Shown: positions 1 to 64,000 of the stretch, one piece after another | Layout: every line of letters starts with the position of its first letter | How positions within the stretch are numbered: position 1 is the stretch's first letter | Assembly (NCBI GenBank): GCA_000165345.1 | Contig: CM000435.1 | Span: 416,001 to 480,000 of the forward strand | DNA: 64,000 nt | Reading direction: 5' to 3' | The notes under the pieces: generated by a model | Databases searched by the model: none | The model's input: only the letters and a program-made list of their open reading frames with translations | What the model was told of the DNA's origin: nothing | Translations under genes and position numbers: made by a program

Positions 1-858
<858 letters not shown>

Positions 859-1423
859 TTAACTTATATTAGTTGTTAATTATGGCCAAATTTTGCCGAA
901 TTCAGGAGGATTTTATTTCTTTGTTTAATTGCCTTTTCAGACAAATATAGTTGGGCAAGATTTCCCGCGACTTTTCAACAAAAATTCGAGGACCCCAGAA
1001 AAGAGGTAATTTGACAACTAACAAAGAAATCTGTTTCACACGTAAAAAAGAATGTGAAAACCTTCATAAGAAATGAGAAACATAATATTTTAAGAATTAG
1101 TAAAATCTTAGCAGTAACTTGCTATAGCAGTAGTTCAAATGCGTTATCAATTCTACTCGTAATGAATGCTATTACCTATTGTTCAAAAATATACTATAAC
1201 GGCTTTACTTGAGTTACACAGGGGCTTAGAGTCACAATTCCCAGCTCACGAATTTATTCCAACACTTGCCCTCGTAAAGACCTATTGCACACTGACTACC
1301 TGAGTTTTTCTGCAAGAAAAAAGAAAGAAAGCGCCAAAATTCAATTTCCTTGTTTTAAACTGATCTACACTGACCTGACCTTACCTTACCTGATTCTATT
1401 TTAAGAAAGGGAATGGAATTTTC

Positions 1424-2458
1424 TCAAAGTGAGAATGGGATAATTAAGTCAGAAGCATATTGAATTGTCTTCTCTCCATTAAATTTGGCTCTAAAGTAGT
1501 GGTAAGCAAAATCTAAGAGAATACCTATATTAAAGATTTGGACAGCTATATTATAATTCCTGGACTCATGAGGCATTCTAAATAAAGGCATTGAAATCCA
1601 GTAAAATAGTGCCAGAACCTTTAGTATGAATTCAAATACCACAAATAAGGCTAAATGCTCAGAAACTTTTCTTGGACTTTTAATATGGAACATATATAAT
1701 TGAGGAACAAGAGCTAATGCTCTAACTGCGTCATCATAAGCTAGGAGGGAAGTAATTAAACCGAGCCTTCTTCTGGTCCTAAACATTAAGAAAATGAAAG
1801 AGAGTGGAATGGCTAAAATGTAAAGTACAAGCCAGTATAAAGATCCAGAAATTAATCCTGTAATACCAGTAGGCTTGATTTTTCCAGCCCTTTCACCATT
1901 TCGCATCGCATCCTTATCTACAGATTTAGAACCCATGATAGAAAGTATCCTCACTAGAATATTTAGTCCAAAAGTATCATATTGATCTTCAATAGAATTT
2001 GAGAATTTTTTCCAAACAGTATATAAGCATAAAACCGATAAAAATGTAGAAATTATATCAATTTGGAATGACCAATCCAAAGTAATTCCAGTATATAAAG
2101 AAAACCAAACATTGAGAAGAGCGCCACAGAACTCAGAAAAACATAATGCACATAATGTTTGCATGGAAATTCCTAACGCACTTCTATCACTGTATACCTT
2201 GAAAGTGATCACTCCATAACAGGTAATGCACATTAAAGCATGGAACCAACTACAAGCATCGTGAACCCAGACATATTTGTTCAAAGATAGAAACAAAAAG
2301 TTCTTTTTATTAGAGCTTTCATTTTGTGAGGAATTTTGAGTGCTGGTGGTTCCTTGGTCTTCTGCTAAGATCTGGGAGATGTTTGCAAGGAAAATAACCA
2401 GTAAAAAACATGAAAAAATCACCTTTTTGCAAGAAGCACCTTTTAATATAGCCAACAT
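1424..2458 (-). CDS. ER lumen protein-retaining receptor (ERD2/KDEL receptor) family member with an N-terminal extension of about 55 aa.
   Basis: 344-aa multi-TM ORF. Blocks align to the ERD2 family: SDRSALGISMQTLCALCF, LYTVWKKF..DQYDTFG, LVPQLYMF.KS, HLALFVVFEFILKVLALFYWI and LLDFAYHYFRAKFNGEK match ERD2 TRSCAGISGKSQLLFALVF, IYLKFKATYDGNHDTF, ILPQLFMISKTGEAE, HYLFFLGLYRALYLVNWI and ILYCDFFYLYITKVLKGKK. The N-terminus is a hydrophobic segment followed by a Ser/Asn/Gln-rich stretch. Confidence 0.55.
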   Translation of the reverse strand: MLAILKGASCKKVIFSCFLLVIFLANISQILAEDQGTTSTQNSSQNESSNKKNFLFLSLNKYVWVHDACSWFHALMCITCYGVITFKVYSDRSALGISMQTLCALCFSEFCGALLNVWFSLYTGITLDWSFQIDIISTFLSVLCLYTVWKKFSNSIEDQYDTFGLNILVRILSIMGSKSVDKDAMRNGERAGKIKPTGITGLISGSLYWLVLYILAIPLSFIFLMFRTRRRLGLITSLLAYDDAVRALALVPQLYMFHIKSPRKVSEHLALFVVFEFILKVLALFYWISMPLFRMPHESRNYNIAVQIFNIGILLDFAYHYFRAKFNGEKTIQYASDLIIPFSL

Positions 2459-2869
2459 TTTAATATATATTTTTTAGCTTCACACAAACCGATAACATTT
2501 TGAATCAGAGCACTCAAGCGCCAGTTGCATTATCCGGTTGAAAAAATTATTAAATTTTCAACACAATTTCGTAAATGACAAAATAAATTTATTAATATTT
2601 GAGGGGAAAAATCCAAAAAAAGCGGCTCATGTACAATCTATAGATATTTTTCCTCCTTCCCATGTATTTACATATTTATTCTTAATTTATTTCTCTCTAT
2701 TGCTTGATATTTCTTCGGTCACATGTTATACCTGGTTTGTGTGAATAACCGCTCAACTTAAATAATTATTTTAATTAAATATACCTGGAGGAATTCATCA
2801 AAAAAAACAAATATATGTATATATATTATATATAAACGAATATATAAAGTTATTGCTGTTAATATAGCA

Positions 2870-3142
2870 TTATTTATCGATCAATTTCTTAGAAATCCCG
2901 TAGTTTGTTTTAACATAGTTTGTGATGTCTTCAATCTTCACTTCAGATGAGTCTCTAGTTAACATTCTATGCACCCCTGATAATAAACTACTGTCTATAC
3001 ATTCCTCCACTATCATTCCTATTGCTTGAATTACTTTTCCATCTATTTTTTGACTAGGTTCGGACGATATTTTTGGTCGGTTTTGGATTGATTCCTTAAG
3101 AACTTTCGAGGTAATGTGAACGATTTCATTCCTAGTGTTCAT
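2870..3142 (-). CDS. Small hypothetical protein (90 aa). Weak resemblance to a histone-fold (CENP-X/MHF2-type) protein; function unassigned.
   Basis: Clean isolated ORF between flanking AT-rich intergenic DNA. KIDGKVIQAIGMIVEECIDSSLLSGVHRMLTRDSSEVKIEDITNYV loosely parallels the MHF2 pattern [46 protein letters not shown]. No strong motif. Confidence 0.25.
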   Translation of the reverse strand: MNTRNEIVHITSKVLKESIQNRPKISSEPSQKIDGKVIQAIGMIVEECIDSSLLSGVHRMLTRDSSEVKIEDITNYVKTNYGISKKLIDK

Positions 3143-4387
3143 TTTATGTCCTATTTTGTTTTTAGAAAACTCTCTAACCGATATTTATAGCCTTTTCAAT
3201 TTTTACTTGATCATAGACTAATTCGAATAATATTTTATCTTTTCATTTCTATTGTTACCTTGGTAATACTAAGTTAAAATGGCGGTAACTTTAAAAATTT
3301 TAATATATTTACTGCGTAATATTTTATCAATTCGAATCAGAAAATAATACAAAACAACACAAGTAGTCAAGAAGGAGCAATGACTCAGACGATTAGTTTT
3401 TTATTAAAATAATATAGGAAGAGAAAATATAAATTTTTTTCCTCCTCCCGTAGTTATAAATTCCCCTTAATTTTTTTGTTTTTAGAATTTAACGATCTGT
3501 TAAACCTGGAACCCTCATTTTCTTTCTCCCATATTCACTAATCATCCAAAATCAACCAAATTACGAGCATATTTGCATGCAAATATTCTTACACGTATTT
3601 CCTTTTTTTCATGTGGACAATTTTTTTATACCGGCATTGCAAATATGTCATAGAAAAAGTTGCATGCTGCAGCGGTAATGTCACAATGTTAGCTTGAAGA
3701 ATTTCTTAAAAAAATATGGGAATTTTGTGAAATTGGAGAAAATGAAAAATTAAGTAGAGATTGACATAAAATTAAAAGTATTAGGGGAATTAAGTGAGAA
3801 TGAGTTGACAATATTGAACAAATTCAACATAATTTATAAGTTTGAAATATGGTTTTTCTTTTTTAAAATGAGAAGCATTTTCGAATAAGAATTGGTCCCG
3901 GACCTTTCCTAGAAGAAAATAATAAATATAACAATAATTTGATATATATATAAGTAAAATTTCAATAAAATAAGGAGATTCTATAAAGTATTATATTTGG
4001 TGGCTATTTTTTTAATAATATTTTTAACTCATTTTAAGACAGAGGCTTGGGTAAAAAATAGAGGGAGTCATAAATATATAAATAGAGTTTAAATTTCCAG
4101 TATTAACAAATAAAATAAAAGGATCTTTAAAAGAAGAATTTTTTAAGTTTTTTGGTTTTTTTAATTTGTTATTTACTGAACTATCATTAAAGTGTGTGAT
4201 ATTATTCACCCAAGTAGGTAATTTAATATTAAAAAATTGGTGCAAGCTATAGTCGTATACAGAAGAAAAAAATCCATAAAATTTAAACTATAAGCATATA
4301 ATTTTGGTAAATTAAATCATTAATCTCTTATTATTCTTTGAAACAAACAGTCTGGATTTTAATTAACAAAGTTAGAAATGTCAGCAT

Positions 4388-5355
4388 TCATAGAAAGCGA
4401 GGTAAGTTAGTTTTTAAATACCATTGGAAACCTAACTAAATAATAAATACAATAAATTGAAGAGAGAAAAGTGTAAATTCATGTATTTTCTCTTCAATAC
4501 ATTCTATTTACTTGGCGTTTCTGATGATGATTATGAGAATATTCTTTTTAGCCTTTCCCTATCAGATAAAAAAAAAGGAATCATAGGCTAATGTGAAAAT
4601 TCTCTCAATTTTTAAATTAAAAAATAAATTTTAACTATTTAATAAACTTTTATTTGCAGAAATCAGAACATCTTTTATCAAGAGGAAGAAAAGTTGGAAG
4701 ATGCCCGGATGAACATTGTAGATCAAAATCTCCAAGCGGTCAGCCAGGAAAATCAGTTGAAGAATTATGTACATGCGGAAAACATATTTGCCCAGCTCCA
4801 TTACATGATTCAATTTCTTTTCAGGCTGAGAGCTCCTATAACACAGAATTTAAGCAGTGGGAACTACCAACTTTCCCAAAGCCAGTTCCAGAAGAGTTGC
4901 CAAAATCTATCCCTTTTGACTCTGATTCTAGTTACCATATGGACTATCGAAAGTGGGACTTACCAAAAAAGATTGTCAGACCACCAGAGCAATTCTCTGA
5001 ATCACCTGAAAATCGTGACTTCATGACAAGTTACCAAAGTAACTTTAAGCAATGGGAACTTCCAAAATTCAAGAAACCTCAGCCACCTCCAGAAGTCGTT
5101 TCTTCTCCTTATGGCAACATCAATTCAGTCTACAGAGAAAATTATCAGCAATGGGATCTCCCTAAAAAGATTGTTAACCCCTCTGAAATTTACAGTCCAT
5201 CTAAGGAGGATCGAAATTTTGAGACAGTCTACAGGAACTCCTATCAAGGCGTACAACCTCCCGTCTGCCCTGTTAGTCTTCTTCCCCCTATTCCTCATCC
5301 TCCTCCTGGCAGACATACTATGTTTTGGGATTCAGTCTCTAAAAATTGGTACTAG
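4388..5355 (+). CDS. SAXO/MAP6-related (SPM1-like) microtubule-associated repeat protein. Two exons: join(4388..4411,4660..5355), intron 4412..4659 (GTAAGT...TTTGCAG).
   Basis: Exon 1 encodes MSAFIESE followed directly by GTAAGT. The acceptor gcag at 4656-4659 restores the frame into the long ORF. N-terminal Cys-rich segment CPDEHCRSKSPSGQPGKSVEELCTCGKHICPAP. Four repeats with period 32-33 aa: FKQWELP / YRKWDLPKKIV / FKQWELPKFKKP / YQQWDLPKKIV. Pro-rich C-terminus. Confidence 0.5.
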
Positions 5356-6315
5356 GCATTTCAATTATCACAAAAAGATAAATCTAAATGAGAGGAGATT
5401 AGGAGAGGGTAGAATTAAATGAAGAAGATTTTAATATAATCACAACAAATCAGGAACTTTGGTCTATGACATGGCTTGCCATAATATTCTACACCTTCCT
5501 GATTATCCTCTTACAAGTTCCCGTCATCCAACTCATTCTCAAACTATTTTTTTTAGCTCTCACAGAAAGTACAAAAACAACTACAACTATTTCTAGAGAT
5601 ATTAAATTTATTAGTTTATTTTATGGATCCTTATTGCTTTGGTTTATTTCTTGCATGCAGCATTTCAACCTGTTACGCTTTAATTGAAAATGGTTCCATG
5701 CAATTTCTTAACAATAAATATTTACGTGCGCTTTTTTTTTTTTCCTTTATGCATTTAAATTTAGAAAACAGTCAATTTTAATAATAAATTACTCCTTGTA
5801 AGGCTCAATAAGAAATTGTCAATCGTATTATTTGCATGCAAAATGCCACCATTCGATTTCTTAATGTTTTTAAAACCCAAGTAATACTTGAAGCGAAGTA
5901 AAAAATTTGTTTATGCACACACAAAACAAGAAAGGAAATAAATCGCTAATTTTGTTCTTTATTTCCTTTTTCCATTCCCTCGAACTATGACTTATTTAAC
6001 CTCCACGAAATTTTCACAAACTCTACAAATGCAATTTTTTAGTCCTACAAATTCCTCAAATAGCGACTGAAAAAATCATCAAACTCTCCAGTTCTTCAAT
6101 TCTTCCAGCTCTTCTTATTCTTGTTCCATATAATAATTTATTAATTCTAATTTGAACATTCTAATTGCTGCTTAATAAATTGACTAGACATACGTGAGGA
6201 ATTTTAGGCGCCATAACCCCTCACAAAAAAAGCTGAAAAAAATAGAGGGAAATAGGACTACATTGGAAGCAAACGATTAAGTTAATAATTAATTCTCCAA
6301 ACGGAAGGATTTGTG

Positions 6316-9300
6316 ATGTCCTTAGATCCGAGTCAACTTTCGCAGCTGGAAGGGCTGTGTGAGTCTTTCTATGGGTAAGTTTACAAACAACTAGTGAAAG
6401 CAAAAAAGCGTTTTTAAAAGTGGGGTCTTAGGTTTTCACTAGGAATAGATCTTGTAAATTCTTGTGATTTTTAACTTTAATTTTTATTTTCTTAACTAAA
6501 ATTGCAGGGGAGATGTGAATCAGCAAAAACAGGCTCACGAGGTTTTGCTTCCCTTGACATGTAATCTTGGATGTCTGACTCAGCTCCAAGCTTTGCTTGC
6601 CCAAAGCAGCAATCCCCACGCCTTAATGTTTGCTGCAACAGGTCTTTCTAAGCTCTTTACGTCTTGTTGGGCTCAAATTCCAGATAATCAAAAAGAGGAA
6701 ACCAAAACATTTCTATTAAATTACCTCTATAAGTGTGGTCCTGATATGTTACGTTCAGCTCCTTATTTGGTTGGCCACTATGTTCGTCTTTTGGCTCAGT
6801 TGGTGAAATTCGGGCTTCTAGACTCCTTGTCTCCTAGGCCAACAATTACCGATCAAGTTGGGCAGTTTCTAAGTGCTTCCACTTCTCATTGGATCATTGG
6901 TTTAATAATCTTTACGACTTTGACTCAAGAGATGCAAACTTCTACAGGTTTATACTTTGCAAAGTATAGAAGGGCCGCAATACTATTCAGAGATACTTCT
7001 CTTCCAGTAATATTTCAGATTGCAATTAAAACTCTTCGTCAGTTCCACTTAGGAAGCGTTTCAGTTTCTACTCAGCATGAAGAGTATAGACTTCTTCGCC
7101 AGGTACTGCAATTAACCCTTTGCTGTCTTTCTTATGACTTTATGGGAACAGTACCTGATGAAACATCTGAGGAGCAGAATACAGTTATGATTCCCCATTC
7201 CTGGACAATTCTCAGGGAGGAATATATTCCCATAATATTCTTTGATATCTATGCAAAATGCTGCTCTCCGAACAGTTCCATGCCAGATTGTGCTTCAATC
7301 TGTCTCCAATGTCTCATCCTTTACTCCTCAGTTAGAAGATCCTTCTTCCCTACCCAAGCTGATAGAACTCGTTCTTTAGCAGCTCTAATGACTGGTACAG
7401 CTGGTATCATCCAAACTAAGATGGGCCTTGAACACGAGAGCTGCTATCATGAACTTTGCAGACTTTTGGGGAAGCTTAACACTGCAAACCAGCTCACAGA
7501 ACTCTCGTCTTCGGAAGCATTTGGACTCTGGATAGACCAGGTTTACAATTTTACTATTAAGTCTCTTGAGGAATGGAGCGTCTTACCAAACAGTAAGCAT
7601 TATCTCCTTGGTCTTTGGAGTCATATGGTTATCCCTTTACTCTACCAAGGGGATAGAGCTCCACAGAATCTTGAAAAGTATATCCATCATATAACAGTCA
7701 CCTTCATCCAAAGTAGGATGAAGCTTGCTGAGGCAATTGCTAGAGGCTCGGATGTAGAAGACCCTCTGGAAAGCGAAGTTGCAAGAACTGAGCAGCTTGA
7801 TGTTCTTTCTCAATTGAGTAGATGCCAATACCACGAAACTGCAGAATTCATTGTACAGCTCTTTGAACAGGTTACAGATGCAGCTAAAAACGGCAGCATT
7901 TCTCAGGATTGCTTTATTTCTCAAATTACCTGGTGTGTGTATATGCACGGAGCTTTAATTGGAGGACATAGCATTAAGTTAAGAAGACCTTTACTCCCTA
8001 GTGGCTCTTCATCCTCATCGGGAACTAGCAGACCAGATCAGAAGAACCAGGTATCACACCATGTTTTGAACGGAAAGCTCGCTAGACTTGTCTTTGGCCT
8101 CTCTCAACAAACTGACCAACTTCCAGAGACACCTGAGTCATTAGAATTGGCCTATCTCTATTTCTTGGAGCAGTTTAGAAAGGTTTGTCTCGGAGATTAC
8201 GCAAAACAATTTATTCAGCCTGAGACTGAGGACGCCACCTTGGCATCAATTCTGGGCGTCCAATCTGATGATGATGTTTTGAGCCTCATTATAAGCAAGA
8301 TTGGAAGGAATCTACAAGCCAAGAGTAATATGGAGAGTGTAGTTCAAAAGACTCTTTCTCTATTTCACGAATTGGTAGCTGGGATCTCGATCGTCCAGTA
8401 TACTGACAGAACTACCCATCTCATAGTTTCTGGACGACTTCTTCTCAAAAATGAACAAGTCAAGAAGATACTTTGCAACCATGCTTCTCCAGAGTTTGCT
8501 TTCCTGAACAATCCAAGATATGGTAGACATAGGACTTCTTACTATTTCACCCTATCAAAACTCTTGTTCTTAGAGTCAAAGGAGGAAGAGCCTGGAACTC
8601 AGCCTATAACAACTTTTGAAGACTTCATGAAACCTTTAGAGAAAGTTTTTACTTTGATCTGGGATGAAATAATCCTCGGAAACAATTCTTCGAATGGGGG
8701 GGGATATAATATTGGACAGTTCAGGGTTCCATTAATGGCTTTGGCAAGAGACTTAAGAGGCATTTGTATGGCTTGTGTAGGCCCTGAAAGCTACAACCAA
8801 CTTTTTAATTGGTTAGTAAATCGACCTAAACAGCTTGGACAGAGTAGAATTCATCTATTCACTTGGGCAGCTGACAAACTCTGGGAGGACTCTGATGTAA
8901 TGAATGCTTTGCTCAAGTTCATGGCCGAGTTTGTAGACAACAAATCCCAAAGAATAAACTTTGATAAAGCCTCTCCAAATGGAATTCTATTATTCAAAGA
9001 AGTTTCTTCATTAATTTGCACTTATGGCTCCAGAATCTTATCTAAACCTGATTCATCCTTCCAGAATATCTATAAGGAAAAGTATAAAGGTTTAGCTACA
9101 ACGTTAGCTATGCTCTGTCATGCTTTATCTGGAGGATATACAAATTTTGGAGTTTTTGAAGTTTATCAAGACCAATCACTGGAAAACGCTTTGCAACTTG
9201 CCTGTAGGATGTGTTTGGTGATTCCTGAGCATGATTTACAGTCATATATTAAGAGCCTCAAGTCTTATTATGAATTCTTAGAACTTGCAACTAGGTGCTT

Positions 9301-9898
9301 CATGTCCACATTCATCACTTCATTGGAGCCACAAAATCTTGCAACCATTTGTTACTCAATTGAATCTGGTCTGTGTGCTGTTGACAATGTGGTTCTTCTT
9401 GCCTGCTGTGCCACTTTGGATCATTTTGTAAGCTTCATTTTCACGACTCTTGAGAAGGAAAAGATTGTCCTTCCTAATGGAATGGGAGTTTCTAGAAATA
9501 ACGATAATATGAATTATGAACTCGGAGGAGGAAGCCCATCTCTAGTTCAGCAAGGGTCTACCCCTGAAGGAAAAGCTGTATATAGGTTTATGACTGAACA
9601 ACCCAATGCTTTGATTAGAATCATGCAGTTAATGTTCAATTTAATTACGACAGGGGATCTCAGTACTTGGACCTTTTCAAGGTCTTTGCTAGGGATGATT
9701 CTTCTATTTAACAATGAATTTCAGAACATCCAACAACAGCTTATTAACCAGCAGGTTGATGAAAAGAAAGCCAAGTATCAATCTCTTATTCAAGACCTTC
9801 TTAAAGGGACCGATGGAACCCTCTCAGCAGTTAGCAAAGATGCCTTTACAAGAAATCTCCATTTCTTTGCCCACTCAATTCGTTCAAATTCTCTTTAA
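6316..9898 (+). CDS. XPO7: Exportin-7 / RanBP16-like importin-beta family nuclear transport receptor. join(6316..6374,6508..9898), intron 6375..6507.
   Basis: Exon 1 MSLDPSQLSQLEGLCESFY(G) ends at a GTAAGT donor, and the acceptor at 6506-6507 joins in phase to ..GDVNQQKQAHEVLLPL... The N-terminus parallels exportin-7 (LAQLENLCKQLYETTD...QLLAATCLTKLVSR...YVLNYLATRPKL here as LSQLEGLCESFYG...ALMFAATGLSKLFT...FLLNYLYKCGPDM). About 1150 aa total, matching XPO7 size. Confidence 0.6.
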
Positions 9899-10169
9899 AA
9901 CTAAATTGTATTTCGTGAATTTTTTTTTGCTTCCACTTGCATCGTTTGCATGAATGCATGCACATGTTCCTTAAATTACAAAACGGGCGGGAAACTACGT
10001 CGAGTCGGAATTAGTAGAGTAGGGAAAAATCAAAAAAAAAAAATCCTGTGAGCAAATATTATTTAATTTTCTAAGGCTTAAAAAAAAAAATTAGAAAAGT
10101 AGTCAAAACCATTAAAGATAATTTTGTTTCTTTTTGACTTTAGGTTGTTGTTTGCTAGATTGGGGAAGG

Positions 10170-11124
10170 ATGTCAATGGTCCAAAGTAAATCAAATCGCA
10201 AGAGAGTGCTTTTGAAGGTGATTATTCTGGGAGATAGCGGAGTTGGGAAGACTTCATTAATGAATCAGTATGTGAACAGCAAATTTTCGACTCAGTATAA
10301 GGCCACAATCGGGGCTGATTTTCTTACTAAAGACATCGTAATTGATAATAAGCTTGTAACTTTGCAGGTAAGTTAAGAAAGATTAAGTAGGTTGAGATCA
10401 AAACATCAGAGCTTTCAAAACAAATGAGATAAGAGGAGAGGAAAGGTAAAGTAATGGATTAGGTCTATTGCGATCGTTAGGAGGATGATTGATATTGAAA
10501 AAGCACACTCTTTGTATTTGAATGAAACTATGCAAGTTGCTTTTTTTTTTTGAATATATAGAAATATATATGAGCAAGTTGCGTTTGTGGATGATCTTCA
10601 GCTTATGGGTAATAATCTTTAATTGATTTATTAACTCTGAACCTTAAATGATTAATTTAAATTAATTCTTTTAGATTTGGGATACTGCAGGTCAAGAAAG
10701 ATTTCAATCTTTGGGAGTAGCTTTTTATAGAGGAGCTGACTGTTGTGCGTTGGTTTACGATATGACAAACCCAAAATCTTTTGAAGGATTAGATGCTTGG
10801 AGAGAAGAGTTTCTGATTCAAGCAACTCCAAAAGACCCAAACTCTTTTCCTTTTGTTGTTCTGGGAAATAAGTTGGATCTTGATCAGAAATCTAGAAAAG
10901 TTAGTTCCCAAAAAGCTTCAGCATGGTGTAAATCTAAAAACATTGAATACTTTGAAACTTCTGCAAAAAATGCAACGAACGTAGATGCTGCGTTCGAAGA
11001 AATTGGTCGAAGAGCACTTTATAGAGAAACTTCTGAAGATCAAGTCTACATTCCAGAGCCATTAACTCTAAATAATAATAACCAACAACACCACGAAATC
11101 GGATTTGGGGGCTGTTCTTGTTAA
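10170..11124 (+). CDS. RAB7: Rab7 small GTPase. join(10170..10367,10675..11124), intron 10368..10674 (GTAAGT...TTTTAG).
   Basis: Exon 1 [66 protein letters not shown]. Exon 2 [70 protein letters not shown]...[22 protein letters not shown]...GGCSC. Near-identical to Rab7 over the G1-G5 and switch regions, with a C-terminal CSC prenylation motif. Confidence 0.85.
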
Positions 11125-11235
11125 ATCATTTATAAAGTCAAAAATAGCTGAGAAGTTGACAGAAAAGGAGAGTACTAATCTTTTTCTCTACTTGATCATA
11201 TAAATTCTCCTATTATTTGAATCTTTAAACTGCAC

Positions 11236-12264
11236 TTAATCAATTGGATCAATAATTCCTCCATCAGAAAGCTGAATTACGCACTCAGATTCTGGCAGAT
11301 GTGGAGAGCCATAAACTTTACATACTCTTTGCTCGCCCTTACCTTTTCTTAAACTAAGCCTTACATGTGAAGCATGACCAATTACGTGTCCACCAACAGG
11401 TTTTGCTACATTCGGCATGAAACTCATACCTCCTGCAGGGTCTGCCATAACATGATTTGTCATAACTATCGCAATATTGAATTGATCAGCCAATTTATTC
11501 AGCTTACTTAATGTTTTATTCAAAATCTGTTGTCTCTCTGCTAACTCTCCTCTTCCTGAGAATTCAGTTCTAAACAATGCAATAATAGAATCCACAATTA
11601 AGAGTGCGAACTTTTCTTCAATCATTTTTCCTGCTGCTGCGCTAATTAACTGATTCAAATGTTCGTGAGTATATGCTCTTGCGTACATGATATTGTCTAA
11701 AGCAACGTCTCCCTGAACACCAAATCTTTCTGCTATCTTTACAATTCTCTCTGGTCTGAAAGTACCTTCAGTATCAATAAAACAGACTTTCCCATTACCT
11801 CCATTCATTTCTAAAGGGAGTTGTGCTGCCACACATAAAGTATGGCAGATCTGAGTCTTCCCGCATCTATTTTCACCAAAAATTTCTGTAATACACATAC
11901 TTTCAAATCCGCCCATCAACATTTTGTCGAACTGCTCACTTCCTGTTGTGATTCTTAAGATATTTTGTCTTCTACTCATGACCTCACTTCCAGACTGAAA
12001 ACTTGATGACTGATCTAATTTTTGTGCTGCTTCTACAATCTTCTCAACTTTTGCCTCAGAAAGACCTTTAATATTACATAATTCCTTTTTGGTTGCTTGA
12101 ATAATGCTTAAAACTGTGCATAAACCTGCAGTTTTCAACTTATTAATATCTGCAACATTGATTCCTGCTGATTGTAATTTATCAATTTCTACAAATGCTT
12201 CTTCTTCAACTCCTTTAGCAGAAACTTGTTTAGCTACTGATTTTGATTGGCAAAAAGCACTCAT
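11236..12264 (-). CDS. RAD51: RecA-family strand-exchange recombinase (Rad51 or DMC1).
   Basis: N-terminal HhH region ...[29 protein letters not shown]...[19 protein letters not shown]. Walker [22 protein letters not shown], then [44 protein letters not shown], and Walker [27 protein letters not shown]. Rad51 cannot be told from DMC1 by eye. Confidence 0.8.
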
Positions 12265-12833
12265 TTTTTTTTAATTTAATTGGACTCTTCTTCCCCCTTA
12301 TTTTCTTTTTTTCCGGATTTATTTGTTTAATTTATTGACTGACCATTTATTACATGCGCTATCATCCACTTAAAAATAATCATCGAATTATTGTCAAATT
12401 CGCATGCAGAAATTCCTTTAATGCCGGCAAAACAATTATTTAAATAATTGGATGGGGAAAGGTTTTTTGTTATTTATAAAGTGAAATTAAAAGCAAATGA
12501 TCAAAACAAACTTCAAATTGCAATATTGTCTTTTATTATACATTTCAAGTTAAACATACTTTGCTTTTGTATTTCCTTAAAAAAACGAGCCTGAACGAAT
12601 TTCTTAGATTCGTCTATATTTAAAAAATAAAATTGCATGTAACCGTTCAAAATAATTGTATAACTTGCGCGCGCTGACCATTTTGCCCCCCTCCCTATGA
12701 TTAACGCATTATCTTTTTAAGTCCCAAATATGCTTTTTGCCCTCATAGCAATAACGTCCGCTTGATTTGTATACATTTCCAAAAAAAAACCGCTTTTAGA
12801 ATTACTTCTGTAATTTGTGTACATATTGCTAAA

Positions 12834-13385
12834 ATGGAACAGCACCAACTTATGCTTCAAAATAGAATTGTTAAGACGACATTTGCTATCAAGTCAAAGG
12901 AAGCTGCAATTCAATCTGTAAGTATAATCGACTACTTTCACACTTGAAAGCCGCTTAATCCGATTATTCTTTAAAAAAACACCTTTATTCCAAAAAAAAT
13001 TCATTTAGATCGATAGTATCAGAGATGACGAAAAAGTCTATAGAGAAGTTTCTAGAATGTAAGTAAACTACCAAAACGCAATAATTAATCAATTTTACTT
13101 TGAAACTATTTAATAAACCAAATGCAGGTTTGTGCTAAATACAAAATCATCACTCAAATCACAATTACAAAAAGAATTAGACGATTTGAAAACTCTTCTT
13201 AACAAAATGAAGGTAAGTTTTATACAAAACAGAAAAAAAAAAGAAAATACAAATATCATTTTAATTAAATTCTAACTTCAAACATTTCCCGCCTCACCCA
13301 TTTTTGTTCAATCTTTTTTTTCTATAATCAATATTAGAACTTAGAAGCATCTTGGGACTCAAAGCAAAAAAAAACTAGCCAATGA
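12834..13385 (+). CDS. PFDN1: Prefoldin subunit 1-like small coiled-coil protein, 4 exons: join(12834..12917,13009..13058,13128..13212,13338..13385). The last exon is uncertain.
   Basis: Each exon is flanked by GTAAGT donors and Y-rich ..AG acceptors, and the phases are consistent (0, 2, 0). Spliced product: MEQHQLMLQNRIVKTTFAIKSKEAAIQS/IDSIRDDEKVYREVSRM/FVLNTKSSLKSQLQKELDDLKTLLNKMK/NLEASWDSKQKKTSQ. The core VYREVSRMFVLNTKSSLKSQLQKELDDLKTLLNKMKNLE parallels human PFDN1 MYEGVGRMFILQSKEAIHSQLLEKQKIAEEKIKELEQKKSYLE. Confidence 0.45.
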
Positions 13386-14054
13386 GTTATTTAGTATTAT
13401 TTTAGATGATATATATACATATTTAATTCGTTATTTTGTTCAATCCTTTGTTTTTACCTAATTTCCTATTCATTTTTTAAGTAAATCCCTTTATTCTTGC
13501 ATGCAAGTATAAATTTTTGAGTAGCTGACGCAAGCGCATTTACTGCAGGTATTTATAAAAAAAATTGAAACAGAAATAATATAGGAAATAAATAATGAAG
13601 AAAATGCAAAGTTAATAACTAATTTACGAACAAAAGCGGAGAATCTGAACTAATAAGCAATGCATTTCTAGTTAAATAACATAATTGGAATCTCCAGCTA
13701 AACAAAATTGGAAAAATCATTGTAACTAGTTCGCCTAATATTTTAATTAATGTGAAAACTTCAACTCAACCTCTATAAACATACATAATATCTACAATTT
13801 CCATCATATCTTGTATGGGGAATAAATTTGTAATTGGTTAGGTGGTAATTTTCACACAAATGCTACCCCTTTCGTAAATTGTCAAATCAAAATACTCTTA
13901 GGATTTAATAGGCTCAGTCCAAATCTCTTGTTTCAATAGGATTATATATATAAACATATATTGCCTTTTCAAAACCATAGTCACACCCTGTTCGCTCTTG
14001 TAATTAATTATTAATCTCAAGCTCTTAACTAATTCATAATTAAACTCCTCACAT

Positions 14055-14450
14055 TTAAGCAGATGCAGAAGTGTATTTAGTAACAGCTTTAGTTCCTTCA
14101 GAGACTGCATGCTTTGAGAGCTCACCTGGAAGCATTAATCTAACTGAAGTCTGAACCTCTCTGCTTGATAAAGTCCTCTTCTTGTTATACTGAACCAACT
14201 TGACAGCTTCAGCTGAGAGACGATCAAAAACATCATTTATAAAAGAGTTCATGATACTCATGCTCTTCTTACTAATACCAGTCTCTGGATGAACCTGCTT
14301 CAAAACCTTGTAGATGTAAAGAGCAAAGGATTCTGTTCTCTTACGTCTCTTTCTCTTGCCACCGTCTGCTGGAGACTTTCCTGCAGTCTTCTTTGCTGCT
14401 TGCTGCTTCTGGGCTGGTCCCTTAATTGATTTACCACTTTTTCCTGACAT
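14055..14450 (-). CDS. H2B: Histone H2B.
   Basis: [129 protein letters not shown]. The ORF track extends to an upstream ATG at 14468 (MNNKIAM...); the H2B-like start is the second ATG at 14450. Confidence 0.85.
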
Positions 14451-14805
14451 GGCGATTTTATTATTCAAATTTCAGAATTCTGAATATCTAAATTTTCCTT
14501 TTTTTTCAAGTGGAAAGCGCGGGCAAACTGGCCAATATATTATAATACCCACATGAAATTGCTAATTTACTCGTTTTTATGTGTTTTGTCTATTTTATTG
14601 CTATTCATGCAAAAAAAAAATCGAGGATGATCATTTGATTTATTTTATTCTGTTACAATCACATTTTAACATTAGTTCCTATATTTGTAGATACATTTGT
14701 GTTGAAGCTTCATTGTTTCATCTTCCAAATAAATTTTTAACATTTAAATTTCATGTTAGTTCAATTAAGTCCACTTAAAGCCCGAATATTACAGTTTGTC
14801 AGAAC

Positions 14806-14829
14806 TTTCCCGCATATTTGCATGCATGC
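14806..14829. promoter_or_regulatory. Composite element TTTCCCGC-atat-TTGCATGCATGCA in the divergent H2B/ThrRS promoter. Nearer the H2B start there is also a GCGCGGGCAAA box plus CCAAT (14517-14536).
   Basis: An E2F half-site is directly followed by a tandem TGCATGCA palindrome. The histone-proximal GC box and CCAAT box lie 65-85 bp upstream of the H2B ATG. Confidence 0.3.
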
Positions 14830-15390
14830 AGGCAATACCAAAATAGGCAACAAATTAATACATTAAGAGGGGCTTCTTGATAATACGAATTTAATTTTTC
14901 TTTCTCTTGAATTAAATTAAAAATTGAAATAAAATGTTTAATGGTTCAAAGTTTGATCGTTAATGATTTTTTTTGAGCTAATAATTCTAGTTTTTCCAAA
15001 CCAAAAATAACTAGTAGTATTCTACCATTACTTATATTTGTTAAAAATATTCTTGAAATAAATTTAACGAATATCGAAACTAAAAAAACGAATTAACCTA
15101 CATTAAGAAACTTTGAAAAGAGAAAGTTACTTATTTACTCCAAGTAGAATGAATTTATTAATATTAATATCTTAATAACTCTTTGAATTATATTTATATA
15201 AAATTCAAAGTTAAAGATTGTGCGGTAAATTTTATTTTCCTTGATCAAGAAAATCTTGTCAATAAAAGCGTAATAGGAAACTATTAAATTCATTTTTAAT
15301 AAATATATATAAATTTAGCATTGTAAATATATAGTAATTATATTAAAAGTTTTAGAATAAACTTAAAGACCTTAATAATAATTTCCCACT

Positions 15391-17682
15391 ATGGATCCAA
15401 AGAGAATTCAAAAAGGTACTGAAAAAACACTTTCCAGTGTTGGAAAAATTGGTGGAGAATTCAAAGTAGAAAAGAAGCCAGAATTCATAAATAGACGTCT
15501 CTCACTATTCAAAACGCTTTATGAAAAACAATGTGCATTGCTCCAGGAAAAGGCTTCAAAAAATGAACCAATTAAAATTACCCTTCAGAATGGTGATCAA
15601 AGAGACGGTGTTAAGTTCCAAACATCCCCTATGGAAATTGCAAGACAAATATCAAAGAAATTAGCGGAGAGCTGCATTGTAGCAAAAATCAGATATAACA
15701 AATCATTATTTATTGAGGATGATGAAGTTCGTGGTATTGAAGAAGATGAAGAAGAAACATGTTGTCAAGGGCACGAAAATCAAAGTGATGGATGGAGACT
15801 TTGGGATGCAACTAGACCATTAGAAGGGGATTGTGAATTAGAGATTTTAACATTTGATTCTCTTGAAGGTAGTGGTGTTTTCTGGCACTCTTCATCACAT
15901 ATTCTTGGTCAATGTTTAGAAAATGAATATGGAGCTCAAGTTACAATTGGTCCTGCACTTAATCCAGGATTTTACTATGATTCATACATGGGAACTCACA
16001 GTGTTAGTAATACTGAATATTCTGATATTGAAAATTGTGCAAAAACAATAATTTCTGAAAAGCAACAATTTGAAAGGTTACAATGCAATAAAGAAGAAGC
16101 ATTGGAACTCTTTAAAGATAACCCTTTTAAGGTTTCATTGATCATGTCAAAGATCCCAGATGGTGCTCAAACAACAATATATAGATGTGGTTCATTCGTA
16201 GATTTATGTACAGGTCCCCATATTCCTCATACAGGGATTGTTAAGGCTTTTAAAGTTACAAAGAATTCTGGATGTAACTGGCTTGGAAATACTGAAAATG
16301 ATGCATTACAAAGAGTTTATGGTGTATCTTTCCCAGATAAGAAACGCTTAGATGAGTATTTGAATATGTTGGAAGAGGCTAAAAAGCGTGATCATAGATT
16401 ACTTGGATCAAACTTACAGCTATTCTTCTTCGACTCAAATGTATCGCCTGGATCATGTTTCTGGCTTCCAGCAGGAGCAAGACTGTATAATAAGTTAATG
16501 GACTTTATTAGAAATGAATACAGAATTCGTGAATTTACTGAAGTTATTACCCCAAACATTTTTAGTTGCGATTTGTGGAAGACTTCAGGACATTACTTTG
16601 CTTACAAAGAAAATATGTTTATTTTTGATGTAGAAGAAAAGGAATGGGGTCTAAAACCAATGAACTGTCCAGGACACTGTGTTATGTTCAAACATATGAA
16701 TCCATCATATAGACAACTTCCAATTAGATTAGCTGATTTTGGTGTACTTCACAGAAATGAATTTTCTGGTGCTTTAAATGGCTTAACTAGAGTTAGAAGA
16801 TTCCAACAAGATGATGCGCATATCTTCTGTACTCCTGAACAGATCCAAGAAGAAGTATTTAAAGCTCTTGACTTTTTATTCTTCATATATGGTCAATTGG
16901 GATTCACATTCGACCTCTTTCTAAGTACAATGCCAAAAGAACATTTGGGAACAGAAGAACAGTGGAAAGAGGCAGAAAATGCATTAAAGTCTGCATTGGA
17001 TAAGACTGGTAGAGACTGGAAATTAAACCCTGGGGATGGAGCATTTTATGGCCCAAAAATTGATATTATGCTTTGGGATGCCTTAAAAAGGCAACATCAA
17101 TGCGGAACAATCCAACTTGACTTCCAGCTCCCAATTAGATTTAATCTCCAATATAGAACTGACGAAAATATTTCTGAAGAGTCCACAAATCAAGAACAAC
17201 CTCCCTCTCACCAAAATGCTGATCAAAACCCAGACAATAGTCTTAAACAAGGATACAGAAGGCCAGTAATTATTCACAGAGCAATTCTTGGTAGTGTAGA
17301 AAGAATGTCAGCTGTAATTCTTGAACATACAGGAGGAAAATTACCCTTTTGGCTTTCTCCAAGGCAAGCCATTGTTCTCTCTATCTCAGAAAAAACTGTT
17401 GAATATGCTAAATCTGTTGAAAGAGAGCTTTGCAGAAGAGGTTTTGACGTTTCTGGAGATTACAGTGCTGCCACCATTAACAAAAAAATTAGAGAATCAC
17501 AACTTTTGCAATGGAACTACATGCTTGTTATTGGCGAAAACGAAGCAAGAGACAAAAAAGTCACTCTCCGCTGCAGAGATACCACTATTCCCCAAGAATT
17601 ACTTACTTTGGATCAACTTATTCTCAAGTTCTCTTCTATGGGCTTCCCTTCAAGTATCGACTCAAATTCTTCTAACCAATGA
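15391..17682 (+). CDS. TARS: Threonyl-tRNA synthetase (class II aaRS).
   Basis: 763-aa single ORF. Class II catalytic motifs: ...FRNEFSGALNGLTRVRRFQQDDAHIFC..., HRAILGSVERMSAVILEHTGGKLPFWLSP, and an anticodon-binding C-terminus (QAIVLSI...KKIRESQLLQWNYMLVIGENEARDKKVTLR). Confidence 0.85.
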   Translation: MDPKRIQKGTEKTLSSVGKIGGEFKVEKKPEFINRRLSLFKTLYEKQCALLQEKASKNEPIKITLQNGDQRDGVKFQTSPMEIARQISKKLAESCIVAKIRYNKSLFIEDDEVRGIEEDEEETCCQGHENQSDGWRLWDATRPLEGDCELEILTFDSLEGSGVFWHSSSHILGQCLENEYGAQVTIGPALNPGFYYDSYMGTHSVSNTEYSDIENCAKTIISEKQQFERLQCNKEEALELFKDNPFKVSLIMSKIPDGAQTTIYRCGSFVDLCTGPHIPHTGIVKAFKVTKNSGCNWLGNTENDALQRVYGVSFPDKKRLDEYLNMLEEAKKRDHRLLGSNLQLFFFDSNVSPGSCFWLPAGARLYNKLMDFIRNEYRIREFTEVITPNIFSCDLWKTSGHYFAYKENMFIFDVEEKEWGLKPMNCPGHCVMFKHMNPSYRQLPIRLADFGVLHRNEFSGALNGLTRVRRFQQDDAHIFCTPEQIQEEVFKALDFLFFIYGQLGFTFDLFLSTMPKEHLGTEEQWKEAENALKSALDKTGRDWKLNPGDGAFYGPKIDIMLWDALKRQHQCGTIQLDFQLPIRFNLQYRTDENISEESTNQEQPPSHQNADQNPDNSLKQGYRRPVIIHRAILGSVERMSAVILEHTGGKLPFWLSPRQAIVLSISEKTVEYAKSVERELCRRGFDVSGDYSAATINKKIRESQLLQWNYMLVIGENEARDKKVTLRCRDTTIPQELLTLDQLILKFSSMGFPSSIDSNSSNQ

Positions 17683-18292
17683 ACAAACTTTTCACTTTTT
17701 TTTTAAACAAGTCCCGTAATACCAAAATTTTGGAATTATTAACTTAAAATCTCTTTTAGAGTCATCCTATTCGCTTTTACATATTCCTGCATTCAGTTGT
17801 GTATTTCCGTTCCTATTCTTCAACATCCTGACTTATTCTTTATTGTCACTTTAACTTTAATGTACCTTCCCTCGTTTATATATACCCATCCTTTATTTTT
17901 TATTCCCAAGTTACTTGTTATTACTCATTTTCCCCACATTAAATTCCAAATTGTCTCCATCAGTCACACAAACGCATTGTGCAATTATTAACAACTATTA
18001 ATATGTATGCATGCAATTTTTGTCCACATGATACTTGCAAACTACGTAGCAATGCGTCATGTCTATTTGCCCAAAATGTATTATTTGATAAAGCAAAGAT
18101 TTAATACAATTAGTGAAGAAATAGAGAAACAATTTTTTTTAAGAAGAATCTGGTATTCAAGTATATTTCAATCTTTGTAAAGGAAATTTCTACTTAGAGG
18201 AAACTTGTTTTAAGCCTAATTTAAAAACCTAATTTCATTGTAAAGTTTATTCTTTCGTTGTTGATTTATTCGTTATTATATTTTGTATAGCC

Positions 18293-18743
18293 ATGCCATC
18301 AAAGAAGCAAGATAAAGGTGGTTGTGTACTTGTATTTGAAAAATTTCTCGATGGAATTGGAGTAAGTTTTGGATCATGAAATTCCCATTTTGATAAAAAG
18401 AATACCATTAATACGACCTTTAATTTTTCCTTTTAATTTTTTCCGAAAAAAAAAATGACAAACATTCATTCTCCAATACCTTGAACTATTACTGACTTAT
18501 TTTTCTCCCCAAAAGTTTTTAGGTAGTCAATTAAGAACGGCGTATTTAGCTACTTCTGAAGTCGTGAAAGAATCTGTGTATCCAATGAAAGAAAACTGTA
18601 TTAAGAGATATTCTGAAGCAAATCCAACGTGGCAAAATGTTGGAAGTAAAACCAGCAACCCAAATAATAATACAATTACTTTCACGGATACAAAAGGTAC
18701 TGAAACCATCTTTTCGCAATCAAGTTACAGATCGGGTTTATAA
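18293..18743 (+). CDS. Hypothetical small two-exon gene, join(18293..18361,18516..18743). Function unknown.
   Basis: Exon 1 MPSKKQDKGGCVLVFEKFLDGIG ends at a GTAAGT donor at 18362. A Y-rich tract plus AG at 18514-15 joins in phase to FLGSQLRTAYLATSEVVKESVYPMKENCIKRYSEANPTWQNV... (stop 18741-43). No family recognised; the model rests on splice-signal and frame consistency only. Confidence 0.25.
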
Positions 18744-18828
18744 ATTTCAAGATTGTTGATGAATCAATAGCTTGTATTAACATTATCTAATCCAAAAATT
18801 TTCCCCGATATCACAATTTGTCATTTAT

Positions 18829-19806
18829 TCAATCATCTTGATCATACTTAAGTTCTTTGGTTGACGCCTTCTTTTTCCATTTCATCCCATGAGAGCAATA
18901 ATCTCTAATATTACATTCTTGACACTATAGACATTTGTAATCGTTAATTTCCTCAATGATTGTAGAAGTATTCTTACCTTTGGATTTATTGGTTTACAGA
19001 TAGTTTGGCCATAGCCAACAAAAACTTTGTTAATATCGTTCCAATATATCCTAATCACGTATTTTCAAATTGAAGTTTCGAAAGTAGTTTATAATCTGAA
19101 AATCACCATTCCCAGGATTTCAACTTACCTTGGAAGCATCTTTTCCATCTCTTTGGATGTTTCAATAGGGTTTTTTGTTTTTACCCAACCAATTCTATTG
19201 AAAATACGATGCATATGAGTATCTACAGAAATCCCAACAACTATTCCAAACCCCTAACAAATAATTTTAATGAATATATCAAAGTAATATATCATAAAAA
19301 TCTTGGATCTTTAATGGTAGATTAACTTACAATCTGTAAAATTAAATTTGCCATTTTTGGTCCAATACCTGGTAACATTACAAGCTGTTCGTATTTTTCA
19401 GGAACTTTACCAGAATAATTCTGAATAATGATTCTGGATATTTCTTTCAAATTCTTCGCTTTAGTATTGTAGAATCCAACTCCATATAACATATCTCTTA
19501 ATGAATCAACCGACTGATTATTAATAAATTCAGGACTTAAACCATTATCAATTAGTCTATTCATACAAGCAGCAGTAACTTCATCTTTTGTTTGGCTGGA
19601 AAGAAAGGCTGCTACAAGGACATGAAATCTCTAAATTTGCGAGTTAGTAAAGTCCTTTTTTGAAATCTCAATCTCGTAATTCCTTCCCTCTCACTTACCC
19701 ATGTATCCTCTGGAAGATTCCTGTTTGCTAAATTGATAAATAATAAGTTAAAAACCATCCATTTTCCAACTTTATTTGGTTTACTTACCAAAAGAGCAAC
19801 AACCAA
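18829..19806 (-). CDS. NTH1: Endonuclease III (Nth/NTH1) base-excision-repair glycosylase; at least 5 exons on the minus strand: 19758..19699, 19630..19331, 19253..19129, 19050..18978, 18924..18829. The upstream ATG at 19806 may extend it.
   Basis: Spliced product: [51 protein letters not shown]...[96 protein letters not shown]...*. This matches Nth point by point: LSSQTKD helix, HhH LPGVGPKMA, VDTHVHRI, LVGFGQQTC, and the C..C..C [4Fe-4S] cluster loop. Donors are all GTAAGT/GTAAGA and phases are consistent (0, 0, 2, 0). Confidence 0.6.
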
Positions 19807-20160
19807 AATTGTCGACCGGTGCCAAATTCTGAAGAAATGTTATGCCAAGTTAATTTATTGGATTGAAAGAATTCATTTATCAAACTACCTTTTCTCTGGA
19901 TGCATTCACCTCTGATAAAAATTATCAATAATTAACACCAAATCCATATTTTCCCTAAACTTTACCTTTCCAAATAATATCGAAATTCTGAAGAGAACGA
20001 CACTCTGCATCCTCTCTTTTAATTTTTCTGGCCATAAATTAATCTTTTATTTTGTGAACTCTCCTGAAATTAAAATAATTTGTTAATAATAAAAAAAAAA
20101 AGAGATGATAAAGTTGATTTGGAAACATGTTTTGAATTCATTTGTTATAAGCGGGACAAA

Positions 20161-20200
20161 TATATATTATATTTATATATATATAAATTATATTTAGTAT
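20161..20200. repeat. (TA)n-rich simple sequence in the CCp 3' / Nth 5' intergenic region.
   Basis: tatatattatatttatatatatataaattatatttag; low complexity only. Confidence 0.3.
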
Positions 20201-20357
20201 TAACCATGGTCTATTAAGTTGGATCTAAGAATTAGTATGTAAATTGGTTGTGATCATTCTCAAGCTTGTACTTTTATTCTGAGATTTATATTCAACTTTT
20301 GTTATTGCAGAGGATCCAAAATATATTGAATTGAAACATACATGGATTTGAAATAAT

Positions 20358-23300
20358 TTAGGCCAAAACCTTATCGGTATCAAATCTATGACTGCATTGA
20401 GCCTGGCAAGCTTTGACAACTATTCCTTGGATATCCTTTTGCACTCCATCGAATGCACTATTGCAACATAAATCACAAACCTCAATTTTGCACTTTTGAT
20501 CAGTTTCTGTACAAATGTCAAAGGCTTTACTAGTTCCAGAAATACATGTAGCGAGCTGATTAATGTATTCCTTTGTTGAATTTTCAGCATAGCTATCATT
20601 AATTGAACAAGCACTCTTGCATGAATTATAGTATGTTCTGTCTGTAATCATATTTGTGTAGTAATCGCAACATTCAGTACAGTAGTTATTAGTACAAGTG
20701 ACCGACTTTTGTGAATTAGATCCAAACATAGTTTCACAATGTTGTTCTCTCTGCAAAATATGAGTGTTCAAAGTACAAGATTTATAGATAGAATCAGTTT
20801 TCTCTTTATCTGTAGAATTTTCGACATCTTTATTGGAGTCAACTCTGAAAGGCTCAAGAGAGACTTTATCAAAGGCTGTTTCAGAACAGTTTTTGACACT
20901 AAGTCCTACTCTACCATGTGAGACTTGAGTATCTTTTTCGGTGACCTTAATAATCTCCTTAGTATTTCCATTGTACTTTGTTGAGTAAACATAGATTGTT
21001 GTACCTTCAAAGTTTACAAGAATACGATTCCATTCATTTTGTGTGAAACCAAACATGACCTTCTTTAACAGAGTAGTTTTAGCTTTAGTTTTCTTAACCA
21101 AAGTTGTGGATGTGTTTGAAACAATAACCTGATAATAATTGTCATTGTCAGTATATCTGAAAATTCCGGATACCTTTCCATTAGAACAAGGTGGATTAAA
21201 ATCGAAGGAGAAATAACCATTTTTGCAAGTATGAGTTTCTTTTAAGAGTATTCTAGATTCACCAGATGTCTTGACAACCATTGCATTGGTTCTTCCCTTG
21301 TATTCCTTAATATATTCCCAGTTACCATTAACATCGTTATTTTTAACAATATCATAAGTTGTCTCAAATGTTGATAAGTAACATTGTTTATAATTTGAGC
21401 ATCTTGGAGATCTTGGAGCTGGTGACATGAAGAATTTTTTGCAAGATTTGGCCTTAATTGAAACATTATCAAAGTATACGCCGCCAACGACTCCATTTGA
21501 ATAGAATGCAACAGTACCTGAAAGTAAGCCTTCATCTACAACTTGAAGTTTAACATGTCCAATCTTTGCGTAAATTCTATCTCTTTGTACTGTAATCTCT
21601 ACTTTTTGGAACTCTCCTTCTTTGAATTTGAAATCTTCTTTTGTATCTAAAATGTAAGTAATACCTTCTTTAAGTCTTAATAGTCTAATTCTCTCTTCTT
21701 CTTGGTTGAACTCAAGCAAATAGTAATTAGATAAGTCTCTAACTCTAAATGCAATACCAAAAATACCTGAGACTGGTGGATAGACTTCAGTAGTTAATGT
21801 AAAATCAAAGAATCTTCTGTTCTTAATTTGTGCAAAGGTTCCTCTTGGTGAATGTTCCGATGAACCAGTGATTGGAGAATTCTGTCCAAGCAACTTAGTT
21901 CTTCCATTAATTGCTGTGGTTGTATAACCCCAATCACTTGGTCCTCTTTGGGTTCTTGGCATATCATATACGGAAAATGTTTGTTCAAATGGCATTTTCT
22001 GTGTGTCTAATGTGAAACTTTGGAATCCAGTTTGTGAAGAGTGAATTGCTTCGACGTCGTCTAATTTATCAAGAAGTTCCTTAGTTATTGATTTATATAC
22101 ACCAGTAACCTTTAATAGTTCGTTTGCAATATGATCGACATTGTCAACAACATCCATTATCTTTGGTGATTGTGATTTTGTTAACATTTCTGCTGGCTTT
22201 AGTTTTCTTCTCATCTCTAATATTGCCATCTTTGACTCTTCTTGAGTTGCAAAACTTAAAGATGGATCCACACCATATGACTCATCAATATATTGTGAAG
22301 CTTCCTTCAAAATTTTACTAATGAAAGGCTCATTTGTTTTTCCTTCCCATAAATCTGTTTTGATAACTGGAGTGGAGACTTTAACTGGATTTTGTAATTT
22401 TTGTCCTTGTTTTGCCTGTTGATTTAGAGTTGTAGCGGTAGAGAGTTGATGTAGATCATTTCCTCCCTTTGAAATAACATCAATTGGACATTCCTTTGAA
22501 ATAGTACTAATTCTTAAACTTCTAGTTGGAATGCCTGATAATTTTTCTGACTCAATTTCATTCTTAGTTGATCCTTCGTATGAATTCTTTGGACCTTCCA
22601 AAGCTACATTGAACATTCCTCCTGTATTTGTAGAAATTACTCCAACTTGTAAAGCAGCTTTGCAAATTGAACTTTTTTCTGAGTAAACACCATCGCTTCC
22701 ATAAACCTTGGTTTTATACTCTGCACAACCTGGTGGGCATTGTACAATGATGTTTGTGTTAATTGGTCCTTCGAATATTGGATTTTTATATGCAACAGTG
22801 TCACAATCAATATCAACGTGATTAATTTGTTTTTGAGTTGGTACCACATTTGTTGAACAAACAATTCCAACAATATTTGAATTTTTTAAGTTGAAGAAAC
22901 TTAAATAATTTTCACTGAATCCAAGTCCTACAGCATCGTTTCCAAATAATGTTGTAGCAGTAGATTCTGGAGATGCCAAAGAGAGAACCAAGCTGGTCAG
23001 ATCTGTTGTTCCATCTCTTAAATCTTGATATGATCCTGTGCACTTTCCATCTAAACAACCATAATCAACAGCCAATGGAATACCGCTACCTTCAGATAAT
23101 TTGAATCCCATAATTCCTAATGCGCTCTTGATTCCAGAAATTTGTTCAATATTTCTAAGTACTAATGGCTCCATTCCAACATGTGCACAGTACTTTCTTA
23201 TATCTGAAACAGATGTAACTGAAATATATGATCCTGGATTTCCACCATCATTCCAAATATAATATGATGCTCCAAACTTAATATCACACCATACTCGAAT

Positions 23301-25028
23301 AGGTTCTGGAGCACATCTTGGTAATATCCAGTAGAAACCAGAAATTGCATTTGGATTTCTTGAAGCAATTGAAAAACAATCTTCTGCTGGGAGATTTGGC
23401 TCATCCCCCGGCTCATTTCCAACTCCAACAGAAATTTCGTCCTTAACTGCTCCTAAACCTTCTTTTAATTGTTTAGCATTTGAAATATAATCTTCTAAAC
23501 GGGATACATATTCTTTCTTATCAGTAAAACATTCATCAATCGATGGAAGCAAAGTATTAACTCTATCATTTAACACTCCAAGGTTTTTTGTTCTGGACAA
23601 AACATCTCTAGCTGCGCTCTTTACCATTTCAGATGCCTTAGAATTAAAATCTTCTACATAATTCAAAAAGTATTTATCTCTTGCATCTTTTGATAAGGCA
23701 GCATCTCTACAGAATGAAACCACAGATCTTAAATTATTTGTCATTAATTCAATTTCTCTAATACCATACAAATATTTGTTGGAGTATTTACCATATCTTG
23801 GATGTGGCTTTTCCATGACAATCTGAATGAAATCTGAAATTACTCCGTTCATCTCATTCAATGTTGTATTTGATGGATTACCCTCAACCTTTGTAATCTG
23901 TTTCATTTCGCCATCTACCTTTGCTGCGATAGAATAAGTAAATGGAGGAAATTCCCAATCAATTCTTAAATTTTTAAGTTGATAAGTCATATTAGCTGAC
24001 AAATTGATTGAAACCTTGTGTTCACCAGTACTTTCAAAAGCTGCTGATGCCCAATATGTCGCTATATCACTATCTATTGCTGCATCCACTGTATGTAATG
24101 CATCCATTGTGGAAGAAGCTGTTCCACTCAATTCCAACTTTGTTGTTCCAACTCCGAAACCTGCCTTGTTTATTTGATTAACACATGCATTTGTTCCTTT
24201 AACCTGTAATTGAGAATTTTCATTAAACTCCCAGAATGATCGACCATCTTCAGCCTGTTCTGCAATTTCACAATCTTGAATAAGCAAAGGAGAAGATCCA
24301 CTGAAGTCGCCATTTGCTACGATCAAACATTTTGGAGGATTACTTGCTGCACTGATTATTTGCCCATTTGGCCCCATTTTCCATAATTCTCTTCCATCCC
24401 CTGCAGAAATACCATATACACATGAATCTAAATCTACTTGAGCGAAGTCATCCTGAACTCTACCTCCAATGACCTGTAAGCAGTTGTCCCCTTTCTCGTC
24501 TGTAATTCCCGATATAATCATCGCTAATGGAGAACCTGATCCAAGAGCAACCAGCTGTCTAATACCAATATATTGGCTTGGCTTTGCCTTCATTTGGATT
24601 TTCACTGCTCTCACATCTCTTGAATGGTCGAACATGAAGTCTTCAGTAAATTCCTTCTCGTTCTGAGTTGCTCTTCTATTTGGAACTACAATTTCATAAT
24701 TAATTCCATCAGGAGAAACCTGGATTTGAGTTTCTCTTGGACTTGAGCTCCAAACTATTTTCAAACCAATTGCTTTTGCTGTTGCTGAGATAAAAGCTGT
24801 ATAAACAATTTGTTGTTCTGCTGAGAGGTTACTTGCGGACCTCCACTCGCTATTTCCCATATTCAATGCATTTGATGGGTCAAATTCTCCATTAAAACTG
24901 CTCCCTACTAAAGTTGAGCTAGAAATTGCCTTCTTGAAGAAGTAGTAGTTTGATTCACCATCTTTTGCAGTTACTATAAGAGAAATACTCAAAAATGCTA
25001 ACAAAAATGAAAATGTCTTCCACCTCAT
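20358..25028 (-). CDS. LCCL-domain multi-adhesive secreted protein of the apicomplexan CCp/LAP family (1556 aa, signal peptide).
   Basis: N-terminal signal peptide MRWKTFSFLLAFLSISLIVTA. Ricin-B/beta-trefoil-like segment (CLQVIGGRVQDD...ELWKMGPNGQI...SFWEFNENSQLQV). An LCCL domain by its signature (CPPGCAEYKTKVYGSDGVYSEKSSICKAALQVGVISTNTGGMFNVALEG). Several discoidin/lectin-like and FReD-like stretches. A Cys-rich C-terminal module (CTNNYCTECCDYY...CKIEVCDLCCNSAF...). Confidence 0.7.
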   Translation of the reverse strand: MRWKTFSFLLAFLSISLIVTAKDGESNYYFFKKAISSSTLVGSSFNGEFDPSNALNMGNSEWRSASNLSAEQQIVYTAFISATAKAIGLKIVWSSSPRETQIQVSPDGINYEIVVPNRRATQNEKEFTEDFMFDHSRDVRAVKIQMKAKPSQYIGIRQLVALGSGSPLAMIISGITDEKGDNCLQVIGGRVQDDFAQVDLDSCVYGISAGDGRELWKMGPNGQIISAASNPPKCLIVANGDFSGSSPLLIQDCEIAEQAEDGRSFWEFNENSQLQVKGTNACVNQINKAGFGVGTTKLELSGTASSTMDALHTVDAAIDSDIATYWASAAFESTGEHKVSINLSANMTYQLKNLRIDWEFPPFTYSIAAKVDGEMKQITKVEGNPSNTTLNEMNGVISDFIQIVMEKPHPRYGKYSNKYLYGIREIELMTNNLRSVVSFCRDAALSKDARDKYFLNYVEDFNSKASEMVKSAARDVLSRTKNLGVLNDRVNTLLPSIDECFTDKKEYVSRLEDYISNAKQLKEGLGAVKDEISVGVGNEPGDEPNLPAEDCFSIASRNPNAISGFYWILPRCAPEPIRVWCDIKFGASYYIWNDGGNPGSYISVTSVSDIRKYCAHVGMEPLVLRNIEQISGIKSALGIMGFKLSEGSGIPLAVDYGCLDGKCTGSYQDLRDGTTDLTSLVLSLASPESTATTLFGNDAVGLGFSENYLSFFNLKNSNIVGIVCSTNVVPTQKQINHVDIDCDTVAYKNPIFEGPINTNIIVQCPPGCAEYKTKVYGSDGVYSEKSSICKAALQVGVISTNTGGMFNVALEGPKNSYEGSTKNEIESEKLSGIPTRSLRISTISKECPIDVISKGGNDLHQLSTATTLNQQAKQGQKLQNPVKVSTPVIKTDLWEGKTNEPFISKILKEASQYIDESYGVDPSLSFATQEESKMAILEMRRKLKPAEMLTKSQSPKIMDVVDNVDHIANELLKVTGVYKSITKELLDKLDDVEAIHSSQTGFQSFTLDTQKMPFEQTFSVYDMPRTQRGPSDWGYTTTAINGRTKLLGQNSPITGSSEHSPRGTFAQIKNRRFFDFTLTTEVYPPVSGIFGIAFRVRDLSNYYLLEFNQEEERIRLLRLKEGITYILDTKEDFKFKEGEFQKVEITVQRDRIYAKIGHVKLQVVDEGLLSGTVAFYSNGVVGGVYFDNVSIKAKSCKKFFMSPAPRSPRCSNYKQCYLSTFETTYDIVKNNDVNGNWEYIKEYKGRTNAMVVKTSGESRILLKETHTCKNGYFSFDFNPPCSNGKVSGIFRYTDNDNYYQVIVSNTSTTLVKKTKAKTTLLKKVMFGFTQNEWNRILVNFEGTTIYVYSTKYNGNTKEIIKVTEKDTQVSHGRVGLSVKNCSETAFDKVSLEPFRVDSNKDVENSTDKEKTDSIYKSCTLNTHILQREQHCETMFGSNSQKSVTCTNNYCTECCDYYTNMITDRTYYNSCKSACSINDSYAENSTKEYINQLATCISGTSKAFDICTETDQKCKIEVCDLCCNSAFDGVQKDIQGIVVKACQAQCSHRFDTDKVLA

Positions 25029-25432
25029 CGTATTCCAATTAATACTTCCCTTTTCTACTAAAATAATGATTTAAAATTACTTGTGTTATTAACACAATAA
25101 AATTTTAAAAATCATTCAACTTTTTTCCAAGTTCTCAGTTAATAACTGCCAGAATTTTTTTTTTGGGTTTTATTTTCACAACGGTATAGGAAAACTGCGC
25201 ATGTGCATGCAAATCCCCACCGGTATTAGAAATAATAAAAAAACTATTTTCAGTTTTTATTTTACATGTAATATAATTAAATTTATAATTATAGCTAAAA
25301 TCCTAAAGTTATAATTTATTCATCAAAAAATGATATATTAGGTGAGGTTGGAATTTTTTTTTCTTTACGAAAAAAAAATTTATTATTAATAATTTGAACT
25401 CTAATAGTAATAGATGATCTTCAAATTATTAA

Positions 25433-26788
25433 TTAGGTATTTTGTGGGATTTCTTTGTATTCAGCTTCTCTCTTGATTTCATCATATGAATTATTGAGAC
25501 TTTCAGTGTAATTTGAAATTTCATTATTTCGATCAAAAAAACTTCCCCTACTTTGCTTCTTCTTAGGATACCCATCTACACTCTTTGATCTCTTTCTTTC
25601 CTTTTTACAGCTATTTTTCTTCTTTTCGTTCTTCGAATTAGTTAAAATTGGCGTTGCATTTGCCTTAGTTTCATCTTGATTTTTTGAGATATTAGCTTCT
25701 ATAGATTTCTTTAAAGCTTCCCTTTGGAATATATGAGACCACAAAGCTCGATATTCCTCATCTCTAGTACAGCCTGGACAATACCAAGTCTTTTGTGGTT
25801 CATTAATTATCTTTAAACATAGAAAATGAAACCAAACACCATAAATACATTGATTTCCAGATTCACATCTAATCATATTGTCTAGTACAGGTTGTTTACA
25901 GAAACAAAATTTGGATGTTTCATCAGAAATAGAGTGAAAATCATTTACCTCAATTTTTGGACTACCAGCTTGAACTGTACAGACTTCTTCCTCAAGAACT
26001 TTTGCTTGAATACGTTTACTTTTGCGGACTTTTAAAGAATTTGAATTCTTTTGTAAATCATTCGACTTCACAGTATCATGATTTGAACTCTCATTAGATA
26101 AATTAACTTTTTGAAGCTTCATAAATGCTTCGCTAATATTATTTCGAAGCAAATTTGTCATTTCAAGTTCATCCTTTGCCCATTGCATTTCAATTGAAGC
26201 ACAATTTTCAATCATCATAGTGATATACCTCAAAATGCTGATGTAAGATCTCAGTTTATACTTCTTTTGCTCGACAGAATCAATTTCAGACACTTCCTCA
26301 ATACTGAATCCGTGATTTCTCTGTCTTTTAGAGTCTTTAGTTAAAACACATTCTTGGAATTGCTGTTCCAAATTCCACATAATTCTTGAAATATCATCTT
26401 CAATATACTCAATACATAACTTTGTATTATATTGAAGCCTTTGGCTTCTACAATTAGGAATTTGTGAGTCAAAGAAGTTAACTCCTTGATTATTAAATTC
26501 CGAATTATCCAGGTAATCTGGAGTAACATCTTCTTTCTCACTCTCCACAACATTCCCGGGAACAGTTTTAACTGAATTCGGAAAACCAGTTGTTATATTA
26601 TTTGAATAAAACTCTGTTTGATATACAGGTTCTTTCTTTTCTTGGTCTTCTGGGGAATACCAACTTGATGAGAACATATAGGGGTAACTGTGGTCTTGAT
26701 TCAACCCCGGTAAATCCGAGAAATCACCTGGGCATCCCCAGGAATGATCCCAGTCACTTTCATCGGACGAAATTGAGGAATCTGACAT
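25433..26788 (-). CDS. ING-family (inhibitor of growth/Yng-like) PHD-finger chromatin reader.
   Basis: C-terminal ING-type PHD finger FCFCKQPVLDNMIRCESGNQCIYGVWFHFLCLKIINEPQKTWYCPGCT (compare ING [45 protein letters not shown]). The tail is basic, with K/R-rich NLS-like stretches. Confidence 0.55.
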   Translation of the reverse strand: MSDSSISSDESDWDHSWGCPGDFSDLPGLNQDHSYPYMFSSSWYSPEDQEKKEPVYQTEFYSNNITTGFPNSVKTVPGNVVESEKEDVTPDYLDNSEFNNQGVNFFDSQIPNCRSQRLQYNTKLCIEYIEDDISRIMWNLEQQFQECVLTKDSKRQRNHGFSIEEVSEIDSVEQKKYKLRSYISILRYITMMIENCASIEMQWAKDELEMTNLLRNNISEAFMKLQKVNLSNESSNHDTVKSNDLQKNSNSLKVRKSKRIQAKVLEEEVCTVQAGSPKIEVNDFHSISDETSKFCFCKQPVLDNMIRCESGNQCIYGVWFHFLCLKIINEPQKTWYCPGCTRDEEYRALWSHIFQREALKKSIEANISKNQDETKANATPILTNSKNEKKKNSCKKERKRSKSVDGYPKKKQSRGSFFDRNNEISNYTESLNNSYDEIKREAEYKEIPQNT

Positions 26789-26871
26789 AAAAATAGATTA
26801 TTATTCCATCACAAGTTTTACAAAGGAAATATATAAAAATATTGAAAATGGCGGCAAGCCCGAAAATCTTA

Positions 26872-28089
26872 TTAAATATTAGTACATTTTGAGAATCTAC
26901 ATGTTTGTTTACAACATCTGAAACCCCATTTTTTGGCCTCCAAATCGTAATAAGAGCCCCAAACTTGGGTGTGATTCGATATATATTCGTCTTCAACGTA
27001 AATTGAAGACACAAATTTTTTTGTGGTTTTTGTATTCATGCTACTAAGGTCGCCAACTGTTGTTGGCCTTTCAGTTAACTCTAACTTTGAGATGCTGGGC
27101 TGGTTATTTCTTTCATACTTTCTGGAAATTTCTTCTAGCTTCTTGAGATTGTCATTATCTTTGTTTGATATACTTGATTTATATAACATTTCTGATCTGG
27201 TCGGTAGTGCTTGTAGGTGTATACTTTCCCCTTGTTTATGTTTATTATATGCAAATGCTTCCATGAGGAGTATCTTTGACACTTCTCCAGAATTCCTAAT
27301 TGCGTTGTCTCCCCTATAGGTATTGCCAATATTTGAAGATTTGTGAAATGGATCTTCTCTCATCGATCTGCTTTTTGGGTCATAAAAAGCAGAGTTGAGG
27401 TCCAAATTACGCAAGTACTTTGCAGTATCTTCTCTAATTCTCAAATTCCTTACATTTGTCCTGGTTTTATCTGAAGAGGCACCAAAAGTTGTTTCATCAA
27501 AGTCTCCCAACTTTAGCTCATCCTTCTCATCTAATTCTTCATTCTTATCTTCAGGGTTGTTCTTGTTATTTGACAAGGACTCCTCCACTTTTTTTGCTCT
27601 TTTTTGTCTGGCAAGTTCCTCCACTGCCTCAAATTGCTCTATTATCGGTTTGTAGTCCTCGGGTCTAAAACCTCTCCATCTATCTCTCTTTTCATCTAAA
27701 TTAGTTGTTTTTCTGATTTCTGGAATTATCTCGTCTGGGCAAATATCCAAGTTATTCCACTTAGCACCTACTTTCCTTGGACGTTCCAAACAATCACGTG
27801 CCTGGTGAGTCATGGAACCACAGTTTGTGCATGCTCCTTTCCTATATTTTACATGAGCCTCTCCGAGCACTCCCTTTTTTATACCACTATCCAAGTCAAT
27901 TCTTGCCTCATCTGCCCTAAGTCTTTGGTGCTCTAAGCTGCTTTCTTGCTGATTAATATACCAAGGAGCCTTAGCAATGAACTGGGGAATATGAGGATTT
28001 AAAGCATCATCCGATGTTGTATTGGCACCTCTAACGTCATCTCTACCAATCTCCTCCGTAGCCGAGTCATCTCTTTCGTCTAAGTTCAT
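26872..28089 (-). CDS. SLU7: Pre-mRNA splicing factor SLU7.
   Basis: HIPQFIAKAPWYI, the CCHC knuckle KGACTNCGSMTHQARDCLERPRKVGAKW, DEKRDRWRGFRPEDY, and C-terminal HTQVWGSYYDLEAKKWGFRCCKQTCRFSKC. These are all SLU7 hallmarks. Confidence 0.75.
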   Translation of the reverse strand: MNLDERDDSATEEIGRDDVRGANTTSDDALNPHIPQFIAKAPWYINQQESSLEHQRLRADEARIDLDSGIKKGVLGEAHVKYRKGACTNCGSMTHQARDCLERPRKVGAKWNNLDICPDEIIPEIRKTTNLDEKRDRWRGFRPEDYKPIIEQFEAVEELARQKRAKKVEESLSNNKNNPEDKNEELDEKDELKLGDFDETTFGASSDKTRTNVRNLRIREDTAKYLRNLDLNSAFYDPKSRSMREDPFHKSSNIGNTYRGDNAIRNSGEVSKILLMEAFAYNKHKQGESIHLQALPTRSEMLYKSSISNKDNDNLKKLEEISRKYERNNQPSISKLELTERPTTVGDLSSMNTKTTKKFVSSIYVEDEYISNHTQVWGSYYDLEAKKWGFRCCKQTCRFSKCTNI

Positions 28090-28238
28090 TAAAAATTTTC
28101 AAGCCTTGGCATTACTCAATTTTCAAACAACTTTGGCGCCAAGTTCACTGTCAAAATCTAGCATGCAAAGTCAAAACAAAAGCAGGATGAGGGGAACAAT
28201 TAGCTAGTTAATTAAAACGGGATTATAATGAAAAAAAA

Positions 28239-31200
28239 CTACTTATCATCTACTTTGAGCCACTCACTGAATAAAACTTTAAAAAAGTAGTCTGGCCAAA
28301 GCGAAATACTAAGCCCAGAAATTAGGGTAATCCAAAGAAGAACATTATTATATAAGGGAATCCAAATCGTATAGACGTCGCTTCCAATTGAAAACGAAGC
28401 AGCACAAACAAAAAGAGTGCAAATCCAACTGAATAAAGAAAATGCCACAGCAAATCCAAGTAAGTAGTGGATATGGTCAGCCATTAATAGAACTTTGATA
28501 TTTACAACTAATATTACCAAATAATAAATGGCTGCTCCTACTATTGACTGGTTTGAGCCAAACAAATTTGTGCTATTAACTCTAAAAAGTATGTATGGGA
28601 TTGTAAAAACAACAAAGATATGCCAAGCCGAGTTAAGTAGATAAATTAAACAAATCTTTGTATTCAAAAATTTGTTTTCAGGGCCAAAACTGTACAGATG
28701 TGGCTTAGATAAGGATTCTGACTTTGTGACATCAAAGTCAAATACTGAAACTACAACGATGGGAACTGAAGAAAGAATTACATTATAAACTTGGTACCAA
28801 TAGTCAAAATAGAGCCTAGTCCCACTCCAAAGAGTGAAGAATCCATAAATAAAAACAGGAATACCAACTGTTAAATTCTTGTAAAACATATATAAGGCCA
28901 ATTTACATATCCTTCTATATGCAAGCCTCCCATGAACTAAAAGCAGCACCTTTAGGTCCTTAAAAGATGTTATGCCATAATCTGCAGTTAAAAAGGCCTG
29001 GTTACCTTCTAGTCCTCTAATTCCTACTCCAACATTGGCTGTCTGAATCATATTGCAATCATTTGCTCCATCTCCCACTGCAAGAGTTATTTCATCCATA
29101 TGCTTCCTCACAATCCTGACAATGTTACCTTTTTGTGAAGGTGCAAATCTTGCAAAAACTACAGTACGGCACTTACAACACATCTGTACAAAAAGCTTTT
29201 CAATTGAACTTATACTGGAGGTGATATCCTCGAATCTTTTACATTCTGAAACAAAATCATTGTTTGCAAGTGACCCTGAGAAAATCTCTCCCAGAACAGC
29301 TCCATCAATAAGTATTGAAAAGTTAGTTTCTTTCTTTTCAGATTTTGAACCACTAGCTTTAACTTTCCTTAGGAATCTTTCACTTTTGTCTGACTCTAAG
29401 TCTATGCCTAATGATTTACAGATACTTAAAACCCTTTTCTTAATTTCAGATTTATTCGAACATGTACTTTCTGTGAGTTCTAAGATTTCATGTCCAGGAC
29501 TCAGTAATCCAGCTGAAGCGGCGATTTCCCTAGCAGTTTCAACCTTATCTCCAGTGAGCATCCAAATCTTGATTCCAGCATCTCTCAAACATTTGATCGT
29601 TTCTGGTACTTCATCCTGTAGTCTATCTTCGACTCCCGTTACCCCTTGAAGTAAAAGATCCTTTTCAATCATAGAAGCAGCTTCCTGTAGAGATGATTCC
29701 CTATTTTCAACATTGTTCACAGCTAGTTGATATTTTTGGTTCCAATCTGCAAACTCATCTTCCGAAATCTCCTTTTCAGTAATACAAAGGACTCTCAAAG
29801 CTTGATTAGCCATTTTATTTCCAATCTCCAGATCCTTCTGAAATTTCTCCATATTTGACTGTCTCAATAAAGGAATCATAGCAGAATCTGCTCCTTTTGA
29901 AAAGACCATAATCCTTTCTCGGTAAAGCTCAGACATAATGCGGAGGTCCTTCATATTATGTTCGGAATTTAGTCTTTTTATTCTCACTACTGTACTACTT
30001 CGTTTCCTATCACTGGTAAAAGGAATCTTTGCAAGTATTTCAACATCCAAAAGTTCTCCAAAAACATCCAATATCAAATGTTTAGTTTTTGGATTTAGGC
30101 ATATAAGGGAAACCCCCAAGTACTGCGCTCCATAACATAGAGCAGCCTCGTCTGGAAATTGAGCTGAATATAGGGGGAAATTTGATTTAGGTTTCTGTTT
30201 TGTGTTGGAACTGTTGTTTGATGCGGATTTGGAACTTTGACTTGAAATTGATTTGATACTTGTCATAAAATTTGATCCAAGCCTAGACTTAGGCTTATTA
30301 TCGGGATTCAAAGTAATATCTGAGTTTAATCCAGTTAGATAAGTACTTGGTGAGAAAGTCTCTGGAAGGATATCAGGTTCTATTCTTCCTGAGTTATATA
30401 ACATGCTAAACATCTCGCTTTGGTTTTCAATGACAATAGAATTGTTTACTGCAATACCAATCAAAAGGTTTCCAATTTTGATGCTCTGACTATTTCTGGA
30501 CTTGATATCCAAAAGTATATTCTCATCTTTGATATTCACCTGAGGAATTTCTATTTCCCTGATTAAATTATCCTCTTTTGAAGAGGAAGTTTCAGTTGAG
30601 CCATAATGAACTCCACCAACACTCAGTGATTTGAATTCCATAATATTCCTGGTAAGGGTCCCAGTCTTATCTGAAAAGATATATCTAACTTGTCCAAGAT
30701 CCTCATTTAAGTCTGAATTTCTAGCAACAGCATAAGTATTATTCACTGCATCATACATTGCTCTATCTCTAGAAATGAACTGACCTTGAATTGCCTTAAC
30801 AATCTTCATTGAGACTACTAGAGCAATTGGGATAATATTTGCAAGTAAAACGATCCAAGTACAGAATCTAACAACAGGGACAAAAGAAATTGGAATGGCC
30901 TGGCCAGTGGCTCTATATGATATCTCATTAACGTCAGAAACCCCAAGGTAATCAAGATGATCAAACACTCCGTCAAATATGTATTTATATGTTAGCAGGG
31001 AGCCTGTCATACAGAGACAAAATAGAATAACCAGGACTACCAAAACCATTTTGTTTGTGAATTTATCAACATTACTCATCTTCTTGGTAGGCTTTAGAGA
31101 GTTCATCTGGATCTTTGACTCATGTCCTGCATATACTATACAGCCAATAGCCCATTCTGTTGACCTAAGGATGCATCCCCTCAATACAATGTTGTCAAGA

Positions 31201-32039
31201 TTTATAGGGAATTGGGTAATTGTGTTTCCTTGGGTAACCAGGCCTTCAGAAATTGGAGGGAGTCTTATAATCGCAGTCCCATCAAAGTTATGTAAATCTT
31301 TCCCAGGAGGAGAGCATTCAATTAAACCTTCTAAATACCTCGCTCTCTTGATTACATCATGAATATTGTTCCCAAGCATCTTGGTTGATTCCTTGTGGGA
31401 AAACCTTCTTTTTAAGTTTGATTCTCCATCCAAGGAAGAAGTATCTATAAAAACATCCCCATTCTCTGATGAGGTTGAAAGGAGAACAATATCAGCAGGA
31501 ATAGTCTCGTGGTTCCGTAATAAAACAATATCCCCGACTTTAAGCTCACTAGAACTCGACCTTTCTGATCCCTCAATTCCTAAAAACCAAGAATGGCTTG
31601 TATTTGATTGCTTATCATTTTCACTCTTAAAAGATATCACGTGCTTGAGAGAAGGATTCTTGTTCTTGGGTTTTTCTGCTTCCTCCAAGTCGCAAGCCAA
31701 AGTCCTTCCATGAATATAATTAATAAATGGAAATCTCTTAATAACAATAACCTCTCTTTCATTTTCAATTCGGTCATTTTGGTGTCTGTTAAGATCCTCC
31801 CACCCATCTTTTACAGCGCCAACAAACAAAACAAAAACCAAAGGAAGTGCTAGTGTAGGTATTCCATTCGTTGACGAAATGGAGGGAAATATCTGAAGCA
31901 ATGAGATTACCAAAAAATAAAAGTTCACAGGTCTACAAAACTGCTCAAAAAGATACTTTGGAATAAAGTTCAGTACTGTGTATCTTGAAGTCCTAATAAA
32001 GTTGCCAGAAAAATTTCTAACTTGTCTGTTGTTTATCAC
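28239..32039 (-). CDS. P4-type ATPase (phospholipid-transporting flippase).
   Basis: 1266 aa. N-terminal NFIRTSRYTVLNFIPKYLFEQFCRPVNFYFLVISLLQ. Phosphorylation site IFSDKTGTLTRNIMEF. MLTGDKVETAREIA. Hinge AVGDGANDCNMIQTANVGVGIRGLEG. A 10-TM layout. Confidence 0.85.
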   Translation of the reverse strand: MINNRQVRNFSGNFIRTSRYTVLNFIPKYLFEQFCRPVNFYFLVISLLQIFPSISSTNGIPTLALPLVFVLFVGAVKDGWEDLNRHQNDRIENEREVIVIKRFPFINYIHGRTLACDLEEAEKPKNKNPSLKHVISFKSENDKQSNTSHSWFLGIEGSERSSSSELKVGDIVLLRNHETIPADIVLLSTSSENGDVFIDTSSLDGESNLKRRFSHKESTKMLGNNIHDVIKRARYLEGLIECSPPGKDLHNFDGTAIIRLPPISEGLVTQGNTITQFPINLDNIVLRGCILRSTEWAIGCIVYAGHESKIQMNSLKPTKKMSNVDKFTNKMVLVVLVILFCLCMTGSLLTYKYIFDGVFDHLDYLGVSDVNEISYRATGQAIPISFVPVVRFCTWIVLLANIIPIALVVSMKIVKAIQGQFISRDRAMYDAVNNTYAVARNSDLNEDLGQVRYIFSDKTGTLTRNIMEFKSLSVGGVHYGSTETSSSKEDNLIREIEIPQVNIKDENILLDIKSRNSQSIKIGNLLIGIAVNNSIVIENQSEMFSMLYNSGRIEPDILPETFSPSTYLTGLNSDITLNPDNKPKSRLGSNFMTSIKSISSQSSKSASNNSSNTKQKPKSNFPLYSAQFPDEAALCYGAQYLGVSLICLNPKTKHLILDVFGELLDVEILAKIPFTSDRKRSSTVVRIKRLNSEHNMKDLRIMSELYRERIMVFSKGADSAMIPLLRQSNMEKFQKDLEIGNKMANQALRVLCITEKEISEDEFADWNQKYQLAVNNVENRESSLQEAASMIEKDLLLQGVTGVEDRLQDEVPETIKCLRDAGIKIWMLTGDKVETAREIAASAGLLSPGHEILELTESTCSNKSEIKKRVLSICKSLGIDLESDKSERFLRKVKASGSKSEKKETNFSILIDGAVLGEIFSGSLANNDFVSECKRFEDITSSISSIEKLFVQMCCKCRTVVFARFAPSQKGNIVRIVRKHMDEITLAVGDGANDCNMIQTANVGVGIRGLEGNQAFLTADYGITSFKDLKVLLLVHGRLAYRRICKLALYMFYKNLTVGIPVFIYGFFTLWSGTRLYFDYWYQVYNVILSSVPIVVVSVFDFDVTKSESLSKPHLYSFGPENKFLNTKICLIYLLNSAWHIFVVFTIPYILFRVNSTNLFGSNQSIVGAAIYYLVILVVNIKVLLMADHIHYLLGFAVAFSLFSWICTLFVCAASFSIGSDVYTIWIPLYNNVLLWITLISGLSISLWPDYFFKVLFSEWLKVDDK

Positions 32040-32288
32040 AACTAGTCTTGGTCGGCTGCTCGTAATATCGTAAAGTCAATTAATTCCTGTCCAAACTTAT
32101 TTCAATTCAATTAAATATAACTTACCTTTCTTTTACCACAGAAAACCTCTTTGAGGCTTTCCCCAAAACGAACATATTCCAAGCTTTGAGAATATATTCA
32201 TTAATTTCACTTTAATGGTATTTCTAAGGCAAAAAATTATAGACACATTTTGTATGGCGCCCAAACAAACAAAAAATTAGTTTTCACA

Positions 32289-32609
32289 ATGTGTGAAAAA
32301 AAAGGTTTAAGCCTTCCACCGAAGAACGATGAGCTTAGAAGAGAGGAAAATGAGTCGTTAAAAGGTGAGTCATTAACTCTAAGGCTCAATTTCAAGGATC
32401 TGGATGGAATTGTTGAGGAGCTTAGTGTAAATTCTTCTACTGAAGTGGGATTTGTCAAACTTTTGATAGCCAAAAGTAAAAATGTGCAGGCAAAGGATAT
32501 TAGAATATTCCACAATGGAAAGAATATGATCAATCCCATGTCTTTGTGTGACCATCCAGGTGTTTCACCTCCTTCAGTTGATGTAGATGTTTATCTTAAT
32601 TCAGTATAG
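32289..32609 (+). CDS. Small ubiquitin-like-fold protein (about 106 aa) without a C-terminal GG; function unknown. The ORF track starts it at 32250.
   Basis: beta-grasp-like pattern LTLRLNFKDLDGIVEELSVNSSTEVGFVKLLIAKSKNVQAKDIRIFHNGKNMINPMSLCDH...VDVYL. The upstream in-frame ATG at 32250 overlaps an E2F-like GC box (ATGGCGCCCAAA, 32253-32265), so the second ATG at 32289 is preferred as the start. Confidence 0.3.
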   Translation: MCEKKGLSLPPKNDELRREENESLKGESLTLRLNFKDLDGIVEELSVNSSTEVGFVKLLIAKSKNVQAKDIRIFHNGKNMINPMSLCDHPGVSPPSVDVDVYLNSV

Positions 32610-32688
32610 ACTATTACAAAGAGGTAGGTAATTGACACAAGTCCTATTTTGGGAAAGAAAAACTAATCAATAAGCAGTATTCAATATA

Positions 32689-35600
32689 TTATAATACCTG
32701 TCTAACATATGATTGGTAGTTTTCTATGAACTTCCTCAGAATTTGCTTAAATTGAAGGTCATTTGTTTGAGAAATCTCATTCAATAGTTTAAATGTCTCA
32801 TCTAGAAGTCCACTACCGGGCATAAATGATAGGAGCACAAAGTAGTGATACCCAAAAAACAAGGAAATACTTCTTCTTGCGAATGAAACGCTATCTGGGT
32901 TATTAACAGCATTTGGATTATTTTGTGTGAAAGCCGCTTTAGTCCCAGAAAGAACCAAATCTCTTGTAGCTACTACCACATTCAAAGGAACAATAATAGA
33001 ACTTGTATCTTGGCCATGTTGATACTTTTGGCCTATTTGAGTTGTTCTCTTATTTTGTTTATTGGAGTTTTTCTCTACAAGGACAAGAGGAGCTTCCCCT
33101 TTAATTAGTAGCTTAAGAAACGTCAGCTGAGAGTTTAGCAATGATTCTTCCTTTTGAGAGTTATTCAATATTGAAAACCATAGAAAGGATGTGGCAACTT
33201 CAATTCCCATCTTCTTAAGCTCTTGTGACATGTTCGAGGAGTTTAGATCTGAACAAGTAAGTATTTTCAAGTATATACTTGTAATTACCTCAACTGACTG
33301 GATGTAAATATCTTGCTCTGTGAATAAATGCCTATCTCCATTATACTCGAGCCAATGAATTGGAGTCGAGAGAGATGGAAGTAAGCTTGAGATTAGAAAA
33401 CATAGAATGGGATTTTGAATGTTCGCCAAAGCTTCTCTAAACAAAAAAGCCGAAGGGACCAAATTTACATAAGATTTTATCCCAAAATTAGATGTCACTC
33501 CTACTGGATTTAGAATTACCTGATTTAGTATTTGTTTTGCCTCACTCATTTTTTCCCCTTGAGTAGAACATAATTTTGCTAAAAGCTCGAGACTTGTTTT
33601 TCCCTTTGAAAGCTGGTTAATGATCTTCACAAGTGAAAGTTGTATGGACATTCTAGCTTGATGAGCTTCCACTGAAAATGCTATATCCTCTAGTACTGTT
33701 TGTCTAAATCTCTCATCTATGCTACAAAGGGATATAGGGGATGGCCAACATAACAACCATAGTTTCAAAATATATAGGAATATTTCTGGAATCAGTGTCT
33801 CAAATATATTTGTAAAGTCTTCCGAGTTTCCATGTAATGTTACCAAATGGCAAATTAAATGAGATATTTCCTCGCATGCTTCCGAGTATCTTGATCCTTG
33901 GAATGCTTTTTGCATCCTATTCTCTGAATCAATTAAAGATGCCAAAAATGAGCTACAAATAGGAACTATGTAATTACAAATTTCAGGACCCATGATTCGT
34001 ATAAACCTATGCATAGGTGAAAGCACGGATATCTGAAGTCCACCACTTTCTGAGATTAAAACCGAGTTTGAACATCTTGCGAGCAGCAAAAGAATGTTCA
34101 GAGAAGCTCTCCAAAGATGGGACAAAGCTGGAATCTGTTCAGTGAGAGCATCTGAGATTGAAGAAATCATTTGAACAAGTTCCATTGCACTTCTCCACTT
34201 TAGAAGGTCATTTTTTATATCATTTCCACCAGAATTCTGTGAAATCTGCTCAATTAGCTTGTGAGACAACTCTAGCATGGGCTTTACAATTTCCTCATAT
34301 TGAAGAACCACCTCCTGTTGTTCTGTAATGTTACTTCTAGATTTCAATTTGTTGAATAAGAGGAAACCAATTGCTTCACAAATAGTGTTTAAAGATTTGG
34401 ATCCCAATCCACTTTTGAAAGACTCAAGACATTCATTTTCAATTGTACCTTTTTCAGCAAGCTTAAGTATCAGACTCAATGTCTCATGTGACCTCAGTAA
34501 TAGTACTAACTTCGGAATATAATCAAAAAGACAATTGCTAAATGATTTGGTGATCCCTACAACCGACTTGGAAGATTGGTAGGAAATTGAGTAGTGTGGG
34601 TTAAGAAACCCACAATTAGAGAGTAATACATCAAGGATTTTGTTAAGAATCTTCCTAGTTTCATCAGTCTGGATATTAAGAGTTCCCCCACTATTGCTCC
34701 CAATAAGATCTGTAAAGTTCCTAAAAATTTGAAGAATTGAGTTTCTCAGGAATATTTCCCTGTGAATTCCAGATTCTGTTGGCTTGTAGCACTTACAGTT
34801 GAAATACATAATTTCAGAACACTCTAAAATAGACCCAACAAATCTGATATAATGGCTGGAAATTAAAAGATTTGAATCAGATAAAGAGGCATTTCTAGAC
34901 TTGAGTAGCTTTCTCTTTTCTGCTAGGGAGGCTTGTCCAAACTTTGCAATCAGAAAAGAAACGGAGTCAACCTGGTTAAAACTTACAGATTGGATATCTG
35001 AAGTAAGATTTTTAATAATCATCTCCATGAATTCACAAACTATTTCAGGCTTAAGGTCCAAAAGAGAAAGGAATAAGGCTCCAAAATCTGGTGAGTTTTT
35101 TCCTCGATTCATGACTCCAGGGAAATCTGTATCAGATTCACCTCCAGTTTGATAAAAGTAGTGAGAATCAGGTTTCTTTAGAGCATTCAATAGAGCAAAT
35201 AAGACTCCTGATACGAAATTTGAAAAGAAAGATGTATTATTATTTAGATCTTGTGAAAGTCTTGATAAATAAGAATCATTTGACGAGAGTACCAATGAAA
35301 AATGAGTTAAGAACTTACATGTTTCTTGTTTAATTTGTTTAAACTCTGAGCTCTCGATTGAAAGTATAATATTCAAAGATGGAAGCAAAGTCTCAAGAAT
35401 CTCCATTCCTGTTTTAAAAGCAGCCAGATCACTTTCCTCTGCATTTTTAGACTCTTGTTCTAAGAATAGGTTTTTTATGGCTAAGAAGAGTTCATTTATA
35501 ATTTTAAGAACAAAATTAGCCCTAAATGACAAAAGAAATAAACAAAAGTCTTTAAAAATATCTCCAAAAGGGCCTTGTTCTATAGAAATAATGGTTTCTG

Positions 35601-36555
35601 GATTCTCTAAAATGGGCCACTTCCCTAGAATTTGAGATTGAAAATACTCTGGAGTAATATCCTTTATATTGAGGGTAATCTGATTTTCAACCAAATATGA
35701 GATATTTAAATCCTTAAAGAGTTGAATTTTGACTTTAGGAGGCATTCCCTTTAAAAGAATTGCAGATAGAAAATTCAAAGTTTCAACAACAACAGGAGAA
35801 TCAATGGGATTCAGAAAGCTGAGAATAATAGAAAGAACCTCATTATTCACAGCATAGCTTATATCAATCCAATCAATGAAAGATTCCATCATCTTCATAG
35901 AAGAAGAAAGTAGTTGAATTCTATCTTTAGTAAGAGACTGACTCTTGTGTTTGGAAACCACAAAAATCCAGGCTTGAACAATATGATTTAAATCGCCATT
36001 TACTCTCATAATATCTTTAATCTTACGTCTTATTGAGATATCTTCAGCAGATTGCAACCCAATATTACTAACAATCATTTTATCAAAGGTACATAATATC
36101 CTTATAAACATGTCTGGCATCCAATCATGCGCTGTAACCAAAGAAACTATGTCTAAAAATGCAGATGGCCAGTTCTCCGGATAATCAGCATATATCATAG
36201 TTACATATAACTCAGAAATTTTGTTTTTTAAATAGCTTTGAGTGTTTCCCATACGAACTGGATCACGTAGATAGTCTGATAATGCCTCCCTGATCACCTT
36301 CTTGCTATCAATCATTAGCTTACAGGAAACCGTCTTGTTCTCCTCACCAGGAAAAGTCCCTATCATCTTAATCAAACTTCCAACACTCCAAAATCTAACA
36401 TCATCATCAGTTCCTGTAGTAAAGTGTTTCAGACATATCTTCCAGCCTTCAGACGATCCTACCACTAATTCACATACTTCCAAACTCCTCAATTTCTCGG
36501 ATGGAGTAGATCCTGGAGAATTTAATGTTTTTATCGCTTTCTCAAGATCATCCAT
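32689..36555 (-). CDS. Exportin-T/exportin-5-like importin-beta family export receptor (about 1290 aa).
   Basis: N-terminal importin-beta N-domain pattern matching exportin-T (LRSLEVCELVVGSSEGWKICLKHFTTGTDDDVRFWSVGSLIKMI versus XPOT RALAYFEQLKISPDAWQVCAEALAQRTYSDDHVKFFCFQVLEHQV). A long HEAT-like helical body. The ORF track extends 15 codons further to 36600 (MWIILAKILVVIDRIM); the ATG at 36555 (MDDLEKAIKTL) is preferred. Confidence 0.5.
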   Translation of the reverse strand: MDDLEKAIKTLNSPGSTPSEKLRSLEVCELVVGSSEGWKICLKHFTTGTDDDVRFWSVGSLIKMIGTFPGEENKTVSCKLMIDSKKVIREALSDYLRDPVRMGNTQSYLKNKISELYVTMIYADYPENWPSAFLDIVSLVTAHDWMPDMFIRILCTFDKMIVSNIGLQSAEDISIRRKIKDIMRVNGDLNHIVQAWIFVVSKHKSQSLTKDRIQLLSSSMKMMESFIDWIDISYAVNNEVLSIILSFLNPIDSPVVVETLNFLSAILLKGMPPKVKIQLFKDLNISYLVENQITLNIKDITPEYFQSQILGKWPILENPETIISIEQGPFGDIFKDFCLFLLSFRANFVLKIINELFLAIKNLFLEQESKNAEESDLAAFKTGMEILETLLPSLNIILSIESSEFKQIKQETCKFLTHFSLVLSSNDSYLSRLSQDLNNNTSFFSNFVSGVLFALLNALKKPDSHYFYQTGGESDTDFPGVMNRGKNSPDFGALFLSLLDLKPEIVCEFMEMIIKNLTSDIQSVSFNQVDSVSFLIAKFGQASLAEKRKLLKSRNASLSDSNLLISSHYIRFVGSILECSEIMYFNCKCYKPTESGIHREIFLRNSILQIFRNFTDLIGSNSGGTLNIQTDETRKILNKILDVLLSNCGFLNPHYSISYQSSKSVVGITKSFSNCLFDYIPKLVLLLRSHETLSLILKLAEKGTIENECLESFKSGLGSKSLNTICEAIGFLLFNKLKSRSNITEQQEVVLQYEEIVKPMLELSHKLIEQISQNSGGNDIKNDLLKWRSAMELVQMISSISDALTEQIPALSHLWRASLNILLLLARCSNSVLISESGGLQISVLSPMHRFIRIMGPEICNYIVPICSSFLASLIDSENRMQKAFQGSRYSEACEEISHLICHLVTLHGNSEDFTNIFETLIPEIFLYILKLWLLCWPSPISLCSIDERFRQTVLEDIAFSVEAHQARMSIQLSLVKIINQLSKGKTSLELLAKLCSTQGEKMSEAKQILNQVILNPVGVTSNFGIKSYVNLVPSAFLFREALANIQNPILCFLISSLLPSLSTPIHWLEYNGDRHLFTEQDIYIQSVEVITSIYLKILTCSDLNSSNMSQELKKMGIEVATSFLWFSILNNSQKEESLLNSQLTFLKLLIKGEAPLVLVEKNSNKQNKRTTQIGQKYQHGQDTSSIIVPLNVVVATRDLVLSGTKAAFTQNNPNAVNNPDSVSFARRSISLFFGYHYFVLLSFMPGSGLLDETFKLLNEISQTNDLQFKQILRKFIENYQSYVRQVL

Positions 36556-36891
36556 TATTCTGTCAATTACGACAAGTATTTTTGCTAATATAATCCACAT
36601 CAGGCGGGAAAATATGGTTTAGCGAACATAGGGCAAGAAACCGATGAAAGAGGAAAAAAAAGGATAAGGTATAAAAGACCATATTTGAAAAGGGATCTGA
36701 ACTTGGAAATTCAAAAGTCCGACATCCAATATTAGGAGTGGTAGGAGGCTTACTTTTATTCCTCCTATTGTCCGCATGTAGCTTTTGAAATCGCAGCTTA
36801 GAAATTAGAAGCCAGAGGAATTTCTTCAGTTTCCTCCCCACTTTATTCCTAAGGAAGATTAAATTGCTATATATAGTTAATATTTTGGAAT

Positions 36892-39636
36892 ATGGACCGT
36901 ACAACTTTTATGGATGGCTTAAGAGCCTTCCATGAAAGTCAGGGTCGAGCATTTAGGCCCCAAAAAGTGTCAGGCCACACTTTAGATCCATATAGAATGT
37001 TTTTGATGATAGTTGCAAGAGGTGGGTATTCTAGAGTGAATAAGAATTCCAGATGGTTTGTTTTTGGAAAACCAATGGGAATTGATATTCCAGAAGGGAA
37101 GCAACAGGAGGTTGGATTTGGGATTAAGAATTATTATTTGAACTGGTTAAGAGAGTACGAAAAGGCGTTGGACGATAGTATAAAGCTTGCAATGGCAGCT
37201 GAATTTGCTGCTAATAATCCAGACTTAGTTCCAAATCCCAACCTTGCTTTGTCTTACTATACCCAAACTTCTACTTCTAATACAAATGAAGAAGCACCTT
37301 TAACTCGTTCTGCTGCGGCTTCCCTATCCAGAACTAGAGGAGGAAGATCTAATGAAGAGATGGAGAACTCAAGGATGGAGAAGAATCAGGTAGTTTCAGA
37401 TCCTTCAAAAGTGATTGACTCTGCTGACGCTTTCTATTTGGTTCCTTGCGAAAGTCATTGTCTTCATAACAAACCAATAACTCCCAAAAACCTCACAATT
37501 TACGATATTGAAGAGCCTTATTCTCCAAAGTATCCTATTACAGATGATTTATGGTATTTGATGGCACACTTTAGGAATCCAGATTCAAAAATGGAAGACA
37601 AAATTCAGATTATTAACAATTTAATGGCCATTGCAGCTAATAAAAGACTAAACCTAAGCAGTTTTCCTTCAATTTTAAATGAATTCTCTGAAATAATGAC
37701 AGTTTGTACCTTTTCAATTGACTCTCAAATACTTAAAAAGGAGAAACTTCAGAGAGAGAATCCCCTAGACATTAATAAACTAAAATTAATGATTGAAAAG
37801 AGAGTTTGTCTATTGGATATTGCTTTAATCCAGAAGCATCTTTTAGCTTCTTCTTCTAATTTGATTTCACTAATTCTTAATAACAAGGAAAACCTGGAGT
37901 TCATTTACGAAGTCAGTAGCTGTTCTAACATTGGCAAAAACTTTCTTAGAATCTCAAATTATCTCGGTAACCAACCTGAAAATGATCAAGAAACATTAAA
38001 CCAGAACGGAAATCTTCCAAAGATGAACGATTATTCTAATCAGTCAGTTTCTGAATCTTTATCTCATTCGAATACACTAAAAACCTGTTACTTGAGGATT
38101 CCTGAAGCTGTAAAAGTTCTTGAACAAATTAACAACTTTTATACAGAGAACTCTATTCAGAATAAAGAGTTGAATATAGTCCGCTTAAAGGCTCTCTTAA
38201 CTGCATTACTTACAGTTTTCAGAACAAGTTCTGGAATAATATTTTCATATGAGAGAAAATTCCATAATGAAGTTCTTCCTTTAGTCTTAGTATCCTCGAA
38301 TTATCGTCAAAAGGCAAATCCTCACTCAGAGAAAGTTATTATTAAGTTTAACACAAGTTCACAAATACAATACGAATCAGATAATAAAGAAAATAGTTAT
38401 AATTATGATGATTTTAGCCTGACTAAGGAAATTGATCCAGATTCAATGAATGAGATAAGCTTCAAGGATGAGCTCAGAAAGAAAACCAAAACTATGAAAC
38501 ATAATGATCCTGATTTACTTGACCAAGTTTTAGAATATTTGAATTCTGAAACAAGATATTCCTGGGCTATTCTTTCTTCAACAATAAATTCTCTTAACCA
38601 TCTCATTCCCGTTATTTTTGAAGAAAAATTTGATGAGGTATTGAGCCTTGTGAACAGCTTTATAATGGAGATTTTCAAATCCTGTAGAACATGTTCTCAG
38701 TTTTCAATCCCATCATTGACAAATTGTATGAGAGAAGTGAGGAAAAACTCTTGCCTTCTTCCCTGCTTAATTTATAATAAAGAAGGAATACAGCTTATAT
38801 CAGATATTCTAGAATTTGGATGTAATGTGATTTTAAATATTACTTCAGGACAAGCTCAAAGCAAGGTTAAATGCAATCAAAAGCTCTTAAATTCTTTTTT
38901 TCAGATAATTTTAAAGCTATCATCAACATGTATCGGATTCTACTCATTCCTTAAGGATGAAGAGAACTTTAAATCGGGTATATTTTCTTCAAATATCAAA
39001 TCTATTAAATATTTGTTTGAGGAATTGGTTCTACCAATTTCCCTAGCAACTTTAGTAACTATTTCAGAACATGTTTCCTTTGGGAGAATCTTCCAATCAT
39101 TTTCTAATCTAAATTACCACTATCTTCATCACCATACCCAATTTACTCAATCCCTAATTGAAAACCAGTCTAGCAACCAAGCTATTAACCAAGAAATCTT
39201 AAATATAAGCGACAGTAATGATTCGTTTGTTAAAGATCAAATCTTGATTCTTTGGGGAAGAGAAATCATTGGTCCTGTTTTTGAGCTACTTAAATCAGAA
39301 TTAGATGAATTTGCTAAAAATAAATTGGAAAAAATACCAGTTTCTTGTTTAATGCTTTCTCAGTATATTATTTACATATCATCAGAATTAATGTCCTGGA
39401 AAAATTCTCAGAAGGATCCCAACTTACAGAAATTACACTGCAAATCTTCTAGAGAAATTGCAATAGGAATCCTTTCTCCATTCATTGACATTTTAATTGA
39501 ACTTGCATGGATTCCCTCCACCTTTAGAAACCTATTCTGGTCCATTATTTCAGAAATCTCTAACTTTGGAGTCTCAAATCCTTCTGTAACCCTAGGTATC
39601 TCTAAATTTACAATTGAAAATCACTCTACAGATTGA
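36892..39636 (+). CDS. ARID/BRIGHT-domain DNA-binding protein (914 aa).
   Basis: N-terminal ARID: FMDGLRAFHESQGRAFRPQKVSGHTLDPYRMFLMIVARGGYSRVNKNSRWFVFGKPMGI...KNYYLNWLREYEK (the F..L..F....G....P.I.G..LDL..L...V...GG...V....W pattern). The rest is low-complexity Asn/Ser-rich. Confidence 0.55.
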   Translation: MDRTTFMDGLRAFHESQGRAFRPQKVSGHTLDPYRMFLMIVARGGYSRVNKNSRWFVFGKPMGIDIPEGKQQEVGFGIKNYYLNWLREYEKALDDSIKLAMAAEFAANNPDLVPNPNLALSYYTQTSTSNTNEEAPLTRSAAASLSRTRGGRSNEEMENSRMEKNQVVSDPSKVIDSADAFYLVPCESHCLHNKPITPKNLTIYDIEEPYSPKYPITDDLWYLMAHFRNPDSKMEDKIQIINNLMAIAANKRLNLSSFPSILNEFSEIMTVCTFSIDSQILKKEKLQRENPLDINKLKLMIEKRVCLLDIALIQKHLLASSSNLISLILNNKENLEFIYEVSSCSNIGKNFLRISNYLGNQPENDQETLNQNGNLPKMNDYSNQSVSESLSHSNTLKTCYLRIPEAVKVLEQINNFYTENSIQNKELNIVRLKALLTALLTVFRTSSGIIFSYERKFHNEVLPLVLVSSNYRQKANPHSEKVIIKFNTSSQIQYESDNKENSYNYDDFSLTKEIDPDSMNEISFKDELRKKTKTMKHNDPDLLDQVLEYLNSETRYSWAILSSTINSLNHLIPVIFEEKFDEVLSLVNSFIMEIFKSCRTCSQFSIPSLTNCMREVRKNSCLLPCLIYNKEGIQLISDILEFGCNVILNITSGQAQSKVKCNQKLLNSFFQIILKLSSTCIGFYSFLKDEENFKSGIFSSNIKSIKYLFEELVLPISLATLVTISEHVSFGRIFQSFSNLNYHYLHHHTQFTQSLIENQSSNQAINQEILNISDSNDSFVKDQILILWGREIIGPVFELLKSELDEFAKNKLEKIPVSCLMLSQYIIYISSELMSWKNSQKDPNLQKLHCKSSREIAIGILSPFIDILIELAWIPSTFRNLFWSIISEISNFGVSNPSVTLGISKFTIENHSTD

Positions 39637-39853
39637 CTAATTAGGAAATTAACATAGAAAAACTATTAATCTTAATCTATTTAGTTATTTTTGTCTATTT
39701 TTACACTTAAATGTTTCAATTCCCATCTTGCCTGTATTTAGTTAAGCAAATCATATAGAAAATTATTTATTATTGTTCAAGCAAATAATCGCAAAATAAA
39801 ATATCATATTCAATCATTCATATGATTATCTATGTTCCTAGCTTTAAATCTAA

Positions 39854-40738
39854 TCAATTAATTGTTTCATGGGGGAATACTGGTAGCTCTGTGACATTAT
39901 TGTTGCTATTAATCATACTCTATTTTCCAGGTTTTAAGTTAGTAAACTTTTATTCTTTCTTTCTACCTTTCCTCTAAACTTACCACTAATTTATTAGATC
40001 CCAAGTGTTGGCAAGGCTTTTGTAACATCTGCTCCCTCTCATCTCTCCATTGCTGAACTCGAGTAGAGATATCTGAAAAGATTTGCTGAAGTCTAATTTT
40101 GTGGCCTGGAAGCCAAGTTTTATTTGAAAACTTTTCAATTTCGTCAATATCCTTTGGTGTTATTGTACAAAGGGCTTCAAGCTGCAAATTCAATTCAGTT
40201 TAAATTGTTAAAACGACCAAAAATAAATAATTTGAGGGAAAAATATTTCTTCCTCTAATTTTTTGAAAAACTTACCGTATCAAATCCTGCACCAATAAAG
40301 TCACCTGTAATTTTAGAGTTAATAAATTGTGATCTAAAGAAATCTATTACTGCAAATCTTTCCTGCTCAAATTCATATTCTAAAAAGGTTTTGAATTTAT
40401 GTTTAATTAAATTTAATATAAATAGTTAAAAAAAAAAAGATAATTGGTTGCATGCAAACACCGGTATCAATTTTTTTATTGCATGCAACTTACAAATTAC
40501 TTACCAGCATTCCAAATTCTTGAAAACCCCAAAAGATGCTCTCCATAATTCTTACACATGAAATCTACTATAAAATATGGGATATTTTCAGGATCTGATT
40601 CATCAAACTCCTTTAAAAATGTTTCCAAAAATCAATATTACAATATTAAATATTTAAATTTTGTCATTAACTTACCTGAAGCAACCTCTCGGTTATCTTT
40701 TCCATAGCAATCCTTCTAGCTGGGAATCCCTGTTCCAT
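39854..40738 (-). CDS. Hypothetical 5-exon gene (about 178 aa), minus strand: 40738..40676, 40610..40505, 40378..40275, 40181..39984, 39919..39854. Possibly carries an N-terminal RIIa/DPY-30-like docking motif.
   Basis: All four introns have GTAAGT donors and Y-rich AG acceptors with consistent phases (0, 1, 0, 0). Product MEQGFPARRIAMEKITERLLQ/EFDESDPENIPYFIVDFMCKNYGEHLLGFSRIWNA/EYEFEQERFAVIDFFRSQFINSKITGDFIGAGFDT/LEALCTITPKDIDEIEKFSNKTWLPGHKIRLQQIFSDISTRVQQWRDEREQMLQKPCQHLGSNKLV/SMINSNNNVTELPVFPHETIN. No family confidently recognised. Confidence 0.35.
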
Positions 40739-41153
40739 TTTTACACTACTTTAATAAAATCTGTGCCTTTTTTTGCTTCAAAATTTTTAGGAAAATTAAA
40801 AAAAAAAAATACAAATAAAAAATATTGTGTGCATGCACATGAAATATTTGTATGCGACCCTTGAATATAAAGTAATTATGAAAGTAAAATTTCAACTCAA
40901 CTTTTGCCTTTAGATGCGTTTTTTGTGTTTGTAATGATGAGAATGAGTATTGTATGTTTGTTTCTGTTGATTTACGTTAACATTTGAGCTTATATTGCAT
41001 TGATTTCCTACACACTGAGAATCATAAGTTACAATTGCTTCAGTTTTCACTTGCTTAATACATTTTTCTCCTTCTTCCGTGAAACCCTAAAAATTGTAAT
41101 GAATTTAAATTAATTATCACAAAAAAAATTGATTATATTTTCTTTAACTTTTT

Positions 41154-44100
41154 TTAACTTACAATTGGACACCTAAACTTTGCCTGAGCAAATCTTAAGC
41201 AATGATTCTTTTTTAAAATTAACCCTGGTGGACAAATTCTTTTGTGACCTGAGTACTCAATCATAATACATTTATTTCCGGCTTCTACAAATCCTTTTGG
41301 ACATCTTGAAATCGGGTCAAGATATATCTTATTTTCACATGTATCATTTGGACATTCCTTCTTTAACATAGAGAAACATTGTCCATTTACCATCATGGAA
41401 TCTCTTGGACAGGAATTTACCGTGGAATGGTATTTTTCCCAAACACAAATTGCTTGATCTAGTTTATATCCATTAGGACAACTAACCTCAGGTTCTACAA
41501 CTTTCTGAGTTTTACAATCCTTGTGTTGACAAATCTTATCTTTATAAAGTACACACTTATCTCCACTTAGAATATACCCTTCAGAGGGGCAAATCATATC
41601 TTTTGGAACAATCTCGGATTCCTTACAAGTGTTTCCATTAACTAATTCTGTTCCATTTGGACAAACTTTATTGGGAGTTATTGTTTTCAATTCTTCACAA
41701 TTATTGTTTTGACATTCCTTGACTGAGTAAGTGAGACAACTTCCATTAGAAATAATAGATCCTTTTGGACAAGAGATTTGTCCATTATTAAATAGTTTTT
41801 TCGTGCAAATTGGTCCTCCGTAGTTCAAATTTTGAGAGTTCTTTTGGAATCCAGAAGGACAACTTAAGACTGGGGGGAAAGTTTCTTGGGCTAAACATCC
41901 TCCTCTTGGACAAATCGACTCAACTTCTCTAATACAATAAGAATTCATAAGATTTGTTCCAAGGGGACATTTCAATTGAGGAAGATGATGAACTCTTTTT
42001 GAACAATTTCCTCCAGGGAAAAGTGAATACTGATTAGGACACTCAATAATAGGAGGAAAATGAACTTTTTTCTCACATTGATTATTCAAACATTCCTTAT
42101 AGACATACTTGGCACATAAATCATCCTGAATAGTGAAATCCTTGGGACAAGTAAGAATAGAAGGACTTCTTTTGATACTTTCACATTGATTTCTGGAAAT
42201 CAAAGTTCCTTGCTTACATGTAATTCTTGGTGGAATTGAAATAGTAACTGAGCAGTTTCCTCCTGAACATTCTTTAGATACCTGGTGAACGCATTGATCT
42301 CCTACTAATTTGAACGGTTTAATACATTTCAAAATTTGAGGTCCAATATTAATTTTTTCGCAAAGTTTGGTTTTTGAGTTTAGGGTTTCATTCTCATCAC
42401 ATTTAAACTCTGGAGGCTCTTTATGAATGATCTCACAATTACTATATGAACAAATCTTAACAATTCTTTCAATACAAATTTGTTGATTTGCACTAGAAAG
42501 TTCTCCTCTTTCACAGGTTTTTTCTGGAAAGACTTCATGCTTAAATATACAAACCCCATCTTCAAAAACAAATCCTGGAGGACAAATTCGTATTGAATCG
42601 ATAATATTTCTCAAAGTACAACCTTCTGGAGGACAAATTTTGGTAGTTACTTGAATACAATTTCCTTCTTCCATAATATATCCCTCTTCACAAATTAATT
42701 CTGGAGCTTTTCTAACAATAGAGGCACATTTATTATCTTCAGTCATACTAGAGCCTGGAGGACAAATGTTAACTTTTGGGATCATAAATTCCTCAAAACA
42801 CGTTTCCAGGGTTTTTGTATGGTCTGAGCAGATTCTTGTCATTGGAAGATGTTCTTTCTTCATACACTCTTTTCCAATATTAATTGATCCCTGTGGACAG
42901 GAAATCTTTGGAGGAAAAGCCTCAGTTCTAGTACAAGTTTTATGATTTCTTATGGCTTGAGAACAAATTCCTGAGTTTCTTTGGCCATAAAATCCAAGAT
43001 TAGAAGTATTTATGGTATTGACTCCACTTCCACAAGGAACAGGAACAATACTTACCTCAGAACAATCATATTCAACCAATTTTTGGCATTGTTTGATCTC
43101 ACTCAAATAATATCCCTTGGGACATTCATAGGAAACATCTATAAAACTCTCAACCAGACAGGAATCTCCAATTTTAGTTCCTTTGAGACATTTATATTCA
43201 AGAGGAAGAGGCTTTCTTCCTCCACACATTCCTGAATCAAGTCCAATAGTTCCTTCTGGACATTGAGGTTTTGAGTCTGAAATATTAATTTGAACACAAT
43301 CTCCATATTTTCCTTCCCTTCCAAATCCTTCTGGACAAAAAGAACTAGGTTTTGAGGTCTTAAAGCATTCATCTCCGTTATCCAAAAATCCAGGAGGACA
43401 AATTTTACTTCTTTGTATTGTTTTATGACAACTCATATCTAATTCATTGATTTCATATCCTACTGGACAATTTAACTCTCCCTCAGCTCTTTTCTCTTTT
43501 ATACATTTATTTTCTATTAAAGAATATCCTTCTGGACAATTTGATTTGGCTCTAGTTTCTATAATACAGAAATTCTCATTTGTCGAATCTTCTCTAGATC
43601 CTTCTGGGCATATTTTTGGAATAACTTCAGTATAAATACATTCTCCTAGTGAATTCAAGGTACTGGGTTCCTGACAAACCAAATCTGGAGATCTTGTAGT
43701 AATTTTTGTACACTTTTGTGTCTCAGGATTATATTTGTATCCTTCAATACATTGCTTTTCCGGGGATTCTATAACTGAGCAATAACCTCCAGAATCTAAA
43801 GAATTCAAAGGACATTTTCTTTTTGAAGTATTTTCACTAGTTAAAATACAAACAGAGTCAGATAATTCTGAACCTGAGGGGCATACTGTCTCAGCTGGAG
43901 ATAGAATAACCTCTTCACATTGTCCATTCACTAAACTCTGGAGATTTGGACAGGTTCTTCTTGGGGATACAAAACTAGCACATTCATTTTCTCCAATCTC
44001 TTCGTATCCTGGGGGACAAACTTGGATATTTCTTTCATACCCAACACAAGTCGAAGTACTTTGTTCAAATTTAGAATTTGGAGGACAAATAATATTTGGT

Positions 44101-45290
44101 TCAATGGATAATATTTCCTGGCAAAAATGGTTTTCTGGGTTATATTTAGTTCCAGCAGGACATTCCCATTCTCCTTTTACTTTTTGTAAACACAAATCCT
44201 TAGATCTGAAAGAATTAGCAGGACATTCCTTTTCTAAGGTAATTTCTGAAATACAAAGCTTATTAGATTCATCAAAGTATGAATATTTATTTGGACAAGA
44301 TATTTCTGGTTCAACTGACAAAGTGTTTAAACAAACTTTGCTACCATTATGAATAGTTTGCTCATATCCCTCTGGACAATGAAACAAAGGTTCTTGGTAA
44401 TTTACGCATTGATCTTCAACTTCAACAAATCCTATGGGACAAACTCTATTATTAATTCTGGACATTGAAATACAAGTCTGACCCTCTAAAAAGGACCCAG
44501 GAGGGCACTCTAATGTAGGATTTGAATAGTTAATATACCTACAAAGAGATTGATGTCTAACATTCTCAAGCTGAGTCCCTTTTGGACAAATATATTCTGG
44601 TTGAATCCATGTAGCACATTTATCTTCATCAATATCCTTAAATCCTTCGGGACAAATCTTTGGCTCAATCTGATCTTGAATACACATCTTTAAAGAAGCA
44701 TCAAAAACAAAAGGTTCCGGACAAACTACAGTTGGAAGAGCTGCCTTTCTTTCAATACATAAATTTGTGTTAGAGTCAAATTTGTATGGTTCTTGACAAA
44801 TTTTCATCGGCTCTCTAGCCATCGCACAGGTGTCTCTAAAATTAATGCTCCCTGGAGGACAAATTGCCTTAACTTCCTCTTTGTAGTAACATTTACCTGT
44901 ATTATAATCCATTTCTAAGCCATCAAGACAATATTTTTCCTTTTCAGCAAAGACTTCTTTAACGCATTGTTTGTCTTGCATTTGAAAACCTGTAGGACAT
45001 TCCTTAAGGAGAGGCTCAGCCAAATAGCACTCTGATCCTTTGGATACAAATCCTTCTGGACAAACTGGAATCTTTTGTGTCTCAATTTGATGAACACAAA
45101 TTCCATTTACTAGTGCAAAATTACCTGGGCAGGTCTCCACAGGTACTCTCACATACTGAGAGTTAGTTGGAATACTAAAAAAAAGAAGAACTGAGGTCAA
45201 ACAAATTCTTGCAATTCCTGATAAACTAATCAAAATCATTTTTAGATCTCCGGTTTTATGTACCGGTATCTTCATGCTTTGTTTCCTCAT
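41154..45290 (-). CDS. Cysteine-rich secreted repeat protein of the oocyst-wall-protein (COWP) type; about 1378 aa, with more than 30 tandem Cys-bracketed modules.
   Basis: N-terminal hydrophobic signal (MILISLSGIARICLTSVLLFFSIPTNS). The whole body is built from about 35-45 aa units of the form C-P-x-G-[FY]...C...C (CPEGFVSKGSEC, CPTGFQMQDKQC, CPPGSINFRDTC, CPIGFVEVEDQC, CPEGYEQT..., CPPGFLDNGDEC...), as in COWP type I/II repeats. Cys spacing is highly regular. Confidence 0.6.
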   Translation of the reverse strand: MRKQSMKIPVHKTGDLKMILISLSGIARICLTSVLLFFSIPTNSQYVRVPVETCPGNFALVNGICVHQIETQKIPVCPEGFVSKGSECYLAEPLLKECPTGFQMQDKQCVKEVFAEKEKYCLDGLEMDYNTGKCYYKEEVKAICPPGSINFRDTCAMAREPMKICQEPYKFDSNTNLCIERKAALPTVVCPEPFVFDASLKMCIQDQIEPKICPEGFKDIDEDKCATWIQPEYICPKGTQLENVRHQSLCRYINYSNPTLECPPGSFLEGQTCISMSRINNRVCPIGFVEVEDQCVNYQEPLFHCPEGYEQTIHNGSKVCLNTLSVEPEISCPNKYSYFDESNKLCISEITLEKECPANSFRSKDLCLQKVKGEWECPAGTKYNPENHFCQEILSIEPNIICPPNSKFEQSTSTCVGYERNIQVCPPGYEEIGENECASFVSPRRTCPNLQSLVNGQCEEVILSPAETVCPSGSELSDSVCILTSENTSKRKCPLNSLDSGGYCSVIESPEKQCIEGYKYNPETQKCTKITTRSPDLVCQEPSTLNSLGECIYTEVIPKICPEGSREDSTNENFCIIETRAKSNCPEGYSLIENKCIKEKRAEGELNCPVGYEINELDMSCHKTIQRSKICPPGFLDNGDECFKTSKPSSFCPEGFGREGKYGDCVQINISDSKPQCPEGTIGLDSGMCGGRKPLPLEYKCLKGTKIGDSCLVESFIDVSYECPKGYYLSEIKQCQKLVEYDCSEVSIVPVPCGSGVNTINTSNLGFYGQRNSGICSQAIRNHKTCTRTEAFPPKISCPQGSINIGKECMKKEHLPMTRICSDHTKTLETCFEEFMIPKVNICPPGSSMTEDNKCASIVRKAPELICEEGYIMEEGNCIQVTTKICPPEGCTLRNIIDSIRICPPGFVFEDGVCIFKHEVFPEKTCERGELSSANQQICIERIVKICSYSNCEIIHKEPPEFKCDENETLNSKTKLCEKINIGPQILKCIKPFKLVGDQCVHQVSKECSGGNCSVTISIPPRITCKQGTLISRNQCESIKRSPSILTCPKDFTIQDDLCAKYVYKECLNNQCEKKVHFPPIIECPNQYSLFPGGNCSKRVHHLPQLKCPLGTNLMNSYCIREVESICPRGGCLAQETFPPVLSCPSGFQKNSQNLNYGGPICTKKLFNNGQISCPKGSIISNGSCLTYSVKECQNNNCEELKTITPNKVCPNGTELVNGNTCKESEIVPKDMICPSEGYILSGDKCVLYKDKICQHKDCKTQKVVEPEVSCPNGYKLDQAICVWEKYHSTVNSCPRDSMMVNGQCFSMLKKECPNDTCENKIYLDPISRCPKGFVEAGNKCIMIEYSGHKRICPPGLILKKNHCLRFAQAKFRCPIVS

Positions 45291-45528
45291 CCTTATGAGG
45301 CTGGCTTTCCTTCTATTTTATTCAGTAACAGAAAAACCTACTCGCAAGACAAGTAAACTCTAATCACGCCTCTACACCTATCTCTAAATCATCTTATTAC
45401 TCGCATTTTCATAGTTATAACTTTTTCACATTCTCTATTTTACGATTTTGACACGAGGGTAATTTTGGCGGGAAATGTGCAAGATAGCAAAGACTTTGGT
45501 AAATTTAACGAGTGTGGGACATTAAAAG

Positions 45529-47601
45529 TTGATATTCAGGATAAGAGAAATATACGGGATGATTCTGTTCGGGATTTTGTTTTGTTTTTTTGTTACGATA
45601 TTCTTTTCAATTTCCTCATTATTCTTTTTGTTATGTTTGGTTATTCGTAGAATTTATATGAGGAGATTAAATAATTATGCGACAACAAGGAATATTGCCG
45701 TTTTAGTTATTGGAGATATAGGTAGGAGTCCAAGGATGCAAAACCATGCTTTGTGTATTTCCAAGAGATTTTGCTCCAAGTTAGATTCTTTGGGGAAAAC
45801 TGGAAAGCTAGTAAATAGAAAGGGGAATAAAGATATTAACCAGAAGCTGGACGACAAAATCAATAATAACCACGTTTATTTGGTTGGATATAATGAAACT
45901 ATTTGTAGTTCAGCTGTGACTGGAGACAAAAATATTACTTTACAAGGTATTGAGAAAACTTTTGTGGAACAATACAGAAAGGTTCTCCCATTGTGGGCTT
46001 TTCTATTCATGAAAGTAGTTGAACAGTCATTGAGGATTTTCATAACAATCATGAAAATTCCAAACCTCTCTGGGATAGTATTACAAGCTCCTCCATCTAT
46101 ACCGGCAATTCCTATTGCTTTGTTAGTTTCTTATATTAAAGGAGCTCATTTAATAATTGACTGGCATAATTATGGTCATACTTTGTTAATAGCCGATAAA
46201 AGAGAGAATAGTCAATTCTCTTTGATCAGGAGAATATACCAACAAATTTTGGTTAATAGTTACAAAATATTAGAGTTCTCGTTAGGAAGACTTTCACATT
46301 CTTCATTTTGTGTTTCTAAAGCCATGCAGGAAGACTTAGCAAAAAGGGGAATTCAAGCAACAGTGGTATATGATAGGCCTAATGATGACTTTAAACCTTT
46401 GGATTCTATCTCAAAGAGACATTCTGTCTTGTTTAAATACTTTGGCAGTTTAGAGAATGAGATTTGTTCTGAGAATTCTAGTTTAGGAGATCAATGCACT
46501 CAAAATACCTTCAATAGAAAGGCTCAAGGAGAAAATAAAAGTAAAACGAAATCCAGAGAAGAGAAAAAATCTGCTCAAAATAACAAGAAAAATAACACAA
46601 AGACAAAAGACGCTTTATTATACGATGAATCTTTGACAAATGTCAAGGATTTGGAATCTGTATCTTTAAATAAATCAGTCTTAGATATGCATCAAATTAG
46701 TGAGAGCATTAATACAAATCTCACAGAACAAGGAAAAGGTTCTGCTAGGACCTCTTTGTTTTCTAAGTCTTTAATAGAGGAAGAATTCTTCTTTGAAATA
46801 GATTCAAGAATCTTGGATGAAATCTCTTCCAACTTCAAAAGTCAGGACTTGAAGGAACTATTAACAAGAGATGATTTATTTTTTGATAATCATATTTTCG
46901 AGACTTCACCTGTAACTGATTTAGGAATTTCTTGCGATCAAATTGATAATAAGATTTCATTAAAGATACAACTCAAGAAGAACAGGCCAGCAGTTTTGAT
47001 AACTTCCACTAGTTGGACTCCTGATGAAGATCTTAACTTATTACTTGAAGGCCTTGTGGAATATGATAAACTTGTTTCAAAACAATTAGGAAACGATAAC
47101 TTATCTAAGAAGCTTCCTGACATATTTCTTATCATTACAGGTAAAGGCCCAAACAAGAATTCATGGTTAGAAAAAGCTTCAAAAACTAAGATGAAACATG
47201 TGAGTATTAGAACAGTCTTTGTTGAAGCTGACGACTATCCAAAGCTGCTAGCTTGTTCAGACTTGGGAATTTCTATGCATTACTCTTCTAGCGGGTTGGA
47301 TCTCCCAATGAAAGTAGTTGATATGCTTGGAGCAGGAATTCCGATAATTTCATTCTCATATCCAACTATTAACGAGCTTTTAAAGAGTGAGAAACTTGAG
47401 TTGTTATTTTCAAACCCTCAAGAGCTTTGTTCTAGAATTACTACTTTACTTGAGGGTTTCAATTCAAGTCTTGAAAAAGAAGCTCTGCCTTCTCCAAATT
47501 TGAACAAGATCCTCAAGTCTAACAACTCAAAGAAAAGAGAAACTTTCTATCAGGAATGGAACAATTCGGCTGTCTATCATTTCGATGAAATGGTAATTTA
47601 A
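45529..47601 (+). CDS. ALG1: ALG1 chitobiosyldiphosphodolichol beta-1,4-mannosyltransferase (GT33), with a large low-complexity insertion.
   Basis: N-terminal TM, then the ALG1 signature IAVLVIGDIGRSPRMQNHALCIS, LQAPPSIPAIPIALLVS, HLIIDWHNYGHTLL, and C-terminal LPMKVVDMLGAGIPIISFSYPTINELLK. An Asn/Lys/Ser-rich insert of about 180 aa (roughly 46450-46980) splits the two Rossmann halves. An alternative start exists at 45559. Confidence 0.75.
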   Translation: MIFRIREIYGMILFGILFCFFVTIFFSISSLFFLLCLVIRRIYMRRLNNYATTRNIAVLVIGDIGRSPRMQNHALCISKRFCSKLDSLGKTGKLVNRKGNKDINQKLDDKINNNHVYLVGYNETICSSAVTGDKNITLQGIEKTFVEQYRKVLPLWAFLFMKVVEQSLRIFITIMKIPNLSGIVLQAPPSIPAIPIALLVSYIKGAHLIIDWHNYGHTLLIADKRENSQFSLIRRIYQQILVNSYKILEFSLGRLSHSSFCVSKAMQEDLAKRGIQATVVYDRPNDDFKPLDSISKRHSVLFKYFGSLENEICSENSSLGDQCTQNTFNRKAQGENKSKTKSREEKKSAQNNKKNNTKTKDALLYDESLTNVKDLESVSLNKSVLDMHQISESINTNLTEQGKGSARTSLFSKSLIEEEFFFEIDSRILDEISSNFKSQDLKELLTRDDLFFDNHIFETSPVTDLGISCDQIDNKISLKIQLKKNRPAVLITSTSWTPDEDLNLLLEGLVEYDKLVSKQLGNDNLSKKLPDIFLIITGKGPNKNSWLEKASKTKMKHVSIRTVFVEADDYPKLLACSDLGISMHYSSSGLDLPMKVVDMLGAGIPIISFSYPTINELLKSEKLELLFSNPQELCSRITTLLEGFNSSLEKEALPSPNLNKILKSNNSKKRETFYQEWNNSAVYHFDEMVI

Positions 47602-47775
47602 CCTAACCTTAAAAAAGATCTAATTAATGAAAATTTCTGCTTCATTTTGGAAGAATTTGAAAGTCCAGTTAAAATAATAATAAATATGTATTTTTACGAC
47701 AATTAAGAAGTATTATAATAAAGTAATTAGTGCTATAATTAATTAACTAGGTACTTAGGATCAAAAATTACGATT

Positions 47776-48396
47776 TTATTCCTTATACTCGTTCTCTTGA
47801 TCCTCTTCCTCGTCATCATCATCAAAGAATTCTTCCTGTAATCTCTCTTTTAGCTCCAAATATATCTCATTAGTTGCGTCTCCTCTTAGAATATCCTTGA
47901 CAAAGTAGCATACAACTTGCATTTGAAGTTGTTCAAGGGCTCCTCTAATCACTCCACATACCATATTACTATAATTCAATGAAGATGAATAGCAAGGAGG
48001 AAGTTCCACAAAGTCAGCCAAGGGATTTTCATTGAATACTAGAACGCATGAAGTTTCTTCCGGATTCCAATCCTTGGTTTCAGCAGTAATTCCAAGAAAC
48101 ATCTTAAAACCAACACAAGCTATAACCTCTGCTGTATCTCTAAAACTATCACATTTTGAAATACCGGATTTGGCAAGGAATTCATCCACAAGACGAATAC
48201 CAATATTATATCCAATCTTCTCAAGCTTTGAATTAATTAGTTCAGCATTATCAAGATCTTTAACAAATTGAGCAACTAAACTTCCATACATAAGAGAGAA
48301 AACTTCCCCATTAATCTTTTCAGTTTTTTGAAAGGCGAGTTCTCCCATTCTAAGATATTCAGAACGTTTTTTGTACTGATTTGAAGAATTTGACAT
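47776..48396 (-). CDS. TRAPPC3: TRAPP complex subunit Bet3/TRAPPC3.
   Basis: EVFSLMYGSLVAQFVKDLDNAE..NSKLEKIGYNIGIRLVDEFLAKSGISKCDSFRDTAEVIACVGFKMFLGITAE...NPLADFVELP...YSNMVCGVIRGALEQLQMQV is collinear with human TRAPPC3 (ELFTLTYGALVTQLCKDYEND...MGFNIGVRLIEDFLARS...CHDFRETADVIAKVAFKMYLGIT...NPLVDFVELP...YSNLLCGVLRGALEMVQMAV). It has an acidic tail. Confidence 0.8.
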   Translation of the reverse strand: MSNSSNQYKKRSEYLRMGELAFQKTEKINGEVFSLMYGSLVAQFVKDLDNAELINSKLEKIGYNIGIRLVDEFLAKSGISKCDSFRDTAEVIACVGFKMFLGITAETKDWNPEETSCVLVFNENPLADFVELPPCYSSSLNYSNMVCGVIRGALEQLQMQVVCYFVKDILRGDATNEIYLELKERLQEEFFDDDDEEEDQENEYKE

Positions 48397-48804
48397 TTCC
48401 TGGAATTAAAAGAAACTATATTTGAGAGTTAATCAGAGTCAAATTAGGCGCAAAACCAAGGTAAAGTAAAAAAAGGACATTATCAGCAATAATTTGAGAA
48501 AAAATAAAAAAGACCTAAAATTCAGAAATTTCTAGACAACTAGGATTAAAAAAGGGATATATTTCTGATTCCTTTTATGAAAAAAATATTGTAAAACTTT
48601 TAGTAGGAAAGAAATATAATAAACTTAGTTATACAACATTTCCGTCCTACCTCCAAATCAAGAGAATTAAAGTATTGAGTCGAAATAATAAGAAGTCAAC
48701 AAAATATAATAAACAGGGAATGCAATTTCGACCTTCTGTTTAATTAATATCTATTAGATGCGAGCGATTAAAAATTTCAATGATTAAAATGAGGGGTACA
48801 TAAG

Positions 48805-48817
48805 TTTGGGCGCCAAA
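48805..48817. promoter_or_regulatory. Canonical palindromic E2F-type site TTTGGGCGCCAAA immediately upstream of the UDP-sugar pyrophosphorylase gene.
   Basis: It fits the TTTSSCGC/GCGSSAAA E2F consensus on both strands. Similar boxes lie at 28132-28143 (TTTGGCGCCAAG, about 45 bp 5' of SLU7) and 6203-6212 (TTTAGGCGCC, about 105 bp 5' of exportin-7). Confidence 0.35.
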
Positions 48818-48935
48818 TACTGTGGGTACTTTTTTGTTTTTAGGTATCTTCAACATTGCAAAAATGTTCCGTAATAAATCGTTTTTGAAATTCTGTTTCT
48901 TATATATTTTATATTTTTTCACCTTTTATTTTTCG

Positions 48936-50828
48936 ATGGTTGTTACAATATCTTTAAGAAGTCCAAGCAACTCAGGAAAGAAATTGGACTTGGAAAGTTT
49001 AAAGGAAAGTCTTGTTAAGGGTGGTCAGGACCACATTTTAAATTTGTTGGAGTCTGGCGATTCTGATAATGTAAATAGACTAATTTCTCAGTTAATGACT
49101 TTGGAAACTTCGTGTGTGGGTGGTGGGTTACTTGGATATATTAACAGAGCTAAGAAGTTATTGAAAGACTCAAAGGACGGTGTTAATCCAAGAGAAGGGT
49201 GTTATCCTGAGGTTCCAGAGGTAGTTAACTTAGATGTTGGTACTGAAGACTTTAAAAAATATGAGGAGCACGGCTTTTCTGTCCTAAAAAATGTTGCCTT
49301 TGTTTTGGTAGCTGGCGGTTTGGGTGAAAGACTTGCATTTGAGGGAATAAAAATAGGAATCGAGCTGTCAATGGCTTCCAACATCACATTTTTCCAGTTA
49401 TACACAAACTATATCAGGGAGTATCAGAGAAGGTTGAAGGAGGCTTTCGGAGAAGATATTGTAATTCCTTTGCTTATCATGACATCTGATGATACTGACA
49501 GTATGACTAGAAAGTTTTTGGAAGAAAATGATCATTTTGGCTTGAGAGAGGACCAGGTGTATATAGTAAAACAACTCAAGGTCCCTGCTTTGATAGATTC
49601 TGATGCAAAGATTGCATTGGATCCTGAAGACAAATACTCAATCTTAACAAAGCCTCATGGCCACGGAGATATTCACACTTTGCTCCATGCTTCAGGACTT
49701 TTGAAGGATCTTTTTGAGAAAGGAGTAAGATTTTTGGTTTTCATCCAAGATACAAATGCTTTAGTTTTTAATTCAGTACTTCCAGTATTGGGAGTTACAT
49801 CAATGAATTCATTCGTGATGAATAGTTTGACAATTCCCCGTATTCCATGCGAGGCAGTTGGCGCTTTGTGTAAGCTCAGATATCCAGATGGAAAGAAAAT
49901 TACTATTAATACAGAATATAACCAGCTCACTCCTTTACTCAAGAGCTGCGGTTTAGGATCAGATTTTGCTGATGAAAAGACAGGATACTCTCCTTTCCCT
50001 GGAAATTCGAACGTCTTGTTCATTTCAATGGATTACTATATGAAGACCTTGGAAAAGACTGGGGGAGTTGTACCTGAATTTGTGAACCCTAAGTATTTGG
50101 ACTCAACTAAAACAGCATTCAAAAGCCCAACTCGTTTAGAATGTATGATGCAAGATATTCCACTCTTATTTGAGGCTGATTACAAGGTTGGATGCGTGCA
50201 AATGCAGAGATGGGCTACATTCTCTGCTTGCAAGAATAGCTTGGCCGAGGGAAGAGCAAAACATAGTGCAGGAGTCTCCATAGATACCGCCTCTATAACA
50301 GAAGGCGACTTCTATGCAGCTGCCTCACAATATTTGAGATTGGCATCAATTGAAAAGGGTGTAGTTTGTAGAATTGAGGAGAGTGGAAGGGATCCAGTCA
50401 CTGGAAAGGATGATAAGAACTCTCTAATCAAACACGAAATGATCGCCGGAATTCCAGTCAGAGTTGGAGCAATGGTTGTTTTGCACCCTTCATTCGCAAT
50501 TAAGTATTCTGATCTTCTCCAAAGGATTCAGGCTGGTCCTATTATTATTACAAGTAGATCCTATGTGCATTTAGAAGGAGATGTGGTGATCAGTGGAAAA
50601 TTCTTTGTAGACGGTTCAGTTAGAATTGTGGCAAAGAACGGCTCAAGGATTATTATTAAGAATCTCATTGTTAACAATAATGGAACCACTAGATATCATA
50701 TTTCTGAGCAGGATATGGGACATGCAACCAGCAATCAAAAAATCAGAGGATATGGAATTAGACACGAGCAAATAAGGGAAATTATCTCGGATAACGGAGA
50801 AGAAGTTATTATCGACGATCAAAACTGA
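48936..50828 (+). CDS. USP: UDP-sugar pyrophosphorylase (UTP:monosaccharide-1-phosphate uridylyltransferase, USP type).
   Basis: NVAFVLVAGGLGERLAFEGIKIGIELS (the USP form of the NTP-transferase G-loop), KPHGHGDIHTLLHASGLL, and a beta-helix C-terminus. The ORF track starts at 48822 with a hydrophobic junk-like leader (MGTFLFLGIFNIAK...); the third ATG (MVVTISLRSPSNSGKK, 48936) sits just upstream of the conserved N-terminal block. The canonical E2F box at 48805-48817 lies immediately 5'. Confidence 0.75.
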   Translation: MVVTISLRSPSNSGKKLDLESLKESLVKGGQDHILNLLESGDSDNVNRLISQLMTLETSCVGGGLLGYINRAKKLLKDSKDGVNPREGCYPEVPEVVNLDVGTEDFKKYEEHGFSVLKNVAFVLVAGGLGERLAFEGIKIGIELSMASNITFFQLYTNYIREYQRRLKEAFGEDIVIPLLIMTSDDTDSMTRKFLEENDHFGLREDQVYIVKQLKVPALIDSDAKIALDPEDKYSILTKPHGHGDIHTLLHASGLLKDLFEKGVRFLVFIQDTNALVFNSVLPVLGVTSMNSFVMNSLTIPRIPCEAVGALCKLRYPDGKKITINTEYNQLTPLLKSCGLGSDFADEKTGYSPFPGNSNVLFISMDYYMKTLEKTGGVVPEFVNPKYLDSTKTAFKSPTRLECMMQDIPLLFEADYKVGCVQMQRWATFSACKNSLAEGRAKHSAGVSIDTASITEGDFYAAASQYLRLASIEKGVVCRIEESGRDPVTGKDDKNSLIKHEMIAGIPVRVGAMVVLHPSFAIKYSDLLQRIQAGPIIITSRSYVHLEGDVVISGKFFVDGSVRIVAKNGSRIIIKNLIVNNNGTTRYHISEQDMGHATSNQKIRGYGIRHEQIREIISDNGEEVIIDDQN

Positions 50829-50961
50829 ATAAATTTAATCTCACGCATATTTTTAGTACTTTTTTTAAAATTATTATTAGTTTTGTTTAATTTTTAATGT
50901 AAATTAAGACATTTTTGCATGCAAAATTCCCCCCTCATAATATAATTTTTACCCTTCAAGT

Positions 50962-50982
50962 GCCCGCCCATTTTTGGCGGGC
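50962..50982. promoter_or_regulatory. Perfect inverted-repeat E2F-type GC box GCCCGCC-cattttt-GGCGGGC, about 100 bp upstream of the CBM20-CDPK ATG.
   Basis: 7-bp arms that are exact reverse complements, separated by a 7-nt T-rich spacer. It is the only GC-dense spot in an AT-rich intergenic region; TGCATGCA lies 40 bp upstream (50916-50923). Confidence 0.4.
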
Positions 50983-51082
50983 AAACACATTAATGCAGAT
51001 TTATCCATGGAAACGTATTTCTTAGGAAAAAAGTAAATTTGTCAGGAATAAAGTACAAGTCATGTAAAAAACCCAAAAAAGC

Positions 51083-53113
51083 ATGGTTTTGATATCATGG
51101 GAATGTGTGTGTGATCTGACACATCCTGGACAGTCTTTGTATGTGGTAGGGAGCCACCCAAGACTGGGAGCTTGGAAGATTACAACTGAGCAAGAGGAAA
51201 ATAAGCCTATTCGACTTATTACTGACAAACTTTCCTATCCAGTCTGGAGGACAAGCGAGCCTATTAGGATTCGAGGTGCATGTCTTTTAGAGTATAAGTT
51301 TATTATTAGTAAGGAAACTGAACCGTACGAGAATCTAGAGTGGGAGCCAATTCAAGGAAACCGATACTTACAAGTCGACGAGAATTTTCCAGAATATAAG
51401 TATATTATTCATTGTAGTTGGGGAAATATTTCTAAAAGCACGATAAGGTTTGAAGAATATTTCGGTAATGATGGCAAAGTTGATGATTACTCATATAGAG
51501 CAAAGCCTGGAGCAAGGTATATTTCACCGGAAAATGCAGAAATATATTCTGAGGAGGATGAAGAACCTAAAGACAGAGGTGCTTATGAAAGCTCTGTAAC
51601 ACCTCCGCTAATGTTGAGTAGGACAGGGTCCAGATTAAGACTTCTATTGGACAGATCCAGATTTATTTTGAGCACCAAAGGTGACATCAACCAATATTAT
51701 ACTTTGGAAAATACTATAGGAAGGGGTTCTTGGGGTGAGGTAAAAATAGCTGTCCAGAAAGGAACCAGAATTCGTAGGGCAGCAAAAAAGATTCCAAAGT
51801 ACTTTGTTGAAGATGTTGATCGTTTTAAACAGGAAATCGAAATTATGAAGTCTTTGGATCATCCAAACATAATTAGGCTATACGAAACTTTTGAAGATAA
51901 TACTGATATATATTTGGTTATGGAACTATGTACTGGAGGAGAGCTTTTTGAAAGAGTTGTACACAAGAGAGTTTTCAGAGAAAGCGATGCTGCAAGAATT
52001 ATGAAAGATGTTTTAAGCGCTGTAGCTTATTGCCATAAGTTAAATGTGGCTCATAGGGATTTGAAACCTGAGAATTTCCTTTTCTTGACAGATTCTCCAG
52101 ATTCTCCCTTAAAATTGATTGACTTTGGCTTGGCAGCTAGATTCAAGCCTGGAAAAATGATGAGGACAAAGGTTGGAACTCCATATTATGTGAGCCCGCA
52201 GGTTTTGGAAGGTCTTTATGGCCCAGAGTGTGATGAATGGTCAGCAGGAGTAATGATGTACGTTTTGCTTTGTGGCTACCCTCCTTTCAGTGCACCTACA
52301 GATTCTGAGGTAATGCTTAAGATCAGAGAAGGAACATTTACATTTCCAGAAAAAGACTGGCTTAATGTTTCTCCTCAGGCAGAATCTTTAATAAGGAGGC
52401 TGTTGACAAAGTCTCCAAAACAAAGAATTACTTCTTTGCAAGCATTAGAACATGAGTGGTTTGAGAAACAACTTTCTTCATCTCCAAGGAACTTATTGCT
52501 AGATAATGTAATCTCTAACTTTAGAAGGTTCCAGGGCCTTTCAAGATTAAAAAAGATTGCTTTAACATTAATAGCTCAAAACATTGATGAAAGAGATATC
52601 CTAGATTTACACGACACATTTATGGAATTGGATACAAGTAGAGATGGAACGCTGAGCAGAGCCGAGATCATTGAAGGAATTAATAGAACAGGTTGTAGTC
52701 CAACAATTGGGATCGATGCTCTTCTTGACGAAATTGATCCTGAAGGTACTGATACTATTTCTTATACAGACTTTATTGCAGCTTGCATTCAAGAGCGGCA
52801 AATGTCCCATGAAAGTGCATGCAAAGCGGCATTTAGAGTATTTGACATTGATGGAGATGGACAGATTAGTAATATAGAATTTCTCAAGGTCATGTCTCTT
52901 TCTAGTAAGGCTAAAAAATCAGACGATGAACTAGCTCAAGAACTGAGCGAATTTATGAAATCAGGAGATTTAGATAAGGATGGAACGATTAATTTCGATG
53001 AGTTCTGCCATGTGATGAGAAGAGTCCCATCCAAATTTCTCCTTGGGGAGGCTTCTGATGACACAATAAATATGATGAAAAGATGTTCCTCTAGAACTAA
53101 CATTAATTTATAG
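51083..53113 (+). CDS. Calcium-dependent protein kinase with an N-terminal CBM20 starch-binding module (TgCDPK2-type architecture): CBM20, then Ser/Thr kinase, then 4 EF-hands.
   Basis: N-terminus VLISWECVCDLTHPGQSLYVVGSHPRLGAWKITTEQEENKPIRLITD...YPVWRTSEPI...LLEYKFIISKETEPYENLEWEPIQGNRYLQV is the CBM20 pattern (GQ.L.V.G....LG.W ... EYKF ... WE.G.NR). Kinase: GRGSWGEVKIAVQK...HRDLKPENFLF...DFGLA...GTPYYVSPQVL. EF-hands: DTSRDGTLSRAEI, DPEGTDTISYTDF, DIDGDGQISNIEF, DLDKDGTINFDEF. Confidence 0.85.
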   Translation: MVLISWECVCDLTHPGQSLYVVGSHPRLGAWKITTEQEENKPIRLITDKLSYPVWRTSEPIRIRGACLLEYKFIISKETEPYENLEWEPIQGNRYLQVDENFPEYKYIIHCSWGNISKSTIRFEEYFGNDGKVDDYSYRAKPGARYISPENAEIYSEEDEEPKDRGAYESSVTPPLMLSRTGSRLRLLLDRSRFILSTKGDINQYYTLENTIGRGSWGEVKIAVQKGTRIRRAAKKIPKYFVEDVDRFKQEIEIMKSLDHPNIIRLYETFEDNTDIYLVMELCTGGELFERVVHKRVFRESDAARIMKDVLSAVAYCHKLNVAHRDLKPENFLFLTDSPDSPLKLIDFGLAARFKPGKMMRTKVGTPYYVSPQVLEGLYGPECDEWSAGVMMYVLLCGYPPFSAPTDSEVMLKIREGTFTFPEKDWLNVSPQAESLIRRLLTKSPKQRITSLQALEHEWFEKQLSSSPRNLLLDNVISNFRRFQGLSRLKKIALTLIAQNIDERDILDLHDTFMELDTSRDGTLSRAEIIEGINRTGCSPTIGIDALLDEIDPEGTDTISYTDFIAACIQERQMSHESACKAAFRVFDIDGDGQISNIEFLKVMSLSSKAKKSDDELAQELSEFMKSGDLDKDGTINFDEFCHVMRRVPSKFLLGEASDDTINMMKRCSSRTNINL

Positions 53114-53257
53114 TCTACTTTTTAGTATTAACTAATACTATTACGGGCTACTAAGTAGAAAAGGACTAGGAGGCCTTAGTTTTGATGGTTATATTTGGTG
53201 CATTATTTCTATGTGTATTCATTAATTGTATATAATTAAAGTTTACTTAACTCAGAA

Positions 53258-56200
53258 TTAGGCATTTTCCAGGATATTTTCATCTCCTGCACCTTCTTCT
53301 GCCTTTTCTCTGTCTCTATGAACGGAGGTTTTGCTTTTAACATCAGAAGAATAGTTACCCGGTATAATTGAGACAGATTTAGTAATGTCAAATGTTTTGT
53401 AAATCCCGACGAGCCTATCAGCCATTTCGAACATATGGTTTCTGAGAGAAACAACGATAAACTGAGCATTCTTGGTTTTCTCTTTAATGAATGTTGCGAT
53501 AATACTAACATTTCTAAAGTCCAGGGCTGCATCTACCTCGTCCATAAAATAGAGTGGCGACGGCCTAAATTGGTGTAGGGCAAATACTAGGGCAAGGGAA
53601 CTTAGGGTTTTTTCTCCTCCAGAAAGGTTATGAATGGGTCTCCAACTCTTTTTTGGTGGCCTTACTGAGAAAATTATACCGTCAGAAAATGGATCCACAC
53701 TATCAATCAATTCCAATTCAGCATCTCCACCAAGGGTAATCATCTGGTAAATTTCCTTAAGTTGAGATGCAATAATTTTGAAGCCAGAAATAAACTCAGA
53801 ATGTCTGGCCTGCCTTACAGTTTCAAGGTGTCTCCTGCTTTCATCTCTAGCATTAGTTGCTTCTTCAACTTCTTGGTTTCTTCTATTAAAGAGTTGGAGC
53901 TGACTAGAATACTGGGAGAAGATATCTGAGGAAGGTCTGAATTGTTTTACGGAGCCTTCATTTGAATATTGCTCACAAATTGCCTGGAGCTGTGCCTGCA
54001 AAGACTCAATATGCGGCTTAAGTTTTTTAGAAGTCATATCACCAAGTATTTTCTCATATTCGGCATCCTGAACATCCTGAATAAGGAATTTGCTCTTTAA
54101 AGACTCTAATTCAGAATTTTTTTCTGGCGCTGGTTGCTCACTCTTTTCAGGTTCTATTTCCGGAATAGATGGAATACAAGATGCATCTGCTCTGACCTTT
54201 TGGAGCTTTTTTTGTAGTTGCTTTATATTTTGACTTTCAACTTCAGAGATTTTTGCAGAAATCTCATTCAGTTTGTTGGATATCTCTACATCACGGAGCT
54301 CAAGTTTTTCAATTTCCCTTTCAATCTCTTCAAATCTAGCTTGGAATGAACTGTGTTCATTTAAAAATGAGTTCAACTCCTCTTCAGCGAGTTTCTTGCT
54401 TTCCATAATCTTCAGTGCGACTTCTTCAAGTGAAACAAGCTCAGATTCTGTCTTATCAATCGCTTCCTTAAGAGCCTTGGACTTATTTTCAAACTGTTCA
54501 ATGGATTCGATGGCCTTAAGTTTCTTTTTCTCAGACAAAGTAATTTCTACCTGGCTCTTGCTGATTTCACTTTCCAGAGCTCCAATAGTTTTTGTAAGTT
54601 CCTGAACAAGTTCAGATTGTTTCTTCATTTCTGGGCCTCCAATTTCGTTCATCTCATTTGTGAGGCGATCTACAACAATTTGCTTTTGCTTCAAAGAAGC
54701 TTCTAGGGTAGAGATTTGTTTTTTCAACCCCTCAATTTCAGATTCTAATCTTGAGATTTCTGCCATAATCTCTGTCTGATTACTAGGAGATTCTTGGCCA
54801 GTTTTGGACTGAATCTCAGATCTAGACTTTTCAGTCTCTTCTATTGAAGCAAGTTCAATCTTGATTTTCTCAAGGGTAATTGTATAGCCATTAATATCAT
54901 TTTTAAGGTTTTGAACATGATCTTCCAAATCCTTGCATTCAGATTTAATTTTATTGCATTTATTTTGACAGGCCTCTAAATCTGTCTCCATTTTTTTAAG
55001 CTGCTCAGGAGTGGGAATTTCTGAAGTCTTTTCCAACTTTTTACCAGCGTGCTTTGCAACAGAAACATTAGGGCCGCCTCCTGTCATTGTTCCACTGGAG
55101 TCGATCAATTCCCCATTAATAGTTACAACTCTCCATCTTTGCTTTCCATTATAGGAAATTTTGGTTGCAATATCGAGGTCATCGACAATTAGAGTGTCCC
55201 TCATTGCAAAATACCAGGCGATCTTGAATTTAGGGTCCTTAAACTTAACAAGATCAAAGAACCTTTTTGACCCTTCTGGAGCTTTAAATGTTTTTTCCAT
55301 ATTTTGTATTAGAGTAGCAGAAAGTTTTTCCAAGATAATACACGAGATCCTGCCCAAATTTGATTTTCTCACATAATTAACAACTTCTTGTGCATCTTCA
55401 GTAGTCTGCACAACGATGTTTTCAACCTGCGGCACTGAGGAGGCCAGAGCAAGTTGGAATTTGTCATCCACCTGACCCAAATCCCCCAGTCTTCCGTGTA
55501 CTCCACTTTTTTTATTTGCAGAAAAATATTTCATAACAGTTTCTGATAATGACATCTTGGGACCTTTTTGCTTTGATTCAGAAACAACCTTAGTTTCTAA
55601 GTGATTATTTGAAGCTAAAAGGCTTCTTGCTTCATCTAACTCGACCTTTTTTATACCTAGAAGTCTGGTATTCTCACTTAGATCTTTCTGTAGCTGTTCA
55701 AGCTTCTTAGATTTTTCATCAAGAAGAGCCTTACTGTCCTTTAGATTCTTAGAAAAATCCTTATTTTGCTTATTTAGAGCTTGAATCCTTTTAACAGTAT
55801 TTTCTTTCTCCCTCTTACTATTTTCTTCGTTTTCCTGTTTTTGAATCTGCCTTTGTTTCAACATATCCAATTCAATATTTAACATATCATGAGATTGTTG
55901 GAGATCTAAAAGCTTCTTTTGTAGTGGCGATAGCTCCTGCTCCGCCTTATCCTTCTTCTTTCTAGACTCTTCAATCCCATCCTTAACATTCTTCTGCAAC
56001 AATTCCAGCTTCTCCTGAGCAGAGTCGAGGTCCTTCGAGATCTTTGGGAGTTGCTTTTGTTTCTTTCGAACTTCATCTTCCAAATCAACGATTTTTTGCT
56101 CTAACTCTGGTATAAGTTTTTTTTCACCTTCCGCTGATTCCTCAAGTTTCAAAAGTCTTTTTTTTGAATTCTTTAAAGTGGCTCTCAGTTCCTCATCCTT

Positions 56201-57211
56201 CAGTAATATATTCTTAAACTCATTTTCCTCCTTCTCTAACTTAACCTTTAATTCGTTAACTCTGGAATTAGTCTCTTTGTTCTCAACTTCAAGCTCAGCT
56301 CGCCTATCTTCTAAGGCTTTCTTTTGGTGAGCTAGCTCTCCTCTAATATCCAAGTGTTTGTTTTGCTCATCTTTCAACGCATTCAAGTGTTTTATAGCAT
56401 CTCTTTGTTCCTCCAAATGAAGTAATAGCTTGGCAATGTAAATTTCTCTCTCAAGAGTAAAGAATTCAATAGCCATATTATAAGGACCTTTCAGAGTATT
56501 AAGCTCCTTCTCTGCGATTTTAAGTCTATTCAACTTTTCTTGACGAAGTTCATTAAACTGTTCAAGTTCCATTAAATGCTTTTCTATATCAGGAATAAAT
56601 CTGCTACTCCCTATAATATCCTCAATATATTCAAGCAAGCCATCCTCGTTGGCATTTGTAGATTTTGGCTTCATCTGAGCAATTAATTCAACCTCTCCTT
56701 GAAGGATTAGAAACCTATTATGCTCCAAGTCAGTCCCTTTTCCACTTAATAACTTAGTGACTTCCTGATAACTTGAAAGCTTTTCATTAATATAGTATTT
56801 TGTTTGCTCACTATTTTTATGTACCTCTCTCTTTATCACAATCTCAGAATTAGGAACGACTTTGTAGGCATGCTCATCTCCAGGTACATCTATAATTTCT
56901 TTAAAATGCACTGCAACACTTGCCTTTTCATTGTTTGGGTAATGCTTGGAGTTATGAATCAGTTCAGAAACTTTATTCAAGCGCATATGCTTTGCTCTTT
57001 TCCCAAACACAAATAGCATTGCATCTATTACATTACTTTTACCACTTCCATTTGGCCCCACAATCGCAGTAAACGACTTGTGAAATGGTCCAATAACCTT
57101 GCTGCCTCCATAAGATTTAAAATTTTCCAGAACTATCTTATGGATAATCAAGCGTGGTTTTTCTTGCTCTCCTCCAACGGATTTTGACTCGTCACTTTCT
57201 ATGTTCTCCAT
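53258..57211 (-). CDS. SMC4: Structural maintenance of chromosomes protein 4 (condensin SMC4).
   Basis: Walker A FTAIVGPNGSGKSNVIDAMLFVFGKRAKHMRLNKVSELIHNS (SMC4-type, not SMC2). Long coiled coils. Hinge (GRLGDLGQVDDKFQLALA...). C-terminal signature LSGGEKTLSSLALVFALH and Walker B/D-loop YFMDEVDAALD. The ORF track start at 57346 reads through the GGCGGGAAAA box at 57308; the ATG at 57211 (MENIESDESKS) is preferred. Confidence 0.8.
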   Translation of the reverse strand: MENIESDESKSVGGEQEKPRLIIHKIVLENFKSYGGSKVIGPFHKSFTAIVGPNGSGKSNVIDAMLFVFGKRAKHMRLNKVSELIHNSKHYPNNEKASVAVHFKEIIDVPGDEHAYKVVPNSEIVIKREVHKNSEQTKYYINEKLSSYQEVTKLLSGKGTDLEHNRFLILQGEVELIAQMKPKSTNANEDGLLEYIEDIIGSSRFIPDIEKHLMELEQFNELRQEKLNRLKIAEKELNTLKGPYNMAIEFFTLEREIYIAKLLLHLEEQRDAIKHLNALKDEQNKHLDIRGELAHQKKALEDRRAELEVENKETNSRVNELKVKLEKEENEFKNILLKDEELRATLKNSKKRLLKLEESAEGEKKLIPELEQKIVDLEDEVRKKQKQLPKISKDLDSAQEKLELLQKNVKDGIEESRKKKDKAEQELSPLQKKLLDLQQSHDMLNIELDMLKQRQIQKQENEENSKREKENTVKRIQALNKQNKDFSKNLKDSKALLDEKSKKLEQLQKDLSENTRLLGIKKVELDEARSLLASNNHLETKVVSESKQKGPKMSLSETVMKYFSANKKSGVHGRLGDLGQVDDKFQLALASSVPQVENIVVQTTEDAQEVVNYVRKSNLGRISCIILEKLSATLIQNMEKTFKAPEGSKRFFDLVKFKDPKFKIAWYFAMRDTLIVDDLDIATKISYNGKQRWRVVTINGELIDSSGTMTGGGPNVSVAKHAGKKLEKTSEIPTPEQLKKMETDLEACQNKCNKIKSECKDLEDHVQNLKNDINGYTITLEKIKIELASIEETEKSRSEIQSKTGQESPSNQTEIMAEISRLESEIEGLKKQISTLEASLKQKQIVVDRLTNEMNEIGGPEMKKQSELVQELTKTIGALESEISKSQVEITLSEKKKLKAIESIEQFENKSKALKEAIDKTESELVSLEEVALKIMESKKLAEEELNSFLNEHSSFQARFEEIEREIEKLELRDVEISNKLNEISAKISEVESQNIKQLQKKLQKVRADASCIPSIPEIEPEKSEQPAPEKNSELESLKSKFLIQDVQDAEYEKILGDMTSKKLKPHIESLQAQLQAICEQYSNEGSVKQFRPSSDIFSQYSSQLQLFNRRNQEVEEATNARDESRRHLETVRQARHSEFISGFKIIASQLKEIYQMITLGGDAELELIDSVDPFSDGIIFSVRPPKKSWRPIHNLSGGEKTLSSLALVFALHQFRPSPLYFMDEVDAALDFRNVSIIATFIKEKTKNAQFIVVSLRNHMFEMADRLVGIYKTFDITKSVSIIPGNYSSDVKSKTSVHRDREKAEEGAGDENILENA

Positions 57212-57307
57212 GTAATAAAAACATTTCAAACTCCCTTGAAGTCTATTTACTTTATTCAACCTCTTTTCTCCCAACTTTATCTGTTTACAATTGTGTGGGG
57301 GAATATT

Positions 57308-57317
57308 GGCGGGAAAA
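57308..57317. promoter_or_regulatory. GGCGGGAAAA E2F-like box, about 95 bp upstream of the SMC4 start codon (minus-strand gene).
   Basis: Same motif at 9986-9994 (5' of Rab7), 45467-45475 (between the COWP-like gene and ALG1), 61838-61845 (between the KH gene and NDH2) and 961-969 (TTTCCCGCG, 5' of SRP54). All are intergenic. Confidence 0.35.
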
Positions 57318-57460
57318 CATGCATAATGGGGAGCAACTGCAGGCAATAAAAGCCGGTACTAATGAAAAAGGCAGGTAATAAGAAAAAAAAATGAGGCATG
57401 TAAATTACACATATAATATAAGCTACCCAGCTACCTGGATCCTTTAGTAAAAATGTAATG

Positions 57461-58072
57461 CTAAACTAGGTATTTAACCTGGAAGTAAGATTTGATATAG
57501 TAAACTTGAATGGCTACCAATCCGAAGGATAATAAGAGTTCAAGAATACTCCATATAGCGGCCTTCTTTCTAGATGATTCTATTGCTTCCATTTGGAACC
57601 TTTTTCTTGTAAGGGCATATCTCTGTTTCTCAGAAGCAACTGTAATTCTTTCGTATAGCTTCTCCATAGATTCAATTAGCTTTTTTGATTCAATATTGCT
57701 CATAACATTGTTAATATTGGAATTATATGCCATATTCTTTATGCTGAAATTCACTGTTTGTTGCACCGAATTCATTAGATTCTTAAAGCAAAGTTGATAT
57801 TCTGTGTCTTTTGGGGCATTAATACTAAAGTCTCCACTATTTTCAATTTTGTCAAGAATCTTTGAAGACTCTTTATTTTCAAATAGAGAAACTCTAACGC
57901 CCTCATATGCTGAATCTATCTCAAATGATCCAACAATATGGTCTGCTTTCTTTGCATGAAAATGAATGCACTCCGTATAGCCTGGATTTAAAATGAAGTA
58001 GAGGGCATCTGTATTAAAAGGGAATAAAGCAATAAAGACGATTACAACAAAATATATAGGCTCAATTTTCAT
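57461..58072 (-). CDS. p24/emp24 (TMED, GOLD-domain) cargo receptor.
   Basis: Signal peptide; GOLD-domain pattern LYFILNPGYTECIHFHAKKADHIVGSFEI...YQLCFKN; luminal coiled coil; single C-terminal TM with the short cytosolic tail ...YYIKSYFQVKYLV typical of p24 proteins. Confidence 0.75.
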   Translation of the reverse strand: MKIEPIYFVVIVFIALFPFNTDALYFILNPGYTECIHFHAKKADHIVGSFEIDSAYEGVRVSLFENKESSKILDKIENSGDFSINAPKDTEYQLCFKNLMNSVQQTVNFSIKNMAYNSNINNVMSNIESKKLIESMEKLYERITVASEKQRYALTRKRFQMEAIESSRKKAAIWSILELLLSFGLVAIQVYYIKSYFQVKYLV

Positions 58073-58448
58073 AGGTATCTATACAAGTAACTAAATTTGA
58101 AAATCTTGTTAATTACTTATTCGCCTATATTTTTTTAATTTACCACTACTTTTTTTTTAATAATATTTTATTTTTTTCGGGTACTTATTGGCATGGTATT
58201 CTCAACTACACACATAAAACTCTTAATTTTATACTTTTTTTTTCCTTTACGTTACCCGCAAAACGAGACAAGATCACAAAAAAATAAAAATGTCAGGCGG
58301 CCATCAACTTTTATTCAGCGGCAACATATTTGGACCAATTCAGTGCGCGGCAATTTCTCGAGACGTAGTAAATTAAAGAATCAAGGTTCAAAAGTTTTGA
58401 ATTTTTCCAATTATAACAAAAAATTCTTGATTCATATAATTAGGGAAA

Positions 58449-58829
58449 ATGGTAAGTTTTATGAAGTTAGATCGTTCCCTTTTAATGGTTCTGATGACAT
58501 TTAATCTTTTTTTAGGTTAACATTCCAAAGCTTAGAAATACTTTCTGCAAGGGATCAGACTGTCGCAAACATACTCCTCACAAGGTATCTCAATATAAGA
58601 GAGGAAAGGAGTCACCAAGAGCTCAAGGTAGAAGACGTTATGACCAGAAACAAAAGGGTTATGGTGGTCAAACTAAGCCAAAGCTTAGAAAGACAGCCAA
58701 AACTACAAAAAAGATCGTCTTGAGATTGGAGTGTACCAAATGCAAGCAGAGACGCTTTCTTGCTATCAAGAGATGCAAACACTTCCAATTAGGTGGTGAC
58801 AAGAAGAGAAAGGGAGGTCCAGTGTACTA
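58449..58829 (+). CDS. RPL44: 60S ribosomal protein L44e (L36a/L42). join(58449..58451,58515..58829); the first exon is the ATG codon alone.
   Basis: aaaATG|GTAAGT at 58449-58457, with the acceptor ttttttAG at 58513-14. Exon 2 [104 protein letters not shown] is collinear with eukaryotic L36a ([54 protein letters not shown]...KKIVLRLEC...[17 protein letters not shown]). Confidence 0.75.
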
Positions 58830-59101
58830 AACACTTTAGTATATTAGAAATTCTTTATTAGTCGGATGCTTTTGAATCTGACCCATAGTTTTAAGATAAT
58901 AGGTCCCTTCTAATCTTTTGTATTTCTAAGGACTCGGTTTCTGTTCATAAGTAACTAACGTATTCTACCCTAATCATATTTATATTCAGCTTTAAGGGGG
59001 GAACTCAGTACAGAGACAACTTAGGTGAACTTAAAGAAGTTAATTTATTGTGACAAAATGCTAACAAACCAAAACATTGTTAATATTCAGAAAACTAACA
59101 G

Positions 59102-61558
59102 TTAAAATGTGGAAATTGTGCCTCCAAGAGTAGGGAAGCACTTTTCGTCGAATTTAAGTGATTCTGGGGCGGAAATCTTGTTCGAATGAGGTCCACTTTG
59201 TTCGCTGCATGTCGTGGTGTTTGAATTTGAAAGAGAGTTTGAAAGAATTTCACTTATTAGATTTCTAGCAATAGTGCATTGTTCTTCCGTACCCTGGAGA
59301 ACTACATGGCTGGAATTTTTTGGTACGTTGATTGATTCACAATTAGCTTTGCTCCTGATTTCGTTAAGTACACTTCCCTTTGTTCCTATGATTAGTCCCA
59401 TCTTTCCACTTGGAATTTCTATAATTTCTTTGGTTTCATTTGAAGAACTTTCCAAAGTCTGTCGGTTAAATTCTAAGAACTTTTCTTTAAGTTTCAAAAC
59501 TTCTTCCTTTGATCCAAGGAGTGAAATCGAATTCCTCTTTTTCTCTGCCTGAATAACTTGTACATTTGGGAAATTAGAAGTAAGCTTCCTCAGGTGTGAT
59601 CGTTGACTACCATAAAGCTTGTCATATGTGCAAGAATCAAGCTCCAAAGTCTCTAGATGTGCTTCTTTTGTTAGTACTTCATCAATTAAAGTTTCAGCTT
59701 TAGCTTTAGCTTGTTCAGATCCCAAAACCTCAATTACAACACTACGTCCCTCTTGCCTCTTATGAGTTGAAATTTCTACGCAAGCTTCCTTCTCGACCTT
59801 CTCACGTCTTGAATGGTTAAGAACTCTTAGTTGATCTCTATGAATTGTCTTAGTAAGTGGAGTGTATTGAGCTCTCTCCAAAAGATCTAGTAGATTTGGC
59901 TTGGCCTTTTTAATCTCGGAGGCCGGTCCAACTAGTACAACGGAGGAGCCGATTCTAACAATTCCCATCTTGTTAGAATCCCTTAATTTTGAGAATTCAT
60001 CCAATATGCTCCTAGAGATTCTCGCATTTGAGTCGTCCGATGAATACTTACCAGGCGGACTGAACAACTTCCTTACTGCCTTGCTATCAGCTTGGATACT
60101 CTCTACTTCAAGACCCTTGATCAAATTAGAGAGCTTATTCTTGGCAACTTCACATTTATCAGGCTTTCCAAAGATCAAAATCTTGCTGTCATGTTGAGAA
60201 TCTGAAATGTCTGCCAAGCTTGATACCTCTCTAGACTTACCTCCAAATTGAATGCGAACGCTGGTTTCAGTCTCTTTCTCAATAGAACGTACGGTGGGGA
60301 GGAAGTTGAATTGTAAAGCTTTAGCAATGATTAGTGAAACAGAAATTGAGACAGTGTTACTTGAAATATCAGAGTTCTTGTTGATTATTTCAACTGCAGC
60401 CTTCGTGGATTCTGGTGAACCTAAAATAGTCAATGAATTCTCCATACGATTGATGATAATAGAGAGCTCATCCTGTAATGACTTCAAGTTAATATTCCCT
60501 GTCATCGAGTAAAGCTTCTTAATAACACGTGGATCTAATGAAATTGTTTCCTGAGAGCTGAAGTCTAATTGACGAATGCTTTCCCAGCAACTCTCAATAT
60601 CTTTCAGTAACCCTGTAATCTGTACCGAGTTACCAGTCGACTTCTCAACCAAAGCCCCAAACTTCTTCTCTAAGTTCTTGGCCATCTTAGCACTGGAGCC
60701 GAACAATACATCCAATAGATTACCTTTATTGTTTGGAAGTTCAAATATTTTTGTTTCAACAGAGTCGTTGTCAATTGAAGAATCCTGTTTCAAACCCTTA
60801 ACTCTATTTACCAGCCTCTTTTGCTTGTTACTATCTGCTGCCGCCTGCGAAAGTTCCTTGTTAATAGATAGCTTACGTTCTATTCTAGTTCTCAGCTCAT
60901 TACATTGGTTCTGGAAGTTGCGGTAGTTCTCATAGAGTGAGGCTACCACTAACAACTCCTTCAAGTGCTGGTAAAATTCTTCGTCATAACCTTCCTCATC
61001 CTTGGATGCAAGCTCGAAGTCACGGAGCTGCTCACAAATGGTGTTTACACTAAGGTGCTTTGGTGGCTTCTTCAAGTTAGAGGACTCTTTAGACAAAGTT
61101 TCAGAGATATTTGACAAAAGCCTGTTCAATTCACGTTCCTGTTCTCCCTTTTTACTCAAAACCTCCTCTATTGGTAAAACTGAAAGATCCAACATGCCAC
61201 GTAAACTAGAGTTAATTTTGGAAAGGAATTCCGATCTTGTCTTGGACATTGGGTCATTTGGTAGCATTGCCTCGATCTCTTTCTTAGTTAGTGGTTTTCT
61301 TTGTTTTCCAGCTCCCTGGCCCTCTTGGGAGTTTGAATCCATATTCTTCTTTTTCAATCTCCTCTTTAGATTTTTCTTTTGGGTTGCAGATAATCCAGAA
61401 AAATCTACAACTGCTGGAGTTTCCTCAATTACTTGAGGCTCTTCAATCTTCTCCTCTTGCTTATGTTTCTGCTCAACATTAGTCTTACCATTTGAAGGCG
61501 ACTTTTGCTTGCCCTTCCCTGAAGTCCCTTTACCTTGATTTGGTCTCTTTTTTGCCAT
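59102..61558 (-). CDS. Multi-KH-domain RNA-binding protein (vigilin/Scp160-like), with a Lys-rich N-terminus.
   Basis: Several KH-like units carry GxxG loops (IIEIPSGKMGLIIGTKGSVLNEIRSKANCESINVPK; VRIQFGGKSREVS; ILIFGKPDKCEVAKNKL). The N-terminal 100 aa are K/E-rich. 818 aa. Confidence 0.4.
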   Translation of the reverse strand: MAKKRPNQGKGTSGKGKQKSPSNGKTNVEQKHKQEEKIEEPQVIEETPAVVDFSGLSATQKKNLKRRLKKKNMDSNSQEGQGAGKQRKPLTKKEIEAMLPNDPMSKTRSEFLSKINSSLRGMLDLSVLPIEEVLSKKGEQERELNRLLSNISETLSKESSNLKKPPKHLSVNTICEQLRDFELASKDEEGYDEEFYQHLKELLVVASLYENYRNFQNQCNELRTRIERKLSINKELSQAAADSNKQKRLVNRVKGLKQDSSIDNDSVETKIFELPNNKGNLLDVLFGSSAKMAKNLEKKFGALVEKSTGNSVQITGLLKDIESCWESIRQLDFSSQETISLDPRVIKKLYSMTGNINLKSLQDELSIIINRMENSLTILGSPESTKAAVEIINKNSDISSNTVSISVSLIIAKALQFNFLPTVRSIEKETETSVRIQFGGKSREVSSLADISDSQHDSKILIFGKPDKCEVAKNKLSNLIKGLEVESIQADSKAVRKLFSPPGKYSSDDSNARISRSILDEFSKLRDSNKMGIVRIGSSVVLVGPASEIKKAKPNLLDLLERAQYTPLTKTIHRDQLRVLNHSRREKVEKEACVEISTHKRQEGRSVVIEVLGSEQAKAKAETLIDEVLTKEAHLETLELDSCTYDKLYGSQRSHLRKLTSNFPNVQVIQAEKKRNSISLLGSKEEVLKLKEKFLEFNRQTLESSSNETKEIIEIPSGKMGLIIGTKGSVLNEIRSKANCESINVPKNSSHVVLQGTEEQCTIARNLISEILSNSLSNSNTTTCSEQSGPHSNKISAPESLKFDEKCFPTLGGTISTF

Positions 61559-62352
61559 TTCGATTCCGATTTACAGTATATTACGTTGCCGAATAGATAT
61601 ATATATCTATTGAATTACTATTCCCCAACAAAAGCCAAAAATGTATATTTTTGGTGGTACTATTAAAAAATTCGTGTCTGCTCCCTATCGCTTCAAACCC
61701 AATCCAATTTAATTTACCCCTCACTCTTTACAGCCTCACAAGAAGTCGTGAAGCGCAAAAACTTTAATCAATTGACTTTATTATTAGTGTCTACTGATTC
61801 GAGTTATAATTGATATATCTCAAGTGGGGTCTCGGATGGCGGGAACCAAATATCTTTTTTAATTATACGGATAGTATTGTCTGTTATTTATTCAGAAATT
61901 CAGATTACAAACCTTTGTAATGAGTTCTAACAATCATTATGGGTATTGCAATTCATAAACCGATTGTTCTATAGCCAGGCTTTTAAAATTGTGTATGAAT
62001 AACGCTTACATGTTACATTTAGGTACATTTTTATTAATTTTTCTCGAATAATTTTCGAATCCAAAAAAAAAAAGGAATCATACTATACTTGAAAGAATTT
62101 TTGGTTTTAGTTGATGTCTCTGCAGGGATTAGATTTGTCAGAGAAACTTTCATTCTATGCCAAAGATCATATTAGAAATATGCTTGATACTTTACTATTT
62201 TAAATTCGACCTCTTCATCAAGGACACCGATTGGCATAACAAAGTGGGTTTTGGCGCCAACCAAATAATAATATCAGTCGAGATTGAATTCATTTTTCAT
62301 TCATTAGAAATTAATTTCAAAAAAGAAATTCTTAGTAAATAAACTTTAAATT

Positions 62353-64000
62353 ATGTCTAACTCTGAAAAGAATACTTCCAATATCCGGACTTGTTCTTCG
62401 GTATTTGCTGAAGATGAGAAAAAGAATGTCTCAAATACATTTTCCACAATTACGAACAAAGCGACCTCATTAACAAAGAGTATATTTTCTATCTTTAGGT
62501 TGTGTTCCCCTTTCAAAACAGATGCGAGCTTGGGACGGCCAAAGGTTCTCATCTTAGGTACTGGGTGGGGATTTATGAAATTGGCCAAAGGCTTAGACGT
62601 AAATTCCAACGATATTAAAGTAATAAGTCCAAACAAGTACTTCTGCTTTACTCCTCTACTTACACAGATTGTCTCAAATAGACTTCCAAGAGAAGTTTGT
62701 GAAATCCCTATAAATGAACTCACTTATAGAGGGAACAAGGAGGTGATAAAGTATATCCAAGGGTTGGCCTTAGATATTGATAAAGAGAACAAAGAAGTTA
62801 TATACTTCGACTCTGAAAAGAAAAAACAGGAAAGGATTCCCTATGATTATCTGATTATTAATGTTGGAAATGAAGACTCAAACATTGTTCCTGGTATCAA
62901 GGAATACGCATTATACTTGAGGAATGTTGAAGACTCAATAAAGATGAGAGATGCGGTTGTCAATTGCATTAAAGAAGTTAACGCAAATTGGGACAAAATG
63001 AGCGACGATGAAAAACGCAAGAAACTCACATTTATTGTTGCTGGAGGAGGACCCACAGGAGTAGAGGTTTCAGGTGCTTTTGCTGAGTTGACCAAAAACT
63101 TCCTTTCCAAAAATGAATACAAGAAACTGGCTCCGTTTATTAATATTAAGATCATTGAAATGGCAAACAAGCTATTGCCAACAGCTGGTGATAAAGTTTC
63201 GGGATACACAAAATACGTACTTAGCTCATTGGCAGGAATAGAGGTCTTGCTGGAGACTAAATTGAAGAGCGTGTCCAAAGATTATGTGGTTATTCAGAAA
63301 GAGGGAGGAGATGAAGAGTTAGTTCCATATGGAGTTTTTGTTTGGGCCAGTGGAGCCTCTCCAAACTCATTAACAAAGCAAATTTGTGATAAAGTAGAGG
63401 AGCAATCTTTCTTTAAAAAGGCTATTGTGGTTGATGAGAGACTTCAAGTTCATGGAATTCCTAATGCATACGCACTTGGAGATTGCGCTTTAGTTAGACC
63501 ACGAAAGTTAGCAGAGAGATCAAAGGAAATTTACCAAAATGCTCTAAAGTCGTCCTTCGGTCCTACTGTCAAATACCTTAGAGATAACTTTTCAATTAAA
63601 GCTTTCCCCCAAATGTTTAACTTATCAAAGGTCGCAGATCTCCCTAAGAACGAGGAAATTCTCACGGAAGAAGACTTCAAGAATTTACTTGAAAAGCTTG
63701 ATTCTATGTACCACTCCCCACCACCTACAGCCCAGGGTGCATCTCAACAAGGAGAATATCTTGTAAAGTTGTTCAATGATTATCCATCAGATAAAGAAAA
63801 GCAAGAATGTCCAGCTTTCATATACTACTGGAATGGCTCTACATGCTATATTTATGATGACAACATTGCATTCTACACGCCATTTGGAAGTATGCTAGGT
63901 GGAATCCACACCAAGTATATCTGGCGATTAGCATATACTACTTTGAACCCAAGTTCAAGATCCCGCAGTTTACTTTCAAAGAATTGGTTTAATCCATTTG
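62353..64000 (+). CDS. NDH2: Type II NADH:quinone oxidoreductase (NDH2)/AIF-family flavoprotein; 5' part, continues beyond the window end.
   Basis: ATG at 62353. First Rossmann fold PKVLILGTGWGFMKLAKGLD...KVISPNKYFCFTPLL. Second dinucleotide fold TFIVAGGGPTGVEVSGAFAEL. Then VWASGAS...NAYALGDCA. The frame is open to 64000, so it is absent from the ORF track. Confidence 0.7.
   Translation, partial: MSNSEKNTSNIRTCSSVFAEDEKKNVSNTFSTITNKATSLTKSIFSIFRLCSPFKTDASLGRPKVLILGTGWGFMKLAKGLDVNSNDIKVISPNKYFCFTPLLTQIVSNRLPREVCEIPINELTYRGNKEVIKYIQGLALDIDKENKEVIYFDSEKKKQERIPYDYLIINVGNEDSNIVPGIKEYALYLRNVEDSIKMRDAVVNCIKEVNANWDKMSDDEKRKKLTFIVAGGGPTGVEVSGAFAELTKNFLSKNEYKKLAPFINIKIIEMANKLLPTAGDKVSGYTKYVLSSLAGIEVLLETKLKSVSKDYVVIQKEGGDEELVPYGVFVWASGASPNSLTKQICDKVEEQSFFKKAIVVDERLQVHGIPNAYALGDCALVRPRKLAERSKEIYQNALKSSFGPTVKYLRDNFSIKAFPQMFNLSKVADLPKNEEILTEEDFKNLLEKLDSMYHSPPPTAQGASQQGEYLVKLFNDYPSDKEKQECPAFIYYWNGSTCYIYDDNIAFYTPFGSMLGGIHTKYIWRLAYTTLNPSSRSRSLLSKNWFNPF

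Follow-up and report, generated by a model that had tools for sequence, protein, structure and literature searches.

The cowp2 locus and its gene model

In this study, we analysed a window of 64,000 nucleotides (GenBank assembly GCA_000165345.1, contig CM000435.1, positions 416,001 to 480,000 of the forward strand) that carries a gene for a Cys-rich protein on its minus strand. The open reading frame at 41154..45290 encodes a 1378-aa product identical to "oocyst wall protein 2" (COWP2, cgd7_1800) of Cryptosporidium parvum Iowa II, and the product matches the database entries EAK90221.1/XP_628357.1/AAR28686.1 exactly. COWP2 was reportedly named by Templeton et al. in 2004 (AAR28686.1). The gene is already known, having been named in 2004 and localised in 2025. 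Its recovery from raw sequence was correct and ordinary, and the worth of the analysis lies in the corrections to the gene model and to the repeats.

Sequence searches with COWP2 returned only COWPs as top homologues. COWP1 was the best paralogue (phmmer E 2.5e-127; BLASTP E 1e-129 with 27% identity, collinear over aa 46-1382), and the orthologues were collinear with 83-43% identity. The preliminary description had assigned the product to the COWP family and had named EGF-like best homologues or a missing signal peptide as contrary findings. The assignment was borne out by the exact COWP2 entries and by COWP1 as best paralogue; neither contrary finding was observed, as COWPs and not EGF proteins were the best homologues and the N-terminus resembles a signal peptide. 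Glycosyltransferase and ARID genes flank COWP2 in the window, as they do in C. bovis and C. andersoni, which have the gene order TRAPP, glycosyltransferase, COWP2, small gene and ARID in common.

The 1378-aa reading frame at 41154-45290 on the minus strand is real but is not the complete gene; its last 9 nt (41162..41154) are intron sequence and a second exon at 41086..40910 had been missed. Exon 1 of COWP2 spans 41163..45290 (minus strand, codons 1-1376) and was placed by the open reading frame and by identity of the product to the three entries above. M1 and the N-terminal residues are kept in the orthologues, while M18 is not. A phase-0 intron of 76 nt follows at 41087..41162 on the minus strand (GTAAGT...TTTTAG, 87% A+T), and the stop codon of the unspliced frame (41156..41154) falls within it. 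C. bovis and C. andersoni have an intron with a GTAAGT donor at this same position, of 159 nt and 63 nt, respectively. Exon 2, at 40910..41086 on the minus strand, has 58 codons and the stop TAA (40912..40910). It finishes the split module CPI|GFTEEGEKC, which is followed by C-x15-C-x4-C and a His/Lys-rich tail, and it includes the peptide QVKTEAIVTYDSQCVGNQCNISSNVNVNQQK. Exon 2 is conserved in frame in the DNA of C. bovis and C. andersoni and in the proteins of C. ubiquitum, C. canis and C. felis. It also aligns to the C-terminus of COWP1 (CIKQVKTEAIVTYDSQCVGNQCN against CVKKVITTPIVSYETTCIGPTCN), and the terminal Cys gaps of 10, 11, 16 and 5 are identical in the two proteins.

Translation of the spliced sequence gives exactly the 1434-aa model QOY40498.1, and the deposited COWP2 models of 1378 aa and 1361 aa end within the intron. 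Splicing of the intron to give 1434 aa is predicted from this conservation and from the newer gene models. Since the 1378-aa model, which is in common use, ends in the intron, C-terminal tags or antibodies designed on it miss the conserved 58-aa end. These results indicate that the locus is very probably cowp2 (cgd7_1800) of C. parvum, whose two exons encode a secreted protein of 1434 aa that serves as a structural component of the oocyst wall.

Upstream of the gene, 173 nt from the COWP2 ATG, a candidate E2F-like element (TTTCCCGCCAAAA) is located at 45463..45475 on the minus strand, in the 238-bp region between COWP2 and the divergent glycosyltransferase gene. The core of this motif occurs 12 times in the window. 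It has been reported that E2F-like motifs are over-represented upstream of COWP genes (PMC3734150).

Protein ends, Cys array and repeat architecture

The N-terminal signal-peptide region, aa 1-44 (45159..45290, minus strand), has a hydrophobic core at approximately aa 18-40. Kyte-Doolittle hydropathy over 19 residues exceeded 1.6 (maximum 2.12) at the N-terminus only, within aa 16-41, and no 19-residue window above 1.6, as a candidate membrane span, was found outside these residues. Cleavage is likely after TNS44|Q45, as predicted by the -3/-1 rule, and Q45-Y46 is invariant among the COWP2 orthologues. COWP2 therefore shows two features by which the family is recognised, namely an N-terminal signal peptide, based on hydropathy and the -3/-1 rule, and a mature protein without a transmembrane domain. 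At the other end, the C-terminal tail, aa 1406-1434 (40913..40999, minus strand), has the sequence CNISSNVNVNQQKQTYNTHSHHYKHKKRI and ends His/Lys-rich, and the orthologues also bear His/Lys-rich tails.

COWPs have been defined by tandem arrays with Cys at about every 10th-12th residue (PMC12548878; 2026 preprint). Cys makes up 8.9% of the 1378-aa reading frame (122 residues), roughly threefold its share in the next most Cys-rich reading frame of the window (3.1%), and the spliced protein has 125 Cys. In the mature protein, 80% of the Cys-Cys gaps were 10-13 aa, compared to 13% on average and 24% at most in shuffles (n=2000), and this spacing agrees with the definition. Cys-Pro occurs 43 times, and the Cys autocorrelation peaked at lags 23, 46, 69/70 and 138. 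The basic unit is a two-Cys module, C-P-x-G-[FYST]..C, of 20-27 aa (mean 23.0; n=30 in aa 54-742).

The modules are arranged in two arrays separated by a linker. The type I array occupies aa 54-742 (43065..45131, minus strand). Its 30 modules have the form C-P-x-G-[FYST]-x4-9-C-x9-11, and together they make up six-Cys repeats that are 67-72 aa long. Nine such units are consecutive, with Cys gaps of x,12,x,10,x,10, parallel to those of COWP1; type I repeats with six Cys at regular spacing are a feature by which the family is recognised. The linker, aa 743-890 (42621..43064, minus strand), contains Cys at irregular gaps (8,10,23,10,12,11,12,10,12,12,12,11,8,5) and a Cys-free stretch of 23 aa at aa 753-776. 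The type II array, aa 891-1405 (41000..42620, minus strand, with the intron inside the span), was delimited by unit alignment. It comprises seven six-Cys units, each 59-66 aa long and with gaps of 12, 11-13 (18 in one unit), 12, 11, 8 and 5, and a longer terminal unit of 88 aa, giving eight type II repeats in total. Type II repeats have been described as having six Cys and being shorter than type I (PMC4514997), and those of COWP2 have both properties; the type I and II definitions used here are those given second-hand in PMC4514997. Histidine-rich stretches between type II units, a COWP1 trait that is not required for the family, are absent in COWP2, where His makes up 1.7% overall and only the last ~12 residues are His/Lys-rich. 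This absence sets COWP2 apart from COWP1 but is compatible with membership of the family.

The preliminary description had portrayed the entire reading frame as more than 30 CPxG[FY] modules in units of 35-45 aa. The strict CPxG[FY] motif occurs only 16 times in the spliced protein, where CPxG occurs 30 times and CPxG[FYS] 23 times (29 and 22 times in the unspliced reading frame). No unit of 35-45 aa exists, the periods being ~23 aa for the two-Cys modules and 67-72 aa (N half) or 59-66 aa (C half) for the six-Cys units. The repetitive extent was also overstated, as the signal peptide (aa 1-44) and the linker (aa 743-890) are non-periodic.

Alternative identities and conservation of the repeats

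Other Cys-rich families were also compared with COWP2. EGF-like/cEGF (PF12662) and growth-factor-receptor Cys-rich repeats share with it a C-x-x-G-[FY]...C beta-hairpin motif, an extracellular setting and disulfide stabilisation. In one alternative reading, COWP2 would not be devoted to the wall but would be an adhesion protein or ligand of the general EGF-like or growth-factor-receptor Cys-rich type, and its CPxG[FY]...C module would simply correspond to the hairpin at the C-terminal end of EGF domains. COWP1 and a distant relative do pass the Pfam cEGF gathering score by summed weak stretches (P0007 51.7 and P0010 37.4 bits), and a 2026 preprint assigns 'GFR-CR' domains to COWP4 and COWP6. 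However, COWP2 itself did not reach the gathering score of EGF-like/cEGF models (PF12662, PF00008 and relatives), and it had no Pfam family at E<=1 and no PDB sequence match at E<=1. The EGF domain has six Cys, whereas the COWP2 module has two, and any homology would be hypothetical.

Structure models were also compared with the PDB. AlphaFold2 models of the type I region (216 aa, mean pLDDT 62.5) and the type II region (534 aa, mean pLDDT 58), both from 8-sequence alignments, were all-beta hairpin strings with pTM 0.22-0.23. Foldseek gave no match in the PDB at E<=0.001 for either model. Its top matches, which were non-significant and not interpretable, were phage or virus fibres and EGF arrays (such as LRP2, thrombomodulin, factor Xa and Notch); the latter might be counted in favour of the EGF reading. 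With all top homologues being COWPs and published tagging placing COWP2 in the wall, we rejected the EGF or growth-factor-receptor identity as improbable.

A chitin-binding wall protein is still less probable. Sources name three members of the sequence cluster (P0016, P0019 and P0022) 'Chitin-binding type-2 domain containing protein', and COWP4 of C. ubiquitum has a marginal CBM_14 match (25 bits, cut-off 22.1). The name was most probably assigned through a permissive profile that picks up regular Cys spacing. COWP2 matched neither the CBM_14 profile (PF01607) nor any other Pfam family at E<=1, and this identity was rejected. Chitin is not known to occur in the Cryptosporidium oocyst wall.

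The repeats of COWP2 were also examined at the DNA level, where extreme periodicity had been claimed. This periodicity was absent. Within the gene, Tandem Repeats Finder gave a single 20-nt, two-copy row (42449..42468), and the direct repeats were 15-45 nt with 63-89% identity, matching a TGTCCnnnnGG motif. Self-blastn gave, at best, an exact match of 18 nt and one of 45 nt with 76% identity. Self-blastp of COWP2 showed no off-diagonal match at 1e-3, and the repeats are therefore discernible only as a Cys/Pro/Gly pattern.

The number of repeats was also constant. Among seven full-length orthologues, down to 43% identity, 125 of 125 Cys were kept in five species and 124 of 125 in two more, and the indels were 1-9 aa only. 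COWP2 proteins of C. parvum, C. hominis and C. tyzzeri are of equal length and differ by substitutions only, and five same-length variants carried 7-21 substitutions with zero Cys changes. The repeat-number variation anticipated in the preliminary description was thus not seen among the available sequences, and neither was its proposed use for typing upheld. The "COWP" typing locus of the literature is presumably the original COWP gene, COWP1. In the typing literature consulted, this locus is typed via RFLP, including RsaI digestion, or sequencing, and not by repeat number. That COWP2 is a fast-evolving repeat gene with isolate-variable repeat number and a length-polymorphic typing locus, a reading that draws on nothing else than the general expectation for tandem-repeat genes, is refuted for the available sequences and extremely improbable, as the DNA repeats are too dissimilar for slippage or unequal exchange and length and Cys are conserved. 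These results indicate that COWP2 is not a length-polymorphic repeat locus among the available sequences, and that its repeats are ancient, with strong constraint on each Cys.

Probable wall role and comparison with related proteins

COWPs are reported to be made in female stages, kept in wall-forming bodies and secreted after fertilisation. Their expression is late and belongs to the sexual stages (PMC3734150, PMC3305300). It has been reported that CRISPR-tagged COWP2 is found at the oocyst suture, on the inner face, and in the residual body (PMC12548878). A structural role of COWP2 in the wall is suggested by its sequence architecture together with this tagging. The signal peptide would direct COWP2 into the ER, and each module would fold into a short beta-hairpin stapled by a disulfide; the predicted models show strings of hairpins, at low confidence. 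Modules stapled in this way would make a long and stiff rod that resists proteases and has little in the way of a hydrophobic core, and extensive intramolecular, possibly also intermolecular, disulfides would fix COWP2 in the inner wall.

The suture, which is the excystation gate, has three reported markers, COWP2 among them, and the right gene model therefore matters for functional work on this structure. The position of the published COWP2 tag apparently corresponds to the unspliced stop codon. As the fusion was apparently made there, the published localisation may describe COWP2 without its last 58 aa. Exon 2, with the last module, the terminal C-x4-C pair and the conserved His/Lys tail, may be needed for correct assembly at the suture. 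If so, the residual-body signal, which has been reported for COWP2 only, could stem from the truncation of the tagged protein.

Giant proteins built from a COWP2-type module were also found in a bacterial conjugation locus. They are Cys-rich proteins of 3566 aa in the marine bacterium Pseudoalteromonas sp. T1lg23B (WP_105169424.1) and of 4088 aa in a metagenomic sequence (P0025). Both have the two-Cys C-P-x-G-[YF]...[GN]-x-C module as in COWP2, with 80-84% of Cys gaps at 10-13 aa. P0025 matched COWP2 aa 560-1376 with a phmmer E of 1.6e-61, and the giant proteins scored 262-310 bits against mature COWP2, falling to -30 or below once the non-Cys residues were shuffled. A total of 272 relatives was recorded. 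Unlike COWP2, the giant proteins are bacterial, and their genes lie in an F-type conjugation cluster, with TraV/TraC on one side and TrbC on the other. Their length is two to three times that of COWP2, the type II signature is missing, and identity is 22%. The C-P-x-G-[FY] module may not be an apicomplexan or chromerid invention. Shared ancestry of the COWP module with these conjugative-element proteins is a speculative proposal that we consider rather unlikely, and we place the separate proposal on exon 2 at the same low level. If the ancestry were shared, the origin of the oocyst wall proteins would involve a transfer between domains. In a 2026 preprint about horizontal gene transfer and Cys-rich repeats, Cryptosporidium, Apicomplexa, oocysts and Pseudoalteromonas are not mentioned.

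The expectation that other wall proteins have the same architecture is true and already documented for COWP1-9 and the Toxoplasma and Eimeria OWPs (PMC4514997). COWP3-9, the Toxoplasma TgOWPs and the Eimeria OWPs have a signal peptide, ~11/12-aa Cys spacing and CPxG modules as in COWP2, as seen here in the COWP4 orthologue and as published for the OWPs (PMC4514997). They are shorter than COWP2, however, and the relatives inspected are without the 8,5 signature of type II; TgOWPs have been reported to be without type II repeats (PMC4514997).

COWP2 described here and COWP2/cgd7_1800 of previous reports (Templeton et al. 2004; Bacchetti et al. 2025, PMC12548878) are the same gene, with no biological difference. 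COWP1 (cgd6_2090), the founding oocyst wall protein, is collinear with COWP2 from end to end and has 124 Cys compared to 125. Both proteins have a type I array, a break, a type II array with the 12,11,8,5,12 signature and the terminal 10,11,16,5, and the C-terminal motif of COWP1 is also conserved in COWP2. The type I gaps of COWP1 are (11,12,11,10,11,10)n in strict 65-aa units, whereas the COWP2 units are 67-72 aa, and the COWP1 break (...8,9,65) corresponds to the COWP2 linker. The type II units of COWP1 are separated by inserts of 26-90 aa, described as histidine-rich (PMC4514997), whereas the spacing there in COWP2 is minimal (11-18 aa); COWP1 is 1623 aa long because of these inserts. The two proteins also differ in reported location, COWP1 being distributed over the inner wall and COWP2 being located at the suture (PMC12548878).

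Identity and gene model of COWP2

The region of the window has a G+C content of 30-35% and is densely filled with long ORFs. An ORF search of the window placed a 1378-aa ORF at 41154..45290 on the minus strand, and an exact-sequence look-up gave its product as "oocyst wall protein 2 [Cryptosporidium parvum Iowa II]" (EAK90221.1, XP_628357.1, AAR28686.1). This feature is already known, and the gene has been named cgd7_1800 (PMC12548878). Orthologues named oocyst wall protein 2 showed identities of 83% in C. ubiquitum, 74% in C. canis, and 63% in C. felis, and of 52% and 43% in C. bovis and C. andersoni. The closest paralogue of COWP2 was COWP1, the founding member of the family (27% identity, E 2.5e-127). 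The gene order in C. bovis and C. andersoni is TRAPP, glycosyltransferase, COWP2, small gene, and ARID, and COWP2 in the window also has a glycosyltransferase gene and an ARID gene as its neighbours. Because of the exact database match, the orthologues and COWP1, and the gene order, the preliminary description was correct in assigning the ORF to the COWP family. Its observation of a Cys array was confirmed in part, and the corollaries drawn from it did not hold.

The 1378-aa ORF ends in RCPIVS and a stop codon, with a CPxG module left incomplete. The junction sequence reads TGT CCA ATT, GTAAGT...TTTTAG, GGT TTC, in which GTAAGT is the donor and TTTTAG the end of a 76-nt intron with 87% A+T (41162..41087, minus strand). 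Removal of this intron joins a second exon of 58 codons (41086..40910, minus strand) and restores the full module CPIGFTEEGEKC. C. bovis and C. andersoni each have an intron at this position (159 and 63 nt, respectively), again with a GTAAGT donor, and in both an in-frame conserved exon then follows. Exon 2 was alignable to the C-terminus of COWP1 and gives its terminal Cys spacing of 10,11,16,5. From the restored module, the intron conservation in two species, the COWP1 alignment, and the terminal Cys spacing, we infer that the 76-nt intron is spliced. The spliced product of 1434 aa is identical to a newer model (QOY40498.1). The widely used 1378-aa model stops inside the conserved intron, and exon 2 follows. 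Deposited models of 1361, 1378, and 1434 aa coexist for this one gene, and the deposited C. bovis COWP2 model (P0005) is likewise truncated at the intron.

[quoted passage not shown] Mapping to the window put the AGG of codon 1373 at 41174..41172, the start of the protospacer 38 nt upstream of position 41156, and the 3' homology arm within exon 2. Of the stop codons, only that of the unspliced model is compatible with these positions. Consequently, the last 58 residues are probably missing from COWP2-mNeon and COWP2-HA, the two fusions. Their absence might bear on the residual-body signal, which was reported for COWP2 only.

Repeat architecture and divergence

The 1378-aa ORF contains 122 Cys residues (8.9%), about three times the proportion in the next most Cys-rich ORF of the window. 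In mature COWP2, 80% of the Cys-Cys gaps were 10-13 residues long, whereas 2000 shuffles averaged 13% and never exceeded 24%. The periodicity of the Cys array is therefore real, but its unit is a two-Cys module of 20-27 aa rather than the 35-45 aa first described. Thirty such modules (C-P-x-G-[FYST]-x4-9-C-x9-11, mean length 23.0 aa) occupy residues 54-742, where groups of three make up six-Cys units (67-72 aa; gaps x,12,x,10,x,10). These units parallel the type I repeat of COWP1, which is a strict 11,12,11,10,11,10. After the type I modules comes an irregular linker (aa 743-890), followed from aa 891 by eight six-Cys type II units, seven of 59-66 aa and a longer terminal unit of 88 aa. All eight open with gaps of 12, 11-13 (18 in one unit), 12, and 11; the final gaps are 8,5 in seven of them and 10,11,16,5 in the terminal unit. 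The type II signature is also found in COWP1. Both repeat types were reported to hold six Cys, type II being the shorter (PMC4514997), and the COWP2 unit lengths fit this description. The spliced protein contains 43 CP, 30 CPxG, 23 CPxG[FYS], and 16 CPxG[FY] motifs. Thus, "more than 30 CPxG[FY] modules" overstates the strict motif, although there are more than 30 modules in all.

The extreme periodicity claimed at the DNA level was absent. Within the gene, Tandem Repeats Finder returned only one 20-nt, two-copy row, the direct repeats (15-45 nt, 63-89% identity) simply mirror the TGTCCnnnnGG motif, and the top self-blastn matches were an exact one of 18 nt and one of 45 nt with 76% identity. 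Self-blastp of COWP2 was also blank, with zero off-diagonal matches at 1e-3. The COWP2 repeats are old and diverged, and a constant repeat number is consistent with that age. All 125 Cys residues were kept in C. parvum, C. hominis, chipmunk genotype I, C. ubiquitum, and C. canis, and 124 of 125 in C. felis and C. andersoni; indels were 1-9 aa. Five COWP2 variants of the same length were 7-21 substitutions apart, none of them at Cys. The expected repeat-number variation between isolates was accordingly not found in the compared sequences. In the literature, typing at the "COWP" locus, which we take to be COWP1 (the original COWP gene), relies on RFLP, RsaI digestion among others, or on sequencing, and not on repeat number.

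Predicted secretion and fold, and expression

The sole hydrophobic segment of COWP2 is aa 18-40, and a conserved TNS|QY follows. These features fit secretion of COWP2, with cleavage of a putative signal peptide and no anchoring in a membrane. In the AlphaFold2 models of one type I and one type II segment, each C...C loop formed a short beta-hairpin, and the hairpins followed one another as a string; confidence was low (pLDDT 58-62, pTM about 0.2), and a PDB structure search with both models gave zero significant matches. In the orthologue alignment, nearly every Cys was invariant and most other residues were freely variable, a pattern that would be expected of disulfide-stapled modules with little hydrophobic core. 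Thus, COWP2 may be a long and rigid rod, rich in disulfides and cross-linked into the inner wall. CRISPR-tagged COWP2 was located at the oocyst suture and residual body and became accessible only once the oocysts had excysted (PMC12548878).

An E2F-like motif, TTTCCCGCCAAAA, lies at 45463..45475 on the minus strand, 173 nt upstream of the COWP2 ATG, inside a 238-bp region common to COWP2 and a divergent group-1 glycosyltransferase gene (45529..47601). Its position agrees with the E2F-like motifs reported upstream of COWP genes (PMC3734150). Expression of the COWP genes as a class reaches its maximum late (48-72 h), along with the sexual stages (PMC3734150, PMC3305300). About 16 kb from COWP2, a 1556-aa ORF (20358..25028, minus strand) contains LCCL, discoidin (F5/8 type C), and 3-keto-disaccharide-hydrolase-like domains. 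This ORF presumably encodes an adhesive protein of the apicomplexan LCCL-domain (CCp-type) class, which is also tied to sexual stages. Elsewhere in the window, a calcium-dependent protein kinase gene (51083..53113, plus strand) encodes a kinase domain, EF hands, and an N-terminal CBM_20 starch-binding domain (E 1.5e-11).

Distant relatives and comparison with COWP1

A Pfam search of COWP2 found no family at E<=1, cEGF and CBM_14 included. Several database records in the COWP2 cluster are named 'Chitin-binding type-2 domain containing protein', which is probably an over-annotation set off by the regularly spaced Cys. When 1.84 billion representative proteins were searched exhaustively, only 272 relatives reached E<=0.001, among them proteins of Vitrella and Piridium. 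After COWP2 and COWP1, the next best were giant proteins of 3,400-4,100 aa. The best match outside Cryptosporidium was a metagenomic protein of 4088 aa (P0025, E 1.6e-61), and one giant-protein cluster includes a Pseudoalteromonas protein. The latter, WP_105169424.1 (3566 aa) of Pseudoalteromonas sp. T1lg23B (NZ_PQBZ01000039.1, 8001..18701), has the same two-Cys CPxG[YF] module as the COWPs, with 7.2% Cys and 80% of gaps at 10-13 aa. Its gene lies in an F-type conjugation cluster, flanked on one side by thioredoxin-like, TraV, and TraC genes and on the other by genes for an S26 peptidase and TrbC. Against mature COWP2 it scored 262 bits, compared with -30 or below for Cys-preserving shuffles. 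The similarity of COWP2 to the giant proteins was lost once non-Cys residues were shuffled with Cys positions held; therefore, their common feature is the whole C-P-x-G-[YF] module and not the Cys spacing alone.

Within the family, COWP1 carries inserts of 26-90 aa between its type II units, which have been called histidine-rich (PMC4514997). COWP2 is without such inserts and, compared with COWP1, has kept only a short His/Lys-rich tail.

Follow-up and report, generated by a model that had tools for sequence, protein, structure and literature searches.

What is the role of the GC-rich palindrome that lies in front of the kinase gene CpCDPK2 (cgd7_1840) of Cryptosporidium parvum? The stretch of DNA that was analysed, referred to here as the window, is 64 kb long, and the initial annotation of its sequence interpreted the palindrome as paired, cooperatively acting E2F sites in the CDPK promoter. 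The question addressed below is whether the element is maintained as a protein-binding word in the DNA or as a stem-loop in the RNA. UGPase (cgd7_1830) and CpCDPK2 are separated in C. parvum by a spacer of 254 bp (50829-51082), which contains the palindrome; the plus strand is the sense strand for both flanking genes, and both are tagged 'Female specific' in supplementary file 3 of PMC11078545. The name CpCDPK2 for cgd7_1840 follows PMC3227725. The 676-residue CpCDPK2 protein is identical, letter for letter, in the C. parvum assemblies, its kinase domain corresponds to PDB entries 2QG5 and 3F3Z, and TgCDPK2 of Toxoplasma is its orthologue. The features of the locus, together with the paired alignment columns of the predicted helix, are collected in Table 1.

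Table 1. Features of the UGPase-CDPK2 locus and paired columns of the predicted helix. Positions refer to the window, or to the columns of alignment A2 where so marked.
Feature	Position	Strand	Basis or remark
UGPase, UDPGP family (cgd7_1830)	48864-50828	+	ORF; gene call; Pfam PF01704
TGCATGCA palindrome, putative AP2_1-type ApiAP2 site	50916-50923	.	fits 5'-[T/C]GCATGC[A/G]-3' (PMC3734150)
C6 run (50929-50934), G-box-like GAGGGGGG	50929-50936	-	between TGCATGCA and the hairpin
Left (5') stem arm TGCCCGCC	50961-50968	+	pairs with 50976-50983
Loop/spacer CATTTTT	50969-50975	+	variable between species
Right (3') stem arm GGCGGGCA	50976-50983	+	GGCGG invariant in 12/12 species
Conserved block TGCAGATTTATC	50994-51005	+	invariant TGCA and ATTTATC in 6 species
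TCATGTAA with AUG-stop	51060-51067 (ATGTAA 51062-51067)	+	longest invariant run of the spacer
CpCDPK2 (cgd7_1840) CDS: CBM20, kinase, 4 EF hands	51083-53113	+	ORF; exact protein match; Pfam domains; orthologues
Core pairs CCGC/GCGG	A2 9-28, 10-27, 11-26, 12-25		no variation
Pair	A2 13-24		CG:7, UG:3
Pair	A2 8-29		CG:7, AU:3
Pair	A2 7-30		GU:4, GC:2, CG:2, UA:1
Pair	A2 6-31		UA:4, AU:3

The palindrome is genuine. Reading the sequence bears out an exact GC-rich inverted repeat with a T-rich spacer, GCCCGCC-N7-GGCGGGC, at 50962-50982 (GCCCGCC at 50962-50968, CATTTTT at 50969-50975 and GGCGGGC at 50976-50982). One additional T-A pair lengthens the 7-bp arms to perfect 8-bp arms, TGCCCGCC and GGCGGGCA, across 50961-50983. 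Counted from the stop codon of UGPase, which is encoded on the same strand, the dyad lies at a distance of 134 nt. Its pattern is present once in the window, against 0.00 occurrences expected from 100 dinucleotide shuffles. A scan for inverted repeats whose arms measure 7 bp or more and contain 5 or more G/C each, with a spacer of 3-12 nt, identified the dyad as the sole close GC-rich inverted repeat of the window (simulated mean 0.5 hits), where it is counted twice through overlapping hits; for 6-mer arms composed entirely of G and C the simulated mean is 0.02. The dyad had also been described as the only GC-rich element of the intergenic spacer, which is correct as to its composition but not as to its being the sole one, since a run of six C residues occupies 50929-50934. 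The placement of TGCATGCA some 40 bp upstream is accurate, 38 nt separating it from the left arm, as is the mention of single GGCGGGAA(A) boxes elsewhere in the window, of which six are present.

C. parvum was compared with orthologous loci from 11 further Cryptosporidium genomes, namely C. tyzzeri, GCA_004936735.2, two species from Logan assemblies (the protein of one of which clusters with that of C. ubiquitum at 90% identity), C. canis, C. felis, C. xiaoi, C. ryanae, C. serpentis, C. muris and C. andersoni; C. hominis, C. meleagridis, C. bovis and C. ubiquitum proper are outside this 12-species comparison. The order UGPase > CDPK2 < SMC is kept in every species in which the upstream neighbour is visible; for C. 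serpentis, 1.5 kb upstream of CDPK2 was retrieved, and this stretch holds no gene. The UGPase-CDPK2 spacer measures 254 bp in C. parvum, about 705 bp in C. xiaoi and C. ryanae, and 2.7 kb in C. muris and C. andersoni. No ORF of at least 50 aa was found in the gap of C. muris or in the last 1.5 kb of that of C. serpentis. The gastric spacer is AT-rich, with 20-31% GC (loci L013 256-3000, L014 258-3000 and L012 1-1500), and the last 400 bp before CDPK2 exhibit high mutual similarity among the three gastric species. Two gene models have displaced starts: the CDPK2 model deposited for C. felis (618 aa) has its start 53 codons past the orthologous ATG (L015 2842) and therefore is without the start of the CBM20 domain (L015 2842-3000), and the gene call on Logan contig L008 starts 7 codons downstream (L008 1480-1500).

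A dyad is present at the matching site, 85-110 nt upstream of the CDPK2 ATG, in 10 of the 12 species. The initial annotation had suggested examining orthologous promoters, and there the arms prove invariant in all seven intestinal-clade species, C. felis included, while the spacer between the arms varies. When C. parvum and its six closest relatives are aligned, only 35% of the columns of the intergenic spacer are invariant, and the alignment contains the invariant runs GCCCGCC (7) and GGCGGG (6), a pair of a kind that arises in permutations with a frequency of 0.001. Only ATTTATC (50999) and TCATGTAA (51060) are comparable to the arms as invariant runs of the intergenic spacer. The loop sequences among the species are CATTTTT, AAAAACT, AAAACTA, CAAATTT, CACATTC, TACTAAAA and TAAAATAATA, with a length of 7 nt in six species, 8 nt in C. 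felis and 10 nt in the gastric clade. The loop is seemingly inverted between lineages, CATTTTT in C. parvum and C. tyzzeri versus AAAAACT (L006 1388-1394) and AAAACTA (L008 1365-1371), a flip reminiscent of small stem-flanked inversions of other genomes.

The dyad of the gastric species (C. serpentis, C. muris and C. andersoni) is located 85 nt before the CDPK2 ATG and differs in sequence from the intestinal one. It reads TATACCGCT-N10-GGCGGTATA in C. serpentis, N10 being TAAAATAATA, and TACACCGCT-N10-GGCGGTGTA in C. muris and C. andersoni; within the gastric clade, C. serpentis and the other two species thus differ by one pair altered on both sides, U-A to C-G. GGCGGG is kept in the seven intestinal-clade species, and GGCGGT is found in C. 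xiaoi, C. ryanae and the three gastric species. The gastric half-sites are GGCGGT and AGCGGT, such that the hexamer is lost and the complementarity retained. In C. xiaoi and C. ryanae the GGCGG arm is present, 246 nt and 281 nt from the CDPK2 ATG, respectively, and its left partner has been lost; the plus strand alone allows an alternative stem, which is weak and rich in G.U (z = -1.9 and -0.8). The gastric and intestinal dyads, which are without alignable flanks, are considered homologous because they have their position, their gene context and the CCGC/GGCGG core in common, and the stem-loop would then be older than the split between gastric and intestinal Cryptosporidium.

From an unaided MAFFT alignment of the ten dyads (A2), RNAalifold predicts an 8-bp helix, with the qualification that the segments around the dyads were chosen by us, which introduces an ascertainment bias. 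Three pairs of this 8-pair core helix have changed on both sides. Over an 11-pair helix, 80.9% of the cells are paired, compared with 70.7% after shuffling of the columns (the observed value was attained in 0 of 500 shuffles) and with 34-43% when the partners are slid out of register. The covariation score of the 11-pair helix is 0.305 versus 0.144 for the shuffled alignments, of which again 0 of 500 attain the observed score. A few outright mismatches occur in C. felis, in the species of locus L009 and in C. canis, at the two outermost core pairs. The number of independent compensatory events is small, with roughly three between the clades and one inside the gastric clade. The four core pairs, being invariant, are uninformative on structure and could reflect sequence-specific recognition of DNA.

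The departures from Watson-Crick pairing carry a strand signal. Of the wobble-type departures, the 11-pair helix contains 10 G.U or U.G on the plus strand, with the 8-pair core accounting for 7, and not a single A.C. In nine of the ten species the hairpin of the sense strand is more stable than its counterpart, with summed minimum free energies of -159.1 versus -139.4 kcal/mol; the advantage of the plus strand amounts to ~ 4 kcal/mol in each of the gastric species, and the two strands of C. parvum fold equally well. The plus-strand hairpin of C. parvum has a folding energy of -16.3 kcal/mol and a z score of -2.7 relative to shuffled sequences, and the corresponding z scores are -2.8 for C. felis, -4.7 for C. 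serpentis and -6.3 for C. muris. The stem comprises 6-8 GC-rich base pairs in C. parvum and its relatives and 13 bp in the gastric species. In these alignments, then, selection is shown to maintain the pairing of the arms with an invariant CCGC/GCGG core, and it is likewise shown that neither the E2F-type word nor the sequence nor the length of the spacer between the arms is maintained. The invariance of the core and the GGCGG of C. xiaoi and C. ryanae leave room for a sequence-specific contact, which may be made with DNA or with RNA.

The stem-loop is an element of a single locus and is absent from Rfam. Rfam 15 yielded no match at E <= 1 in window positions 50000-52000 and nothing at the gathering score in the C. 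muris and C. xiaoi loci. The ten hairpins were used to construct a covariance model (R1), which, when run against the window and the 11 other loci, recovered only the CDPK2-upstream copy per species, with no second copy in the 64 kb or the other loci and no match in C. xiaoi or C. ryanae; the finding of no second copy gives no support to a regulon or a repeated family. A metagenome scan with the pattern of the hairpin plus the downstream block revealed no additional Cryptosporidium species, and its 55 matches, which are without blastn similarity to the window, were taken as chance. A larger conserved RNA structure from the hairpin to the ATG was considered and rejected, as the only addition made by RNAalifold is a weak helix of A-U and G.U pairs that hardly covary.

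Several other elements of the spacer are conserved as well. The status of TGCATGCA as an AP2 motif is supported by the match to the published motif and by a TGCATG core that precedes the hairpin in all 12 species. TGCATGYR is the binding motif of the AP2 factors cgd2_3490 and cgd1_3520 (PMC3734150, PMC11078545), and TGCATG(T/C)(G/A) is enriched in the promoters of macrogamont genes (PMC11078545). At least one copy that fits TGCATGYR is present in 10 species, the exceptions being L006 (TGCATGAA) and C. canis (TGCATGAC). TGCATG is separated from the right arm by 47-60 nt in the intestinal species and by 37 nt in the gastric species, where it is on the minus strand (TGCATGTA). The TGCATGCA octamer occurs 14 times in the window, versus 0.88 expected. 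Its sites include 3574, 5652, 5833, 9955, 13498, 14819/14823, 18008, 25204, 40449, 40480, 40830 and 52816, among them clusters within 400 bp (40449/40480/40830 and 5652/5833) and an overlapping pair (14819/14823). The C-rich run between TGCATGCA and the hairpin is kept in six of the seven intestinal-clade species; the G-box, 5'-G.GGGG-3', is bound by the AP2 factor cgd8_810 (PMC3734150).

Downstream of the hairpin, the intestinal clade shows almost no variation in the block TGCAGATTTATC, and C. xiaoi and C. ryanae contain it in the form ATGCAGATTACC, 12-13 nt past the GGCGG arm. The block might belong to the core promoter or mark the start site. The ATGTAA within TCATGTAA constitutes a mini-uORF in C. 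parvum, 21 nt before the CDPK2 ATG. ATGTAA precedes the ATG by 19-26 nt in 7 of 7 intestinal-clade species and by 9 nt in the three gastric species; C. xiaoi has ATGTGA and ATGTAG further upstream, and C. ryanae has none. According to a review (PMC12246861), uORFs have not been described in Cryptosporidium.

We consider the best explanation of the dyad to be a conserved sense-strand RNA stem-loop in the putative CDPK2 leader, downstream of an AP2-type TGCATG site, and we judge the chances of this interpretation to be about even. It has to be weighed against several others, foremost that of two inverted E2F/DP sites which, bound cooperatively or by two heterodimers, would drive or repress transcription of CDPK2. 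GGCGGG is present on the plus strand at 50976 and on the minus strand at 50963, is found 8 times in the window where 2.4 would be expected, and is the core of the C. parvum E2F-like motif 4 (PMC3734150). Together with GCATGC it is over-represented upstream of glycolysis and carbohydrate genes (PMC3734150), and E2F motifs predominate in the open chromatin of sporozoites (bioRxiv 10.1101/2025.01.17.633476). The invariance of both arms in the seven intestinal-clade species and the distance of ~ 100 nt to the ATG, like that of other E2F boxes in the window, are also consistent with such sites. Furthermore, the right arm combined with the T-run, TTTGGCGGGCAA, differs from TTTGGCGGGAAA at one position, and this candidate site may bind E2F/DP in C. 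parvum. However, that T-run belongs to the variable spacer and in other species is missing or adjoins the other arm. All six of the other GGCGGG boxes conform to GGCGGGAA, whereas both arms of the dyad read GGCGGGCA, without the AA; the regular expressions GGCGGGAA, SGCGSGAAA and TTTSSCGC match the six other boxes but not the dyad. The gastric GGCGGT and AGCGGT are not E2F-like, yet the dyad is retained there through compensatory changes. Nor is the spacing of the half-sites fixed, and a loop of 7, 8 or 10 nt is easily accommodated by a hairpin but awkward for a rigid dimer site. In addition, the G.U-type deviations are confined to the sense strand, and CDPK2 is female-enriched whereas E2F/DP is mainly expressed in asexual stages. 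Thus, from the original proposal of paired cooperative sites, the conservation and the E2F-like GGCGGG core stand, so that it is supported in part, but the missing AA flank, the loss of the hexamer in the gastric species, the variable spacing and the restriction of G.U pairs to the sense strand speak against it, and we regard it as unlikely. Elsewhere in the window, the GGCGGG boxes followed by AA and then by A or C are located at 9986, 13288 (minus strand), 36603, 45467, 57308 and 61838, and three palindromic TTGGCGCCAA-type E2F sites at 28132, 48809 and 62250, the one at ~ 48809 being just upstream of UGPase.

The CCGCC/GGCGG half-sites might instead form a palindrome recognised in the DNA by a different protein, dimeric or paired, of the C2H2 GC-box, AP2 or Myb type or of a type not yet known. 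Base-specific contacts predict what is seen in the CCGC...GGCGG core, namely invariance without covariation in 10 species; GGCGG is retained in C. xiaoi and C. ryanae despite the loss of the left arm, and the element is positioned between the conserved AP2 site and the ATG. The variable half-site spacing argues against this possibility too, as do the outer stem positions, which change in complementary fashion and are neither fixed nor drifting independently. Moreover, the left half-site of the gastric species is AGCGG and not GGCGG, which is a mismatch for a DNA site but a U.G pair in RNA, and GCCCG, CGGGC and GGCGG are absent from the main text of the paper on AP2 binding motifs (PMC4117751). 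We therefore rate such a site as quite improbable. That the dyad lies 134 nt past the UGPase stop, on the same strand, between two female-enriched genes raises the further alternative of a signal for 3'-end formation, termination or processing of UGPase, or, if UGPase and CDPK2 form a dicistron, of a signal in its spacer; C. parvum is reported to have polycistronic transcripts whose internal spacers contain E2F-like motifs. In C. xiaoi and C. ryanae, however, the element is ~ 450 nt from the UGPase stop, and in C. muris and C. andersoni ~ 2.65 kb, while the gastric element stays near the CDPK2 ATG, and no conserved T-run or poly(A) signal adjoins the dyad. The hairpin is assigned to the 5' side of CDPK2 and not to the 3' end of UGPase because in C. 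muris and C. andersoni it is found 85 nt from the ATG despite a 2.7-kb gap to UGPase, and a UGPase or dicistron signal appears very improbable. A terminator of the bacterial type was ruled out, the organism being a eukaryote and the dyad having no conserved T-run. Equally remote is a palindrome without function that is maintained by processes acting on DNA, such as template switching and small loop inversions. The loop is seemingly flipped between lineages, and a single template-switching event can produce arms that match perfectly as well as changes that look compensatory, but template switching does not yield G.U pairs; the position relative to the ATG is kept across clades whose spacers are otherwise unalignable, and the arms are invariant against a background of 35%.

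The RNA stem-loop in the CDPK2 leader presupposes that transcription starts upstream of the dyad. In the mechanism that we propose, the AP2 site would be a promoter element and transcription would begin shortly downstream of it, which would place the stem-loop close to the 5' end of the CDPK2 mRNA leader, or directly at that end, where it would act as RNA. There it might bind a protein or impede the loading or scanning of the 43S complex, and so set the translation or the stability of the female-stage, macrogamont-enriched CDPK2 message. Repression at the level of translation has been reported for sexual differentiation (PMC11078545). In eukaryotic initiation, even a 5'-end hairpin of -14 to -18 kcal/mol can hinder 43S loading or bind protein. 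A role at the DNA level, as a protein-binding palindrome, could coexist with the role in RNA. More tentatively, and with considerable doubt on our part, the hairpin and the invariant ATGTAA may constitute a genus-wide post-transcriptional module that silences translation of the mRNA of CDPK2, an amylopectin-regulating kinase, until a later stage. If true, the module would have no described predecessor in Cryptosporidium, either as a structured cis-regulatory RNA or as a conserved uORF.

The regulation of Cryptosporidium genes is known almost solely from over-represented DNA words such as the E2F, AP2 and G-box motifs, and we know of no cis-acting RNA structures described in this genus. From C. 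parvum to C. muris, the present locus has retained the pairing and not the word. A match to the 'E2F-like' GGCGGG may therefore be something else, which calls for caution with motif-based maps of regulons. The locus also offers a compact handle on the post-transcriptional control of a female-stage kinase.

Among known systems, the E2F-like motifs of C. parvum (GGCGGG, 'motif 4', and 5'-[A/T][C/G]GCGC[G/C][A/T]-3'; Oberstaller et al. 2013, PMC3734150; PMC12246861) share the hexamer with both arms of the dyad. The dyad resembles them in its location ~ 100 nt upstream of an ATG, in the company of GCATGC and in front of a carbohydrate-metabolism gene; unlike them, it is without the AA flank, has lost the hexamer in the gastric species and conserves the complementarity of its arms. 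Paired inverted E2F sites occur in the adenovirus E2 early promoter and in the cellular DHFR and E2F1 promoters. The dyad is comparable in having two E2F-type cores that are inverted and close to one another, so that dyad E2F sites have a precedent. However, the adenovirus E2, DHFR and E2F1 sites consist of full TTTSGCGC words in a fixed geometry, whereas the flanks of the CDPK2 dyad misfit and its spacing varies between species. The ApiAP2 AP2_1 site is matched exactly at 50916-50923, and the gene downstream is female-enriched, like the set of targets of this motif (PMC11078545). This site is an element separate from the dyad, 38 nt upstream of it.

In Toxoplasma, CDPK2 controls the starch stores. 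A hairpin in the 5' UTR of the LDH1 mRNA of Toxoplasma gondii, attributed to Holmes, Itaas and Ananvoranich (2014), reportedly represses translation in bradyzoites. The LDH1 element has reportedly been demonstrated experimentally in the mRNA and found to be repressive, whereas for the CDPK2 stem-loop both properties would be predictions. Both are short stem-loops upstream of the start codon of a stage-regulated, carbohydrate-related apicomplexan gene, and by analogy the LDH1 hairpin would be the closest precedent within the phylum and a model for the proposed mode of action of the CDPK2 element.

What the first reader, a model, noticed from the sequence alone, without database searches (positions are those of the whole stretch)
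51083..53113. CDPK fused to an N-terminal CBM20 starch-binding module
The first 110 aa or so of this CDPK read as a family-20 carbohydrate-binding module (GQSLYVVGSHPRLGAWK ... LLEYKF ... EWEPIQGNRYL). This sits ahead of a canonical CDPK kinase domain and four EF-hands. This architecture is known from Toxoplasma CDPK2, where it couples Ca2+ signalling to amylopectin turnover. Finding it here implies the same starch-regulatory circuit, which is relevant to the carbohydrate stores of sexual stages and oocysts.
Basis: partly seen in the sequence, partly recalled or inferred. Interest (0 to 1): 0.6.

Follow-up and report, generated by a model that had tools for sequence, protein, structure and literature searches.

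The report
Known Cryptosporidium CDPK2 with starch-binding module
This gene is the already catalogued Cryptosporidium parvum kinase CpCDPK2 (cgd7_1840), a calcium-dependent kinase carrying a real starch-binding module like its Toxoplasma counterpart, so the reading is correct but not new.

Summary
Window 51083..53113 (+) is one uninterrupted 676-aa ORF. It has an N-terminal CBM20 (Pfam PF00686, 50 bits against a 23.3-bit cut-off), a complete Ser/Thr kinase domain and four EF-hand loops, of which three are canonical and the second is degenerate. An AlphaFold2 model of residues 1-130 (pLDDT 88.9) matches only solved CBM20 domains. The CBM20 site-1 residues (W31, E70, K72, W87, N93) and the site-2 Trp (W55) are conserved. 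The two site-2 tyrosines are not.

The protein is residue-for-residue identical to C. parvum EAK90225.1, and its kinase domain is identical to PDB 2qg5/3f3z, that is CpCDPK2 (cgd7_1840). The 2011 C. parvum kinome paper already lists it as 'CMB20.KD.EF.EF.EF.EF, 676 aa' beside TgCDPK2.

A tree built from the kinase and EF-hand region alone puts it with TgCDPK2 in a clade found in 300 of 300 bootstraps. That clade also contains every other CBM20-bearing CDPK sampled. A role in amylopectin turnover is a sound inference from orthology, but I found no test of it in Cryptosporidium.

Verdict: real, correctly interpreted, already known, low interest.

The parts
51083..53113 (+). Complete single-exon coding sequence of CpCDPK2 (cgd7_1840), 676 aa plus the stop codon
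   Evidence: ORF list. ATG start, TAG stop and an in-frame stop 5 codons upstream. Exact-sequence match to C. parvum EAK90225.1 / QOY40502.1.
51086..51424 (+). CBM20 starch-binding module, residues 2-114. Site-1 residues are W31, E70, K72, W87 and N93. The site-2 Trp is W55.
   Evidence: Pfam PF00686 matches residues 11-101 at 50.2 bits. phmmer finds solved CBM20s 7czj and 1ac0. The residue mapping is from an alignment with A. niger glucoamylase SBD and 16 orthologues. The AF2 model has beta-strands from residue 2 to 112 at pLDDT 88.9. The top 50 Foldseek PDB hits are all CBM20 domains.
51425..51697 (+). Linker, residues 115-205. It starts with one further predicted beta-strand (115-125), continues as a poorly conserved acidic stretch, and ends in the conserved pre-kinase motif (RSRFILSTKGDINQYY).
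   Evidence: No Pfam domain here. Low conservation except just before the kinase. Strand 115-125 is seen in the model.
51698..52462 (+). Ser/Thr protein kinase domain, residues 206-460. It has a G-loop GRGSWGEV (213-220), K235, HRDLKPEN (324-331) and DFG (347-349).
   Evidence: Pfam Pkinase E=1.2e-71. 100% identical to PDB 2qg5/3f3z over residues 194-472. Motifs.
52463..53020 (+). Junction and calmodulin-like activation domain, residues 461-646. EF loops lie at 517-528 (52631-52666), 552-563 (52736-52771, degenerate), 588-599 (52844-52879) and 629-640 (52967-53002).
   Evidence: EF-hand_7, EF-hand_1, EF-hand_6 and related Pfam hits. Loop scan and PROSITE PS00018. Alignment to full-length CDPK structures 4mvf and 3lij through about residue 648.
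53021..53110 (+). C-terminal tail specific to the CDPK2 clade, residues 647-676 (RRVPSKFLLGEASDDTINMMKRCSSRTNINL). Function unknown.
   Evidence: Present in every CDPK2-clade member compared whose C-terminus is present (one fragment, P0047, is truncated there) and absent from CDPK2A, CDPK2B and the other CDPKs compared.
50829..51082 (.). 254-bp 5' intergenic region, the presumed promoter and 5'UTR. It carries TGCATGCA (50916-50923) and the inverted repeat GCCCGCC / GGCGGGC (50962-50968 / 50976-50982).
   Evidence: Sequence. TGCATGCA occurs 14 times in the window against 0.88 expected. TTGGCGGG occurs 3 times against 0.27 expected. A regulatory function is inferred, not shown.

Best explanation
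The ORF is Cryptosporidium parvum CpCDPK2 (cgd7_1840), the orthologue of Toxoplasma gondii CDPK2. Its architecture is CBM20, then a linker, then a kinase domain, then a junction and four EF-hands. Shown here: the CBM20 is a real, well-folded family-20 module with an intact site 1 (W31, E70, K72, W87, N93) and the site-2 Trp (W55). The kinase has all catalytic motifs, and the EF-hand domain has three canonical loops. Shown by others: the recombinant CpCDPK2 kinase is active. Inferred mechanism: the CBM20 tethers the kinase to amylopectin granules. A rise in Ca2+ engages the EF-hand domain and releases the autoinhibitory junction, as in other CDPKs. The granule-bound kinase then phosphorylates glucan-metabolising enzymes. 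In T. gondii the reported substrates or affected proteins are pyruvate phosphate dikinase, glucan water dikinase, glycogen phosphorylase, alpha-amylase and debranching enzyme. This promotes amylopectin turnover, and loss of the kinase would be expected to cause over-accumulation. In Cryptosporidium this would act where amylopectin is made and used: macrogamonts, oocysts and sporozoites. My confidence in identity, architecture and orthology is about 0.97. My confidence that it regulates amylopectin turnover in Cryptosporidium as TgCDPK2 does is about 0.6-0.65.
For: Identity: exact match to C. parvum EAK90225.1 / QOY40502.1, and the kinase domain is 100% identical to PDB 2qg5/3f3z, which the kinome paper and PMC3239843 assign to CpCDPK2 cgd7_1840. 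The architecture is already tabulated as CMB20.KD.EF.EF.EF.EF, 676 aa, next to TgCDPK2, with kinetics of kcat 240 per min and KM syntide 260 uM. CBM20: Pfam 50.2 bits against a 23.3-bit cut-off; AF2 pLDDT 88.9 and pTM 0.82; the top 50 Foldseek PDB hits are all CBM20 domains, including STBD1, CGTase, glucoamylase, beta-amylase, GDE5 and laforin; W31, W55, K72, W87, E88, N93 and R94 are invariant across 18 orthologue N-termini; mapping to A. niger glucoamylase binding-site residues. Orthology: colinear 46% identity with TgCDPK2 over 99% of the length; CDPK2 clade in 300/300 bootstraps on kinase plus EF region alone; shared clade-specific C-terminal tail. Function in T. gondii: CDPK2 binds amylose resin and amylopectin granules, and its loss causes massive amylopectin accumulation (PMC9729606); regulation is mediated through its CBM20, and the substrates are glucan-turnover enzymes (PMC9254107; PMC11414933; PMC5574715). 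Relevance in C. parvum: amylopectin granules occur in macrogamonts, oocysts and sporozoites; glycogen phosphorylase could not be knocked out directly, and its depletion increases amylopectin-like granules (PMC10774378; PMC13007382).
Against: I found no experiment on glucan binding, localisation or knockout for CpCDPK2 in Cryptosporidium. Searches returned only the kinome and structural papers, plus work on the different gene CpCDPK2A. The site-2 tyrosines of classical CBM20s (A. niger Y527 and Y556) are not conserved: P15 replaces the first and the second falls in a deletion. This is true of the whole CDPK2 clade, including TgCDPK2, which does bind starch. EF-hand 2 is degenerate in Cryptosporidium compared with the clade consensus, so Ca2+ sensitivity may differ. 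Even in T. gondii it is unsettled which substrates are direct; GP Ser25 is not proven to be a CDPK2 site.
Confidence: 0.8

Rival explanations
1. The CBM20 is retained structurally but does not work mainly as a starch anchor in Cryptosporidium. It might act as an intramolecular regulatory module, or bind soluble maltooligosaccharides or another ligand. CpCDPK2 would then control a process other than amylopectin turnover, such as sexual-stage development or egress, as other CpCDPKs do.
For: The site-2 tyrosines are missing. Cryptosporidium has a lineage-specific insertion directly after the site-1 Trp W31, with lower model confidence (pLDDT 72 for residues 31-40). EF2 is degenerate. Other Cryptosporidium CDPKs have stage-specific roles unrelated to starch.
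Against: All site-1 residues and W55 are invariant across about 18 orthologues spanning Cryptosporidium, coccidia, gregarines and Vitrella, which indicates purifying selection on the glucan-binding surface. TgCDPK2 has the same site-2 substitutions and still binds amylose and granules. In my search CBM20-bearing CDPKs turned up only in lineages I know to store amylopectin or starch, and none from Plasmodium or piroplasms appeared among the 120 best matches listed. The point about starch storage rests on my own knowledge.
Confidence: 0.17
2. The fusion is an artefact: an unrelated upstream ORF or exon encoding a CBM20 has been read through into a separate kinase gene.
For: None found. The roughly 90-aa linker (residues 115-205) is poorly conserved and has no domain hit.
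Against: It is a single uninterrupted ORF with no frame shift or stop between the CBM20 and the kinase. The same fusion is annotated or assembled independently in at least 9 Cryptosporidium species or lineages, Toxoplasma, Besnoitia, Cyclospora, Eimeria, Vitrella and gregarines, including transcriptome-derived sequences. Published annotation gives the same 676-aa length.
Confidence: 0.01
3. The CBM20 match is a chance resemblance of a generic beta-sandwich, or the domain belongs to another CBM family such as CBM21, CBM48 or CBM53.
For: Pairwise sequence identity to solved CBM20s is only 17-26%, and single-sequence phmmer E-values are modest (2e-4 to 8e-3).
Against: The Pfam profile score is twice the curated cut-off, and no other CBM family is reported even at E<=1. 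Every one of the 50 best structural matches is a CBM20. The family's signature binding residues align exactly.
Confidence: 0.02

Closest known systems
Toxoplasma gondii CDPK2 (TGME49_225490), a CBM20-containing calcium-dependent protein kinase
   Same: Same domain order (CBM20, linker, kinase, junction, four EF-hands). Colinear alignment over 99% of the length at 46% identity. Same clade in 300/300 bootstraps on kinase plus EF region. Same conserved site-1 residues and W55, and the same loss of the site-2 tyrosines. Same clade-specific C-terminal tail.
   Different: The CBM20 itself is only about 33% identical. Cryptosporidium has a 6-residue (up to about 30 in C. xiaoi and C. ryanae) insertion after W31. 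The linker is shorter and unrelated in sequence. The EF2 loop is degenerate (DPEGTDTISYTD against DTAGTGSIDYTE). Function is demonstrated for TgCDPK2 but not for CpCDPK2.
Classical CBM20 starch-binding domains (A. niger glucoamylase SBD 1ac0, CGTase domain E, human STBD1 CBM20 8x8k, laforin 4rkk)
   Same: Same beta-sandwich fold: Foldseek probability 1.00, TM-score normalised to the target 0.73-0.83 for the isolated CBM20 domains of bacterial amylases and human STBD1 and GDE5, rmsd 2.3-4.0 A. The site-1 Trp pair, Lys, Glu and Asn are conserved, as is the site-2 Trp.
   Different: Here the module is attached to a signalling kinase at the N-terminus, not to a glycoside hydrolase or phosphatase. 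The equivalents of site-2 Y527 and Y556 are absent. There is an extra loop after W31 and an additional predicted strand at residues 115-125.
Other C. parvum CDPKs (CpCDPK1 cgd3_920, CpCDPK2A cgd2_1060, CpCDPK3 and others)
   Same: Kinase plus four EF-hand CDPK core, with PDB matches at 1e-95 to 1e-101.
   Different: None of these is listed with a CBM20. CDPK2A and CDPK2B orthologues fall outside the CDPK2 clade and lack the C-terminal tail. CpCDPK2A, despite the similar name, is a different gene with a different published phenotype.

Membership tests
CBM20 (CAZy family 20 carbohydrate-binding module; Pfam PF00686) | Significant match to the family profile above the curated gathering score | tested here: met
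   50.2 bits and E=2.3e-13 for residues 1-120; 44.4 bits in the full-length protein; cut-off 23.3 bits; profile positions 10-90 of 97.
CBM20 (CAZy family 20 carbohydrate-binding module; Pfam PF00686) | Beta-sandwich fold superimposable on solved CBM20 domains | tested here: met
   AF2 model with pLDDT 88.9 and pTM 0.82. The top 50 Foldseek PDB hits are all CBM20 domains, with E down to 8e-7 and rmsd 2.3-3.1 A. This is a predicted structure, not a solved one.
CBM20 (CAZy family 20 carbohydrate-binding module; Pfam PF00686) | Binding site 1: two Trp plus Lys, Glu and Asn (A. niger GA W543, W590, K578, E576, N595; residue list from my knowledge of Sorimachi et al. 1997) | tested here: met
   W31, W87, K72, E70 and N93 align to these positions. 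The Trp, Lys and Asn columns are invariant in 16 CDPK2 orthologues, and the Glu column is invariant in 15 of 16, with one Gln.
CBM20 (CAZy family 20 carbohydrate-binding module; Pfam PF00686) | Binding site 2: Y527, Y556 and W563 equivalents | tested here: inconclusive
   W55 equals W563 and is invariant. Y527 is replaced by P15, and Y556 falls in a 2-residue deletion. A conserved aromatic (Y52, or F or W in orthologues) sits 3 residues before W55 and might substitute.
CBM20 (CAZy family 20 carbohydrate-binding module; Pfam PF00686) | Demonstrated binding to starch, amylopectin or cyclodextrin | not testable with these tools
   No published binding assay for CpCDPK2 was found. Binding is shown for the orthologue TgCDPK2.
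Canonical calcium-dependent protein kinase (CDPK) | Complete Ser/Thr kinase domain with catalytic Lys, HRD and DFG | tested here: met
   Pkinase E=1.2e-71 over profile positions 1-263 of 263. GRGSWGEV, K235, HRDLKPEN and DFG are present. Solved structures 2qg5 and 3f3z are of this very domain. Activity was measured by Artz et al..
Canonical calcium-dependent protein kinase (CDPK) | C-terminal junction plus calmodulin-like domain with four EF-hands | tested here: met
   Four loops at residues 517, 552, 588 and 629. Three satisfy PROSITE PS00018 and loop 2 is degenerate. EF-hand Pfam families are significant. The protein aligns to full-length CDPK structures through about residue 648.
Canonical calcium-dependent protein kinase (CDPK) | Ca2+-dependent activation | not testable with these tools
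   Inferred from family membership. The kinome paper reports kinetics, but I did not verify Ca2+ dependence for this enzyme.
CDPK2 orthologous group (TgCDPK2-type CBM20-CDPKs) | Monophyly with TgCDPK2 on the kinase plus EF region, excluding the CBM20 | tested here: met
   NJ tree of 39 sequences and 444 columns. The bipartition is found in 300/300 bootstraps. CDPK2A and CDPK2B lie outside. This is a distance method only; no ML tree was run.
CDPK2 orthologous group (TgCDPK2-type CBM20-CDPKs) | N-terminal CBM20 fused to the CDPK core | tested here: met
   Five clade members carry no precomputed PF00686 hit. Two start inside the kinase domain and one has only a short N-terminus, so they look like truncated models; one retains a partial CBM20; and one has a long N-terminus without a CBM20.
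CDPK2 orthologous group (TgCDPK2-type CBM20-CDPKs) | Regulates amylopectin turnover (loss leads to amylopectin accumulation) | not testable with these tools
   Shown for T. gondii. No data were found for Cryptosporidium, and reviews state that regulation of amylopectin there is unresolved.

The most novel reading that the evidence does not exclude
CpCDPK2 may be the still-unidentified Ca2+-dependent switch for amylopectin mobilisation in Cryptosporidium macrogamonts, oocysts and sporozoites, acting upstream of or alongside the apparently essential glycogen phosphorylase. It may have lineage-specific tuning: the insertion next to the site-1 Trp, a degenerate EF-hand 2, and a conserved CDPK2-clade C-terminal tail (MMKRCSSRTN) that I have not seen described and that could be a regulatory or autophosphorylation element. 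The CBM20-CDPK fusion would also predate the split between apicomplexans and chromerids, since it is present in Vitrella and gregarines, and would have been lost together with starch in Haematozoa.
Probability: 0.45. Interest if true: 0.35.

Novelty: already known. Interest (0 to 1): 0.12.

Why it matters
The finding adds nothing new as a discovery. The gene, its CBM20-kinase-EF architecture and its pairing with TgCDPK2 were published in 2011, and the kinase domain has two crystal structures. Its remaining value is as a pointer to an experiment. Recent Cryptosporidium papers state that the regulation of amylopectin turnover and granule formation is unresolved. Amylopectin content correlates with sporozoite viability, and glycogen phosphorylase could not be knocked out directly. 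CpCDPK2 is the obvious untested candidate regulator, and as a CDPK it has no close counterpart in the mammalian host. The sequence evidence here, namely an intact site 1, strict orthology and a conserved tail, makes that experiment well justified, but it is an expected extension of the Toxoplasma work and not a surprise.

Tried and rejected
(1) A word-indexed homologue search with only the N-terminal 199 aa returned no hit at all, not even the protein itself. I treat this as a limit of the index and not as evidence. The full-length query worked.

(2) The first bootstrap tree with Biopython's distance calculator timed out. I replaced it with a numpy Kimura-distance NJ. The support value of 56.5 printed after re-rooting conflicts with the direct count, so I rely on the direct bipartition count of 300/300.

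(3) The primary TgCDPK2 paper (Uboldi et al. 2015, Cell Host Microbe 18:670) is not held. Its findings are cited only through papers that describe them. I could not check which CBM20 residues were mutated there, or whether the Cryptosporidium orthologue is discussed.

(4) A mis-joined ORF or upstream exon is rejected.

(5) Another CBM family is rejected: Pfam reports no other CBM family even at E<=1, and all structural hits are CBM20.

(6) Confusion with CpCDPK2A (cgd2_1060), which has recent knockout data, is ruled out. It is a different gene.

(7) The dinoflagellate 'CDPK2'/CBM20 paper was checked. The CBM20 there belongs to a starch synthase, so it is not relevant.

(8) The tRNA scan of the window found nothing.
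Full report
**What is there.** Window 51083..53113 (+) is a single uninterrupted ORF of 676 codons, with an ATG start and a TAG stop. An in-frame stop lies five codons upstream of the ATG, so no longer N-terminus can be read from this frame.

**Domains.** Against Pfam-A the protein gives these matches:
- Pkinase at residues 206-460, E=1.2e-71, covering the full profile.
- Several EF-hand families. EF-hand_7 scores E=3.3e-22, and EF-hand_1 has three stretches.
- CBM_20 (PF00686) at residues 11-101, E=1.5e-11 and 44.4 bits. Residues 1-120 alone score 50.2 bits and E=2.3e-13, against a curated cut-off of 23.3 bits.

No other carbohydrate-binding family is reported even at E<=1.

**Is the CBM20 real and likely functional?** Single-sequence phmmer of residues 1-130 against PDB finds only starch-binding domains at meaningful E-values. 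These are the maltotetraose-forming amylase CBM20 7czj at 2e-4 and the A. niger glucoamylase SBD 1ac0 at 8e-3. An AlphaFold2 model of residues 1-130, built on an alignment of 18 orthologues, is confident, with mean pLDDT 88.9 and pTM 0.82. It is all-beta from residue 2 to 125. Foldseek against PDB returns CBM20 domains in all 50 top places: CGTase domain E, human STBD1 CBM20 with maltotetraose, glucoamylase and beta-amylase SBDs, GDE5 CBM20 and laforin. Probability is 1.00 and rmsd is 2.3-3.1 A for the best hits.

I aligned the module with the A. niger glucoamylase SBD and 16 CDPK2 orthologues, which is consistent with the HMMER pairwise alignment. The binding-site residue list is from my knowledge of the Sorimachi et al. 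1997 NMR work.

| Site | A. niger GA residue | CpCDPK2 residue | Conservation in 16 orthologues |
|---|---|---|---|
| 1 | W543 | W31 | invariant |
| 1 | E576 | E70 | 15 of 16 (one Gln) |
| 1 | K578 | K72 | invariant |
| 1 | W590 | W87 | invariant |
| 1 | N595 | N93 | invariant |
| 2 | W563 | W55 | invariant |
| 2 | Y527 | P15 | Tyr absent in all 16 (Pro in 14) |
| 2 | Y556 | in a two-residue deletion | aromatic (Y52, F or W) three residues before W55 |

TgCDPK2 shows the same site-2 pattern and does bind amylose resin and amylopectin granules (PMC9729606). The missing tyrosines therefore do not argue against starch binding.

Cryptosporidium species carry an extra polar or acidic loop directly after W31. 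It spans residues 33-41 here and is about 30 residues long in C. xiaoi and C. ryanae. This is the only part of the module with reduced model confidence.

**Kinase and Ca2+ module.** The kinase has the G-loop GRGSWGEV, K235, HRDLKPEN and DFG. Four EF-hand loops are present at residues 517, 552, 588 and 629. Loops 1, 3 and 4 satisfy PROSITE PS00018. Loop 2 (DPEGTDTISYTD) does not, and it departs from the clade consensus DTxGTGxIDYTE. 'Four EF-hands' is right for the architecture, with one probably weakened site.

**Identity.** Residues 194-472 are 100% identical to PDB 2qg5 and 3f3z. The whole 676-aa sequence is an exact match to C. parvum EAK90225.1 and QOY40502.1, with C. hominis and C. meleagridis versions in the same 90% cluster. 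Two papers assign 2qg5/3f3z to CpCDPK2, EuPathDB cgd7_1840 (PMC3227725; PMC3239843). The window is therefore C. parvum chromosome 7 sequence, going by the cgd7 prefix.

**Already known.** Table 1 of 'The Cryptosporidium parvum Kinome' (Artz et al. 2011, PMC3227725) lists 'CpCDPK2 cgd7_1840 CMB20.KD.EF.EF.EF.EF 254 676', directly above 'TgCDPK2 ... CMB20.KD.EF.EF.EF.EF 254 711'. [quoted passage not shown] The paper also reports kinetics: KM syntide 260 uM, KM ATP 22 uM and kcat 240 per min. The precomputed Pfam annotation of the database entry also carries PF00686.

**Orthology with TgCDPK2.**
- A full-length search finds CBM20+kinase+EF proteins in nine Cryptosporidium lineages, Cyclospora, Toxoplasma, Besnoitia, Eimeria, the chromerid Vitrella, the gregarines Porospora and Lankesteria, and several environmental sequences.
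- TgCDPK2 (P0017) scores 659 bits, against 460 for TgCDPK2A and 455 for TgCDPK2B.
- TgCDPK2 aligns colinearly over 99% of the length at 46% identity.
- An NJ tree on 444 columns of the kinase plus EF region only, with the CBM20 excluded, recovers a clade of 20 sequences in 300/300 bootstraps. It holds all 15 CBM20-bearing proteins sampled. CDPK2A and CDPK2B are outside it.
- Five clade members carry no CBM20 annotation. Two start inside the kinase domain and one has only a short N-terminus, so these three look truncated. One keeps a partial CBM20. One has a long N-terminus with no CBM20.
- All clade members whose C-terminus is present share a roughly 30-residue tail after EF4, here RRVPSKFLLGEASDDTINMMKRCSSRTNINL. 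It is absent from every CDPK outside the clade that I compared.

**Mechanism.** Shown for T. gondii by others:
- CDPK2 binds amylose and amylopectin granules, and its loss causes massive amylopectin accumulation and bradyzoite death.
- Whether GP Ser25 is a direct CDPK2 site is unresolved.

Shown for C. parvum by others:
- Amylopectin granules occur in macrogamonts, oocysts and sporozoites.
- Glycogen phosphorylase could not be knocked out directly, and its depletion increases amylopectin-like granules in macrogamonts.
[quoted passage not shown] A 2026 review repeats that granule formation needs study and does not mention CDPK2 (PMC13007382).

Inferred here: CpCDPK2 is tethered to granules by its CBM20, is activated by Ca2+ through the EF-hand domain, and phosphorylates granule-associated glucan enzymes to promote turnover. 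I put this at about 0.6-0.65. Identity, architecture and orthology I put at about 0.97. I found no experimental work on CpCDPK2 function. The recent CRISPR studies concern CpCDPK2A (cgd2_1060), a different gene.

**Rivals.**
- Mis-joined ORF: excluded.
- Chance beta-sandwich or another CBM family: excluded.
- Functional divergence, with the CBM20 serving regulation or another ligand, or the kinase controlling a non-starch process: cannot be excluded without experiments. It is disfavoured by the strict conservation of the glucan-binding residues across a very deep clade.

**Context.**
- The upstream same-strand neighbour (48822..50828) is a UDPGP-family nucleotide-sugar pyrophosphorylase.
- The downstream convergent neighbour (53258..57346, minus strand) is an SMC protein.
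- The 254-bp 5' intergenic region carries TGCATGCA and an inverted GCCCGCC/GGCGGGC pair. Both motif types are over-represented in the window.

**Verdict.** The finding is already known, so interest is low. The only open part is the untested function in Cryptosporidium.

Noticed in passing
window 53021-53110 (residues 647-676 of the ORF): A roughly 30-aa C-terminal tail follows EF-hand 4 (RRVPSKFLLGEASDDTINMMKRCSSRTNINL). The motif [RK][VI]PS..L...T[VI].MM[KRQ][RK]..SR[TS]N is conserved in every CDPK2-clade member compared whose C-terminus is present, including Vitrella and gregarines. It is absent from CDPK2A, CDPK2B and the other CDPKs compared. Its function is unknown, and I did not find it described. 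The basic-x-x-Ser context suggests a possible (auto)phosphorylation site, which is inference only.
   Followed up: partly
window 50829-51082 (5' intergenic region); also 45465, 57306 and 13 other TGCATGCA sites: The upstream region of the gene carries TGCATGCA (50916-50923) and an inverted repeat GCCCGCC (50962-50968) / GGCGGGC (50976-50982). TGCATGCA occurs 14 times in the window against 0.88 expected. TTGGCGGG occurs 3 times against 0.27 expected, all three in likely 5' regions. From memory these resemble the ApiAP2-type and E2F-like upstream motifs described for Cryptosporidium. I did not verify this.
   Followed up: partly
window 48822-50828 (+): The gene immediately upstream, on the same strand and 254 bp away, is a UDPGP-family protein (UTP-glucose-1-phosphate uridylyltransferase family, PF01704, E=6e-21). 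It is a nucleotide-sugar pyrophosphorylase sitting next to the starch-binding kinase. The adjacency is probably coincidental, and I did not test whether it is conserved elsewhere.
   Followed up: no
window 52736-52771 (EF-hand loop 2, residues 552-563): The second EF-hand loop, DPEGTDTISYTD, fails PROSITE PS00018. Position 3 is E, position 5 is T, position 6 is D instead of G, and position 12 is D. It departs from the CDPK2-clade consensus DTxGTGxIDYTE. This suggests weakened Ca2+ binding at this site in Cryptosporidium.
   Followed up: partly
window 51179-51205 (residues 33-41); orthologues P0011 and P0012: Cryptosporidium has a lineage-specific polar or acidic insertion directly after the site-1 Trp W31 of the CBM20. 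It adds 6 residues here relative to TgCDPK2 and about 30 residues in C. xiaoi and C. ryanae. It coincides with the only dip in model confidence (pLDDT 72).
   Followed up: partly
proteins P0024 (Vitrella), P0025 (Lankesteria), P0028 (Porospora), P0030 (Gregarina): The CBM20-CDPK fusion is present in the photosynthetic chromerid Vitrella brassicaformis and in gregarines, so it predates the split between apicomplexans and chromerids. No Plasmodium or piroplasm member appeared among the 120 best matches listed. A few clade members lack the CBM20, mostly because their models are truncated.
   Followed up: partly
window 53258-57346 (-): The convergent downstream neighbour is an SMC-family protein with SMC_N, SMC hinge and AAA domains. 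Its stop codon lies 145 bp from the CDPK2 stop. The listed ORF starts at a TTG, so the true ATG is probably further in. A TTGGCGGG motif sits at 57306-57313, within that 5' extension.
   Followed up: no
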